From Hyphomicrobiales bacterium (GTDB taxonomy: Bacteria; Pseudomonadota; Alphaproteobacteria; Rhizobiales; CAJQND01): a stretch of DNA of 52,192 bases. Below the pieces are notes generated by a model, which worked only from the letters and a program-made list of their open reading frames with translations, did no database searches and was not told the DNA's origin. The stretch lies in assembly GCA_051010055.1 (NCBI GenBank), contig JBPCVY010000124.1, positions 1 to 52,192 of the forward strand. Direction: 5' to 3'. The translations under genes and the position numbers were made by a program. Shown here piece by piece: positions 1-52,192 of this stretch (the first letter of the stretch is position 1; each line of letters opens with the position of its first letter).

Positions 1-2136
1 GACCAGCCCGTGGCGATTTCAGAGCTTGTTGAAGGTGTGGGAACCCATGAGCGCGACCAGGTTCTGCTGGGGGTTACCGGTTCGGGCAAGACGTTCACTA
101 TGGCCAAGGTAATTGCGGCCACCCAGCGCCCGGCCCTTGTTTTGGCCCCCAATAAAACACTGGCCGCCCAGCTTTACGGGGAATTCAAAAGCTTCTTCCC
201 GGACAATGCGGTGGAGTATTTCGTTTCCTACTACGATTACTACCAGCCCGAAGCTTATGTGCCCCGCTCGGACACCTACATCGAAAAAGAAAGCTCCATC
301 AACGAGCAGATTGACCGCATGCGCCATTCGGCTACCCGCGCCCTTTTGGAACGGGACGATGTGATTATCGTTGCCTCGGTCTCCTGCATTTACGGCATTG
401 GCTCGGTTGAAACCTATTCGGCAATGACGTTTCAGGTTTCCTTAGGCGACAAACTGGACCGCAATCAGCTTCTGGCAGATTTGGTGGCCCTGCAGTACCG
501 GCGCAACGATGCCGCCTTCCAGCGCGGCACTTTCCGCGCCCGGGGTGACACGGTTGAAGTTTTCCCGGCCCACCTGGAAGACAGGGCCTGGCGCATTTCC
601 CTGTTCGGCGATGAGGTGGATGAGATTACCGAGTTCGACCCGCTCACCGGCCAGAAATCGGACAAGCTGAAGCAGGTGAAATTTTACGCCAACTCCCACT
701 ATGTAACGCCCAAGCCCACCCTGCAGCAGGCGGTAAAGCGCATCCAGGCTGATTTACGCACACGCCTTGATGAATATCATGCAGCAGGCCGCATTCTGGA
801 AGCCCAGCGTCTTGAACAGCGCTGCCAGTTTGATGTTGAGATGATCATGGCCACCGGCTCATGCGCGGGGATTGAAAACTATTCGCGTTATCTCACCGGC
901 CGCGCGCCGGGCGAGCCGCCGCCCACCCTGTTTGAATACCTGCCGGACAATGCCCTGGTGTTTGTTGATGAAAGCCATGTGACCGTGCCACAGCTTGGCG
1001 CCATGTTCCGCGGCGACTTCAACCGCAAGGCAACCTTGGCCGAATATGGCTTCCGCCTGCCCTCATGCATTGATAACCGGCCCTTGCGCTTTGAGGAGTG
1101 GGACGCCATGCGCCCGCAATCAATCTATGTGTCGGCGACGCCGGGCGGCTGGGAGATGGACCGCACGGGCGGCGTGTTTGCTGAGCAGGTTATCCGCCCC
1201 ACCGGCCTTACCGACCCAGAAGTTGAAATAAGGCCAGTTGCCACCCAGGTGGACGACCTCATCGCCGAATGCCGGGAGATTGCCGCCAGGGGCCAGCGGG
1301 TTCTGGTAACAACCCTTACCAAGCGCATGGCCGAAGACCTTACCGAATATTTGCACGAACAGGGCATTCGCGTGCGCTACATGCATTCAGACATCGACAC
1401 CCTGGAGCGCATTGAGATTATCCGCGATTTGCGTCTAGGCGCGTTCGATGTGTTGATCGGCATCAACCTGTTGCGCGAGGGGCTGGACATACCCGAATGC
1501 GCCCTGGTGGCCATTCTGGATGCGGACAAGGAAGGCTTTTTGCGTTCTGAGACCTCGCTTATCCAGACCATTGGCCGGGCGGCGCGCAATGTGGATGGCC
1601 GGGTCATTCTCTATGCCGACAAAATCACCGGTTCCATGGAGCGGGCGATTTCCGAAACCGACCGCCGCCGCGACAAGCAAAAGGCTTATAACGTAGAACA
1701 CGGCATTACACCGGAGACCATCCGCCGCGATATTGCCGATATTCTCCACAGCGCCTATGAGCAGGACCATGTGACGGTGGATGCGGGCTTTGCCGAGGAT
1801 GGCAAGCCGCTCATCGGGCATAATCTGGAAACGGTTCTGGAAGACCTCGAAAAGCGCATGCGCGATGCCGCCGCCAACCTTGAGTTTGAGGAAGCAGCCC
1901 GCCTGCGCGATGAAATCAAGCGCCTGCAGGACACCGAGCTGTTATTGTCGAACGATCCGCTTGCCCGCCAAACCCGCGTTGCATCCGAAGCCGGCGCCTA
2001 CGAGGGCGAACGCAAATACGGCAAGGCGGGCAACACGCCTCGCGACAAATCCCGCCCGCACAAACCGGACCTCGACGAAATGACCGTGGGCCGCACGGAA
2101 AAACCGGTGGAACGGAAAAAGCCGAGAAGGGGTTGA
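1..2136 (+). CDS. uvrB: Excinuclease ABC subunit B (5'-truncated by window edge)
   Basis: GVTGSGKT Walker [15 protein letters not shown] beta-hairpin, DESH, C-terminal UVR coil (FEEAARLRD); frame is open from position 1 (DQPVAI). Confidence 0.98.
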
Positions 2137-2158
2137 GTTCCAAACACGACACCTCTCG

Positions 2159-2191
2159 AAGGAAGGGCTAGAGCTTCTCTTTTCCTTTTTT
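2159..2191 (+). terminator. Possible intrinsic terminator of uvrB
   Basis: aaggaaggg...ttttcctt imperfect stem (G-U pairs) followed by a T run, about 25 bp after the uvrB stop. Confidence 0.35.
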
Positions 2192-2315
2192 GACTGAGTA
2201 AATCTAAAATTCGCGACCTCAGTATATCCTTGCGAAATTAGCTCTATAGCTTCGACACTATTCGGTTGACGACTGTTGCTCTTCAATTAACTGTTTGAAA
2301 AACGAGGCGCCCCCC

Positions 2316-3551
2316 TCACCCGCCGGAGAACCAATCCAGGAACGCTTTGATCACCACTGCGTTGGTCACGTCCACGAAGAATGCGGAGACCAGCGGCAGG
2401 ATGATAAAGGCCATTGGTGCGGGGCCGTGGGCTTTTGTCACCGCTGTCATATTGGCGATGGCCGTTGGGGTTGCGCCCATGGCAAAGCCGCCGAACCCGG
2501 CGCTGAGCACCGCCGCCTGGTAATCGCGGCCCATAAGCGGAAACAACACGAACAAAATGAACGCCACGGCGGCAACGGTTTGTATCGCAAGGATGATCAT
2601 GAGCGGGCCGGCAAGGCCGGCTATGGTCCACAGCTGCATGCTCATGAGCGACATGGCCAGAAACAAGCCCAGCGAAAAGTCTGAAACCAGCGCCAGGGAA
2701 TTGGTGCGCGCTGGCCACGATATGCCCGGGAAAATATGCGGCACGGTGTTGGAAAGCAAAATGCCCGCAAGCAGGCATGTCACAAACAGCGGCAGCTTGA
2801 AGCCCGCCGCCACCAGCGCCTCGTTCGCCGCATAACCCAGGATAATGGCCAGATGCAGCGCCAGAATGACCCGCATAAGGTTGATGTGATTTATCTTCTG
2901 GTCCTCGCCGGCTTTGGCATGGGGCAAGCCGACGGTGGGGGTTTCATCCATTGCCGTTGATTTCAAATCGCCGCGGGTGATGAGATATTGCGCAATCGGT
3001 CCGCCAATAAGGCTGGCAATGACGAGGCCCAGCGTGGCGCAGGCGACCCCGATTTCCAGCGCATTGACCACCCCGTGATCGGCGGCAATATCCGGCGCCC
3101 AGGCAATGGTGGTGCCGTGCCCGCCAATGAGCGATGCAGAGCCTGCAAGAATGCCCACCGCATAGGGCTGGCCAAGCCCGAGGGCTGCGGCAACGCCAAC
3201 AATGTCCTGAACCACAATGAAACCGAGGGTGAGCACCAGCATGATGGCCAGTGGCCGCCCGCCTGCAATGAGGTCTGAAAAGCGCGCATTCAGGCCAATT
3301 GCGGTGAAGAAATAAACCAGCAACGCATTGCGCGCCTCAAGCTCGTATGAAATTTGCAAATCAAACAAAAGGAAAGTGCCAAGCGCTATCGCTGCGCCAA
3401 TCAGCCCGCCGGTGACCGGCTCTGGAATATTGTAGTGCCGCAGAAAGGTGAACCGCTTGTTGATTTGCATGCCGGTCAGAAAAACGATAATGCCGATGGT
3501 GACCGCGATAAACTCCGGCACTTCCAGCACATTCGCGGCTTGTTCAGGCAT
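2316..3551 (-). CDS. gltS: Sodium/glutamate symporter
   Basis: NIPEPVTGG, GGHGT and GATPTAIANM motifs; multiple TM helices. Confidence 0.93.
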   Translation of the reverse strand: MPEQAANVLEVPEFIAVTIGIIVFLTGMQINKRFTFLRHYNIPEPVTGGLIGAAIALGTFLLFDLQISYELEARNALLVYFFTAIGLNARFSDLIAGGRPLAIMLVLTLGFIVVQDIVGVAAALGLGQPYAVGILAGSASLIGGHGTTIAWAPDIAADHGVVNALEIGVACATLGLVIASLIGGPIAQYLITRGDLKSTAMDETPTVGLPHAKAGEDQKINHINLMRVILALHLAIILGYAANEALVAAGFKLPLFVTCLLAGILLSNTVPHIFPGISWPARTNSLALVSDFSLGLFLAMSLMSMQLWTIAGLAGPLMIILAIQTVAAVAFILFVLFPLMGRDYQAAVLSAGFGGFAMGATPTAIANMTAVTKAHGPAPMAFIILPLVSAFFVDVTNAVVIKAFLDWFSGG

Positions 3552-3712
3552 TCCCGGCTCCTAAAGCACCATCCGATGGAAAAACCATCAGCCCTGATCT
3601 GCGCCGGGCCAACAGCGGTATTGAGGATTAGTATGATTGTATATTGCGCTGGCAACGGCAATGAAAATTCCGTTATGCTCCAGCCAGATTGTAGCGAGGG
3701 AGAAAGACGCCG

Positions 3713-4258
3713 ATGAAACGGAAAATTTTACTCGCGGCAAGTTTTGCGCTGCTCACCATTTCCGCTGGCCCGCTGGCAGCACATGATCCGGCGGTTGAGG
3801 AAAAGCTGCGCGGCGCAAAGGCGTGCGCTGGCTGTAATCTTGCCGGGGCAAATTTCTCCGGCCAGGATTTAAGCGGGGCCAATCTGGCCGGCGCAAACCT
3901 TTCCGGTGCAAACCTTACCGAGGCAAAACTGATTGGTGTGAATCTGACCGGCGCAAATCTCACCGGCGCAGAGCTTTTGAAAGCGAATTTCTCGAAGGCC
4001 AATCTCAACGGCGCTGACGTTGCCGGCGCCAATCTCAGCTACGCCAATTTTTCCGGCTCTGATCTACGCGATGCCGACCTTTCCGGCGTTGACAGTGTTC
4101 ACGTCAACTATGAAGGGGCCAATATGGTCAAGGCTGATCTGGCCGGCGCAGACTTAAGCTTTGCAAAATTCAAAGGCGCAGACATTACCGATGCCATTCT
4201 CGACGGCGTCGATATGGAAGGCGCAGATTTTGAAGGGACAAAAGGCTTCCTGCCCTGA
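3713..4258 (+). CDS. Secreted pentapeptide-repeat protein
   Basis: Signal peptide, CAGC, then A(N/D)LxG repeats; RBS agggag upstream. Confidence 0.93.
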   Translation: MKRKILLAASFALLTISAGPLAAHDPAVEEKLRGAKACAGCNLAGANFSGQDLSGANLAGANLSGANLTEAKLIGVNLTGANLTGAELLKANFSKANLNGADVAGANLSYANFSGSDLRDADLSGVDSVHVNYEGANMVKADLAGADLSFAKFKGADITDAILDGVDMEGADFEGTKGFLP

Positions 4259-4261
4259 CCT

Positions 4262-4930
4262 CTAGGACAACCCTTGCAGGAAAGGATTGATCTGGCGTTC
4301 CTGGCCAATGGTAGAGCCGGGTCCGTGCCCACACAAAAAGCCAACTTCATCACCAAGCGGCAGCAAATGATCACGGATGGAATCAAGCAGCTGCTGGTGA
4401 TTGCCACGCGGCAAATCGGTGCGTCCTATGGAGCCGCGGAATAACACATCCCCTACCAGGGCAATGCGTGCTTCAGGCTGGAAAAAGACAACCGAACCGG
4501 GGCTGTGGCCCGGGCAGTGGAACACCCGCCAGTCGCACCCGGCCAAGGTCACAGTATTGCCGTGGGAAAGCCACTTGTCAGGCTCAACATTGCGCGAACC
4601 GGCAATGCCATATTGGGCGCCGGACTGCTCAAGGCTTTCAAGCAGAAAGCGGTCATCTTCATGGGGCCCGATTATTTCCACACCAAGGCGTTCGCGCAAT
4701 TCATCGGCGCCACCCGCATGATCGATATGGCCATGGGTTAGGAAAATATTCTTGATATTGGCGCCGCTCTTTTCGATGGCCGCCATGATGTTGTCCACAT
4801 CGCCGCCCGGATCGATAACCACCCCATCCATTGTCGCCTCGTTCCAGACGAGTGTGCAATTTTGCTGCAGCGGCGTAACCGGCACAATGCCGGCCTGCAG
4901 CTTGACCTGTGTTGATGGGGTATCATCCAT
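4262..4930 (-). CDS. MBL-fold metallo-hydrolase (YcbL/GloC-like)
   Basis: THGHIDHAGG, PGHSPG, GDVLF and GHG metal-binding motifs. Confidence 0.93.
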   Translation of the reverse strand: MDDTPSTQVKLQAGIVPVTPLQQNCTLVWNEATMDGVVIDPGGDVDNIMAAIEKSGANIKNIFLTHGHIDHAGGADELRERLGVEIIGPHEDDRFLLESLEQSGAQYGIAGSRNVEPDKWLSHGNTVTLAGCDWRVFHCPGHSPGSVVFFQPEARIALVGDVLFRGSIGRTDLPRGNHQQLLDSIRDHLLPLGDEVGFLCGHGPGSTIGQERQINPFLQGLS

Positions 4931-5090
4931 TGCCGCGATCCTCGATTTTCAGGTTTCCAGATTCCGGTGGGTAGCCCAATTGCATCTAGAGAGCAAAGCC
5001 ATTTTTGAAAAAATGATGCAAGCAAACTGGGCGGATTTGCCGTAAGCTCGCGTGATAGCGATAGGAAATTCCAGGGAACAGGAAGCGCAA

Positions 5091-6092
5091 ATGCCGGAAA
5101 ACAAAATGCTGAAGCTCGCCGCCCGTCCGCAAGGCATGGCGAAGCGTGACGATTTCGAAATCACCACCGGTGAAGCTGGCGAACCCGGAGCTGGTGAATT
5201 CTTGGTCAAAGTGGAAATGATATCCATAGACCCAGCCATGCGTGGCTGGATGAATGAAGGAAAATCTTACGTACCTCCCGTTGCCATTGGAGAGGTAATG
5301 CGGGCGCTCGCAGGTGGCACGGTGGTGGCCTCCAACCACCCGAAATATAAGGAAGGCGATGCGGTGTATGGCCTGTTCGGGGTACAGGAATATGCAGTTT
5401 CCGACGGCCAATCAGTATCGAAGCTGGACCTTGGCTCTGCTGGCCTTGAAGATTGGCTTGGCGGGCTTGGCATGCCGGGGATTACCGCCTATTTCGGGCT
5501 TTTGGATGTGTGCCAGCCGAAAGAGGGAGAAACGGTTGTTGTTTCAGCAGCCTCCGGCGCAGTTGGCTCCATTGTCGGGCAAATCGCGAAAATAAAGGGC
5601 TGTCGTGTTGTTGGCATTGCGGGCGGCCCTGAGAAATGCGCATTCGTGACCGGTGAATTGGGTTTTGATGCCTGCATCGATTACAAGAATGATAATATCT
5701 ATGAGGCGCTGAAGCGCGACTGTCCGGATGGAATAGACATCTATTTCGAGAATGTCGGCGGTGAAATTTTCGACACGGTCCTCACCCAGATGAACACGTT
5801 CGGACGCATTGCTGTTTGCGGCATGATTTCCGCCTACAATGCAACCTCTGCGCCGGAGGGCCCGAAGAACCTGCGTTCAATCCTTGTGAACCGGCTCAAT
5901 ATGCGCGGCTTTATCGTTTTCGATTTTTTCGACCGCTATCCCGAAGCCATCAAGGCGCTGGCGGAGTGGCACGCGGAAGGCCTTGTGAAATTCCGCCAAG
6001 ATGTACGCGGCGGCGGTATTGATGCCTATCCGGACGTGTTGAACCTTCTGTTCACCGGCGGCAATAACGGAAAGCTGGTGCTGAAAGTCTAG
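5091..6092 (+). CDS. NADP-dependent oxidoreductase (CurA/prostaglandin reductase-like MDR)
   Basis: SIDPAMRGWM, GMPGITAYFG, AASGAVG; ATG at 5091 with aggaag RBS. Confidence 0.93.
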   Translation: MPENKMLKLAARPQGMAKRDDFEITTGEAGEPGAGEFLVKVEMISIDPAMRGWMNEGKSYVPPVAIGEVMRALAGGTVVASNHPKYKEGDAVYGLFGVQEYAVSDGQSVSKLDLGSAGLEDWLGGLGMPGITAYFGLLDVCQPKEGETVVVSAASGAVGSIVGQIAKIKGCRVVGIAGGPEKCAFVTGELGFDACIDYKNDNIYEALKRDCPDGIDIYFENVGGEIFDTVLTQMNTFGRIAVCGMISAYNATSAPEGPKNLRSILVNRLNMRGFIVFDFFDRYPEAIKALAEWHAEGLVKFRQDVRGGGIDAYPDVLNLLFTGGNNGKLVLKV

Positions 6093-6838
6093 CTGGCTGC
6101 AGCAGGTGCGCGTTCTGCGCGGATGAGGCCGTTAACGCTGAGCCAGCGGGTAAACAGCCGCTCAGCATTTTTATTGGCTTGCGGCAGGTACTCAAGCGCT
6201 TGCTTCAAAAAACGCTCATGGGCGCCCTCTCCGCGGAGCGCGGCCATATTGTCTATGCATTCGCGCACTGTAAGCCAAGAATCGACACGCTCCATGGTCG
6301 CTTCAGCATGAAATTGGATAGAGGCCGCATGGGGCCCGACACTCATTGCCTGAATGGCGCAGGCTTTGGATGATGCGGTTACCCGCGCATCCGGTGGCGG
6401 CACAATCACCTCAGCGGTATGCCATTGCAGCCAACGGTCATTATCGGCCATGGCGCTGAACACGGGGTCGGCGCTGGCCGCTTCACTACGCTTTACCTGC
6501 AGCATGCCAAGCTCGTCTTTTTTGGCCGGGCCAACTTCACCGCCCAGCGCATCTGCAAGCAATTGATGGCCAAAACAAACGCCGAAATAGGGTTTCCGCA
6601 AATCCTGAACCCAATGGCGGATTGTTGCTTTTTCTTCTACGAGCCAGGGATATTTATCTTCCTGCCACACCTGCTGGGACGCGCCCATCACCAGCATCAA
6701 CTGGCAATTTTCAGGTGCAGGCATGCTTAATCCTGCGTTCAAGTTGACGCAATCAAACTCTATTCCATGCCGGCTCAGAATATCTCCAAGAAGACCGGGG
6801 CCTTCGCCCTCCAGATGCTTCAGTACAACCGCGCGCAT
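6089..6838 (-). CDS. Type 1 glutamine amidotransferase-like protein
   Basis: GVCFGHQ nucleophile elbow and QFHAE triad motif. Confidence 0.9.
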   Translation of the reverse strand: MRAVVLKHLEGEGPGLLGDILSRHGIEFDCVNLNAGLSMPAPENCQLMLVMGASQQVWQEDKYPWLVEEKATIRHWVQDLRKPYFGVCFGHQLLADALGGEVGPAKKDELGMLQVKRSEAASADPVFSAMADNDRWLQWHTAEVIVPPPDARVTASSKACAIQAMSVGPHAASIQFHAEATMERVDSWLTVRECIDNMAALRGEGAHERFLKQALEYLPQANKNAERLFTRWLSVNGLIRAERAPAAAS

Positions 6839-6960
6839 AAAGTGTTTTTCCAGTCAAATCGCCTAATTTGCAAGCGTCTCATTAACCCATCATTGACCAT
6901 ATGATAACCATTTTCTCAAGCTGTTAGAGAATTTTTGGCCCGAGTGTGAGATAAAGGGGT

Positions 6961-7245
6961 ATGTTTGCTCTGCTGGGAAAAATGAGCGGTTTCCGATACC
7001 GCCGCGAACGCCGCGCCGCCATTTGGTTTATCGGCGGGTTTGCTGCCGCAATGATTGCTGGCCAGGTGCTGGATGAAACCCATTGCACTTTTGACAGCGC
7101 TCACGAAAAACCAATGCTGAACTGGCTTGGACGGCTATGTTCTGACATACGTGTTTCGAGCACGGACTTGTCCACCGGCGGTGCCTCATTGAACAAGCTT
7201 CCGGCCCGCGGCGCGTTGAAGAAAACATTTACCTTCACCGACTGA
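6961..7245 (+). CDS. Small hypothetical protein with one N-terminal TM segment
   Basis: aagggg RBS-like sequence abutting the ATG; Arg-rich stretch then hydrophobic AAIWFIGGFAAAMIAG; fills the gap between neighbours. Confidence 0.5.
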   Translation: MFALLGKMSGFRYRRERRAAIWFIGGFAAAMIAGQVLDETHCTFDSAHEKPMLNWLGRLCSDIRVSSTDLSTGGASLNKLPARGALKKTFTFTD

Positions 7246-7252
7246 TTGCCGG

Positions 7253-7914
7253 TTACCGTACTGGTGGCAAAACCAGTGTGCGGGCGCGGCACTGCCTCTT
7301 TTCGTTGGCGCTGCAGGCTGCAAGTTGCGGCCAAAACACACGCGCACCCCCCTCAAGACGCCGCGATCACGGCTGTTCCCGCACTGGATGGAAATCATTT
7401 CCGGCTTCAGCCAATTGTTGGTTTTCAGAAAATCTTCCCTGAGCGTTGATGGCGTAATCTCCACCGTATGCGCGGGCGCAATGTAACGCGCGGGCACCTG
7501 TAGGCGCGAAAACAATTCCCGGGTCAGGGAAAAATAATGTTCCTGGGAAAGCCCTGAGCAAGTTCCGTGCTTCCTCCATTCGTGAACAACAAGCCGTTTT
7601 GACGGCATAATGGGCAGCATTTCTTCAATCAGCACATTGGGCACATAACGCTCAGAGGTTGCGCAAAAATCCGGCCAGCCTGAGCGGTGCTGCGGCCATA
7701 GCCCGTGCACCACAAAAGTATATTTTCGCCCTGGTCCGCACTGCAAATTATCTCCCCGCCCGGCCTTGCTGGCGCAATGGGTGGGCGACCAAGACAATGC
7801 AAGAGTGTAATAGTCGAATTTGCCTGATACATTCCGCGCCAGGGAAGGCCACTTGAAAGCGGCCATGCCAAGAAAAAGGGCAATCGCAATTACTGCAAGG
7901 AGAGCTTTGCGCAC
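7253..7914 (-). CDS. Secreted ribonuclease T2 family protein, apparent frameshift near 7310-7322
   Basis: YTLALSWSP, FVVHGLWPQ (CAS I), HEWRKHGTC (CAS II); the plausible C-terminus CSANEKRQCRARTLVLPPVR* lies in a shifted frame ending at 7253. Confidence 0.88.
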
Positions 7915-7925
7915 GAATTAACCGG

Positions 7926-8189
7926 TTAGTTTTTCACCACACCTGCGATATCGACACGCGGCGTATTTTGTGGTGGTCGGGAACGGGCTTGCGGGCAAAT
8001 ATCGGAAAGGACTTTCCAGGAAGTATTGTTCAAATTGAGCTCGCACTTTGAAAGTTTGCCGCGAATGCAGGTGACTTCGCCCAGAGCATATTTCACGCCA
8101 TTATAACGGCACTTGCAGTTCGGCCCCGCCTCTGCAAGCGGTGCATACAAAAGTAAAACCAATCCAGTCATTAAGGTGTACTTCAACAT
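7926..8189 (-). CDS. Small secreted Cys-rich hypothetical protein
   Basis: Signal peptide (AEA), CxCR...C...C..NNTSW...CP pattern; ends 11 bp before the RNase T2 start. Confidence 0.75.
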   Translation of the reverse strand: MLKYTLMTGLVLLLYAPLAEAGPNCKCRYNGVKYALGEVTCIRGKLSKCELNLNNTSWKVLSDICPQARSRPPQNTPRVDIAGVVKN

Positions 8190-8246
8190 ACGCGCGATTC
8201 TAGCACATATTCATCTTCGAATGAACCAGGCCATTAGGTTTCCAGC

Positions 8247-8996
8247 TCAATCCGTTTCAATTACGCCAGCTGCTGATGCGGTGTAGGCGCCCAAGGTGGC
8301 CGGGTCGATATTATCGCCCGCGGACATGGCGCAAACACGTGAGATTTTAGTGTAAGTGAGCCCTGTTTCGGACTGCCATGCATTGAACTTCTCCTGCACC
8401 GCCTTTAAATCACGTTTTGACCTGGGTTGTTCTGCAACATCGATGCCGGCCATGCGCACCGCAGCCACAACGTCCCTGCTTGGCAGGAAACAGTCCTTGC
8501 CGATAAAGCGTAAGAAATAACGTCCCGTATTGCCGCCAAGGCGCGAGCCGCGTTTGGACAAAACATCCCACAGACCAACGCAATCATCTTCCGGCCATTC
8601 GGCAAGAAATGCGCCAAAACTGCCGTACTCATCCGCGATATCGAGCACAAACTGGGCGTTCTCACGCACCGAACGAATTTTTGCTCCATGTCGGACAATG
8701 CGCGCATCAGAGGCCAATCCATCCCAAAATTCATCAGGCTGAAACACCAGAACAGATGGAACAAATCCCAGAAAAGCTTCCTCAAAGCCCGGCCATTTGT
8801 TCTCCACCACCTTCCAGTTGAACCCGGCCCGGAAGATGCATTTGGCTATCATCGACAAAACCCTGTCGTCCGGTATGGCGCTCACATCGTTTGCATGCTG
8901 CGAAACCGCAATGAGTTGTTCGACAACATCCTCCCCGCTTTTGCGTTCGCATGCGCGTTTCCATGTGTCGGCAAAACTTGTTTTCGCGTACTTCAC
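8247..8996 (-). CDS. DNA-3-methyladenine glycosylase I family protein
   Basis: IFRAGFNWKVVENKWPGFEEAF, RIVRHGAKIRSVRENA and FLRFIGKD motifs. Confidence 0.85.
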   Translation of the reverse strand: MKYAKTSFADTWKRACERKSGEDVVEQLIAVSQHANDVSAIPDDRVLSMIAKCIFRAGFNWKVVENKWPGFEEAFLGFVPSVLVFQPDEFWDGLASDARIVRHGAKIRSVRENAQFVLDIADEYGSFGAFLAEWPEDDCVGLWDVLSKRGSRLGGNTGRYFLRFIGKDCFLPSRDVVAAVRMAGIDVAEQPRSKRDLKAVQEKFNAWQSETGLTYTKISRVCAMSAGDNIDPATLGAYTASAAGVIETD

Positions 8997-9116
8997 TACC
9001 GCTCGCCTTTCATTTTCACGTTCAGTTAACCCTGTTCGCGGTTGAGGATTTTGCTTTTCAAATCATTAACCGGGAAACCAATAGGATTTTCCCAGTTTAC
9101 TCTGGGAATTCCCGCA

Positions 9117-9878
9117 ATGAAGTTCAAGCTTGCACGAAAAGGTGCTTTTTGCACATTGGGCATTGCAGCCGTTTTCGCCGGTGGATATGCCGGCGCTTAT
9201 GCCGCAATCGGCCTTGATATAGAGCGCTTTCGCACGATTTCATCAGGCTTTGCGGCTGAAAACCGTTGCGGGCATCTCACCGAAAAACTGCGTGAAGAGC
9301 TTGGAACCCATGCAGCTTTTGGTGAAACCGCCGCCGTGCGTGCAAACGGTGCAGATGCTGTGCGCGAAGCCAGAAAGGCCGGTGACGTTGCCATGCCCTG
9401 TGGCGAGGCAACGAAAGCAATGGTCAATGCCGCTATGGCGGAAGGCCGGCGGTTTGAAAACGAATTTGCAGCTCATGAGGCCCGGCAAAAAGCATCGCAA
9501 GGGCGCCTTTCAAAACGCCAGCAACGCATTGTTACCCGGCAAAGGCGCCAGCAGATTAAAAGATCCGGTTTCTTCACCGTACAGCGGCAATCCGGCAGCG
9601 CCCTGCCCCGGGAAAATGGCAGCGAAATCCAGCGGTTCCAAGTGCAGCTTCACGCCTATTATGTGGAACGCCGCTGCCAGTACCTGCGCCCCGCCAACGC
9701 GAAAAAATTCTGGAAAATGATAAACGCCCGCCATGCCGCCCTGTCCGGCGCGCTGGATGAAGCAAGCCTTGCGCAAAGCAATGCCAATGCCAAGGCGGCT
9801 GCCAAGCGCACCGCCTGTTCGCCGCGCGCCAGGCGGTTTATTGCGGGCAGCATGCGCGCGCTTGCAGCCGACCTCTAG
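9117..9878 (+). CDS. Secreted hypothetical protein with tandem duplicated two-Cys domain
   Basis: Signal peptide; IERF..ENRC.HL and IQRF..ERRC.YL repeats. Confidence 0.7.
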   Translation: MKFKLARKGAFCTLGIAAVFAGGYAGAYAAIGLDIERFRTISSGFAAENRCGHLTEKLREELGTHAAFGETAAVRANGADAVREARKAGDVAMPCGEATKAMVNAAMAEGRRFENEFAAHEARQKASQGRLSKRQQRIVTRQRRQQIKRSGFFTVQRQSGSALPRENGSEIQRFQVQLHAYYVERRCQYLRPANAKKFWKMINARHAALSGALDEASLAQSNANAKAAAKRTACSPRARRFIAGSMRALAADL

Positions 9879-9891
9879 GATCTGTTGGTAT

Positions 9892-10278
9892 CTATTTGCC
9901 ACGATATTCAGCGGCAAGTTCATCCACATAAGCCATCAAATCGTCCACATCACGAAGGCTGAGGATGACGGGTGCGATGGGAGATGGGCCCTGACGCTGG
10001 GTGCGCAGTTCCTTGATGGTGACAAATGCGGGATGAGGCGGCAGGCTGAAGAATGCCTCAAACTTGGCACGCCAATCTTCTGCCTTCGACAGCACCATAA
10101 TTTTGAACGAAGGCGTTGAGCCGATACCCATATTGTTAAGGTCCGGCATGACATGGCAGCGTGAACAGTGAAGCCGCGCCAAATCACGCCCTGATGCTGC
10201 ATTTTGCGCGTAGGCCGAGCTGCAAAAAACTGCAATGGCAGCAACTACGGTACAGAATGTCCATGCCCGATTTACCAT
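9892..10278 (-). CDS. Monoheme c-type cytochrome
   Basis: Signal peptide (AYA), CSRCH heme motif, GIGSTPSF, PHPAF. Confidence 0.85.
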   Translation of the reverse strand: MVNRAWTFCTVVAAIAVFCSSAYAQNAASGRDLARLHCSRCHVMPDLNNMGIGSTPSFKIMVLSKAEDWRAKFEAFFSLPPHPAFVTIKELRTQRQGPSPIAPVILSLRDVDDLMAYVDELAAEYRGK

Positions 10279-10455
10279 CGGCAATATTCTGGCTGTATTT
10301 TCAGCGCTTTGCCAGAGGCATTTACCTTGGTTCAGGATTCATCAATGAGTCCTGCCCCCAACACTGCCATGTGACTTGACGAGGCAACTCCGGCAAGGTC
10401 TATTGCAATCAAGAAAACACCTCAAAAAGGTGAAACAAGGGGCTGGCGAGCTTTG

Positions 10456-11172
10456 ATGTTGGTTAAAACACTGGAAATTAAATCGGCCCGCGAAATACTG
10501 AATGCCGTTATTTTCGCGAGCGCGGTTTCTTCTTTCGTTTGCATGTCAGCAGTTGCGTATTCGGCACCAAATGTCAGCACTAAGTTCAAAAGTTACTCAG
10601 TTCCGGGCAGCTCGGCCCAGCAGTTGTTTTCGCATATGAGCCGTTATGGCCCGCATGCCAATGGTTCACCGGCACTGGCAACAACAGCGGCCAGCTTCTC
10701 CCATTCCGCAAAGCTTGATCAGGGGCGCAATTGTCGGCTTCGCAATTACAAGGTCAATATGTCGTTTGTGATTACCCTGCCGAAGGCACGCAATCAGGCG
10801 GCAATGTCGAAGCCCTTGCGCAAGCGGTGGAAACAATTTGCTTCTCACGCCCGTTGGCACGAACTGCAGCACAAGGCTATTTGGGTAACATGCGCAAAGC
10901 GGATTGAAAGTAAAGTGCGCCGGATCGGAAGCCAGCCTTCATGCAATGTGGCATGGGTCAAGGCACGGGCGATCGCAAATGCAGAACTTGCCCGCTGCGA
11001 TGGATTGCACGCTGCATTCGATAATAAGGAATCAACCAGGGCGGCCAGCCTGCCGCTCATCAAGCAGGCCCTGCGCCCGGCAAAGAGCAGTCAGAAATCA
11101 AAAGCTGCCACGCGCCGGCGTGTTTCGTATAAGCAACAAAACAGCCGGCGCCTTGGCAAAATGTACGACTGA
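10456..11172 (+). CDS. DUF922-family putative secreted Zn-dependent protease
   Basis: Signal peptide, ITLPK, W..F......HELQH (HExxH), H..FD. Confidence 0.8.
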   Translation: MLVKTLEIKSAREILNAVIFASAVSSFVCMSAVAYSAPNVSTKFKSYSVPGSSAQQLFSHMSRYGPHANGSPALATTAASFSHSAKLDQGRNCRLRNYKVNMSFVITLPKARNQAAMSKPLRKRWKQFASHARWHELQHKAIWVTCAKRIESKVRRIGSQPSCNVAWVKARAIANAELARCDGLHAAFDNKESTRAASLPLIKQALRPAKSSQKSKAATRRRVSYKQQNSRRLGKMYD

Positions 11173-11181
11173 GCCAACCGG

Positions 11182-12870
11182 TTAACGGATCAGACCAAGG
11201 CTTTCCAATTTCAGCAACACCTGATGAGCCGCCTCATCCGGCTTAATCGAGACTGTGTCGATACGCAACTCTGGATTTTCCGGCACTTCATAAGGATCAT
11301 CGATACCTGTGAAACCTTTCAACAGGCCGGCTCTTGCCTTGGCATAAAGGCCCTTGCGATCGCGCTCTTCACACACTTCAATTGGCGTCGAAACATGCAC
11401 TTCAACGTAAGCGCCTACCGGCTGGATGGTATCGCGCACCTGGCGGCGGGTAGCTCCATACGGCGCAATCGGCGCACAAATTGCAATGCCGCGGTTCTTG
11501 GTGATTTCACCGGCCACAAAGCCAATACGGACAATATTGAGATCGCGGTGCTCTTTGGAGAATGACAGCTCAGAAGAAAGGTTCTTGCGGACAATATCAC
11601 CATCAAGAAGCGTCACCGGCCGGTCGCCCATTTCCATTAGTTTCACCATAAGAGCATTGGCAACGGTCGATTTTCCTGAGCCGGACAATCCGGTGAAGAA
11701 AACCGTAAAGCCCTGCTGGTGGCGCGGCGGATGGGTGCGGCGCAAGGCGGTGATCACTTCGGGTGGTGAGAACCAGTCCGGAATATCGAGACCTTCCTGC
11801 AGACGACGGCGCAACTCGGTTCCGGAAATGTTGAGCGTGTTCTCATTTTCGTTCAGCTCATCGACAGGCACATACTGGGCCCGGTCCTGGCTGAACACCA
11901 TCATTTTGAACGGCACCATTTCGATGCCGATTTCTTCCTGATGCTCGGCCACAAGTTCCTGGGCATCATATGGGCCGTAAAACTGCTCACCGTTGGAATC
12001 AACACCTGGACCGGCATGGTCTCGGCCAACAATAAGGTGGGTACAGCCATAGTTCTTGCGGATGATCGCGTGCCAAAGCGCCTCACGCGGCCCGCCCATG
12101 CGCATGGCAAGGTGCAACAAGCTCATAAACGTGGTTTGCTCAGGGTATGAATCCATGATCGCTTCATAGCAGCGCACGCGGGTGAAATGATCCACATCGC
12201 CCGGCTTAGTGAGGCCAACAACCGGGTGAAGCAGAAGGTTGGCCTGGTTCTCCTTGGCCGCTCTCAGCGTCAGCTCCTGGTGAGCACGGTGCAGCGGGTT
12301 ACGCGTCTGGAACGCAACCACTTTGTACCAGCCCCACTTTTCAAGCAGGGCGCGCAATTCGTTCGGCGTGTGCCGGTGCTGGCGGTAGTCATAGTGGGTT
12401 GGGGCTTCAACACCGCGCAAGGTGCCACCAGTACAAACGGGCCCGGCAATGTTCTTCAGGTAATGAACTGCAGGGTGCTTTTCATCATTGGTGCCGAAAA
12501 CCTGTTCGGCCTCTTTCGCCTTGTCCGGGCTCCAAACATCGCTGACGTCCAGGAGCGCAATCAGAACACCTTCGGCATCGCGCAAAGCCAGGCTGTCGCC
12601 TTCTGCAACTTCTGCCGCAAACTCCTCGCTTACATCCAGGGTTACCGGCATAGGCCACAATGCGCCGTCTGCGAGCCGCAAATTGCTACACACATTTTCG
12701 TAGTCGGCTTTGCCGAGAAATCCGGTAAGAGGTGAAAATGCGCCGTTCAAAATCATCTCGATATCACAGAGCTGACGCTCCGTCAGATTCCAGGATTTTA
12801 GAGTTTTCGCCTGCGCACGAGCGGCATCGGCCTGGGCTTCAGGCAAATAGAGTTCTGTGACCTTTTCCAT
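11182..12870 (-). CDS. sat: Bifunctional sulfate adenylyltransferase / adenylyl-sulfate kinase (Sat-CysC fusion)
   Basis: FQTRNPLHRAH, VGRDHAG, then APS kinase GLSGSGKST, LDGD, FTGIDDPYE; start placed at ATG 12870. Confidence 0.95.
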   Translation of the reverse strand: MEKVTELYLPEAQADAARAQAKTLKSWNLTERQLCDIEMILNGAFSPLTGFLGKADYENVCSNLRLADGALWPMPVTLDVSEEFAAEVAEGDSLALRDAEGVLIALLDVSDVWSPDKAKEAEQVFGTNDEKHPAVHYLKNIAGPVCTGGTLRGVEAPTHYDYRQHRHTPNELRALLEKWGWYKVVAFQTRNPLHRAHQELTLRAAKENQANLLLHPVVGLTKPGDVDHFTRVRCYEAIMDSYPEQTTFMSLLHLAMRMGGPREALWHAIIRKNYGCTHLIVGRDHAGPGVDSNGEQFYGPYDAQELVAEHQEEIGIEMVPFKMMVFSQDRAQYVPVDELNENENTLNISGTELRRRLQEGLDIPDWFSPPEVITALRRTHPPRHQQGFTVFFTGLSGSGKSTVANALMVKLMEMGDRPVTLLDGDIVRKNLSSELSFSKEHRDLNIVRIGFVAGEITKNRGIAICAPIAPYGATRRQVRDTIQPVGAYVEVHVSTPIEVCEERDRKGLYAKARAGLLKGFTGIDDPYEVPENPELRIDTVSIKPDEAAHQVLLKLESLGLIR

Positions 12871-12965
12871 CAAGAATAAGCTTTCAATTAAAAGTGAGAA
12901 ATTATCGCCGTGCGATAGTGCAAAGCGCAAGCGCGGTCAAGGGATGGGGCACAAAGGTACGCAAT

Positions 12966-13862
12966 TTATGGCCACTTTACCTCCGGCGGCATGGAAGAAA
13001 GGATGGAATCCACGTTTCCGCCAGTTTTGAGGCCGAACAATGTGCCGCGATCATAAAGAAGATTGAATTCCACATACCGCCCGCGCCGGATGAGCTGCTC
13101 TTCGCGCTCAGCATCGGTCCAGGGGGCATGGAAATTGGCCCTGACCAGCTGCGGGTAAATATCGCGGAAAGCACGGCCCACATCCTGTGTAAACGCAAAG
13201 TCTTCATGCCAGTTGCCGCTGTCGAGATAGTCGTAGAAGATACCGCCGATGCCGCGCATTTCATCGCGGTGTGGCAGGTAGAAATATTCATCACACCATT
13301 TTTTGTAGTGATCATAGTCAGCGCAGGCGTGAACCTCGCAAGGGGCTTTCATGGCAGCATGAAAGGCGATTGTATCGGGATCGTCTTGCGTGCGCCGGGC
13401 ATCAAGTACAGGTGTCAAATCGGCGCCGCCGCCAAACCAGGATTTTGTCGTCACCACAAACCGGGTGTTCATGTGCACCGCCGGCACATTGGGGTTCCAC
13501 ATGTGGGCAATGAGGGAGATACCTGATGCCCAAAAGCGCGGGTCATCTTCTGCGCCTGGAATGTTCTTGCGGAACTCTTCGGAAAACTCACCATGAACGG
13601 TAGACGTGTGCACGCCCACTTTTTCAAAAACGCGGCCATTCATGATGGACATGACGCCGCCACCACCTTTGCCCTCATCGCGCTGCCAGGACGTGCGTAC
13701 AAACCGGCCAGGTTCCTTCCCTGCCATTTCGGTTTCGCTGAGCTCATCTTCCAGCGCTTCGAATGATGCGCAGATGTCGTCACGCAGTTTTTCGAACCAG
13801 GCGCGCGTTTGCTCTTTCTCCGGCTCCAGCAGGGTGTGGATATCGTCTTTGGTGTCGCTCAT
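12966..13862 (-). CDS. hemF: Oxygen-dependent coproporphyrinogen III oxidase
   Basis: [34 protein letters not shown]. Confidence 0.97.
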
Positions 13863-13921
13863 GGCCTTCCGTGTAGCTTATGCGCCTTTGGCGGGAAAGC
13901 CGTTCGTTTGCCGCAGGCCCA

Positions 13922-14635
13922 CTACGCTTTCACCACAAGCGCCTGAATACTGGAGAGCTCGATGACATTTTCAGGCCGCGTTGAAAAGAATTCGTCAAAC
14001 GCTCTGCGTGCGCCCGGACAGGAAAACGAACCGTAGTCATCGCAAATAATGACACCGCGCGGCGGCATGCGGTCATAAACGAATTTCAGTGTGTCCAACG
14101 TCGGCTGATAGAGATCGACATCAATGTGCGCCAGGCAAAAGGTTTTGTCTTCAACTTCGTGAAACCGCTCCGGTATCCAGCCTTTGTGAACAACCACCTT
14201 GTCGGCAAGTCCGGCTATGTTCTTCTTGAATTCATCAACACCAACTGCCAGATCGTGCTTTGACCAAAGAGCTTCACCGCCCTCATCCAACACTATGTCT
14301 TCCTGGCCAGGTTCAGAAAGGCCCTCAAAGCTGTCGAAAACGTGGAGCTTTTTGGCGCTGTCCATTCCAAACCCGTCCAGTATGAACCTCGTCGAGCGGC
14401 CATACCGGGAGCCACACTCGATGATGTCGCCTTCCACATCGCGGAGGGATTGCGCCAACCTGAACAGGATAAAACAGCGGTCAACGGGGTACTTCGTTAC
14501 GCCGTCGGCCTCAATCCTTTGCCTTGCTGCAACAAATTCCGGATGCCGCGGCCACACAGCAGTGCGCGTGTAGACTTCCATGTCCAGCGCCTGCAAAGCC
14601 CTCTTTACGATTTTGTGTAGCCGTTTCCCAGCCAT
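13922..14635 (-). CDS. TylF/MycF/NovP-family O-methyltransferase
   Basis: EGDIIECG, FDSFEGL, HIDVDLY, IICDDYG motifs. Confidence 0.9.
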   Translation of the reverse strand: MAGKRLHKIVKRALQALDMEVYTRTAVWPRHPEFVAARQRIEADGVTKYPVDRCFILFRLAQSLRDVEGDIIECGSRYGRSTRFILDGFGMDSAKKLHVFDSFEGLSEPGQEDIVLDEGGEALWSKHDLAVGVDEFKKNIAGLADKVVVHKGWIPERFHEVEDKTFCLAHIDVDLYQPTLDTLKFVYDRMPPRGVIICDDYGSFSCPGARRAFDEFFSTRPENVIELSSIQALVVKA

Positions 14636-14688
14636 TCACACCGTCTCCCAGCAAATTCGAGTTCTGAAATTACCTCTTTAGATGGGAT

Positions 14689-15147
14689 TTACACTTTCGG
14701 AAAGCCTTCTGTTTGACGCAAAGCATCCCCAAGTACCATTGCCGCGCACACCGCCACATTGAGCGAGCGGGCAGGCGGGCTCATTGGCACTTTCACCCGG
14801 TGGTGGCAGCGCTCATGCACGTCGTCTGGAAGCCCGGCGCTTTCCCTGCCAAGGAGAAGACAATCGCCCGGTTCAAACTTGAAATCAGTATAGTTTGTGG
14901 CGGCTTTGGTTGTCAGGGCAATGAGGCGGCTTTCACCCAACTCGCCCAGGAATGCCTCGAACGTTGCATGCCTTTCCACATCAACCTGGGTGAGATAATC
15001 CATGCCGGAACGCCTGAAACTCTTCTGCGACCAGACAAAACCTGCAGGTTCTATAATATGCGCCTTCACCGACAAGCAGGCAGCAAGGCGCATTATCGTT
15101 CCCGCATTTTGCGGAATGTCAGGCTGATAAAGAACGAGTGAAACCAC
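14689..15147 (-). CDS. trmL: tRNA (cytidine/uridine-34 2'-O)-methyltransferase
   Basis: YQPDIPQNAG, RRSGMDY, GRESAGLP, RSLNVA SPOUT motifs. Confidence 0.95.
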   Translation of the reverse strand: MVSLVLYQPDIPQNAGTIMRLAACLSVKAHIIEPAGFVWSQKSFRRSGMDYLTQVDVERHATFEAFLGELGESRLIALTTKAATNYTDFKFEPGDCLLLGRESAGLPDDVHERCHHRVKVPMSPPARSLNVAVCAAMVLGDALRQTEGFPKV

Positions 15148-15186
15148 GGAGAAGACCTAAACTAACGAATTTCAGCGGAACAGATA

Positions 15187-15975
15187 TCAGATCCAGCCGC
15201 GTGGCGCTTCGATATTGATGGTCAATGTCTTGCGCAATGTGGACGCATCCGGCGCGGTAATCGGCTTTACCGAATGCCATGAATTATAGGTTTTCACAAA
15301 AATCAAACACTGATTGGCATCGAACTGAAACGATTCCAGTTCGTTCACTTCGTCAAACTCCAAATATGAATTGGCAAAATTGTATGTGCGCGTGGGGTCC
15401 TTTGGCCAAACGACAGCGGTGTCTCCGCCATACTCTTTCTTCCATTTGCCGGGCTCTACCATGGCCAGCACGAGGGTTATGAACTTTGTCGGCGCGTCCG
15501 TGTGCGGCCTGATCGATCCGCCATCGCCGGGCAGAATTGAAAATTCGAAGCGGGAGCGAAGCGGCGATACCCGGCTGCCCAGCAATGCCGCCCCGCGATA
15601 GGCTTCCTTGAGCCTGGAGAGCAAGTTAAGGCTGGGTTTGTTGGTGACAACACAATTCTTCCGGAACCCCAGATCGACATTCTTTTTGATCAGCCAATCC
15701 AGAACACCGTGAATGAACTGCTCGCTTTTGACCTCTTCGTGAACCCGCTTCCAAATCGGAACAGAGGTTACGACGTCTTTATACTCGCGTGCGTTGTTGA
15801 CTTCGGAAAGGGAGTATTTGTGGCCCAGATTCGGCATATAGAGAAACCGTTCCGTTTCGGGCCAACTTTCGAGCATTTCAGAGTAAATTTCCGGCGACAA
15901 GACATTCTTCGCCATGGCGATCGGATAGGGTTCATATCTGAATGTGGAATCGCTGAAATCGAACAAGCTTTGCAT
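15187..15975 (-). CDS. 2OG-Fe(II) oxygenase superfamily protein
   Basis: HTD...SWHSV...RKTLTINI facial triad and 2OG-binding Arg; N-terminal EPYP. Confidence 0.8.
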   Translation of the reverse strand: MQSLFDFSDSTFRYEPYPIAMAKNVLSPEIYSEMLESWPETERFLYMPNLGHKYSLSEVNNAREYKDVVTSVPIWKRVHEEVKSEQFIHGVLDWLIKKNVDLGFRKNCVVTNKPSLNLLSRLKEAYRGAALLGSRVSPLRSRFEFSILPGDGGSIRPHTDAPTKFITLVLAMVEPGKWKKEYGGDTAVVWPKDPTRTYNFANSYLEFDEVNELESFQFDANQCLIFVKTYNSWHSVKPITAPDASTLRKTLTINIEAPRGWI

Positions 15976-16002
15976 CTTCTTCCCTTTAGGGCCTGTAGCG
16001 GT

Positions 16003-16845
16003 TCACGCCGCACCCGGCACGTAGACCGCATTGTGAGCAATACCTAAAGGATCACCCCCGTTTTTCAGCAGCTTCTTGCCGCGGTGGGTGTAGTGGCGCT
16101 CGCCCAGCTGAAATCCATACTCATCCATGAACGCGTTTACATCAGGCGCACTGTCGTGATTGATTTCAACTTGCAATGACCTGGGGCGGGACTTGCCCGA
16201 AAGCACTCCCTTCATGCCCTTGAGCACCAATAGCTCGTTTCCATCCACATCAATTTTCACATGATCGGGAGTGCGCACAACCCCTTGTTTAACAAGGGAA
16301 TCAAGCGTGCAGGCATATTTGAGTTCCGAAATAACCGGCTCAAATTCCTCGCCGTCTCCATCAATGGTCGAGGAAAGCTGGCTCATGGAGGAGCCTGCCG
16401 TAATCTGGCGCAAATTGAAGTCCAAAAACCCTTCCGTATCGTTGAGTGCACACGAAAGAATTTTCACCCTGTCGCTCATCTTGTTGAGCATGACATTGTT
16501 CATCAGTGCTGCGGAATTTGCCGGGTGGGGCTCGAACGCAGCAACCTGCCCGCCTGGGCCCACCTTGTCGGCGGCAAATATTGTGTAGAGGCCGATATTT
16601 GCGCCAACATCATGGAAAACGTCACCCTCGCACAAATTGTCCCGCAGCCACGCAATTGTTCCTTCTTCCTTGAGAAACAATGTGGTTGCCCGCTTGTACT
16701 CAGTGTAGGTGTTGCACAAGAAGCTGTAGCGCTCGTTTTCGTCGCCTACCGAGATTTCCGATGACAGTAAGTTTGCAAGCTGCGCCCGCGCCGCGAACAT
16801 TTGCCTGTTCAAGAACGAAGGCCAGTTTTTCCCAGAAACATGCAT
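16003..16845 (-). CDS. FkbM-family methyltransferase
   Basis: DVGANIG, AFEP, KIDVDGNELLVLKG. Confidence 0.9.
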   Translation of the reverse strand: MHVSGKNWPSFLNRQMFAARAQLANLLSSEISVGDENERYSFLCNTYTEYKRATTLFLKEEGTIAWLRDNLCEGDVFHDVGANIGLYTIFAADKVGPGGQVAAFEPHPANSAALMNNVMLNKMSDRVKILSCALNDTEGFLDFNLRQITAGSSMSQLSSTIDGDGEEFEPVISELKYACTLDSLVKQGVVRTPDHVKIDVDGNELLVLKGMKGVLSGKSRPRSLQVEINHDSAPDVNAFMDEYGFQLGERHYTHRGKKLLKNGGDPLGIAHNAVYVPGAA

Positions 16846-16869
16846 ATCGGCAACCTATTGAAATCGATT

Positions 16870-17649
16870 TTAACTGTCTAGCTTTGTTGCACCGTTCGCA
16901 AACAGGAACGTGCAACGCTTTTTCATCCGGGCAGCCGTCATGCGAAAGCCAGCTTCGGCCAGGAGAGTAGAGACCGCAGCGAGAGTATTTTCCTGGACCG
17001 TGCCGCGCTCATAGCTGCAATCGACGGAAACAAAGTCTGTTCTGGCCAACATTCTAGTAGCACCTTTCAGCACCTCGGGCTCTGCTCCTTCTGCCTCAAC
17101 CTTCAGCAATTTAATCTTCTTCACATCATGATTTTTACAATAATCATCAAGAGTTATAGCCGGTACTTCTGATACAGAATCAAATTCGCTAATTTCAAAA
17201 ACGCTGCTGTCTGCGGTGTTGGTCTTGTTGTGGAACTTCAAAACCGTGTTCTCATGCCAAAGGCATTTGCGGTTGGTTTTCCCCGCCCCGTCAAATGCAT
17301 TGAGGTCGCAGGCATTCGCTGCCGTTTCATCCGGTTCGAAGGCGTGATAGCCAGCACCGCGCGCCGCCGCCCAGATAGAAAGTTCACCGGCATTTGCGCC
17401 GCAATCTATGAACACGTCATCCGGCGCAATCTCCACCTGCGGCAGATTATAGTTCACCGCCAGTTTTTCGATGGTTGGGCCAATACCCCTCTTGTAGCGC
17501 CAGTTGCGCCGGTGGTGGGGCACGTAAAGCCGGGTGCCATTTTCTTCCACAAAGTACAATTGTGCCGCTGCGTCATGGCGAAGACGCACCGGCCTCAAAA
17601 GGAGGAAATTGGCGATGTTGTAGCCTAATGCAACCAGTTTAGGATTCAT
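16870..17649 (-). CDS. FkbM-family methyltransferase
   Basis: DCGANAG, AFEPD, TLDD, KVEAEGAEPEVLKG. Confidence 0.9.
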   Translation of the reverse strand: MNPKLVALGYNIANFLLLRPVRLRHDAAAQLYFVEENGTRLYVPHHRRNWRYKRGIGPTIEKLAVNYNLPQVEIAPDDVFIDCGANAGELSIWAAARGAGYHAFEPDETAANACDLNAFDGAGKTNRKCLWHENTVLKFHNKTNTADSSVFEISEFDSVSEVPAITLDDYCKNHDVKKIKLLKVEAEGAEPEVLKGATRMLARTDFVSVDCSYERGTVQENTLAAVSTLLAEAGFRMTAARMKKRCTFLFANGATKLDS

Positions 17650-17871
17650 TGGATGCTCTTACATCGGGAAGACGGACAAGCGCAAGACTGCGGCACCTTG
17701 CCCTATTCATTCAACAAGGCCAATCACTGGACATTCGTTACGCACAGTGTAAAAACAACCGGCGGGATTCATGGGCGGCGATCTGCATCCAATTTGCCAT
17801 TCCAGGCAGCAGTTGCAGGCACGTTTTCATGATATTTGAAAGAATTTTAGCCTGGAAAAGAGGAATACACC

Positions 17872-18432
17872 GTGGCGACCATGGATAGTAATGAAACCAA
17901 CCGGCGCGATTTTCTGTATATCGCAACCGGCGCGGTCGGAGTGACAGGCGCGGCCTTGGCCATGTGGCCACTGGTTGACCAGATGAATCCGGATGCGTCA
18001 GTGAAGGCGCTGTCATCTGTTGAAGTAGACCTGGCGCCCATTGAAGAAGGGCAATCGGTCACAATCAAATGGCGCGGCAATCCGGTATTTATACGTCACC
18101 GTACTGCCAAGGAAATTGAGGAATCAAAGAGCGTGCCGCTCGATCAGTTGCCTGATCCAATCGCCCGCAACGACAACGTTGCAACAGACGCTCCGGCCAC
18201 AGACGAAAACCGCGTGGTTGATGGCAAAGAGAAGTTCCTGGTGATGCTTGGTGTGTGTACCCATCTGGGCTGCGTGCCGATTGGCGATGCCGGTGAATAT
18301 GATGGCTGGTTCTGCCCGTGCCACGGCTCCCACTACGACACGTCGGGGCGTATTCGCAAAGGCCCAGCGCCGACTAACCTGCTGGTGCCTGAATACACCT
18401 ACATTTCCGACACCAAAATCAAGATCGGCTAA
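17872..18432 (+). CDS. petA: Ubiquinol-cytochrome c reductase Rieske Fe-S subunit
   Basis: RRDFL Tat motif, CTHLGC and CPCHGS boxes. Confidence 0.98.
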
Positions 18433-18443
18433 GGGAGATAGCT

Positions 18444-19703
18444 ATGTCAGGACATTCGACCTATCAGCCGACGAACCCTATTGCAAAATGGTTCGACAAG
18501 CAGTTGCCGCTGCTTTCCATGACACACGAGTTCATGACGTTTCCAACGCCGAAGAACCTCAACTATCTGTGGACCTTTGGCGCAATTTTGACAATCTGCC
18601 TGATGATCCAGATCCTCACCGGCATTGTTCTGGTGATGCACTATACGCCGCATGTCAGCATGGCGTTCGATTCGGTCGAGCACATCATGCGTGATGTGAA
18701 CTATGGCTGGATGATCCGCTATATTCACGCTGTGGGCGCTTCGATGTTCTTCATCGCCGTCTACATTCACATGCTGCGCGGGCTCTATTACGGCTCTTAC
18801 AAGGCGCCGCGCGAGATTCTCTGGATTCTCGGCGTTATCATCTACATTCTGATGATGGCCGCCGGGTTTATGGGCTACGTGCTCCCATGGGGCCAGATGA
18901 GCTTCTGGGGCGCGAAGGTGATCACCAACCTGTTCTCGGCCATTCCGTTCATCGGCGATGCTGTGGTGACGTGGCTGTGGGGTGGTTTCTCGGTGGACAA
19001 TCCGACCCTTAACCGCTTCTTCTCGCTGCACTACTTGTTGCCATTCATGATCCTCGGCGTGGTGGGCCTTCACATCTGGGCGCTGCACGTTCCCGGAAAC
19101 AACAATCCGACGGGTGTTTCGGTGAAGTCCGGTCAGGACACGGTGCCTTTCCATCCATATATGACCATGAAAGACGCATTTGCTGCGATGTGCTTCCTCA
19201 TCGTGTTCGCGTTCTTCGTGTTCTATCAGCCGAACTATCTCGGCCACCCGATCAACTACGAACCTGCTGACCCACTGGTAACCCCGGCTCATATCGTGCC
19301 GGAATGGTATTACCTGCCCTTCTACGCCATCTTGCGGTCCATTCCGGACAAGTTGATGGGTGTGATCGCCATGTTCGGAGCCATCGGCATTCTTTTCTTC
19401 CTGCCCTGGCTCGACACCTCCAAGGTGCGTTCAGGCAGCTACCGGCCGATTTTCCAGGTGTTCTTCTGGCTTTTCGTAATTGTTTGCCTATTGCTTGGCT
19501 ATGCCGGTTCGCAGCCTGCAGAAGGCAAATGGCTGCTGATTGCCCAACTTGGCACGGCTTATTACTTCCTGTTCTTCCTGGTCATCCTGCCGGTTGTCGG
19601 GCTTATTGAAAGTCCAAAACCAAGACCGGCCTCCATATCGGAAGACGTGCTCGCCAAGCGATCGCAAAAACAGGCCGATGCCGCGCCACAGGCGGCAGAG
19701 TGA
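18444..19703 (+). CDS. petB: Cytochrome b
   Basis: [14 protein letters not shown], heme-ligating His residues. Confidence 0.98.
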
Positions 19704-19735
19704 TGATGGCAAACCGCGAATTTAGGAAAAAAGTG

Positions 19736-20557
19736 ATGAAATCAATCTCCAAACTCATCGCCGCCGCGGGCATTGCCGTCGTTGCAGTCACCGGCCCGGC
19801 CCTTGCTGCCGGCGAAGTTAAACCCGCCAAAGACGTGGCCTTCTCATTTGAAGGCCCGTTCGGCACATTTGACCGTGGACAGCTGCAACGCGGATATCAG
19901 GTCTACACCGAAGTGTGTGCGGCCTGTCACTCCATGCGCCTTCTGGCCTACCGCAACCTGGGCGAGCCTGGTGGACCAGAATTCCCTGAAGAGCAGGTCA
20001 AGGCAATTGCGGCATCGGTGGAAGTTGAAGCCGGCCCTAACGATGAAGGCGACATGTTCGAGCGCCCCGGTATTCCGGCCGACCGTTTTGTATCGCCTTT
20101 TCCGAACGCCAATGCGGCACGCGCAGCAAGCGATGGCGCTTACCCGCCTGACCTTTCGCTGATCGCAAAAGCCCGTGCCGGTTTCCACGGCATTATTACG
20201 CAGCTGGTAAAGGGCTCAGGCGGCGCGGAATATGTTTATTCTGTTCTTACCGGATATGAAGACCCGGCAGGTCATGGCGGTGAAGAGGCTCCGGAAGGTA
20301 AACACTACAACCCCTATTCCGAGCTTGGCCCATGGATTTCAATGGCGCCGCCGCTCAGCGACGACCAGGTTGAGTATTCCGACGGCACGCCGGCAACTGT
20401 TGATCAAATGTCAAAAGACGTCTCCGCATATCTCATGTGGGCCGCTGAACCAACCATGGAAGCGCGCAAAAGCATGGGCCTTCGGGTTATGATCTTTTTG
20501 ATCATTCTTGGCTTCCTGCTTTACCTGACGAAAAAGAAAATCTGGCGCGACGTCTAA
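19736..20557 (+). CDS. petC: Cytochrome c1
   Basis: CAACH, PPDLS, MAPPL, C-terminal TM anchor; start placed at ATG 19736 after aggaaa. Confidence 0.97.
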   Translation: MKSISKLIAAAGIAVVAVTGPALAAGEVKPAKDVAFSFEGPFGTFDRGQLQRGYQVYTEVCAACHSMRLLAYRNLGEPGGPEFPEEQVKAIAASVEVEAGPNDEGDMFERPGIPADRFVSPFPNANAARAASDGAYPPDLSLIAKARAGFHGIITQLVKGSGGAEYVYSVLTGYEDPAGHGGEEAPEGKHYNPYSELGPWISMAPPLSDDQVEYSDGTPATVDQMSKDVSAYLMWAAEPTMEARKSMGLRVMIFLIILGFLLYLTKKKIWRDV

Positions 20558-20581
20558 AACTCGTCCAGAATTCGAACCAAC

Positions 20582-20611
20582 AAGGACCCGCCTCATGGCG
20601 GGTTCTTTTTT
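20582..20611 (+). terminator. Rho-independent terminator of petABC
   Basis: aaggacccgcc-tcat-ggcgggttctt stem followed by T run. Confidence 0.88.
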
Positions 20612-20668
20612 GATTGCACCAGGCATTCGTGCAGACATAAATAACGCAATTGAAAAAAGGGGGACGCA

Positions 20669-21541
20669 ATGGCGGACACAGTGCTCGGTATCATCGGCGG
20701 TTCGGGTTTCTATGATCTGAAGCTGGAGAATTCTCGCCTTGAAGAAGTGAAAGGACCATGGGGGGAACCTTCAGCCCCGCTCAGGTGCGGTGAGATCAAT
20801 GGTCTGCCGATTGTGTTCCTCGCCCGCCACGGCGTAGGTCATGCAATACCCCCCAACGAAATCAACTACCGGGCCAACATTGATGCCCTCAAAAGAGCCG
20901 GTGTTACCGACCTGGTTTCTCTTTCCGCCTGCGGCTCATTCCGCGAGGAACTTGCGCCCGGCGTTTTCGTTCTTGTCGACCAGTTCATCGACCGCACGAT
21001 TGCGCGCAAAAAAACCTTTTTCGGAACGGGCTGTGTTGGCCATGTTTCTTTGGCGAACCCGGTAAGTTCCGGCCTTGTCGGTCGGGTGGCAGAAGCTTCG
21101 GTGGCTGAAGATATTCCCCATCACTTGGGAGGCACATATCTGGTTATGGAGGGCCCGCAATTTTCAACCCTTGCAGAAAGCCATATGTATCGTGCCTGGG
21201 GCTGTGACGTTATCGGCATGACCAACATGCCTGAGGCCAAGCTCGCCCGGGAGGCGGAAATTTGCTATTGCAGCGTTGCCATGGTCACCGACTATGACAG
21301 CTGGCATCCTGCTCATGGCGAGGTAGACGTTCCCTCTATTCTCAAGGTTATGCAGACTAACACAAAAAATGCCGCCCGGCTGGTTTCGCGCCTGGCAACG
21401 GATTTTCCCAAGACCCATCCTGAGTGCCCTGACGGCTCTGACCGGGCACTAGATTTTGCGATTATCACGCCCCCGGAAGCACGCGATCCCGGCCTTGTGG
21501 CAAAGCTGGATGCAGTTGCAGGACGCGTTTTAAAGGCCTGA
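20669..21541 (+). CDS. mtnP: S-methyl-5'-thioadenosine phosphorylase
   Basis: GIIGGSG, RHG, EGPQFSTLAES, GMTNMPEAKLAREA, VTDYD. Confidence 0.95.
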   Translation: MADTVLGIIGGSGFYDLKLENSRLEEVKGPWGEPSAPLRCGEINGLPIVFLARHGVGHAIPPNEINYRANIDALKRAGVTDLVSLSACGSFREELAPGVFVLVDQFIDRTIARKKTFFGTGCVGHVSLANPVSSGLVGRVAEASVAEDIPHHLGGTYLVMEGPQFSTLAESHMYRAWGCDVIGMTNMPEAKLAREAEICYCSVAMVTDYDSWHPAHGEVDVPSILKVMQTNTKNAARLVSRLATDFPKTHPECPDGSDRALDFAIITPPEARDPGLVAKLDAVAGRVLKA

Positions 21542-21655
21542 CCTCTTTCGTCATATTGAAAGTCTTTTTCGTCTTTTGCCCTTTATCAATGCGCGATAGT
21601 GTCTAAAATTGCGTTTCGGAGAAAACGTCAAAAAAAGCTCAGGTGAGGGATTTTT

Positions 21656-22729
21656 ATGAGAAAGCTAATTCTATCCGTCGTGGCCACGGCGGTGATGTTG
21701 CTGTCGGCCACATTCGCCCAGGCCGCTGAACAAACCAAAGTGGGGTTCGTTTATGTCGGCCCGGTGGGTGACCATGGTTGGACATATCGCCACGATATTG
21801 GCCGCCAGGCCGTCGAAAAAGCATTCGGCGACAAGGTTAAAACCACCTATGTGGAAAGCGTGAAGGAAGGCGCGGACGCTGAACGCGTCATTCGCGAGCT
21901 CGCTGCCAATGGCAACGATATCATCTTCACAACGTCGTTTGGCTACATGAACCCGACCGTTAAAGTGGCCAAGCAGTTTCCAAATGTGAAGTTCGAACAT
22001 GCCACCGGCTATAAGCAGGGAGCAAATCTTGCGACATATTCGGCCCGTTTCTACGAAGGCCGTTACGTGGCTGGCATCCTGGCCGGGCATCTGACCAAAT
22101 CAAATGTGATCGGTTACATCGCTTCGTTCCCGATCCCGGAAGTCGTGCGCGGCATCAACGCGTTCACGATTGCCTTGCGCAAGATCAACCCAGAGGCAAC
22201 GGTGAAGGTTGTGTGGGTGTCAACCTGGTATGACCCGGGCAAGGAAGCAGATGCTGCCAAGGTGCTCATGGACCAGGGCGCTGATATCATCCTGCAGCAC
22301 ACCGACTCAACTGCCCCGCTGCAAACAGCTCAAGCCGCCGGCAAGCTTGGATTTGGCCAGGCATCTGATATGGCCCAGTTCGCTCCTAAAGCGCAGCTTA
22401 CATCTATCATCGACAACTGGGATGGCTACTATGTTGACCGGGTGAAAGCAGTAATGGATGGCTCCTGGAAGTCTGGCGATACATGGGGCGGTATCGGTTC
22501 TGGAATGGTTGAAATGGCGCCTTTCAACAAAGATATCCCAGATGATGCCAGAAAAGCGGCAGAAGAAGCACTCGAGGCCATCAAGAGCGGTAAATTCCAC
22601 GCCTTTACCGGTCCGATCAAAAAGCAAGATGGCTCCATGGCGGCCAAAGAAGGGGAAGTTGTCGACGATAAAACCCTTCTCGGCATGAATTTCTACGTTG
22701 AAGGCGTTGAAGGTAAACTGCCAAACTAA
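21656..22729 (+). CDS. BMP-family ABC substrate-binding protein (purine/nucleoside)
   Basis: VGPVGDHGW, TTSFGY, QHTDS motifs; Sec signal AQA-AE. Confidence 0.92.
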   Translation: MRKLILSVVATAVMLLSATFAQAAEQTKVGFVYVGPVGDHGWTYRHDIGRQAVEKAFGDKVKTTYVESVKEGADAERVIRELAANGNDIIFTTSFGYMNPTVKVAKQFPNVKFEHATGYKQGANLATYSARFYEGRYVAGILAGHLTKSNVIGYIASFPIPEVVRGINAFTIALRKINPEATVKVVWVSTWYDPGKEADAAKVLMDQGADIILQHTDSTAPLQTAQAAGKLGFGQASDMAQFAPKAQLTSIIDNWDGYYVDRVKAVMDGSWKSGDTWGGIGSGMVEMAPFNKDIPDDARKAAEEALEAIKSGKFHAFTGPIKKQDGSMAAKEGEVVDDKTLLGMNFYVEGVEGKLPN

Positions 22730-22746
22730 GAACGATCAATTAACTC

Positions 22747-22768
22747 GGGGCGGCCTGTAAGCCGCCCC
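22747..22768 (+). terminator. GC hairpin after the BMP gene (terminator or mRNA stabiliser)
   Basis: ggggcggc-ctgtaa-gccgcccc perfect 8-bp stem; weak U tail. Confidence 0.6.
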
Positions 22769-22792
22769 TAGTCTTGTCTGAGAGCACCTTTC

Positions 22793-23338
22793 ATGGACTT
22801 ACGCAACGGCTTCGATATGAAGCGGTATATCCGCACGATTCCCGACTATCCGAAGCCGGGTATCCTGTTTCGCGACATCACCACACTTTTGGCGAACCCG
22901 CACGGGTTCCGTGCCTGTGTGGACGAGCTTGTTTGGCCGTTTCTGGAAGGCGGCATTGACTATGTAATTGGTATTGAGGCGCGCGGGTTTATTCTCGGTG
23001 GCGCGGTGGCGCACGAGCTGGGGCGCGGGTTTGTGCCAATCCGCAAGAAGGGCAAATTGCCGTGGAAAACCATCGGGCGCGAGTATCAGCTTGAGTACGG
23101 CGTTGACCGCATGGAGATTCATGCCGATGCGATCAAAAAGGGGGATCGTATTTTGATGGTTGATGATCTCATCGCCACAGGTGGAACAGCGGATGCGGCT
23201 GCGGCCCTCATCCAGGATTCAGGCGGTGAAATCGTAGCGGCCGCCTTCGTTATCGATTTGCCCGACCTTGGCGGTTCCAAAAAGCTGGAAGAAAAGGGTG
23301 TAAAGGTTCACACACTTGTGGAGTTTGAGGGAGATTAG
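22793..23338 (+). CDS. apt: Adenine phosphoribosyltransferase
   Basis: [36 protein letters not shown]. Confidence 0.97.
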
Positions 23339-23832
23339 TCCGCCCGCATTTGCACCATTGTGCTGGATATGAACGAAACCACCACTTCGCCGCGCTGATT
23401 GCGCCCCTCGCCGTGTGTTGTCACCAAACCCCATCCGGGCCGGGAATTGAGCGGGCGCTTCTCGATAATTTCCTGGGTGTAAGAGACCGTATCATCCACA
23501 AAAACCGGGCGCGGCCATTTAAGCTCGCGCAAACCGGGGGATACGCCAATTTCCGGCAAGGCAATGCCTTCCGTCTCGCGGGCAGCGCGCTCGGCCATAT
23601 TGAGATCCACATAAACCCGCATCCAGCTGGAGATGGTTTGCCAGCCTGAAGCGCAAAGCTTGCCAAAATGGCTCTTTTGCGCGGCGGCCTCGTCCATGTG
23701 GAAGGCTTGCGGGTCATATTTTTCCGCAAACCCCTTGATGGTTGCCGTATCGAATGTCTTGGCGCCAAGCTCATACTTGGCGCCAACGCTCAAATCTTCA
23801 AAGAAATCTACCAAAACGGTCATTGGTTTCAC
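23335..23832 (-). CDS. MaoC-family dehydratase
   Basis: FFEDL, YDPQAFH.D, ASGW hot-dog fold motifs. Confidence 0.9.
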
Positions 23833-24284
23833 CCTCCCACCGGCGCACGCACGGTAAAAAGTTGCGAACCTTCGGTCTCAGCCTTCACCTCGCCGGTCTG
23901 GTCGAAAAGTTCCCAGCGGATTTTGACAATTCCCATTTCAGGGCGCGATTTTGAGACCCGTTTGGAGAGCACTTCATAGCGGCACGACAAGATGTTGCCC
24001 GGCCGCACGGGACGGCGCCAATTGATGAAATCGAGCCCGAACGACCCCATCGATGCGGCATTCTTCAAGAAGTGATCATAGATGAGCCGCATCTGGATGG
24101 AACACACATGCCAGCCTGACGCAATCAGCCCGCCGGCCATGGAAGATTGCTCGGCTGCCTCTTCATCAGTGTGGAACGGCAACGGGTCATACTCGCGGGC
24201 ATATTCGAGGATCTCTTCACGGGTTACCTCATATGCGCCGTACTCGCCCGTTTCACCGTCAGCAATGTCTTCATAATAGCGCAA
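23829..24284 (-). CDS. MaoC-family dehydratase
   Basis: YYEDI, YDPLPFHTD, GLIASGWH, PVRPG; tandem paralog. Confidence 0.9.
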   Translation of the reverse strand: MRYYEDIADGETGEYGAYEVTREEILEYAREYDPLPFHTDEEAAEQSSMAGGLIASGWHVCSIQMRLIYDHFLKNAASMGSFGLDFINWRRPVRPGNILSCRYEVLSKRVSKSRPEMGIVKIRWELFDQTGEVKAETEGSQLFTVRAPVGG

Positions 24285-24307
24285 TTGAGGAGCCCTTCCC
24301 GCTTTTG

Positions 24308-25405
24308 TCAGACGTTGAACTTGAACAACAGAACGTCACCATCCTTGACCACATATTCCTTGCCTTCGTCGCGGGCTTTGCCCGCATCTTTGGCAGCATT
24401 TTCACCGCCAAGGGATACATAGTCATCAAAGGCGATGGTTTGCGCCCGGATGAAACCGCGTTCAAAGTCGGTATGAATGGCCCCCGCAGCCCCCGGCGCC
24501 TTGGTGCCTTGCTTGACGGTCCAGGCGCGGGTTTCCTTTGGTCCGGCGGTGAAATAGGTAATGAGGTCAAGCAGTTCGTATCCGGCACGGATGAGCCGAT
24601 TAAGGCCTGGCTCTTCAAGGCCTAGATCGGAAAGGTATTCTTTCTGATCGCCTTCATCGAGTTGCGAAAGCTCCGCCTCGATTTCTGCCGAAATAACAAC
24701 CACGCCAGCCCCGTCCCTTTCGGCCTTTTCACGCACTGCATCAGAATAGGCATTGCCTTCTGCGCCCGCGGTCTCTTCCACGTTGCACACATACAGGACA
24801 GGCTTGGTGGTTAAGAGATTTAGCGCTCGCCAGGCAGGGCGCTCTTCCGGCGTAATCTCGGCCAGGCGCGCCGGTCTGCCGTCCCGCAAAAGGTTCATCG
24901 CCTTTTCCATGAGCCCAAGTGAGGCCTTGGCCTCTTTCTCGCCGCTGCGCGCCTTTTTCTCAAGCGGTTCTGCCCGCCGCTCCAGGCTTTCAAGATCGGC
25001 AATCATCAGCTCGGTTTCAACCACATCGGCATCACGAACCGGGTCAATATCACCTTCGACATGGGTTATATCTGTGTCCTGAAAACATCGCAGCACGTGA
25101 GCAATGGCATCCACTTCGCGGATATTGGCGAGGAACTTGTTGCCCAGTCCCTCGCCTTTCGATGCACCGCGCACCAGCCCGGCAATATCAACAAAGGTGA
25201 GGCGCGTGGCGATCACTTCTTTGGATTTGGCGATGGATGAAATTTTGTCCAGCCTCTCGTCGGGCACTGGAACTTCGCCCACATTAGGTTCGATAGTGCA
25301 GAACGGATAGTTGGCCGCCTGCGCGGCCGCAGTGCGGGTCAAGGCGTTGAAAAGTGTCGATTTGCCCACGTTCGGCAATCCAACGATGCCGCATTTAAAC
25401 CCCAT
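24308..25405 (-). CDS. ychF: Redox-regulated ribosome-binding ATPase YchF
   Basis: GLPNVGKST, ANYPFCTIEPN, DIAGLV, TGS domain. Confidence 0.98.
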   Translation of the reverse strand: MGFKCGIVGLPNVGKSTLFNALTRTAAAQAANYPFCTIEPNVGEVPVPDERLDKISSIAKSKEVIATRLTFVDIAGLVRGASKGEGLGNKFLANIREVDAIAHVLRCFQDTDITHVEGDIDPVRDADVVETELMIADLESLERRAEPLEKKARSGEKEAKASLGLMEKAMNLLRDGRPARLAEITPEERPAWRALNLLTTKPVLYVCNVEETAGAEGNAYSDAVREKAERDGAGVVVISAEIEAELSQLDEGDQKEYLSDLGLEEPGLNRLIRAGYELLDLITYFTAGPKETRAWTVKQGTKAPGAAGAIHTDFERGFIRAQTIAFDDYVSLGGENAAKDAGKARDEGKEYVVKDGDVLLFKFNV

Positions 25406-25416
25406 GGTCGTAGCCT

Positions 25417-26124
25417 TTATGCGTTTGAGTTCTTGGAAAAAAGTTTTTTTAGTGCATCAGCAAAGGGGCCGGACTTTTCTTCCCGGGTTTGCTGAGCTGA
25501 AATTTTAGGCGCTGGCTTTTTCGGCGCCTCCGGCTTCTCGGGTTTCGTTTCCGCATCCGGATTCACCGCAAGATGGACCTTATTCTGGAAACTTGCCGCA
25601 TCGTCATCGACCAAAAGACCAGCATAGTTCCCAATCGCATCAACAAGCGCATCCAACCACGCGCGTTCAGCCTTTGAGAAATCCTTCAAGACCCAGGAAT
25701 GAACCTTGGACTTATTGCCGGGATGGCCAATACCGAGACGCACCCGGTTAAAATCCTTGCCGATATGGGCGGCAATTGACTTCAGGCCGTTGTGGCCGGC
25801 AAGTCCACCACCCTGTTTGCAGCGCACCTTGCCAGGCGCAAGGTCAAGCTCGTCATGAAAGACAAAAACATCCTCAGGCGCCAGCTTGTAGAACTTCATT
25901 GCCTCACCAACCGAGCGCCCACTTTCGTTCATGAACGTTTGCGGCTTCAGCAGCAGAACCTTTTGCGAACCCAGCCGGCCCTCGGAAATTTCACCGCGAA
26001 AACGCTTTCGCCAAGGTGAAAACCCATGGCGTGCGGCAATTTCGTCCACGGCCATAAAACCGATATTGTGCCGATTAGCGGCATATTTTGTTCCGGGATT
26101 TCCAAGCCCTGCCAGAAGGATCAT
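25417..26124 (-). CDS. pth: Peptidyl-tRNA hydrolase
   Basis: GLGNPG, RHNIGF, MNESG, HDELD, GHNGLKS; ATG 26124 after ggagga RBS. Confidence 0.97.
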
Positions 26125-26150
26125 CTGTGCTCCTCCATTAAGCGTTAGAG

Positions 26151-26227
26151 CCGGCAGGCCTGCCGGTGAAAAGTGAACTGGTGATGGCGGACCATCACCA
26201 GTTCCCACTGCCCGCAGGGTGCGGGCA
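26151..26227. repeat. Three adjacent perfect inverted repeats between rplY and pth
   Basis: 16-bp palindrome 26151-26166; 13-bp stem 26175-26204 (followed by ACUUUU on the minus strand); 8-bp stem 26209-26227. Confidence 0.85.
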
Positions 26228-26241
26228 AAGCATCAATATGG

Positions 26242-26934
26242 TTACTCGCTGCTTTCTTCAGAAGCTTCACCAGCTTCTTCTTCAGCGCCTTCACCTTCGC
26301 CCTCGCCTTCAACGCCTTCGAGCTCTTCGCCTTCTTCACCTTCTTCTTCGTCTTCTTCGACAACTTCAGCGGCAGGTGCTGCAACCGAAGCGATGGTGAA
26401 GTCGCGGTCGTCAATAGTGGGCTTGACGTCGTCCGGCAGGTCCACCTCGGAGATGTGAACCGAATCACCGATATCAAGTCCGCCAACATCAATCGTCAGC
26501 TCTTCAGGAATAGAAGAAGCGGGGCAGACAAGCTCAACAGTGTAGCGGACAACGTTCAGAACACCGCCGCGCTTGAGGCCCGGAGAATCGTCTTCGTTCA
26601 CGAACACCACCGGAATTTCAACATTAACAGTGGCGCCCTTGCCAAGACGCAGAAAGTCTATGTGCAAAATGAAATCACGCACCGGTTCAAACTGAACATC
26701 ACGGGGAATGGTTCTAAATTTCTTGCCATCCACTTCCAGGTCCACAAGACGGGTCATGAACAGGCCGGTATTCACCTGTTTCATAACTTCCGTGTAGCCG
26801 AGGCTAATTGTTATGGGGTCTTGCTTGTCGCCGTAAATCACGGCGGGAACACGGCCTTCTCTACGAATTGCGCGGGCGGCCCCCTTGCCTGTCCCTTCGC
26901 GCAATTCAGCGGCCAACGTGACGTTGTCTGCCAT
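26242..26934 (-). CDS. rplY: 50S ribosomal protein L25/Ctc with acidic tail
   Basis: GKGAARAIRREGRVPAVIYG, HIDF, GLKRGG; Glu-rich C-terminus. Confidence 0.97.
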   Translation of the reverse strand: MADNVTLAAELREGTGKGAARAIRREGRVPAVIYGDKQDPITISLGYTEVMKQVNTGLFMTRLVDLEVDGKKFRTIPRDVQFEPVRDFILHIDFLRLGKGATVNVEIPVVFVNEDDSPGLKRGGVLNVVRYTVELVCPASSIPEELTIDVGGLDIGDSVHISEVDLPDDVKPTIDDRDFTIASVAAPAAEVVEEDEEEGEEGEELEGVEGEGEGEGAEEEAGEASEESSE

Positions 26935-27011
26935 AGTCTTTCTCCATTGAGATTTCAGAATTTCAAATCCGGTGCCTCCTCCAGGGGGGAACAGCCATCC
27001 GGACAGCGCGG

Positions 27012-27040
27012 CTTATACAGGCAAACATGCCTGCACGCAA
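27012..27040 (-). promoter_or_regulatory. Putative sigma70 promoter of rplY
   Basis: TTGCGT-N17-TATAAG on the minus strand, about 78 bp upstream of the ATG. Confidence 0.55.
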
Positions 27041-27083
27041 TGGAAAGCGGTGCGCAAATTGCACGCAATCGCACGCATAAATT

Positions 27084-28016
27084 TTAGTGAAACAGGCTGG
27101 AGACGCTTTCTTCGCGTGAGGTGCGGCCGATGGCTTCACCGATAAGCGGGGCGATGGACAATACGCGGATATTGTTGGACACGCGCACAGCCTCGGTGGC
27201 CTGGATCGAATCGGTCACCACCAGCTCTTTGAGCTGAGATGAGGTAATGCGCGCCACCGCGCCGCCGGAAAGCACCCCATGGGTGATGTAAGCGGAAACG
27301 TCCGTTGCCCCTTTTGCAAGCAAGGCATCGGCGGCGTTGCACAATGTGCCACCGGAATCGACAATATCGTCCACCAGAATGCACGAAAAGCCATCCACAT
27401 CGCCGATGATGTTCATCACTTCGCTTTCGCCGGCCCGCTCGCGGCGTTTGTCGACGATGGCGAGCGGAGCACCGATGCGTTTGGCCAGTCCGCGCGCGCG
27501 CACCACGCCGCCCACGTCCGGTGAAACCACCATCAGTTTGCCGCCGTTGTAGCTTTCCTTGATGTCGCGCACCATAACTGGCGCTGCAAACAGATTATCT
27601 GTCGGAATATCGAAGAAGCCCTGAATCTGTCCAGCGTGCAAATCGAGTGTCATGACGCGGTCAGCACCCGCCTCGGTGATCAGGTTGGCCACCAGCTTGG
27701 CGGAAATCGGCGTGCGTGGACCAGGTTTTCTGTCCTGGCGTGCATAACCGAAGTAAGGAATAACCGCTGTGATGCGCTGAGCCGACGAGCGCCTGAGCGC
27801 ATCGATGATAATCAGCGTTTCCATCAGATGGTCATTTGCCGGAAACGAAGTTGACTGCACGACGAACACATCTTCACCGCGCACATTTTCCTGTATCTCG
27901 ACAAACACCTCCATGTCAGCAAAACGGCGTACAACGCACTTGCTGAGTGGAATGTTCAGATATGCGGCAATTGCCTCTGCCAGAGCTCTATTGCTATTAC
28001 CTGCAACCAGCTTCAT
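27084..28016 (-). CDS. prs: Ribose-phosphate pyrophosphokinase
   Basis: [37 protein letters not shown]. Confidence 0.98.
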
Positions 28017-28209
28017 TACGCCTGCCCTCTTCCCGCGCGGCGAGACTTTGTTCTCTAGGCCGGAACCCCTCTTACGTGTGGTTCATAGCAATGTGGGATT
28101 TGCCTGTAAATACATCACCACGCCAATCCACAGGCTTAGAGCGTAAATAGTTCAATTCTTTGCGCGTGGATGCGCCCGATATTGTCACCCAAAAGGAAGC
28201 TTCGCGAAT

Positions 28210-28965
28210 TCAACCCTGGCGCTTTTTCACTTTGGCAATCAGATTGAAGATGCCACTGGCCGCCGCTTGAGCTGCGTAATGAGCGTTAGGGCCAAAGCCT
28301 GCATCAACAGCACCGGCTGGCACTGTGTTGGCCTGGCGGATTGTCCCGATTACGCTGCCATCCGGATCAACCAGTTCCCACGCCAAGGTCACTTTCTGCT
28401 GGCCGTTCGTGTTCTTGCCTACTTCCACCTTGCCACGGATGGTGAGCGCATCATCAGCTGGCGCAGAACGGACAGGCCAACCTGCCGTTTTCAAGACTTC
28501 ACGCATGGCAGCAGTAAGCTCAACATTCCCCCGGCCAGGTGCGCCTTTTACAACGGGCACTGCAACCGCGCGAATTTGCTTGTCTGTATTTTCCTGCTTT
28601 TTCTTCGGCTTAGCGGGCGCTACCTCTGCTGACGCCGGCGATGCGGCGGCGGTCTTGGTTTCAGGCGGCGGCGCGCTCTTTACTGAATGAGATGCAGTTT
28701 TTGCCGCAACAATGGGTGTGGCAATATCAGTCGGTGTCGCCGAAGAGTTATGCGGGCTATTGGCCAATTGCCGAATTTTCAGCAGCTGCTCAGCATCGCG
28801 GTGGGTGGGGTCAATATCGGCGCTATCAGCCGGCTTCGCCAGCTGCAAGGAGCGTTCCTTTGGCAGAGTGGGTAGCGAACCGCCACAACCGGCAAGCGCG
28901 AAACCCGCCGCAACCATCAAAGCGCCAAGGGCGGCTGGCCTCAAATAGCATGTGCATCCCCGCAT
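28210..28965 (-). CDS. Hypothetical lipoprotein
   Basis: LAGC lipobox, Pro/Ala/Lys linker, C-terminal V.GAPG.GN.EL domain; start uncertain. Confidence 0.7.
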   Translation of the reverse strand: MRGCTCYLRPAALGALMVAAGFALAGCGGSLPTLPKERSLQLAKPADSADIDPTHRDAEQLLKIRQLANSPHNSSATPTDIATPIVAAKTASHSVKSAPPPETKTAAASPASAEVAPAKPKKKQENTDKQIRAVAVPVVKGAPGRGNVELTAAMREVLKTAGWPVRSAPADDALTIRGKVEVGKNTNGQQKVTLAWELVDPDGSVIGTIRQANTVPAGAVDAGFGPNAHYAAQAAASGIFNLIAKVKKRQG

Positions 28966-29077
28966 CAACAAGCGAATCACCTTGTCAAAATTCCGCTTGA
29001 GTAGGTCAAAACCTACTGGCAGTTTCAACCGGCTATAACTGCAGCCTGTGGATTTTTTTGTTTTGCGGACTCTCGCA

Positions 29078-30229
29078 CTAGCACCGAAGGAGTTCAAGCG
29101 GCATTTTGGAAAGGTGTTCCGGTTTCCCCTCGGTCAGTATGTAACTGCGCCCCAGGGTCATGGCGGTGCCGGTATCGGAATCCATCAAAATCATATGAGT
29201 AAAGAAGACCATACCGGGCCCGAGCTCTGCCGGATTGGCTTTATAAAACATGGGCCAGTCCATCCAGCTTGGGGTGAATTTAGCTCCAAGGGAATAGCCG
29301 CATGCTGCCAGTGCATGTTTTTCCAACCCATGCTCAGCCATGACGTCCGCATGGGCGGAGTAGACATCTCCCGCTGTCCTTCCCGGGCGGAGTTGTTCGC
29401 GGCATGCAAGCAACGCCTCTTGGGCAGCGGCAAACATCATTTCATGGGGTTCGCGTAGTTCACCGATAATGACCGTATCCATCATGGCCGCGTGGTAGTG
29501 GCGGTAAGCTCCCGCCCATTCCAGGGTGAGCTGGTCGTTGGTGCTCAAAATCCTGCGGCCCGCCTTATAGCGGCACAATAAAGCGTCTTCTCCGGAACCG
29601 ATTATGAACTCGTTGGCTGGATAATCACCACCGCCGGAAAACACCGCTCCTTGCATGGCGGCCAGGATTGCCCCTTCAGCGGCGCCAGCACGGGTCTCCA
29701 AAAGTGCTGCCTGCAATGCAGCATCACACAATTCGCCAGCGTTTCGCACAAAGGCAAGTTCGGCAGGCGATTTCACCACCCGAACACTGTCAACCAGGCC
29801 GGATGCATCTTCTAAGGTGCAAAACCCATCCAGTACAGCATCAAGCGCTTTGCCGTTGGCGGCTGTCAGCCCGTAGGACTGGTATTCTACACCGAGCTTT
29901 TTTCCTTTTGTACCAAGGCTCTCAAGCATATCGCGGAGCTTTAGCGGAGGATTGGCGTCCACTCCATCAGTCCAGATGCGGATATCCTCAACGTTCGATG
30001 TGTGCTGGGCCTGGCGCAAATCCGCCGAACGGGTAAGCAGCGCCAATGTGCCATCAGTGGCCAGATAAAGGCATTGGAAAAAGCAGAACCCGAACGTATC
30101 AAACCCAGTGAGGTAATACATGGATTCCTGCTGGAACATGAGCAATCCATCAAGGCCGCGGGCATCCAGTTCGCGTATGACGGATTTCTTGCGGGCCTCA
30201 TACTCAGCGGGTTCGAAATGCAACGCCAT
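29078..30229 (-). CDS. M24/Xaa-Pro peptidase family protein (ectoine hydrolase-like)
   Basis: Creatinase N-domain (QQESMYYLTG), VKSPAE, pita-bread C-domain. Confidence 0.88.
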   Translation of the reverse strand: MALHFEPAEYEARKKSVIRELDARGLDGLLMFQQESMYYLTGFDTFGFCFFQCLYLATDGTLALLTRSADLRQAQHTSNVEDIRIWTDGVDANPPLKLRDMLESLGTKGKKLGVEYQSYGLTAANGKALDAVLDGFCTLEDASGLVDSVRVVKSPAELAFVRNAGELCDAALQAALLETRAGAAEGAILAAMQGAVFSGGGDYPANEFIIGSGEDALLCRYKAGRRILSTNDQLTLEWAGAYRHYHAAMMDTVIIGELREPHEMMFAAAQEALLACREQLRPGRTAGDVYSAHADVMAEHGLEKHALAACGYSLGAKFTPSWMDWPMFYKANPAELGPGMVFFTHMILMDSDTGTAMTLGRSYILTEGKPEHLSKMPLELLRC

Positions 30230-30240
30230 GGCAAGCTCCC

Positions 30241-31005
30241 CTATTCAATCAGTGTGATTGCAGAAATCTGGCAGCCATAGTCCGGCTCGCCGCGATGAGT
30301 TGTCCGGCGGTAGGAGAAAAAGCGCTCCTCATCGCCGTAGGTGCAGATTTTCATGTTTTCCACCTGCCCGACACCACAATCTTTCAGCCGCGCTTCAACA
30401 AAGCCCGGCAAATCGAACTGGTAATGATTCTCCCGAACGGAGGGCACGAAAAACCGCTCATAGGCCGCATCTTCCTCAACGAAAAACGCAAAAAATTCCG
30501 GGCCGACTTCATACGCTTCCTGTGAGATTGTGGGACCTATTGCGGCGCAGATGCGCTCTCTTTTTGCTCCCAGCGCCTCCATCATCTTCAACGTTTGTTC
30601 GGAAACGCCGCCAAGGGCCCCCTTCCAGCCGGAATGGGCAGCGCCCACAATGCCGGCTTCTGGCTCGGAAAACAAAACCGGTGTGCAGTCAGCGGTGGTC
30701 ACGGCCAAGGCGATGCCTGGTTTAGCGGCAACAACTGCATCAGCCTTCGGCCGATTCGCCACATCCCAAGGTTCCAATGCTATCGCCACATTGGCGCTGT
30801 GATACTGATATGGCGAAATCAGCGCCTGCGGCTCGACACCCATCTGGGATGCAACTTCCACGCGGTTTCTCATAACTGTTGCGATGACATCATTGGTGCC
30901 AAGCCCGGCGTTGAGACTTTCGTATAGCCCCTTTGAATGCCCCCCTTGCCGGGTGAAAAACCCGTGCCGGACATTATCAGAAGCCAATACATCCGCGATA
31001 ATCAT
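30241..31005 (-). CDS. pgeF: PgeF/YfiH family protein
   Basis: HGFFTRQGG, QYHS, TADC, AAHSGWKG, FFSYRR. Confidence 0.93.
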   Translation of the reverse strand: MIIADVLASDNVRHGFFTRQGGHSKGLYESLNAGLGTNDVIATVMRNRVEVASQMGVEPQALISPYQYHSANVAIALEPWDVANRPKADAVVAAKPGIALAVTTADCTPVLFSEPEAGIVGAAHSGWKGALGGVSEQTLKMMEALGAKRERICAAIGPTISQEAYEVGPEFFAFFVEEDAAYERFFVPSVRENHYQFDLPGFVEARLKDCGVGQVENMKICTYGDEERFFSYRRTTHRGEPDYGCQISAITLIE

Positions 31006-32102
31006 CCACTCAACCCTTCGAACGGAGCAGGAATTGGCGCGCCAGGGGCGCCCACTGCCATGACCTTGAACAATTCACCCATCTCCTGGCGTGATGCAAG
31101 CCTTGTTACCGCAGCTTCAATCGCCCGCGCCTGACGCCGGTTTGCATCGCGCGAAAGCCGCTCTGCGCGCACATCAAGGCCCATAGCGTCAAGGAAGGGG
31201 CCTTGCGAAACCGGGCCGAACACGCTCGCGCCCGAACGTTGGAATGCTTTGCCCAACGCTTCAAAATCCACATGAGAGGTTATGTCACAATACCCGGGCC
31301 GATGCAGGATTTCGGCATATTGATGTTTTGAAAGCGCCTGCAGGGTGTCGCCGGGCGCAGAGTTTACGTGGCCATAGTCAATGAAGAGCCCGAAGCCACC
31401 TTGCTGAACCAGGCGTGCGCCAATCAATTCCGCCACCCCTTCGCGCACTGGTGATAGTTCAATGATTGCCCCATCTTCTGCCTCTGCAGCCCAAACAGGG
31501 ATGGTATCTTTCGGCAAAACCTGCGCTGAAAGGCCAAATGCAAGCGCTCCTTCTGCGTCCAAGCCCACCACCCGCTCATGCCAGTGTTCACCTGCCCTTT
31601 GCATCTGCTTTACCGGCAGGGCGTCAAAAAACTCATTCGCGACAACTATTGCCGGGCCTTCGGGCACGGCTTCAAAGGTATCATGCCAGGCGAGCGGCAC
31701 GCCTGCACTTGCAAGTTTTACCTTTTGGTTTTGCTTCAGCGCCGGGCTGGTTTCCACCAGATGAACGTTTGCCGCCTCTTTAAATCCCGGCATGATATTG
31801 GCCGCGCGCAGCATATCGGCCATAAGGGTGCCCCTTCCCGGCCCCAACTCAACCAGATTGAACGAAGCCGGTGCACCCGTCATTTGAAAGGCTGCCGCGC
31901 ACCAGATGCCGACAAGCTCGCCAAATATCTGGCTCACTTCAGGTGCGGTGATAAAATCGCCGCGCGCGCCAAACGGGTCACGCCCCATATAGTAGCCATG
32001 CGCCGGGTGGCCGAGGGCCATGGCCATATATTCAGAAATGGGCACCGGCCCGGTTTTTGCGATTTGCCTCTTCAACTCTGCTTCGAGCGGTGTCTCGCTC
32101 AT
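31002..32102 (-). CDS. SAM-dependent methyltransferase, MidA/NDUFAF7 family
   Basis: GDFITAPEVSQIFGE, ELGPGRGTL, ANEFFDALP, DITSHVDF; ATG 32102 overlaps the lgt stop. Confidence 0.93.
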   Translation of the reverse strand: MSETPLEAELKRQIAKTGPVPISEYMAMALGHPAHGYYMGRDPFGARGDFITAPEVSQIFGELVGIWCAAAFQMTGAPASFNLVELGPGRGTLMADMLRAANIMPGFKEAANVHLVETSPALKQNQKVKLASAGVPLAWHDTFEAVPEGPAIVVANEFFDALPVKQMQRAGEHWHERVVGLDAEGALAFGLSAQVLPKDTIPVWAAEAEDGAIIELSPVREGVAELIGARLVQQGGFGLFIDYGHVNSAPGDTLQALSKHQYAEILHRPGYCDITSHVDFEALGKAFQRSGASVFGPVSQGPFLDAMGLDVRAERLSRDANRRQARAIEAAVTRLASRQEMGELFKVMAVGAPGAPIPAPFEGLSG

Positions 32103-32923
32103 GCTCGGCGCTCCGCCCAAACCATCAGCCAGATGCCACCAGCCACCATGGGTAGCGACAAAACCATGCCCATGGTCAGCGGCCCGGCGAGGAAACCAAT
32201 ATGAGCATCGGGCTCGCGGAAGAATTCCGCGATAATGCGGAAGGCGCCATACCCCGCCATTGCAGCGCCGGTCACAAAGCCGGGTTTTTTGAGTTTGAAT
32301 AGGCTGTGAGTGAGAAACCGCATCAGCAAAAACAGCACCAACCCCTCCAATGCTGCTTCGTAGAGCTGACTTGGATGGCGCGGCAAGCCGCCAGCCCCCG
32401 GGAATACCATGCCGATAGAGGCATCTGTGACGCGCCCCCAAAGCTCACCATTGATAAAGTTCGCAACGCGGCCAAGCCCCAGGCCGATTGGCACGGAGGC
32501 GCCTGCCAGGTCGAAAACCTGCATAATATCGGCATTGTAGCGCCGGCAAAACAGATACACCGCCAACAGTACGCCAATGAAGCCGCCATGGAACGACATC
32601 CCTCCCTGCCAGATGGCAAATACTTCCAGGGGATTGGTAAAAAAATCGAGCGGTTTGTAAAACAAGACGTATCCGAGCCTGCCGCCGGCAATCATCCCCA
32701 CCGCGCCCCAGAAGATGACATCATCTACCATTGCAGGGGTCATGGGCTGTGTGCCGCCACGCGGCGGCCCCCATAGGCGCTCCTGCACCACAAGGCGGCG
32801 CATATACCACCAGGCAAATGCGATACCGGCGATATAAGCAAGTCCGTACCATTTGATTGCCAACGGGCCCAGTTGGATGGCCACCGGGTCAATCTCGGGA
32901 AACGTCAGAGCAATTGAGCGCAA
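32099..32923 (-). CDS. lgt: Prolipoprotein diacylglyceryl transferase
   Basis: KWYGLAY, GGRLGY, GGMSFHGG, GRVANFINGELWGR, HPSQLYE, EFFREPD. Confidence 0.98.
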   Translation of the reverse strand: MRSIALTFPEIDPVAIQLGPLAIKWYGLAYIAGIAFAWWYMRRLVVQERLWGPPRGGTQPMTPAMVDDVIFWGAVGMIAGGRLGYVLFYKPLDFFTNPLEVFAIWQGGMSFHGGFIGVLLAVYLFCRRYNADIMQVFDLAGASVPIGLGLGRVANFINGELWGRVTDASIGMVFPGAGGLPRHPSQLYEAALEGLVLFLLMRFLTHSLFKLKKPGFVTGAAMAGYGAFRIIAEFFREPDAHIGFLAGPLTMGMVLSLPMVAGGIWLMVWAERRA

Positions 32924-32963
32924 GGATTATCCTGCCTTGAATTTTTGTTTTCTGGTGGCGAGA

Positions 32964-33241
32964 TGTTGAGAGCCCACCCCGCAACCCTGAAGGCGTTTGA
33001 CGGGAGCAGATTTTGAGAGATTTTTTTAAAAATCAGGGCCATAGGGCCACCCCCTTTGGTTTTTGATTTTTGACAAAAAGCGCCAAAATATGCCCCGCCC
33101 ATCGGGTTTTGCCGAAATTGCCCACTCTCTGCGGGCTCAAGCTAGAAATGGCGGCAAGCCGTTCCTGCGCTTGACCCCTTGATATTGAACAATTTAGGCA
33201 AAATCAAACGTTCTTCAGGGCTTCGGGGTGGGCTCTTGGTA
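32964..33241 (+). ncRNA. Candidate structured ncRNA or folded-ssDNA element (symmetric four-way junction), family unrecognised
   Basis: Outer stem 32964-33000/33204-33241; arms 33001-33097 and 33107-33203; mini-hairpin 33098-33106; about 11 G-U pairs on the + strand. Confidence 0.6.
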
Positions 33242-33268
33242 AAAACCCGCCAGGTCAAGCATGGCTGA

Positions 33269-33297
33269 CTTGATATTAGCCTTTGCGGCCCCCATAG
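33269..33297 (+). promoter_or_regulatory. Putative sigma70 promoter of ubiK
   Basis: CTTGAT-N17-CCATAG, close to the rhizobial CTTGAC-N17-CTATAT consensus. Confidence 0.55.
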
Positions 33298-33332
33298 TTA
33301 GTAAAACACTTAACCGATGTGGATGAGATTCG

Positions 33333-33650
33333 ATGACCACCGGCTCGGCCCGATTTTTTGACGAACTTGCACGCGTAATGACCTCTGCTGCCGGCGCGGC
33401 GCAGGGCGTACGCAATGAACTGGACACCTTGTTCCGAACCCAGGCGGAGCGTGTGCTTAACGACCTTGAAGTCGTGCAGCGCGATGAATTTGACGCAGTG
33501 CGCGAAATGGCAGTGAAAGCGCGTGAGGAAAATGAAGCACTCAAGGCGCAAATTGCCGAACTGGAAGAAAAGCTTGATGCGCTAAACACAAAAAAGCCGG
33601 CGCGGGCAAAAACCACCACCCTTAAAAAACCTGCTGCAAAGAAATCTTGA
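33333..33650 (+). CDS. ubiK: Accessory factor UbiK/BMFP family protein
   Basis: FFDELA, LEVVQRDEFDAVREMA.KAREENE coiled coil. Confidence 0.88.
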   Translation: MTTGSARFFDELARVMTSAAGAAQGVRNELDTLFRTQAERVLNDLEVVQRDEFDAVREMAVKAREENEALKAQIAELEEKLDALNTKKPARAKTTTLKKPAAKKS

Positions 33651-33935
33651 TCCTCTGGGGGTTCGCCGGTTTACTTCATAAAACAACTACCGGTTATCTC
33701 AAACTTGACTTGACGGGGCGCAAGGTACGTTTCCTGTCTGCTTGTGGATGGTTCTGACTGTCTTTGCATGAAGGGGTTGCGCACCTGTTACCTCTCGGGC
33801 AACGTCAACGTATTGGTGTGGTTTTGATTCGCGCCGCAAGATATAGCGTTTCAACGATCTTCAGCGCTCAAATCATTGATCAGCCAACCAGAAACAAGGG
33901 GCACTGCGAGTTTGGTGCAGCAAAGGGGATCGCCG

Positions 33936-34439
33936 ATGTCGGCTCAACCGGAATACCGGACTGAAGAACCAGCAAATCCACTTGATGTGATCGAAATCCT
34001 CGCTTCCGCGCACGATTGGCTTTTTGACCGTTCGGCGGAAGACGAAATCAACATGACAGTTGAGGGTTCGTGGAGCGATCTTCATGTCTGCCTCAACTGG
34101 CGCCCTGATCTGGAAGGGCTGCACCTGGCCTCTACTTTCGACATGCGCGTTCCAGGCGGGCGGCGCGAAGAAGTGGGCCGGCTTGTTTCCCTCATCAATG
34201 AGCAGCTGTTTCTGGGCCATTTCGACTTGTGGCGGCACGACGGGGCGCTGCTTTTCCGCAACGGGCTTTTGCTCACCGGCGGCGCGGAAGCCACCACCGA
34301 GCAATGCGAAGCACTGATGGCGCTGGCCCTTGAAGCGTGCGAGCGCTATTACCCGGCATTCCAGTTCGTCATTTGGGCGGGCAAAAATGCTGAAGAAGCC
34401 ATTGAATCCTGTTTACTGGAAACAGTGGGAGAGGCGTAG
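33936..34439 (+). CDS. YbjN-domain protein
   Basis: NPLDVIE, GSWSD, INEQLFLGHFDLW, CERYYPAFQFVIWAG, ETVGEA; upstream of proC. Confidence 0.88.
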   Translation: MSAQPEYRTEEPANPLDVIEILASAHDWLFDRSAEDEINMTVEGSWSDLHVCLNWRPDLEGLHLASTFDMRVPGGRREEVGRLVSLINEQLFLGHFDLWRHDGALLFRNGLLLTGGAEATTEQCEALMALALEACERYYPAFQFVIWAGKNAEEAIESCLLETVGEA

Positions 34440-34444
34440 GTTAA

Positions 34445-35263
34445 ATGGCAACACTTTCCGGCCGGCTTGTTTTGATCGGCGCCGGGAAAATGGGCGGCGC
34501 CATGCTCGATGGCTGGTTGCGCCAGGGCATTCCGGGCAGCCAGATCGCCATCATTGATCCTGCACCATCGCAAGAGCTTTTAGAAACGACACAACGCCAC
34601 GAGATTGCACTTAATACTGATATTGGCGCCATCACCGATGCAGACGTGGTGCTGATTGCGGTTAAGCCGCAGGTTATGGATGCGGTTCTGCCTGAAATCA
34701 TCTCATTGGGGAAAAACCGCCCGGTGTTTTTGTCCGTTGCAGCAGGACGCACAATCGAAGGTTTTGAAGCAGCCTTCGGCAAAGATGCAGCAATTGTGCG
34801 TGCCATGCCCAACACGCCCGCAGCCGTTGGCCGGAGCATCACGGCAATTTGCCCAAACTCAAAGTGTACGCCTCAGCAAGTTGAGCTGGCCACAGGATTG
34901 TTGCAGGCAATTGGTGAGACCGTGCACATAGAAGATGAAAGCCTGATGGACGCGGTGACCGCGGTTTCCGGTTCCGGGCCGGCCTATGTGTTCCACCTTA
35001 TCGAGTGCATGGCGGCCGCCGGCGAAAAAGAAGGGCTACCGCGCGAGACAGCCATGCAGCTTGCGCGCGCAACCGTTGCCGGCGCAGGTGAACTTGTCCA
35101 CCAATCAGAGCTTCCCGCTGCAACATTGCGTGAAAATGTGACCTCGCCCGGCGGCACAACCGCTGCGGCCCTGGAGGTGCTGATGGCGGAAGATGCGATG
35201 CCGAAAATTCTGGCAGAAGGCATTCGCGCCGCCACAAAGCGCGGCAAGGAACTGGCTGGTTAA
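34445..35263 (+). CDS. proC: Pyrroline-5-carboxylate reductase
   Basis: GAGKMG, AVKPQ, RAMPNTP, SGSGPAY, VTSPGGTT. Confidence 0.98.
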   Translation: MATLSGRLVLIGAGKMGGAMLDGWLRQGIPGSQIAIIDPAPSQELLETTQRHEIALNTDIGAITDADVVLIAVKPQVMDAVLPEIISLGKNRPVFLSVAAGRTIEGFEAAFGKDAAIVRAMPNTPAAVGRSITAICPNSKCTPQQVELATGLLQAIGETVHIEDESLMDAVTAVSGSGPAYVFHLIECMAAAGEKEGLPRETAMQLARATVAGAGELVHQSELPAATLRENVTSPGGTTAAALEVLMAEDAMPKILAEGIRAATKRGKELAG

Positions 35264-35331
35264 TACCAAACCATTGCCCGCGCCCATTCGTAGCCCTAAA
35301 CTAAAAGAAACCACTTAATGCAGGGCAAGTT

Positions 35332-36015
35332 ATGGCGCGTAAGAGTCAGGCTGAAAGAATTATCGATACAACCCTTGAACTGGCGGCCGAACGCGGCTGG
35401 AGCAGGCTGAAACTGGCAGCAATTGCCAAGGCATCGGGCATATCCCTTGCCAAGCTGCACGATCATTTCTCATCCAAAGCAGATATCCTGGCAGCATTCA
35501 TGGCGCGCATCGACGGTGAGGTGCTTGAAAACCTGGATGATGAACCAGATGCAGGGGAACTGCCCCGCGACAGGATTTTCGAAGTGGTTATGCGGCGCCT
35601 CGAAATACTTGAGCCACACAAACCTGCGCTGAAGATGATCGCCAAAGACATGCGCGATACCCCGTCCGACTGGGGTGCGCTGTGTAATGCGGCTGCGCGT
35701 TCGCAAAGGTGGATGCTGGCAGGCGCCGGCCTTGAAGATTATGGCTTGCGCGGATTCATAAAGGTTAACGGTCTGGCGCTGGTTTATTCGCGGGTTATGC
35801 GCGTTTGGCTGGAAGACGACGATCCGGGACTTGCCCGCACGATGGCCGAGCTTGACCGCAGCTTGCGGCGTGGGGAGCGTGCATTGAAACGGGCAGAGAC
35901 ACCCATTGCACTGGCAACGGCCTTTTTCCAGTTTGGCCGCGCGGCATGGCGGCAAAGGGGAACCGGTGGCCCCCGCCCCGGCCAAGGCGCAGAACAGCCA
36001 GGGCCGCAGGCATGA
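35332..36015 (+). CDS. TetR/AcrR-family regulator
   Basis: N-terminal HTH (IAKASGISLAKLHDHFSSK), DDDPGLARTMAELD. Confidence 0.85.
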   Translation: MARKSQAERIIDTTLELAAERGWSRLKLAAIAKASGISLAKLHDHFSSKADILAAFMARIDGEVLENLDDEPDAGELPRDRIFEVVMRRLEILEPHKPALKMIAKDMRDTPSDWGALCNAAARSQRWMLAGAGLEDYGLRGFIKVNGLALVYSRVMRVWLEDDDPGLARTMAELDRSLRRGERALKRAETPIALATAFFQFGRAAWRQRGTGGPRPGQGAEQPGPQA

Positions 36016-36368
36016 GCGGCGAGGAAGTCGAGCCCTTTATCGATTTCGGCGATTTTCTGAAAGTTGATGTTCGCGTGGGAACCGTTTCCGATGCGCAGCC
36101 TTTTCCTGAAGCGCGCAAACCGGCAATCAAATTGTGGGTCGATTTTGGCGGCGACATCGGCGTGCGCAAATCTTCAGCCCAATTGACAAAGCATTATACG
36201 CCAGAAGAACTGGTTGGCCGGCAGGTATGCGCGGTCGTCAACTTTCCGCCGCGGCAAATCGGCAAGTTCATGTCGGAAATTCTCGTGCTTGGAATGCCGG
36301 ATGGAGAAGGCGAAGTGGTGCTCATCTGCCCTGATTTGTCCATTCCAGATGGTGGCCGCCTGTTTTAG
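36012..36368 (+). CDS. csaA: tRNA-binding / chaperone protein CsaA
   Basis: DFLKVDVRVGT, SSAQLT, VVNFPPRQIG; ATG overlaps the TetR stop. Confidence 0.92.
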   Translation: MSGEEVEPFIDFGDFLKVDVRVGTVSDAQPFPEARKPAIKLWVDFGGDIGVRKSSAQLTKHYTPEELVGRQVCAVVNFPPRQIGKFMSEILVLGMPDGEGEVVLICPDLSIPDGGRLF

Positions 36369-37744
36369 ACTGGGATTTTGAATTCAGCCTTCAAACCGCC
36401 CAGTTTGCTGTCGCCCAAGTTCAGCTCGCCCCCGTGACTGTGTGCAATATCAAGAGCAATCGACAAACCCAGGCCGGAACCGCTGTCGTCCTGATTGCGG
36501 GCATCGTCAAGGCGCACGAAAGGCCGCATCACTTCCTCACGCATGGCGGCGGGAATTCCCGGCCCATCATCTTCGACAATGATGGAGAGGAAGTTATCTT
36601 CCAGCCGCGAAGAAACGGTCACGGTTGAGCCATGCCTGGCAGCATTCACAACAAGGTTGTTGATGGCGCGCTTCACCGCATTCGGCTTGATGTTTACCAC
36701 CATGTTGGGAGTCGCATCGACATCAATTGCCGTATCTGCGCGTGAGGCGGTTTCGCGCACATGCTCAAGCAGCACGGCAATGTCGGTGGCAGCGTTTTTC
36801 TCACCGCCGTCGCCGCGCACAAATGCCATATAGTCTTCAAGCATATGCTGCATTTCTTCCACGTCGCGGCGAAGCTCTTCCACTTCCGCGCAATCATCGA
36901 GAAATGCCAGCTGCAGTTTAAAACGGGTTAGTACCGTGCGCAAATCATGGCTGACGCCCGCAAGCATGGCTGTGCGCTGCTCAACATGGCGCTCAATGCG
37001 TTGCTTCATGTCGATGAATGCCCGTGCGGCTGCCTGCACCTCACGCGCGCCGCGCGGGTAAAAGTCCGGTTCATCACGGCCAAGGCCAAAGCTTTGCGCC
37101 ACATGAGCAAGCTGCTGGATTGGTCTAATCTGGTTGCGCAGGAAGACAATCGCCACGCCAAGAAGAACAAAAGACGAGCCCAGCATCCACAAAATGAAGA
37201 TGTAGGAGTTCGACGCATAGGCCCTGCTTTCACGGGTCAGCACCCGCATGACCGTATCCTTGTCGACAAGCACACGAATGTCCACATAGCCGGACTTGCC
37301 AAGGGTATCGAGCCAGAAGGGCCGGCCGACACGCTTTCTGATTTGCTTTGAAAGCTTATAGTCGACGATGGAGAAAAACGGCTTTCGGGCCGGCGGCGGC
37401 AGGGTTTCGCCTTTCTGGATTTTCATGCCCAGGTCGAGTCGGTTGTTTGCCAATCGCTCGATGAGCTTGAGAGACTTTTCAGTTTTCGGAAGAGCCTCAT
37501 ACAAATCGGCGACAAACCCCACTTCGCGAGCAACAGACTTGGAAAGCTGGGTTGAAATATTGGCCCAGTGTCGTTCCATGAACACGGTCGCCATAATGGT
37601 CTGCAACAGCACGATTGGCGCGATAATAATAATCAACGAGCGGCCATAAAGCCCCTCAGGCACATGGCGCTCAAGCCAGCGGTTGAAATGCCAAAGAAGT
37701 GTTTGGCGCTGCCGGGGCGGACCCTGATTTGGGATCGCAACCAT
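36365..37744 (-). CDS. EnvZ-like sensor histidine kinase
   Basis: 2 TM, HAMP, SHDLRT H-box, N, DDGPG and GLGL boxes. Confidence 0.95.
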   Translation of the reverse strand: MVAIPNQGPPRQRQTLLWHFNRWLERHVPEGLYGRSLIIIIAPIVLLQTIMATVFMERHWANISTQLSKSVAREVGFVADLYEALPKTEKSLKLIERLANNRLDLGMKIQKGETLPPPARKPFFSIVDYKLSKQIRKRVGRPFWLDTLGKSGYVDIRVLVDKDTVMRVLTRESRAYASNSYIFILWMLGSSFVLLGVAIVFLRNQIRPIQQLAHVAQSFGLGRDEPDFYPRGAREVQAAARAFIDMKQRIERHVEQRTAMLAGVSHDLRTVLTRFKLQLAFLDDCAEVEELRRDVEEMQHMLEDYMAFVRGDGGEKNAATDIAVLLEHVRETASRADTAIDVDATPNMVVNIKPNAVKRAINNLVVNAARHGSTVTVSSRLEDNFLSIIVEDDGPGIPAAMREEVMRPFVRLDDARNQDDSGSGLGLSIALDIAHSHGGELNLGDSKLGGLKAEFKIPV

Positions 37745-37787
37745 GTTTCAAACGTCCTCGCTTTACCCTGAGCAGACGAAAATCCTA

Positions 37788-38483
37788 TCAGTCAGTATAG
37801 AGGATATAACCCGCGCCGCGAACCGTCTGCAAATAACGCGGCATTGCCGGGTCGGGTTCAATTTTCCGCCTCAGGCGGTTTATCTGCACATCAACTGCCC
37901 TTGCGCCCTCGCCGCTAGCGTTTTGAGCAAGGTCGGCACGCGATATGGTCTCACCAGGCCGCCCTGCGAAAAGCCGCAGCAATTCGCGCTCGCGGGTTGT
38001 GAGCCGCACAATATCCTCGCCCTGGCTCAACTCACCTCGCTCAATATTGAAAATGAAACTGCCAAGGCTGATTTCCACCGGCAACGGTTCAGGCACAACG
38101 CTTCGCCGAAGGATTGAGTTTATCCGGTGCACCAATTCGCGTGGTTCAAACGGTTTCACGAGATAGTCATCAACACCGCTTTCAAAACCCTCAATGCGGT
38201 GTGCAGGGTCAGCGCGGGCCGACAACATGAGGATTGGAACATCCTTGGTCTTGCGCAAGTCACGCGCAAGATCGAGGCCGGATTCACCCGGCATCATGAC
38301 ATCCAATATCAAAAGGTCGAATGAAAGCCCTGAAAGCCTGGCCCTGGCATCTGCAGCATTTTGCGCGTTGGTGACCCTGAAACCGCGCTCGCTCAGGTAC
38401 GACTTCACCAATTCGCGAATGCGCCGGTCGTCATCAACCAACAAAATATGCGGCGAAGTATCGGTGACCGGCTGGCGTTCCAT
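37788..38483 (-). CDS. OmpR-family response regulator (PetR-like)
   Basis: VDDD, LDVMMPG, KPF, winged helix QTVRGAGY. Confidence 0.96.
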   Translation of the reverse strand: MERQPVTDTSPHILLVDDDRRIRELVKSYLSERGFRVTNAQNAADARARLSGLSFDLLILDVMMPGESGLDLARDLRKTKDVPILMLSARADPAHRIEGFESGVDDYLVKPFEPRELVHRINSILRRSVVPEPLPVEISLGSFIFNIERGELSQGEDIVRLTTRERELLRLFAGRPGETISRADLAQNASGEGARAVDVQINRLRRKIEPDPAMPRYLQTVRGAGYILYTD

Positions 38484-38509
38484 AGGCTAATTATCCAAAT
38501 CTAATCATT

Positions 38510-38998
38510 TCAGTCTATCACGGCATTTTCAAACCGTCTGGCAATAAGGTCGCCCACACTTTCCCTGTCATCTTCGTTAATCAGGCTGAACAAAACGGAC
38601 TTATAGGCCTTCTCCGAACCGTCACCTGCATTTTCAATGGCCTGCTGGATGCGCACAATTTGCGGACGAACAAGTTCGGCCCGAAGCTCCTCACCTTTTT
38701 GCGTAAGATAAAGCAGGCGCTGGCGGCGGTCCCGCGCACCTTCACGCTGCAGCACATAGCCTGTTTCAATAAGCTCGCGCAAAACCCGGCCCAGGCTTTG
38801 TTTGGTGATGCGCAAAATATCCAAAAGCTCGGCAATCCGGATGCCAGGGTTGCGGCCGACAAAATGGATAATCCGGTGATGAGCCCGGCCAAATCCCAAC
38901 TCGTGCAAAATCTCATCCGGCTCGGAGACAAAATCCCGATAGGCAAAAAACAGAAGTTCAATGAGCTCGATTATTTCCTGATCACGCGCCTTGATCAT
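38510..38998 (-). CDS. MarR-family regulator (PetP-like)
   Basis: ELLFFAYRDF, GRAHHR, ITKQSL.RVL, DRRQRLL. Confidence 0.93.
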   Translation of the reverse strand: MIKARDQEIIELIELLFFAYRDFVSEPDEILHELGFGRAHHRIIHFVGRNPGIRIAELLDILRITKQSLGRVLRELIETGYVLQREGARDRRQRLLYLTQKGEELRAELVRPQIVRIQQAIENAGDGSEKAYKSVLFSLINEDDRESVGDLIARRFENAVID

Positions 38999-39020
38999 TC
39001 AGCTTCAGTCCTTCTTCACT

Positions 39021-39051
39021 AAAAATACGTCAGTGTTGTTGACATATTTTT
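39021..39051. promoter_or_regulatory. Palindromic operator, probably of the MarR regulator
   Basis: AAAAATACGTCA-N7-TGACATATTTTT (12-bp arms, 1 mismatch), 22 bp upstream of the MarR start. Confidence 0.7.
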
Positions 39052-39230
39052 TTTTCATTGTTACACGTGCTTTCGCCTGAGCGAAATTTTCGAACAATTT
39101 TGCCGGGCGTGGCGTTCTAATATTGCTCAACTGAGGTGCGCATATCTGCAATTGCCCACTTGCCGGTTTATAGGCTGAACCGGATGTGATTTGCAAAGGC
39201 GGGCGCGCGAAAAGCAAAAGGGAAGAGAAA

Positions 39231-40106
39231 ATGCCGGCACCGTCATTCGATCTAATGGAAGGCGAGATTTGGTACAATGGGGAATTCGTTCCCTGGGCGG
39301 ACGCCAAGCTGCACGTTTTGAGCCACGGCTTGCACTATGCAAGCTCGGTATTTGAAGGTGAGCGTGCCTATGGCGGGGAAATCTTCAAGTTGCGCGAGCA
39401 TACTGAGCGTCTTTTCAATTCCGCTGAAATTCTGGATTTCGAAATTCCCTACACGGTTGAGGAAATCGATGATGCCTGCAATGAAACCCTTAACCGTCAG
39501 GGCTTCAAGGACGCCTATGTGCGCCCTGTTGCCTGGCGTGGTTCGGAAATGATGGGCGTTTCCGCGCAAACCAACAGGATCAATGTCGCCATCGCCGTTT
39601 GGGAATGGCCAAGCTACTTCGATCCGGAAGAGCGCCTGAAGGGCATCCGTCTTGACTTGTCCGAATGGCGCCGACCTGATCCGGCAACCATTCCCTGCCT
39701 GGCGAAAGCCGCCGGTCTTTATATGATCTGCACCCTTTCCAAGCATGCCGCCGAGAGAAAAGGATATGCAGACGCCATGATGCTCGACTACCGAGGCCAG
39801 GTGGCAGAAGCTACCGGCGCCAATGTATTCTTCGTCAAGGATGGCGAACTGCATACACCAACACCGGACTGTTTCCTGGATGGCATTACCCGCCGGACAG
39901 TCATCGGCCTTGCCCATGACCGCCAAGTCAAGGTGCATGAGCGCGCAGTAATGCCTGAAGAGATGGAAAGCTTTGAACAGTGCTTCATTACCGGCACCGC
40001 AGCTGAGGTGACCCCTGTTTCAGAAATTGGACCATACCGCTTCGAGGTGGGTGAAATCACACGCACGCTTATGGAAGATTATATGGACTGCGTGCAGCCC
40101 TCTTAG
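39231..40106 (+). CDS. ilvE: Branched-chain amino acid aminotransferase
   Basis: HGLHYASSVFEG, AKAAGLY (PLP Lys), EATGAN, LDGITR, GTAAEV. Confidence 0.96.
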   Translation: MPAPSFDLMEGEIWYNGEFVPWADAKLHVLSHGLHYASSVFEGERAYGGEIFKLREHTERLFNSAEILDFEIPYTVEEIDDACNETLNRQGFKDAYVRPVAWRGSEMMGVSAQTNRINVAIAVWEWPSYFDPEERLKGIRLDLSEWRRPDPATIPCLAKAAGLYMICTLSKHAAERKGYADAMMLDYRGQVAEATGANVFFVKDGELHTPTPDCFLDGITRRTVIGLAHDRQVKVHERAVMPEEMESFEQCFITGTAAEVTPVSEIGPYRFEVGEITRTLMEDYMDCVQPS

Positions 40107-40126
40107 AGCCTGCAGCCTTTAACAGT

Positions 40127-40378
40127 TCATCCGCCGGTGACAGGTGGGAAGAATGCCACCTCGGTAGCGCCCTTTATCTGAGCATCGAGTGGCTGATGTT
40201 GCTGATTGATCCCGGCGCGGATGGCCGAAATGTCTTCAAAGGCGAACTGGTACTCTTCGCCGCGCCCTTTTAACCAGTCTATGAGCTGGGCAACGGTTTC
40301 CACATGTTCGGGAACATCGACAGTCTCGAACGGCTTACCGACTTTTTCGCGCACCCATGCAAAATAGAGAATTTTCAT
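40127..40378 (-). CDS. moaD: Molybdopterin synthase sulfur carrier subunit
   Basis: YFAWVRE, EVAFFPPVTGG C-terminal di-Gly. Confidence 0.95.
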   Translation of the reverse strand: MKILYFAWVREKVGKPFETVDVPEHVETVAQLIDWLKGRGEEYQFAFEDISAIRAGINQQHQPLDAQIKGATEVAFFPPVTGG

Positions 40379-40384
40379 CGCGGT

Positions 40385-41005
40385 CTAGTCGTCGACGATG
40401 TGGCCAAGCCCTGCGCGGAAATAATCATACCCGGTATAAAGGGTGAGGCTAGCGGCAACCCAAAGTCCGAAAAGACCGATTTCCGTTGTGTAGGGAACAA
40501 TCTTGTCACCGGCATCGCCGGCAATCAAAAAGCCCAGAGCCACCATTTGAATTGTCGTCTTCCATTTTGCCATCAGCGTTACCGGCACAGAAACGCGCAG
40601 CTCGGCGAGAAACTCACGCAAGCCAGATACCAGTACCTCACGACATAAAATGATAAGGGCGGCCCAAAGGTGAACGCCGGAAATGGTTCCCACGGTCGCC
40701 AGCATCAACAGGGCAACTGAAATGAGCAGCTTGTCGGCAATCGGATCAAGCATACGGCCAAGATCTGACTGCTGATCCCATGCACGGGCCAGATAGCCAT
40801 CAAAGAAATCAGTGATGCAGGCCGCAACAAAAATCGCCAAAGCAAGCCACCGGGCGCTATCACCTGGATAGAAAAAGCACGCAGCCATCGCCGGCACTGC
40901 CGCAATCCGCCCGTAGGTCAGGATATTGGGCAGCGACGTCGCCGCGGCGCGAATGCTGCCGCCGGCCGCTTTGCCTTGCGTGTTATGCTCGGTCACTTCA
41001 CTCAT
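40385..41005 (-). CDS. pgsA: CDP-diacylglycerol--glycerol-3-phosphate 3-phosphatidyltransferase
   Basis: LPNILT, DFFDGYLAR...G.MLDPIADK, KWKT. Confidence 0.97.
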   Translation of the reverse strand: MSEVTEHNTQGKAAGGSIRAAATSLPNILTYGRIAAVPAMAACFFYPGDSARWLALAIFVAACITDFFDGYLARAWDQQSDLGRMLDPIADKLLISVALLMLATVGTISGVHLWAALIILCREVLVSGLREFLAELRVSVPVTLMAKWKTTIQMVALGFLIAGDAGDKIVPYTTEIGLFGLWVAASLTLYTGYDYFRAGLGHIVDD

Positions 41006-41014
41006 GTTTCCTTG

Positions 41015-42955
41015 TTAGTCTATTTGATCATGAAAGTATTTAAAAATGTGTTTGGCTAAAGCAGAAGAAATACCTTCAACAGATGACAAATCGGTTACAC
41101 TTGCCCGGCTAACCGCCCGTGCTGACCCAAAATGACGCAAAAGCGCCTTTTTCCGGCCCGGCCCGATACCGGAAATTTCGTCGAGCGGATTGGCACCAAT
41201 AGCCTTTTTGCGCCGCGCCCTGTGGCTGCCGATGGCGAATCGATGGGCCTCATCACGCAACCGCTGGATATAATAGAGCACAGGATCACGCGATTCCAAC
41301 ATGAATGGCTGCTTGCCCTGAATATAGAAATGTTCCCGCCCCGCATTTCTGTCAGGCCCCTTGGCAATACCTGCAACCGGCAAATCCTCGATGCCCAAAT
41401 CGGCAAGCACATCTTGAGCTGCTGAAAGCTGGCCCTTGCCGCCATCAATCAGAACCAGATCGGGCCATGGAGGCATGGCTTCGTGATCAGTATCTTCGCC
41501 CTTGCCGTTTCCGTTATCGCGCGAGCCCTCTTCTTTCAGCAGGCGAGAGAAGCGCCGTGTCAGCACTTCTTTCATCATCGCGAAATCATCTCCGGCGGAA
41601 ATGTCCTGGGATTTGATATTGAACTTGCGGTACTGGCTTTTCTGAAACCCTTCCGGCCCTGCAACAATCATTGCGCCGACAGCGTGCGCCCCTTGGATAT
41701 GGCTGTTGTCATAAACCTCGATGCGCCGGGGCGGCGCTTCCAGGTCAAATGTTTCGGCAACACCGTTCAAGAGTTTCGTCTGTGAGGCCGCTTCCGCCAT
41801 CCGCCTACCAAGGGCTTCACGCGCGTTCGAGGTCGCGTGCTCAACGAGGGTTCTTTTTTCACCGCGCTGGGGCACCAGGATTTTCACCTTGCGCTCTGAT
41901 TTTACCGATAGGGCATCGGCAAGCAGCGCCTGGCCGGCAATTTCCTTTGGCAGGATAATCAGTTTGGGGCACGGTTTATCGTCGTAGAACTGGGCGAGGA
42001 ATGCCTCAAGAATTTCTTCGGATGAGTGGCTTTTATCGGCGCGTGGATAGTAGGCGCGGTTACCCCAGTTCTGGCCGCTGCGGAAAAAGAAAACCTGGAT
42101 GCAGCTCTGTCCGCCCTCATCGGCAATGGCAAACACGTCAGCATCTGTAACCGATTGCGGGTTGATGCCTTGATGGGATTGAACATGGCTAAGCGCCGAA
42201 ATCCTATCTCGGTAGCGGGCAGCCTGCTCGAACTCCAACGCCTCGGCGGCCTTTTCCATCTGCCGGGCAAGGGTGTCTTTTACACGCTGGCTGCGGCCTG
42301 ACAGAAAGTCCAGCGCATCATCAACAAGTGCATTGTAGCCATCTTCCGAAATTTCACCGGTGCATGGCGCCGCGCAGCGCTTGATTTGATAAAGCAAACA
42401 AGGCCGGGTGCGGTTTTCATAAACCGAATCTGAACATGAGCGCAGCAGGAACGCCTTTTGCAACGCATTTATTGTGCGGTTCACAGCACCAGCAGAGGCA
42501 AACGGGCCGAAATACTCACCCTTATAGCTGCGCGCGCCACGGTGTTTTCTGATTTGGGCAATCTGGTGATTGCGGGCGATCAGGATGTATGGAAACGATT
42601 TGTCATCGCGCAAAAGCACATTAAACCGCGGGCGCAGTTTCTTGATGAGGTTAGCTTCCAGTAGTAGCGCTTCAGCCTCGCTGGCGGTGGTGATGAACTC
42701 CATTGAGGCGGTTTGCAAAATCATCCGCGCAATACGCGATGTGTGCCCTGCCAGCCTGGTATAGTTCAGAACCCGCTTTTTGAGATTGCGCGCCTTTCCC
42801 ACATAAAGAACATCACCCGCCTCATTGAGCATGCGGTAGACGCCAGGCTTGTTGGGCAAAGTGCGCACGAACGCAGCGATAACGTCCATGCCGCGTTCTG
42901 CCGTGCCCGGCTCGCTTAGTTCAATATCTGGCGGCGTGTTGGGATCAACAGTCAT
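41015..42955 (-). CDS. uvrC: Excinuclease ABC subunit C
   Basis: GIY-YIG (GVY..YVGKA), Cys cluster, [20 protein letters not shown], HhH. Confidence 0.98.
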
Positions 42956-43013
42956 CGTTCAACAGGTATGCGCCTGCTGGCCGAATTTTTCAAATGGGAC
43001 TTTGATGTTTCGG

Positions 43014-43424
43014 TCAGCGGGTGCGCTCAATCTCAATGCCAACGCTTGCGGCCTCTTCAACCGCGTCGGGTTTTTCAATGCGCACGCGGGCGCTCAGCAC
43101 CCGATCGTCCTCAAGGCATTTCTGCGCAATCAGTTCGGCCAGCGTTTCCACAAGGTGCACATGACCTTCGGCAACGATCGCCTTGATCTCGTTTACCACC
43201 GAGGCATAGCAAACCACATTGTTATGATCATCATTTATGGGCTTGGCGCTCTCAGGAACTGCCAGATCGATATTGACCAAAATGGTCTGCGGATAGATTT
43301 TCTCGTGCTCATAGATGCCGAGCATGGCCTTAATTTCAAGATCGCGAATGAAAACATGACGTATCCGGTTTAGCGCATTTGCGATCTGCGCCTTGCGGGC
43401 CGGTTCGGCTAACTTGGTCATCAT
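43014..43424 (-). CDS. folB: Dihydroneopterin aldolase
   Basis: LGIYEHEK..PQ, VVCY, LVETLAE, EKP. Confidence 0.9.
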   Translation of the reverse strand: MMTKLAEPARKAQIANALNRIRHVFIRDLEIKAMLGIYEHEKIYPQTILVNIDLAVPESAKPINDDHNNVVCYASVVNEIKAIVAEGHVHLVETLAELIAQKCLEDDRVLSARVRIEKPDAVEEAASVGIEIERTR

Positions 43425-43497
43425 CTTGTCTTTCGTACTTGGCCTTCAGCGGACCCTGCCCGTCCGCCGCGGTATTGTCATTAAAAATATGATGCAG

Positions 43498-44268
43498 CTA
43501 CTCATTCACATTGATGATATCAGGCGTTTGCCAAACAAGATGCTGCCCGCCGTCAAGAACGATCATCTGACCGGTAAGGGCCGGCATCGAGAGAATGAAC
43601 AATACCGCTTCGGCGATTTCCTTCGGGCTGGTGCCGCGTTTAAGCAATGTCAGGTTCTTTTGCAATTCAAAATCATCCCTATCCATGCGGATATTGGGCA
43701 AAGCGGGACCTGGACCGATGGCATTGACCCTGATGCGCGGGGCCAGCGATTGGGCAAGGGTGCGGGTAACCGTCCATAAGGCGGCTTTTGAAGCAGTATA
43801 GGAAAAGAACTTCGGATTTAGCTTCAAAACCCGTTGATCAATAATGTTGATGATATCACCGCCTGAAGTCTCTGAGAGCTGATTGGCGAAGGCCTGGGCA
43901 AGGAACAATGGTGCGCGCAGGTTGGTATTCAAGTGGCTGTCCCAACTATCCTGGGTGATCGAACCAACCTCATCTGGTTCAAACAGAGATGCGTTGTTGA
44001 TCAGACAGCCGATTTCCCCAAGACCGGCCCGGGCTTCTGCAATCAGTCTGTTTGGCACCGCCGGATCGGCCAAATCCCCTTTCACCGCCACCGCCTTCAC
44101 ACCGCAGCTAACAGCATCGCGCACAACCTCAAGCGCTTCGTCTTCCGAAGAATGATAATGCACCGCCACGTCCCACCCCTCGGCGGCGAGATCTAGGGCA
44201 ATGCGCCGGCCTATGCGCTTGGCCGCGCCGGTAATAAGGGCCCTGGTTGGGGTGATCGGATCGGTCAT
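43498..44268 (-). CDS. SDR oxidoreductase, pteridine reductase/FolM-like
   Basis: TGAAKRIG, HYHSS, NNASLF, YTASK, RVNAIGPG. Confidence 0.9.
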   Translation of the reverse strand: MTDPITPTRALITGAAKRIGRRIALDLAAEGWDVAVHYHSSEDEALEVVRDAVSCGVKAVAVKGDLADPAVPNRLIAEARAGLGEIGCLINNASLFEPDEVGSITQDSWDSHLNTNLRAPLFLAQAFANQLSETSGGDIINIIDQRVLKLNPKFFSYTASKAALWTVTRTLAQSLAPRIRVNAIGPGPALPNIRMDRDDFELQKNLTLLKRGTSPKEIAEAVLFILSMPALTGQMIVLDGGQHLVWQTPDIINVNE

Positions 44269-44366
44269 TTCGGTCTCTTCTCATCGTGGCGAGCGGTGCG
44301 CGCAAATTTCTGTCTACACCAATATAACTTGAGGAAATGCCTGTAGAAACTGAACGTTACACAACG

Positions 44367-45206
44367 TCACTGTGTTTTTTGGGCAATCCAGAATGTCATT
44401 TGTCCGATTTGCTGGCGCATCTCATCGTGATTTGCCAGCCACTGATCCGCCTCGCCTGTGGCAATCAGCTCTTCCACCGATGCCATCGCCAGTTCCAGCT
44501 CTTCAGTTTTTGCGCTCGACCACATGGAATCCCCGGCCCGCCAATCTTCCCGGAAAATGCCCGACATATCGAAATAGGCATCTCCCTGCATAACTGCATT
44601 TACCGGCACATGGCGGCCAACCACAGAAAACCCGTTCTCCAGAAGCATCTGGGAAACCATGGCGGACGGGGCAATGCGTGCCCGCACATCCTCAAAAGCG
44701 CGGGGGATAAAATCGTTGTACCAAAAGCCTTTAGTGAGTTGTTTGTGGGAACAGGCGTTCAGCAAAAATACCCCGTTTGGCTTTAAAACCCGGGTAACTT
44801 CCGTAATGGCTGCCCGGTGGCCGTTATGGGCGGCATCCTTGCCATCTCCCAGGTGATGCAGCACCTGGTTGATCATCACCGTATCGAAAGTTTCAGCCTC
44901 AAACGGCAGCGCGAGAATGGAGCCCCGTTCCAGCTTGACCGTCTCCGACGCAATCCCATCAGCAAGTTTGCCGCTGGCTTTGGCCAGCATGCCTTCGTTG
45001 TAATCAATGCCGTTAATCTTGCCCACATGGGGGTGGAGGGCCGCAGAGTAGTTGCCCGTGCCACAACCTGCATCAAGCAGCCGGACGTCGCTCAATTTCG
45101 CCGGTGCAAAGCGTTCCAGCGCTCCAAGCCAGATTTCATACGCAACCGCCTGCCGGGTCAGGTCATAATCCGGCGCCGCCTTGCCGTAGTCGTTGTAGGA
45201 GCTCAT
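44367..45206 (-). CDS. Class I SAM-dependent methyltransferase
   Basis: LDAGCGTG, LPFEAETFD, RVLKPNG; ATG 45206 overlaps the upstream stop. Confidence 0.9.
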   Translation of the reverse strand: MSSYNDYGKAAPDYDLTRQAVAYEIWLGALERFAPAKLSDVRLLDAGCGTGNYSAALHPHVGKINGIDYNEGMLAKASGKLADGIASETVKLERGSILALPFEAETFDTVMINQVLHHLGDGKDAAHNGHRAAITEVTRVLKPNGVFLLNACSHKQLTKGFWYNDFIPRAFEDVRARIAPSAMVSQMLLENGFSVVGRHVPVNAVMQGDAYFDMSGIFREDWRAGDSMWSSAKTEELELAMASVEELIATGEADQWLANHDEMRQQIGQMTFWIAQKTQ

Positions 45207-46282
45207 TGCGCGGCTGGCTGGTAAATTACCTGCCAGTTTTCCGCTGGCAGAGGGGCTGCACAATCTTTCCATGCCACAACCCGTTGCATTACAAAATTTC
45301 CATCGCGCCATTCCCATTCCGACAGGGTGCCGCACCCTTCCGATCCTTCTGCTTTGAAGCGGCTCGACAGAATGCCGCTTTCCTTATCGAACGCGGCGTT
45401 GACCAGCCTGTCCGTGCCGGTCCAACCGAGTGTTTCGTTATGTACGGCGAAAAGCATGGCATCGGCACGGCGTCCTTTCTCGACCAGATAAATCCGCGAT
45501 GCCGGATTGTTCGTTCCAGGTGTGCAGGGAACAATGAACATGCTCAGCCCCTCACCCAGATCAAAACGACGCGAATGGTTTTGTGGCGATGGCCGCCCAA
45601 CCCAGCCCTCGCAAGCTTCCACCTGGCCTTGCAGCGCCATAATTGCCGGTGGCAGCTGCAGCGGCGTAATCCCGTCTGCATCCCCTTCTTCCTGTTTAGC
45701 GTTTTCCATCGGAGGCGGTCCCACAGCGCTCTCATTTGCAGCACGGATCTGATCTTTGTTGATCCATTTCAGTGCTGCGCTCATTCCCCGGAGCGAAAAA
45801 TTCGCTGTATGGGTCTCACCGCGGTCATCGCGGAAGGAAATGGACATTTGTGATCCAGCCTTCATGGCTGGAAACAGTTTGTCGAGCATGGCTTGATCGG
45901 TGAAGAAGTATTCGTTTTTGCTGCCGATTGTCATGTAGCCAGCGCCCGGTGCAAGGGCAAAGGCTGGCCCGCCAACAACCCGCACGTTCAAAAGCTCGCC
46001 CTTTGCCGGCATATCATCAATTGCCGTGAAGGAAATCACGAACTGGGAGAAGTCGCCCCCTTCACGTCCAACCCGCAGAACATAGGCCTCACCGAATGCG
46101 CCGGAGCCCGGGCGCACGTATGCTGTTGCAGAACAATATGTGTCTTCCCGGCAGGCGGCCAGCCAATCACGAAAATACTCACGTCTTTCGCCGAAGGGAG
46201 GATCTTCTGCGGTTTGTGTCTGGGCAAGTGCCGAAACGGCAAACGAAAGCAGGATACCAACTGTTAAAATTAACGCACGCAT
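45203..46282 (-). CDS. Secreted DUF1176-like protein
   Basis: Signal peptide, FRDWLAAC..D..C, FSLRGMSAALKWI, C-terminal CG....W.W.G..F. Confidence 0.7.
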   Translation of the reverse strand: MRALILTVGILLSFAVSALAQTQTAEDPPFGERREYFRDWLAACREDTYCSATAYVRPGSGAFGEAYVLRVGREGGDFSQFVISFTAIDDMPAKGELLNVRVVGGPAFALAPGAGYMTIGSKNEYFFTDQAMLDKLFPAMKAGSQMSISFRDDRGETHTANFSLRGMSAALKWINKDQIRAANESAVGPPPMENAKQEEGDADGITPLQLPPAIMALQGQVEACEGWVGRPSPQNHSRRFDLGEGLSMFIVPCTPGTNNPASRIYLVEKGRRADAMLFAVHNETLGWTGTDRLVNAAFDKESGILSSRFKAEGSEGCGTLSEWEWRDGNFVMQRVVAWKDCAAPLPAENWQVIYQPAAQ

Positions 46283-46362
46283 CTGATGTATTCGGTACTA
46301 CTCTTGCAAGGGGCCAACAAGAACGAGCGCTCAGCTTAGAGCATAATTTTGACAGTTGTAAA

Positions 46363-48681
46363 TTATTTCAAGTTCGCAGCCCGCCACACTTTTTCCGGCG
46401 TCAAAGGCATATCAATGTGCGTAACGCCCTCAGTTTTCAAGGCATCGCAAATGGCATTGACGATCGCGGACGGAGCACCAGTTGCACCTGCCTCTCCCGC
46501 CCCCTTGACCCCAAGCGGGTTGGTGGCCGTTGGCACATTTTCGTTGAGGCTCACATCAAGAGCGCAAATATCATCTGCCCGGGGCATGGTGTAGTCCATG
46601 AAACTGCCGGTGAGCGGCTGCCCGCTTTCATGGTCATAAACAACCCCTTCAAGCAGCGCCTGGCCGATGCCCTGAACCGTACCGCCCAATATCTGGCCTG
46701 TTGCGATCATCGGATTTATAATCCGGCCGAAATCGTCGACCACCGCATATTGCATCAACTCGACGGCGCCGGTTTCCGGATCAACCTCAACCTCGACAAT
46801 GTGGCAGCCGTTGGGATAATTGAAGGCTTCGCGTTCATAGCGCGAGAAAGTGGAAAGGCTCGCCGGGACGTTTTCCGGCACGTCATCTTTCTCCGCAATC
46901 GCCCGCTGCAACTCCAGGACAGAAATTGATTTGTTGGTGCCCTTTACCGAAAACAGCCCTTCGGCAAATACAACTTCATCGTCGTCCACATCAAACAGAT
47001 GGGCTGCGGCGGCCCGGCCCTTGGCTATGATTTCGCCAGCAGCCACTTTGAGTGCATTTCCGCAGGTCGCCAGCGATCGTGAACCGCCATGCCCGTAGCC
47101 TTCTCTGATAATTCCGGTATCGCCCTGCATGTAGCAGATTTTGGCCGGATCAATGCCCAACTCAGAATGCACAAGTTGTGTGTAGGCGGTTTCATGGCCC
47201 TGGCCCGTTGACTGGGTACCCACCAGTAGGGTCACGCCGTCATCATCATCGAACCTCACCTCAGCGCCTTCAACCGGCCCGCCCAGCGTGATCTCCAGAT
47301 AGGTAGAGTAACCTAGCCCGCGGCGGCGGCCGTGCGCCTCCGATTGCGCCTTGCGGGCTGCAAAACCCGCTACATCGATTTTGGTGGAGGCCATATCTAG
47401 ATTTTGTTCAAACTCCCCGCAATCGACGGTCATGCCCAGGGCCGTTTTGGCGGGGAACGTTGTTATGAAATTTTTGCGGCGGAGTTCAAGGCGGTCAAAT
47501 CCGGTCTGGTCAGCGGCAACATCAATGATGCGTTCGATAATGTATGACGCTTCCGGCCTTCCCGCGCCTCGATAAGCGTCAAGCGGCACAGTGTTGGTAA
47601 ATGCTGCACGCACCTGCATATGGGCGTTGGGAATAGCGTAGGCTCCCCCTTGAACAACCCAACTCGCGCTGGTGGGAATAATCGTGCCGAAGCTTGACAG
47701 ATAAGCGCCCATATTGGCGATGGTGTCGACTTTCAGAGCGGTGAACTTGCCGTCAGCGTCCAGGGCAAGGGTTGCCTTGGTAACATGATCACGGGCATGG
47801 ATTTCAATCAGAAAATTCTCGCTTCTGCTGGCAATCCATTTTACCGGACGACCGAGTTCGCGGGCTGCCCAAATGCACAGAACGTTTTCGGGATAAACAA
47901 AGTTTTTCGCACCAAACCCACCACCAACATCGGGCGCGTGAACACGGATTTTCTCAAGCGGCACATTGAAAATGGCCTCTGCCATTTGCTGACGTTGTGC
48001 ATGCACAGCCTGGCCGGACACATGCAGCACATATTGCTCATTGCCCCGGTCCCACTCTCCCACGGCCCCGCGCGGTTCAACCGCTGCCGGCGCCAACCGG
48101 TTGTTGATGAGATCGAGCTCCACAACATGGAGAGCTTCGGCGATTGCTGCATCGGTGGCCGCGAGTTCGCCCTTGGAAAAGGTGTAGCAAAGGTTTGAAC
48201 CGAACTGAGGCCAAATTACCGGCACATCTTCGTCAAACACCCGCGCAAGGTCCGTATTGTGCCTGAGTGGTTCGAAATCAACATCGATGAGTTCGGCTGC
48301 ATCTTGCGCCGCCTTCCGGCTTTCAGCGACCACGAAGGCAATCGGATCGCCCACAAAGCGCACGGTATCTTCAGCCAATGCATGGCGTGGGGGATGGTTC
48401 ACGCCATGTTCGTCCAGCCCGTCAATTGCGGTGAGGGTAGGAAACGGGCCGTTTCCTGATTTCGCATAATCAGCGCCTGTGAAAACGGCGATAACCCCCG
48501 GTGCGGCCTTTGCCTCTTCCGTATCGATTGAAAGGATGCGGGCATGGGCATAAGGCGAGCGCAATACAGCCGCATGGGCGAGATTTTCAAACTGCAAGTC
48601 ATCAATGAAGGAGCCGACGCCGGTTAAAAAGCGTTCATCTTCGCGGCGGCGCACGGCCTGGCCCACACCAAATTTTTCCAT
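46363..48681 (-). CDS. Xanthine dehydrogenase-family molybdopterin-binding large subunit (form II CoxL-like)
   Basis: RREDERFLTG, DVGGGFG.K, AYRGAGRPEA, GQGHET, KGAGEAG. Confidence 0.93.
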   Translation of the reverse strand: MEKFGVGQAVRRREDERFLTGVGSFIDDLQFENLAHAAVLRSPYAHARILSIDTEEAKAAPGVIAVFTGADYAKSGNGPFPTLTAIDGLDEHGVNHPPRHALAEDTVRFVGDPIAFVVAESRKAAQDAAELIDVDFEPLRHNTDLARVFDEDVPVIWPQFGSNLCYTFSKGELAATDAAIAEALHVVELDLINNRLAPAAVEPRGAVGEWDRGNEQYVLHVSGQAVHAQRQQMAEAIFNVPLEKIRVHAPDVGGGFGAKNFVYPENVLCIWAARELGRPVKWIASRSENFLIEIHARDHVTKATLALDADGKFTALKVDTIANMGAYLSSFGTIIPTSASWVVQGGAYAIPNAHMQVRAAFTNTVPLDAYRGAGRPEASYIIERIIDVAADQTGFDRLELRRKNFITTFPAKTALGMTVDCGEFEQNLDMASTKIDVAGFAARKAQSEAHGRRRGLGYSTYLEITLGGPVEGAEVRFDDDDGVTLLVGTQSTGQGHETAYTQLVHSELGIDPAKICYMQGDTGIIREGYGHGGSRSLATCGNALKVAAGEIIAKGRAAAAHLFDVDDDEVVFAEGLFSVKGTNKSISVLELQRAIAEKDDVPENVPASLSTFSRYEREAFNYPNGCHIVEVEVDPETGAVELMQYAVVDDFGRIINPMIATGQILGGTVQGIGQALLEGVVYDHESGQPLTGSFMDYTMPRADDICALDVSLNENVPTATNPLGVKGAGEAGATGAPSAIVNAICDALKTEGVTHIDMPLTPEKVWRAANLK

Positions 48682-48699
48682 GATGGATTCGCTCTCCGG

Positions 48700-49947
48700 T
48701 TAGGACATATTCCTCAGACGCTTCAGGAGGTCATCGCGGGAGGCGGTAAAACCACCCGCCACCCACCAATCTTCAATGGTTTGCAGAATTTCGCCCAAGC
48801 GGGGCCCTTCTTCAATACCATTTTCAAGCAAATCTTCTCCTGAGAGCGGAAATTCAGGCTGCACCCAACTGCCGGCCAGATTGAGCAGGCCGAACCAATC
48901 AGCATTGTTCGCAGGCGCATCAGAACATGCCCAGCTGGCAAGAATAGAATCTGAAAACGTTTGCGCGCCGAACCAATAAAGGAGCCGTTCACGCTCTTCT
49001 ACGCGGAAATTAGGCGTAACTTGCGGGGCCGAACGGAGGTTTCTCAAGCGAACGGTTTCGGAATTGGTGAGCACGAATGCTTCGCGGGCCTCGCTTGCGC
49101 CAACCTGTCCGTAAAGAACTGCAAGACGCAAAAGCGCGTCAGAGCACCCTTTTCGTGCAGCATCTATTTCTCCCAGTTTTTCAAGCGCCTGAACGGAGAT
49201 TTTACCGTTCAGAACGTGTTCAAGAACGCCATCATCGTTCATCAGATGAATTGTCGCCGGTCCGCCCTTTGCCGCGAGAAGTTTGAAAAATTCCTGGCGG
49301 ATACGCTCACGCGAGAGACCATCGAGCTCTGAGCGGGCCTGTCTACATGCCGCGCGGGCATTTTCTTCAGGTTGCCCCTTTCCAAAGCGGGCGTGGAACC
49401 GGAAAAACCTCAGGATTCTCAGATAATCTTCCTTGATACGATGCGCCGGGTTGCCAACAAACCTCACCGTGCGGGTTACGATGTCGCCATAGCCGCCTAC
49501 GGGATCGAAAACCGTTCCATCAGCGCCACAATAAAGCGCGTTCATCGTGAAATCGCGGCGGCGTGCATCCGCCTCCCAATCAGACGTAAAAGCCACCTTG
49601 GCGTGACGCCCGTAGGTTTCTTCATCAACCCTGAGGGTTGTTACCTCATAAGGTACGTGCGCGCCTTCCGGCCCAGACACAAGGGTCACCGAGCCATGGT
49701 CGATGCCGGTTGGATGAGCGCCAAGCCCTGCCTTTTTGCCCGCCTCCATAACCGCTTCTGGCGAGAGCGTTGTCGCAATGTCTATATCGCCTGCCGGCTC
49801 ACCCAACAGCGCATCACGCACGCACCCGCCGACAGCGCGCGCCTCGCCGCCTGCGGCCTCAAGCGCCTTTACAACCGCCTGAAAGCGCGCATCTTCCAGC
49901 CAGTCCCGGCCGGCCAGCGAGGGGAGTTTCTGAGGGTCAGCACCCAC
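48700..49947 (-). CDS. cca: CCA tRNA nucleotidyltransferase
   Basis: VGGCVRD, DIDIAT, RRDFTMNAL, EDYLRILRFFRF. Confidence 0.94.
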   Translation of the reverse strand: MGADPQKLPSLAGRDWLEDARFQAVVKALEAAGGEARAVGGCVRDALLGEPAGDIDIATTLSPEAVMEAGKKAGLGAHPTGIDHGSVTLVSGPEGAHVPYEVTTLRVDEETYGRHAKVAFTSDWEADARRRDFTMNALYCGADGTVFDPVGGYGDIVTRTVRFVGNPAHRIKEDYLRILRFFRFHARFGKGQPEENARAACRQARSELDGLSRERIRQEFFKLLAAKGGPATIHLMNDDGVLEHVLNGKISVQALEKLGEIDAARKGCSDALLRLAVLYGQVGASEAREAFVLTNSETVRLRNLRSAPQVTPNFRVEERERLLYWFGAQTFSDSILASWACSDAPANNADWFGLLNLAGSWVQPEFPLSGEDLLENGIEEGPRLGEILQTIEDWWVAGGFTASRDDLLKRLRNMS

Positions 49948-49952
49948 AACAG

Positions 49953-50618
49953 CTATACTTTCTCATGTTCAGGCGCATAAACGCGGTCGTAAAAATTTCG
50001 CAACATGCCCGCAGTAGCACCCCAGATGTATCTGTCGCCATAGGGCATCGCATAAAACCAGCGCTTTTTGCCCTGCCACTCCCGGCCATGGCGCAAATGA
50101 TTGGCCGGGTTCATGAGGAACCCCAGCGGCACTTCGAAAATATCTGCAACCTCGCCCGGTTCGGGAATTGCGGTGAATCCCGGCTCAATAAGGGCAACAA
50201 CCGGACAGATTCTGTAGCCGGTCCGGGTCTGGTAGACATCGAGAAACCCTACCGGTTCGATGAATTCGTGGGCAACGCCGGTTTCTTCTTCTGTTTCGCG
50301 AAGCGCAGCAGCGACTGGGCCTTCATCGGTTTCATCTATTTTTCCACCGGGAAAGGCCACCTGGCCCGGATGGCTCGGCAAATGTTCCGTGCGCTGGGTC
50401 AAAAGCACCGTCAGTTCCGGCTTGCGTTTTACCAGGGGCACCAGAACGGCGGCGGGTTTTTGCTCCGCCTCCCCATCAAATGTTGACCCCAGCGAGCGGT
50501 TCAAATCATCATCAGAGCGCAAGGCCGGTTTGGAAAAATCAATCGCCTCCAGGGGCACATTGGCTATCAGCCTGCGCGCTGCCAGCTCGCGAAATTCATT
50601 TGTCGAAAAGGTTAACAA
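49953..50618 (-). CDS. CoA pyrophosphatase (Nudix)
   Basis: LLTQR...HPGQVAFPGG, ALRETEEETG, IWGATAG. Confidence 0.94.
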   Translation of the reverse strand: MLTFSTNEFRELAARRLIANVPLEAIDFSKPALRSDDDLNRSLGSTFDGEAEQKPAAVLVPLVKRKPELTVLLTQRTEHLPSHPGQVAFPGGKIDETDEGPVAAALRETEEETGVAHEFIEPVGFLDVYQTRTGYRICPVVALIEPGFTAIPEPGEVADIFEVPLGFLMNPANHLRHGREWQGKKRWFYAMPYGDRYIWGATAGMLRNFYDRVYAPEHEKV

Positions 50619-50627
50619 GCTTGGTTC

Positions 50628-51248
50628 CTATATTCCGATTTCGCCCGCCCGCGCCATGGGCCAGAACCGCCCGGAACTCCACACACCGAACCATTCTTCA
50701 CCCTCATGGTGCTTTTTCATCCCGAGATTGACCAAATCGTAAAAAATCGGGCGGTTTACCAGCGCTTCCAGCCGCCCGCGCAACAGGACATAGGGCTTAA
50801 GGCCTTCGGTGCCTTGTTCTTCCTCAAAACGAATCGGGTGTTCATCGTCGATGATCACATCATCGGCGGTTTTGGTGGTGAATTTTACGGTTTGGTCTTC
50901 ACCTTTTCCCGTAGCTTCCATATGCACAATCAAAAACGGCGCATCATCCACGGAAATGCCGATTTTCTCCACCGGGGTGACAAGATAAATCTTGCCGTCC
51001 TCATCTTTGCGCAAAATAGATGAAAACAGCCGCACAAGCGGCTCGCGGCCAATAGGTGTGCCCATGTAGTACCACAGGCCATCAGCACCTATGCGTATGT
51101 CAATTTCGCCGCAAAATGGCGGATTCCACAGGTGAACGGGCGGCAGGCCCTTGGATTTTGAAACCGCCTTTTCCAGCGCCGCCAACCCGGCTGCGGGATC
51201 GGCCGTATCTGCGTCAATCGTGGTTAAATCGTCGTGATTCATCTGCAT
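50628..51248 (-). CDS. DUF1285-family protein
   Basis: PPVHLWNPPFCG, LVTPVEK, KPYV..RGRLEAL; start uncertain (51248 or 51272). Confidence 0.88.
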   Translation of the reverse strand: MQMNHDDLTTIDADTADPAAGLAALEKAVSKSKGLPPVHLWNPPFCGEIDIRIGADGLWYYMGTPIGREPLVRLFSSILRKDEDGKIYLVTPVEKIGISVDDAPFLIVHMEATGKGEDQTVKFTTKTADDVIIDDEHPIRFEEEQGTEGLKPYVLLRGRLEALVNRPIFYDLVNLGMKKHHEGEEWFGVWSSGRFWPMARAGEIGI

Positions 51249-51411
51249 TCCAAACTTTTCTGGTCCGATCACTTTATCATGACCTAAATCTCACTATGCC
51301 TCATATCAGTCACGATTGCGGTGAAAAATGCCAACATCACTCAAGCTTTTGTGAGAGAGTGGGTAACGCAAACTCTTCTTATTCAACTTTGTTCTAACTA
51401 TAGTGAGTCTC

Positions 51412-52192
51412 ATGCAGACCATCAATGAAGCGGCTCGTCCAGAAGACGAAGAAATCGTCAAGACGATTGAAGAAACCGGCGCCAAGCTGTCCGCAGTTCG
51501 GGACGCCATCGGCAACATCATTTTTGGCCAGCAGGAGGTTGTTGATCTCGCATTGACCGCCATCCTGAGTGGCGGACACGCCCTGCTTGTTGGCCTGCCC
51601 GGCCTTGCAAAAACCCGGCTGGTGGAAACGTTCGGCCTTGTCCTGGGGCTGGATGAACGGCGCATCCAGTTCACGCCCGATCTGATGCCGGCAGATATTG
51701 TCGGTTCAGAAGTGCTTGAGGAAATGACCGACGGCAAGCGCTCGTTCAGGTTCATCAAGGGCCCGGTTTTCTCCCAGCTCCTGATGGCAGATGAAATCAA
51801 CCGCGCCAGCCCGCGCACCCAGTCCGCTCTGTTGCAGGCCATGCAGGAGCATCATGTGACCGTTGCCGGCCAGCGCTACGATTTGCCGAAGCCTTTCCAT
51901 GTGCTGGCAACCCAGAACCCGCTGGAGCAGGAAGGCACCTATCCGCTGCCGGAAGCGCAGCTGGACAGGTTCGTGCTTCAAATTGATGTACCCTATCCAG
52001 ACTTTGATGCAGAACGCAAAATGCTGTTCGCCACAACCGGCACACTGGATGAGGTACCAAAACAGGCTATGACCGCCACGGAGTTGATCGCGGCGCAAGT
52101 TCTTATCCGCCAGATACCGGTTGGCGAAAAGGTAGTCGATGCGGTTCTAAAGCTTGTGCGCTCGGCAAGACCAACCGCCGAGGCAAGTGAAT
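51412..52192 (+). CDS. MoxR-family AAA+ ATPase (3'-truncated; absent from the supplied ORF track)
   Basis: Manual translation from ATG 51412: GLPGLAKT, RIQFTPDLMPAD, ADEINRASPRTQSALL, ATQNPLEQEGTYPLPEAQLDRF. Confidence 0.95.
   Translation, partial: MQTINEAARPEDEEIVKTIEETGAKLSAVRDAIGNIIFGQQEVVDLALTAILSGGHALLVGLPGLAKTRLVETFGLVLGLDERRIQFTPDLMPADIVGSEVLEEMTDGKRSFRFIKGPVFSQLLMADEINRASPRTQSALLQAMQEHHVTVAGQRYDLPKPFHVLATQNPLEQEGTYPLPEAQLDRFVLQIDVPYPDFDAERKMLFATTGTLDEVPKQAMTATELIAAQVLIRQIPVGEKVVDAVLKLVRSARPTAEASE

Follow-up and report, generated by a model that had tools for sequence, protein, structure and literature searches.

A probable decayed double-hairpin MITE in the lgt/ubiK spacer of a Hyphomicrobiales genome

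Introduction

The closest described counterparts of the element reported here are the IS5-derived non-autonomous transposable elements (MITEs) of bacteria. Those of ISRm4-like kind, with IS1031-subgroup-like behaviour, agree with it in size (160-270 bp), in being non-coding, in their terminal inverted repeats and TNA duplications, and in being multi-copy, patchily distributed and missing from orthologous sites in relatives. The IS1031 subgroup of IS5 is described as preferring TNA targets, with an exclusive 3-bp direct repeat (PMC12016507). The present element differs from these MITEs in that its interior is not IS-derived and comprises two long palindromes with a central mini-hairpin. Moreover, the same interior also occurs with a second type of end, and the cognate IS was not found in the copy-rich genomes.

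In the Bacillus cereus group, bcr1 is a mobile non-autonomous repeat of ~155 bp with direct-repeat flanks; the review that describes it also presents nemis as the characteristic MITE fold (PMC3184786). By that description, bcr1 shares its kind of architecture with the present element, but it occurs in another phylum, has 5-bp direct repeats, is shorter and was reported to be transcribed; the likeness is one of description and the sequences are presumably unrelated. The Correia/NEMIS elements of Neisseria are likewise MITEs with long inverted repeats, whose transcripts fold into long hairpins; they differ in family and host and lack the four-way form. Each is a single hairpin with a TA duplication.

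Sinorhizobium meliloti carries hundreds of annotated intergenic repeats that are conserved in sequence and secondary structure and have no known function; strain 2011 has 618 of them and they are transcribed (PMC2573895, PMC3738161). These repeats (RIME, MOTIF A/B/C, Sm-1 to Sm-5) share a host with a sister subfamily of the present element, which may or may not be one of them. RIME1, of ~108 bp and with two large palindromes, is the size of segments P3 and P4 of the present element combined, which makes it a lead.

Here we analyse the spacer between lgt and ubiK in a window comprising the whole 52,192-nucleotide stretch of contig JBPCVY010000124.1. Very probably, a non-autonomous transposable element (MITE) has left a decayed relic at positions 32970-33235, and the fold there does not mark a novel RNA gene.

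Results

The neighbours of the spacer, lgt and ubiK, were borne out by matches to PF01790 (Lgt) and PF04380 (BMFP/UbiK-type), respectively (Table 1). The spacer was also found to be without a credible ORF, as the earlier note had held: the longest ORF overlapping it in the ORF listing is 65 aa, and alignments of the copies described below revealed indels and substitutions, with no reading frame kept. The further view that no known RNA class is recognisable agrees with the Rfam search, which returned no gathering-score match in the window and none at E<=1 in 32850-33350. Within the element, a consensus scan detected neither a promoter-like nor a terminator-like site. The single promoter-like site lies outside it, upstream of ubiK, and the CTTGA and CCCATA motifs there are present in the element-free spacers of relatives too. 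Homology to the rest of the family ends at 32970 and 33235, with the sharp limits GAGCC.../...GGCTC. The left edge of the element lies 46 bp from the lgt ORF, upstream of that gene. Because 266 bp were inserted at this distance in a divergent promoter spacer, the insertion may have displaced the lgt promoter in this genome.

Table 1. Features of the lgt/ubiK spacer and its neighbours (window coordinates)
Feature	Position	Strand	Basis or remark
lgt, prolipoprotein diacylglyceryl transferase, left neighbour	32099..32923	-	ORF; PF01790, E 5.8e-77; transcribed away from the element
Left flank TGA (TNA form)	32967..32969	.	May be what is left of a target-site duplication, the right-hand repeat having lost its integrity
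Whole element, 266 bp, probable decayed double-hairpin MITE	32970..33235	+	Homology limits against the C113 and G313 copies; orientation set by P2 preceding P4
Left terminal inverted repeat, P1 5' arm, GAGCCC...TTTGA	32970..33000	+	Ends and fold
P2, internal palindrome, 97-nt hairpin	33001..33097	+	39 pairs, 5-nt loop; fold, compensatory changes
P3, mini-hairpin CCC-ATC-GGG, centre of the element	33098..33106	+	3 pairs, 3-nt loop; fold
P4, internal palindrome, 97-nt hairpin	33107..33203	+	35 pairs, 5-nt loop; fold, alignment of copies
Right terminal inverted repeat, P1 3' arm, TCAAAC...GGGCTC	33204..33235	+	Ends and fold
Right flank TTG	33236..33238	.	Differs from left flank TGA; duplication not intact at this copy
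Promoter-like site TTGATA-17-CATAGT, upstream of ubiK	33270..33298	+	Consensus scan; outside the element
ubiK-like gene, BMFP family, right neighbour	33333..33650	+	ORF; PF04380, E 1.9e-24; transcribed away from the element

Folding of 32964-33241 with RNAfold reproduced the helices P1 to P4 where a fold by hand had placed them. In the minimum-free-energy (MFE) structure, P1 pairs 32968-33000 with 33204-33237 (30 pairs), P2 and P4 are each 97 nt, and the four helices abut with no unpaired base at the junction. The + strand folded at -132.8 kcal/mol as compared to -86.7 +/- 5.0 for 200 dinucleotide shuffles (z = -9.3), none of which was as good. The stability is therefore far beyond chance on this strand and likewise on the - strand (z = -10.1). 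An outward extension of P1 to about 32934/33260, also suggested, did not hold up: the duplex energy of the flanks, -18.5, was equalled by 21% of 1000 shuffles (-16.0 +/- 3.6).

The earlier note had further counted about 11 G-U against 2 A-C pairs and had taken this surplus to imply selection on a folded + strand. Both counts and energies proved to be symmetric. The - strand folded as well or better, at -135.7; it was the more stable strand in 9 of 13 copies, and the two strands were alike when 13 copies were folded jointly with alifold (-141.5 vs -142.4). Equality of the two strands, here z -9.3 vs -10.1, had been named beforehand as the outcome that speaks against the proposal. The MFE structures of the window copy contain 7 G-U pairs on the + strand and 5 on the -. 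In the family alignment, G·T/A·C counts were 69/22 when the + strand structure was applied and 70/21 for that of the - strand; adding the symmetric internal-loop positions gave 69/50 and 73/59, respectively, and the window copy alone gave 7/4 and 6/4. The apparent excess of G-U over A-C arises because folding programs score G-U as paired and A-C as unpaired. As P1, P2, P3 and P4 are nested inverted repeats, any single strand, DNA or RNA, + or -, takes the same four-way shape.

A BLAST search for other copies, which had been proposed as a check, revealed a second one in the genome of the window (G000; other sampled genomes carry labels such as G313, G014 and G184), as well as copies in other genomes. 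The second G000 copy, on contig C113, is 83% identical, and the two occupy unrelated intergenic sites. By eye from the translations, the C113 copy has an oxygenase-like and an ABC-F-like ORF as neighbours. The window query matched 6 of the 401 sampled genomes of the order and none of the 8 other genomes of its own family; the element is multi-copy in only 2 of the 401. G313 yielded 16 matches, with at least 11 full copies plus derivatives, and G014 yielded 28, with at least 13 full copies. Matches to the core motif numbered 21+17 in G014 and 9+6 in G313 as compared to none for a control pattern. The loci of the copies are unrelated, and copies at target duplications were seen in either orientation. 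A sister subfamily is present in G014, G191, G073 and S. meliloti, the S. meliloti element being ~263 bp. In the plasmid collection, the single matching record was a 3.7-Mb S. meliloti replicon labelled pSymB (CP090106.1), with six places, among them the regions 348050-348195 and 2961471-2961613; its entry in the collection carries no repeat features. Among the sampled genomes, the family is confined to a few lineages within a single order of Alphaproteobacteria, which its S. meliloti relatives suggest to be Hyphomicrobiales. Pattern matches to a 20-mer in genome contigs (4 loci) and a 21-mer in metagenome contigs (51 loci) were rejected: BLAST of the element against the 55 loci returned only 20-28 nt, that is, the pattern itself, so none is a copy.

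Shorter, single-hairpin forms of 160, 161 and 169 bp were found in G313. The 160-bp copy has P2 alone between the same ends, and the 161-bp copy has P4 alone. Since the four-way form is common to all lineages, it seems likelier that these forms are deletion derivatives than progenitors.

Direct 3-bp TNA duplications flank 17 of 28 copies (9 of 16, and 8 of 12 further copies), the chance of identity between 3-bp flanks being 1/64 per copy. The 28 comprise 13 full four-way copies, 1 interrupted copy, 3 shorter G313 derivatives and 11 elements of 161 bp from G014 that have the same kind of ends and an unrelated interior. The duplications (TTA/TTA, TAA/TAA, TCA/TCA and TGA/TGA) are direct, so they do not simply prolong the inverted repeat. 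The C113 copy is flanked by TAA/TAA. With its degraded ends and flanks of TGA/TTG, which preserve no intact duplication, the window copy owes its membership to homology with copies that have those features. In the sister subfamily (G014, G191, G073, S. meliloti), the outer arms differ (GGGCCTGTTAACAC...) and a TNA duplication is not clear. By eye, 7 of 16 copies of the Sinorhizobium-type subfamily have TA on both sides; as TA is its own reverse complement, such flanks look no different from a longer inverted repeat.

The lgt-ubiK junction was compared with that of four relatives, two of the same genus and two of the same family. In all four, lgt and ubiK are adjacent and the spacer is short and element-free; the earlier note had proposed this comparison as a check. 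In one of them (G002), matched blocks are 146 bp apart vs 420 bp in the window. The spacers of the relatives are too diverged for an exact empty site to be defined.

An insertion sequence with matching ends was located in G184. The left end of this 929-bp IS, GAGCCTGACCGAAAAGT, agrees at 17/17 positions with either end of the G313 copies. The IS lies between TTA/TTA flanks, and its 290-aa transposase matches PF13340, PF01609 and NF033580 (IS5, E 4e-78); the DNA of the IS is 67.8% identical to the 'IS5-like element ISRm4-3' annotated in S. meliloti. Full-length ISs of this kind have flanks of TTA/TTA (G184, ISRm4-3) or TCA/TCA (a Martelella plasmid), and ISRm4-like copies, intact or fragmentary, are found in G184 and G017. 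Beyond the 17-nt end, the element has no similarity to the IS. In ungapped comparison by eye, the left terminal 17 nt of the window copy match the IS left end at 9/17 positions, and the C113 copy matches it at 13/17. From these ends and flanks we infer that the G313-subfamily copies were moved in trans by a DDE transposase of ISRm4-like kind.

No match to an ISRm4-like transposase was obtained in G000, an 87%-complete genome, and by eye no ISRm4-like transposase frame adjoins the eight solitary end-motifs of G313 (L098-L105). The IS5-family relatives of that transposase in G313 and G014 are only 30-32% identical and their IS ends differ. An IS5-family IS of 842 bp, with 9 copies in G313, was rejected as parent, and so were two of 853 and 838 bp in G014, as their ends (CTAGGGTCTGTGG..., CTAGGGTTCGTAC... 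and CTAGGCTCAGGAC...) mismatch those of the element.

An alignment of 29 copies from six genomes showed a single architecture, with a mean column identity of 76%. Compensatory changes were found in 45 of 74 pairs, as expected by the earlier note of a conserved structure. Paired cells amounted to 95.6% vs 79.5% in shuffles, and the covariation score was 0.442 vs 0.153 for shuffles, with none of 500 reaching it and slid controls at <=0.102; related sequences can beat shuffles in this test without structural constraint. The CCC/GGG stem of P3 is nearly invariant (99.1% of its cells paired), and the most conserved sequence of the family is the basal stem of P4, TTTTGC...GCAAAA, together with the adjacent TCAAAC. 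The outer arms differ between subfamilies; the P2-P3-P4 core is common to both. On the alignment, the core is better conserved than the ends, an uncommon pattern for a MITE formed by plain IS deletion.

Changes were also scored at two levels of divergence. Among the G313 copies (mean 95.6% identity to their consensus), 63 pair-cells had changed: 35 were broken and 21 were wobbles, whereas compensation was found in 4 and double breakage in 3. Against the same consensus, to which they are 70% identical, the G000 copies showed compensation in 19 pairs and 18 pairs, respectively. As the compensatory changes are strand-symmetric and include the transposase-bound ends, they provide no argument for an RNA. 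The covariation of the internal hairpins is strong, and transposase binding alone is insufficient to explain it.

Discussion

The earlier note had left three readings side by side: a novel ncRNA, a folded ssDNA device and a non-autonomous mobile element. The last is retained on the evidence of dispersed copies, IS5-family ends, TNA duplications and absence in relatives. The first two, in their + strand form, gave way on the lack of strand asymmetry, the lack of an internal promoter or terminator and the absence of the element at the orthologous locus.

The element consists of terminal inverted repeats of ~33 nt (P1), two palindromes of ~97 nt (P2 and P4) and a central mini-palindrome of 9 nt (P3). 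A DDE transposase of the ISRm4-like kind would cut at its ends and insert it at TNA. In the lineage of this genome, a copy would have entered the divergent lgt/ubiK promoter spacer and then decayed. Most likely, the window copy can no longer move and, as a relic, serves no dedicated purpose where it lies. Along the propagating lineage the palindromic architecture is kept, with compensatory changes between subfamilies; after insertion it is not visibly kept, as changes within one genome are mostly uncompensated. Its maintenance could reflect a constraint on the element's own propagation, or DNA-level homogenisation by template switching, rather than a host RNA function.

The strongest alternative, although improbable, is that the P2-P3-P4 core is a functional cassette whose fold is selected and which was coupled independently to two IS5-family end types. 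It could act as a protein-binding site, or as a four-way junction of DNA (cruciform or single-stranded) or RNA on which the element or the host relies, the P3 stem and P4 base being where a protein binds or processing takes place. On this account the core would hitch-hike by virtue of its structure instead of being derived from an IS by simple deletion. It fits the single architecture of the 29 copies in six genomes, with 95.6% of cells paired and 45 of 74 pairs compensated, and the near-invariance of the P3 stem, the P4 base and TCAAAC while the outer arms vary by subfamily. The intergenic repeats of S. meliloti (RIME, MOTIF, Sm-1 to Sm-5) are, moreover, transcribed (PMC3738161). However, both strands score alike in the alifold of 13 copies (-141.5 vs -142.4), the recent G313 copies decay uncompensated, kinship alone can lift covariation above shuffles, and the element is patchily distributed: of 401 sampled genomes only 2 hold multiple copies, and relatives lack it in this spacer. 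Template switching at quasi-palindromes can also hold arms complementary without selection, which counts against selection of the core.

A novel structured non-coding RNA gene, read from the + strand of the lgt/ubiK spacer, is very unlikely. The high stability of the fold (z -9.3), the absence of coding potential and the compensatory changes among homologs are what such a gene would display, but the - strand is at least as stable (more so in 9 of 13 copies) and G·T/A·C counts are symmetric. Further, the consensus scan found no promoter or terminator of its own inside the element, Rfam gave no match even at E<=1, copies with target duplications face either way at loci that have nothing in common, and the orthologous spacer lacks the element in 4 of 4 relatives.

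Least probable is a folded ssDNA recombination or priming site (attC-like, IMEX/dif-like or ssi/Frpo-like) or a REP/BIME element moved by a Y1 (RAYT) transposase: the extensive hairpin potential in single-stranded DNA and the intergenic, chromosomal setting (the only match in the plasmid collection being the 3.7-Mb S. meliloti replicon) would suit it, but the strand bias expected of a one-strand site is absent, the ends are those of a DDE-type IS with 3-bp direct repeats around copies, Y1_Tnp (PF01797) was unmatched in G000, G313 and G014 although control genomes matched, and REP units measure 20-40 bp (PMC3733652) vs 266 bp here.

Read as a decayed MITE, the locus carries a caution for the annotation of intergenic DNA: a very stable, symmetric and covarying fold can mark palindromic mobile DNA and not an RNA gene, and on either strand a folded structure yields biased counts of G-U over A-C. 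The family itself has a double-hairpin core that is better conserved than the transposase-binding ends and is found with two types of end, and it could serve to examine the role of internal hairpins, if any, in the propagation of MITEs.

Structure of the lgt-ubiK spacer

The element between lgt and ubiK is a decayed member of a family of MITEs, small non-coding transposable elements, linked to ISRm4-like transposases of the IS5 family. Its nested inverted repeats, seen as a single strand, give the four-way fold. The foldable stretch is contained in the 409-bp spacer of the window, and computed folding recovered the geometry that the earlier note had drawn by hand: the same helices, abutting with zero unpaired bases at the junction, and P2 and P4 of equal length. 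The + strand fold of −132.8 kcal/mol was far beyond chance (z = −9.3) and was equalled by 0 of 200 dinucleotide shuffles. The outward extension of P1 proposed in the note was no better than chance and falls beyond the limits of family homology. Rfam yielded nothing at gathering thresholds in the entire window, and nothing even at E ≤ 1 in 32850-33350.

Upstream of ubiK, at 33252-33300, the motif TCAAGC...CTTGATA is followed by CCCATAGT. Four relatives keep both in their element-free spacers, and both overlap the sole promoter-like site of the scan. This is probably the promoter of ubiK together with a small inverted repeat.

Features of the window and examples of solitary end motifs in genome G313
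Feature	Position	Strand	Remarks
lgt	32099-32923	−	PF01790
ubiK-like BMFP gene	33333-33650	+	PF04380
P1 (terminal inverted repeats)	32968-33000 paired with 33204-33237		Computed fold
P2	33001-33097		Computed fold; 97 nt, 5-nt loop
P3	33098-33106		Computed fold
P4	33107-33203		Computed fold; 97 nt, 5-nt loop
Solitary end motif, G313:C1, locus L100	1032-1055		
Solitary end motif, G313:C1, locus L103	2013-2036		
Solitary end motif, G313:C1, locus L105	2150-2173		

Symmetry of the strands

The reverse complement of the element folded at −135.7 kcal/mol (z = −10.1), and among 13 full-length copies the − strand was the more stable in nine and the + strand in four. The earlier note had argued from an excess of G-U over A-C pairs that the + strand was under selection; the fold it described is real, but this key inference is wrong, as counts and energies are alike on both strands. 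The minimum free energy structure of the window copy contained 7 G-U pairs on the + strand and 5 on the − strand. In the 13-copy alignment, the consensus structure held 69 G·T and 22 A·C on the + strand and, counted identically, 70 and 21 on the − strand; with symmetric internal-loop positions included, the G·T/A·C counts were 69/50 and 73/59, respectively. For the window copy, they were 7/4 and 6/4. The excess arises on whichever strand is folded because folded structures accept G-U as a pair but exclude A-C.

Covariation and conservation

Pairing was upheld across homologs. In an alignment of 29 copies, compensatory changes occurred in 45 of 74 pairs, and 95.6% of pair cells held standard pairs versus 79.5% in shuffles. 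The covariation score was 0.442 versus 0.153 in shuffles (0 of 500 reached 0.442), although related sequences may exceed shuffles without any constraint; we take the signal as real because controls with slid partners stayed at or below 0.102. Compared with the consensus of the copies in genome G313 (70% identity), the two copies in the window's own genome, G000, had 19 and 18 positions that were doubly changed yet paired. Changes in G313 since its recent burst comprised 35 broken, 21 wobble, 4 compensated, and 3 doubly broken. The arms therefore co-vary between subfamilies, yet post-burst changes are mostly uncompensated. This pattern is expected if complementarity serves the element as it propagates, or is restored in the process, rather than being maintained by the host at insertion sites, and it singles out neither a strand nor an RNA.

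The obvious cause of complementarity in P1 would be that one transposase must recognise both ends. Quasi-palindromes can be homogenised at the DNA level by template switching, an established process, and this is one candidate for P2 and P4; a structural role in propagation is another. Sequence conservation in the family is highest in the P3 stem and in the basal part of P4 together with the adjoining TCAAAC, the termini being less conserved. With small residual probability, the conserved core itself has a role that depends on its structure.

Copies and distribution

A search of the G000 assembly (291 contigs, 87% complete) found one further copy, 83% identical, at an unrelated intergenic site on contig C113. 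Homology between the two begins at GAGCCC and ends at GGGCTC. None of eight other genomes of the same taxonomic family matched. In a 401-genome sample of the order, six genomes matched the window query; taken in full, G313 gave 16 matches, G014 28, and G073 and G191 a single one each. The core motif was multi-copy in only two genomes of a 401-genome sample of the order, G014 (21+17 hits) and G313 (9+6); a class-wide sample of 401 genomes gave single hits only, in five genomes besides the window's own.

The 11 full-length G313 copies are 268 bp long, with a mean identity of 95.6% to their own consensus. Single-hairpin forms with these same ends also occur there: ends-P2-ends (160 bp), ends-P4-ends (161 bp), and one form of 169 bp. 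A sister subfamily of ~263 bp has the P1-P2-P3-P4 arrangement, a core whose homology can still be recognised, and a distinct outer arm, GGGCCTGTTAACACTTATGGATAGGGGTTTGAC. It is present in G014 (at least 13 full copies), G073, G191, and S. meliloti (CP090106.1).

Two unrelated metagenome contigs (L041 405-462, L052 686-746) each contain a 21-mer of the P4 tip in two places 37 nt apart, and a 28-nt match is common to four other contigs. These matches bear no relation to the element as a whole.

Insertion sites

Flanks were scored by bounding the element as GAGCC...GGCTC and comparing three bases on each side. Identical TNA flanks were found in 9 of 16 copies of a first set and 8 of 12 of a later one (17 of 28; chance, 1/64 per copy). 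The 28 comprise 13 full four-way copies, one interrupted copy, three shorter G313 derivatives, and 11 G014 elements of 161 bp that have ISRm4-like ends and an interior unrelated to the four-way element. The repeats are direct (TTA/TTA, TAA/TAA, TCA/TCA, TGA/TGA) and therefore lie outside the inverted repeat. Copies lacking matching flanks mostly differ by one base. The window copy has TGA/TTG, which do not match, and its C113 sister TAA/TAA.

All four relatives examined, two from the same genus and two from the same family, have lgt next to ubiK and between them a short spacer lacking the element; these spacers are too diverged to define an exact empty site. The gap between matched blocks is 146 bp in genome G002 versus 420 bp in the window. 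A dedicated ncRNA gene, one of the readings offered for the fold, is disfavoured by this absence from the orthologous locus, by the dispersal of multiple copies in both orientations, by the strand symmetry of fold and pair counts, and by a scan in which promoter-like and terminator-like sites were absent inside the element.

One G313 copy (L109, G313:C1:1233500-1234500, 221-752) carries an insertion at a TAA of its P4 stem: an unrelated inverted-repeat element of ~258 bp with ends TACCAGCGGCCCTCAG... and its own TAA flanks. Similar sequence (84-87% identity) adjoins several IS copies in G313. The inserted element seems to represent a second MITE family of that genome that targets TNA.

Ends and transposase

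The end motif gave 38+35 hits in G313 at ≤2 mismatches versus 0+1 for the control, and at ≤1 mismatch was also enriched in G017, G014, G301, and G385. Tracing such hits led to a 929-bp IS in genome G184 with IRL GAGCCTGACCGAAAAGT, IRR GAGTCTGACTCAAAAGT, and flanks TTA/TTA. Its 290-aa transposase has the domains DUF4096 (PF13340) and DDE_Tnp_1 (PF01609) and matches NCBIfam NF033580, 'IS5 family transposase' (E 4e-78). Each end of the G313 copies is identical to this IRL at 17/17 positions, and a 173-bp element in G017 has exactly the G184 IRL and IRR. The IS DNA is 67.8% identical to S. meliloti elements annotated in GenBank as 'IS5-like element ISRm4-3 family transposase', and 282 plasmid records contain related ISs. 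Within the IS5 family, the IS1031 subgroup is described as preferring TNA and as making exclusively a 3-bp direct repeat (PMC12016507).

By eye, the window copy matches the G184 IRL at only 9/17 positions and the C113 copy at 13/17. No ISRm4-like transposase was found in G000 (87% complete), and the IS5-family transposases of G313 and G014 are only 30-32% identical relatives whose ISs have different ends; mobilisation in trans by an ISRm4-like transposase is thus inferred. No strand bias favours a single-strand site of the attC, dif or ssi kind, and DDE-type ends with direct repeats account better for the data. The element is also unlikely to be of the REP/BIME type and mobilised by a Y1 transposase, as PF01797 was unmatched in G000, G313, and G014 and matched in control genomes.

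Other elements were seen in these genomes. The 11 G014 loci (G014:C1, L149-L159) form a separate family of 161-163-bp single-hairpin MITEs with ISRm4-like ends (GAGCCTGACCCAAAAG and variants), an interior unlike the window element, and perfect TNA duplications in 7/11. Nine G313:C1 sites (e.g. L112 1413-2254) carry a virtually identical 842-bp IS5-family IS with ends CTAGGGTCTGTGGGG and CTAG flanks at all nine; its transposase frame is interrupted by a stop codon that falls within the Pfam matches, as would be expected of a programmed frameshift. The 24-nt end motif also occurs in G313:C1 as many solitary copies for which no partner lies within 700 bp; some directly abut long ORFs, and deletion may have left them as solo ends. 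Six G385 contigs (C42, C63, C88, C211, C223, C249; positions 36-52) start ~36 nt inside an element that has the end GAGCCTGACCCAAAAG, followed by identical sequence, which suggests a multi-copy ISRm4-like IS breaking the assembly.

Relation to known repeats

Reports on S. meliloti describe hundreds of annotated intergenic repeats that are conserved in structure, of unknown function, and transcribed; the counts given for strain 2011 are RIME 209, MOTIF 256, Sm-1 21, Sm-2 8, Sm-3 4, Sm-4 73, and Sm-5 47 (PMC2573895, PMC3738161). The Sinorhizobium subfamily may well be one of these. Keyword searches of the open-access literature surfaced no description of an ISRm4-ended double-hairpin MITE. In architecture, the closest analogue is the bcr1 repeat of the Bacillus cereus group (PMC3184786).
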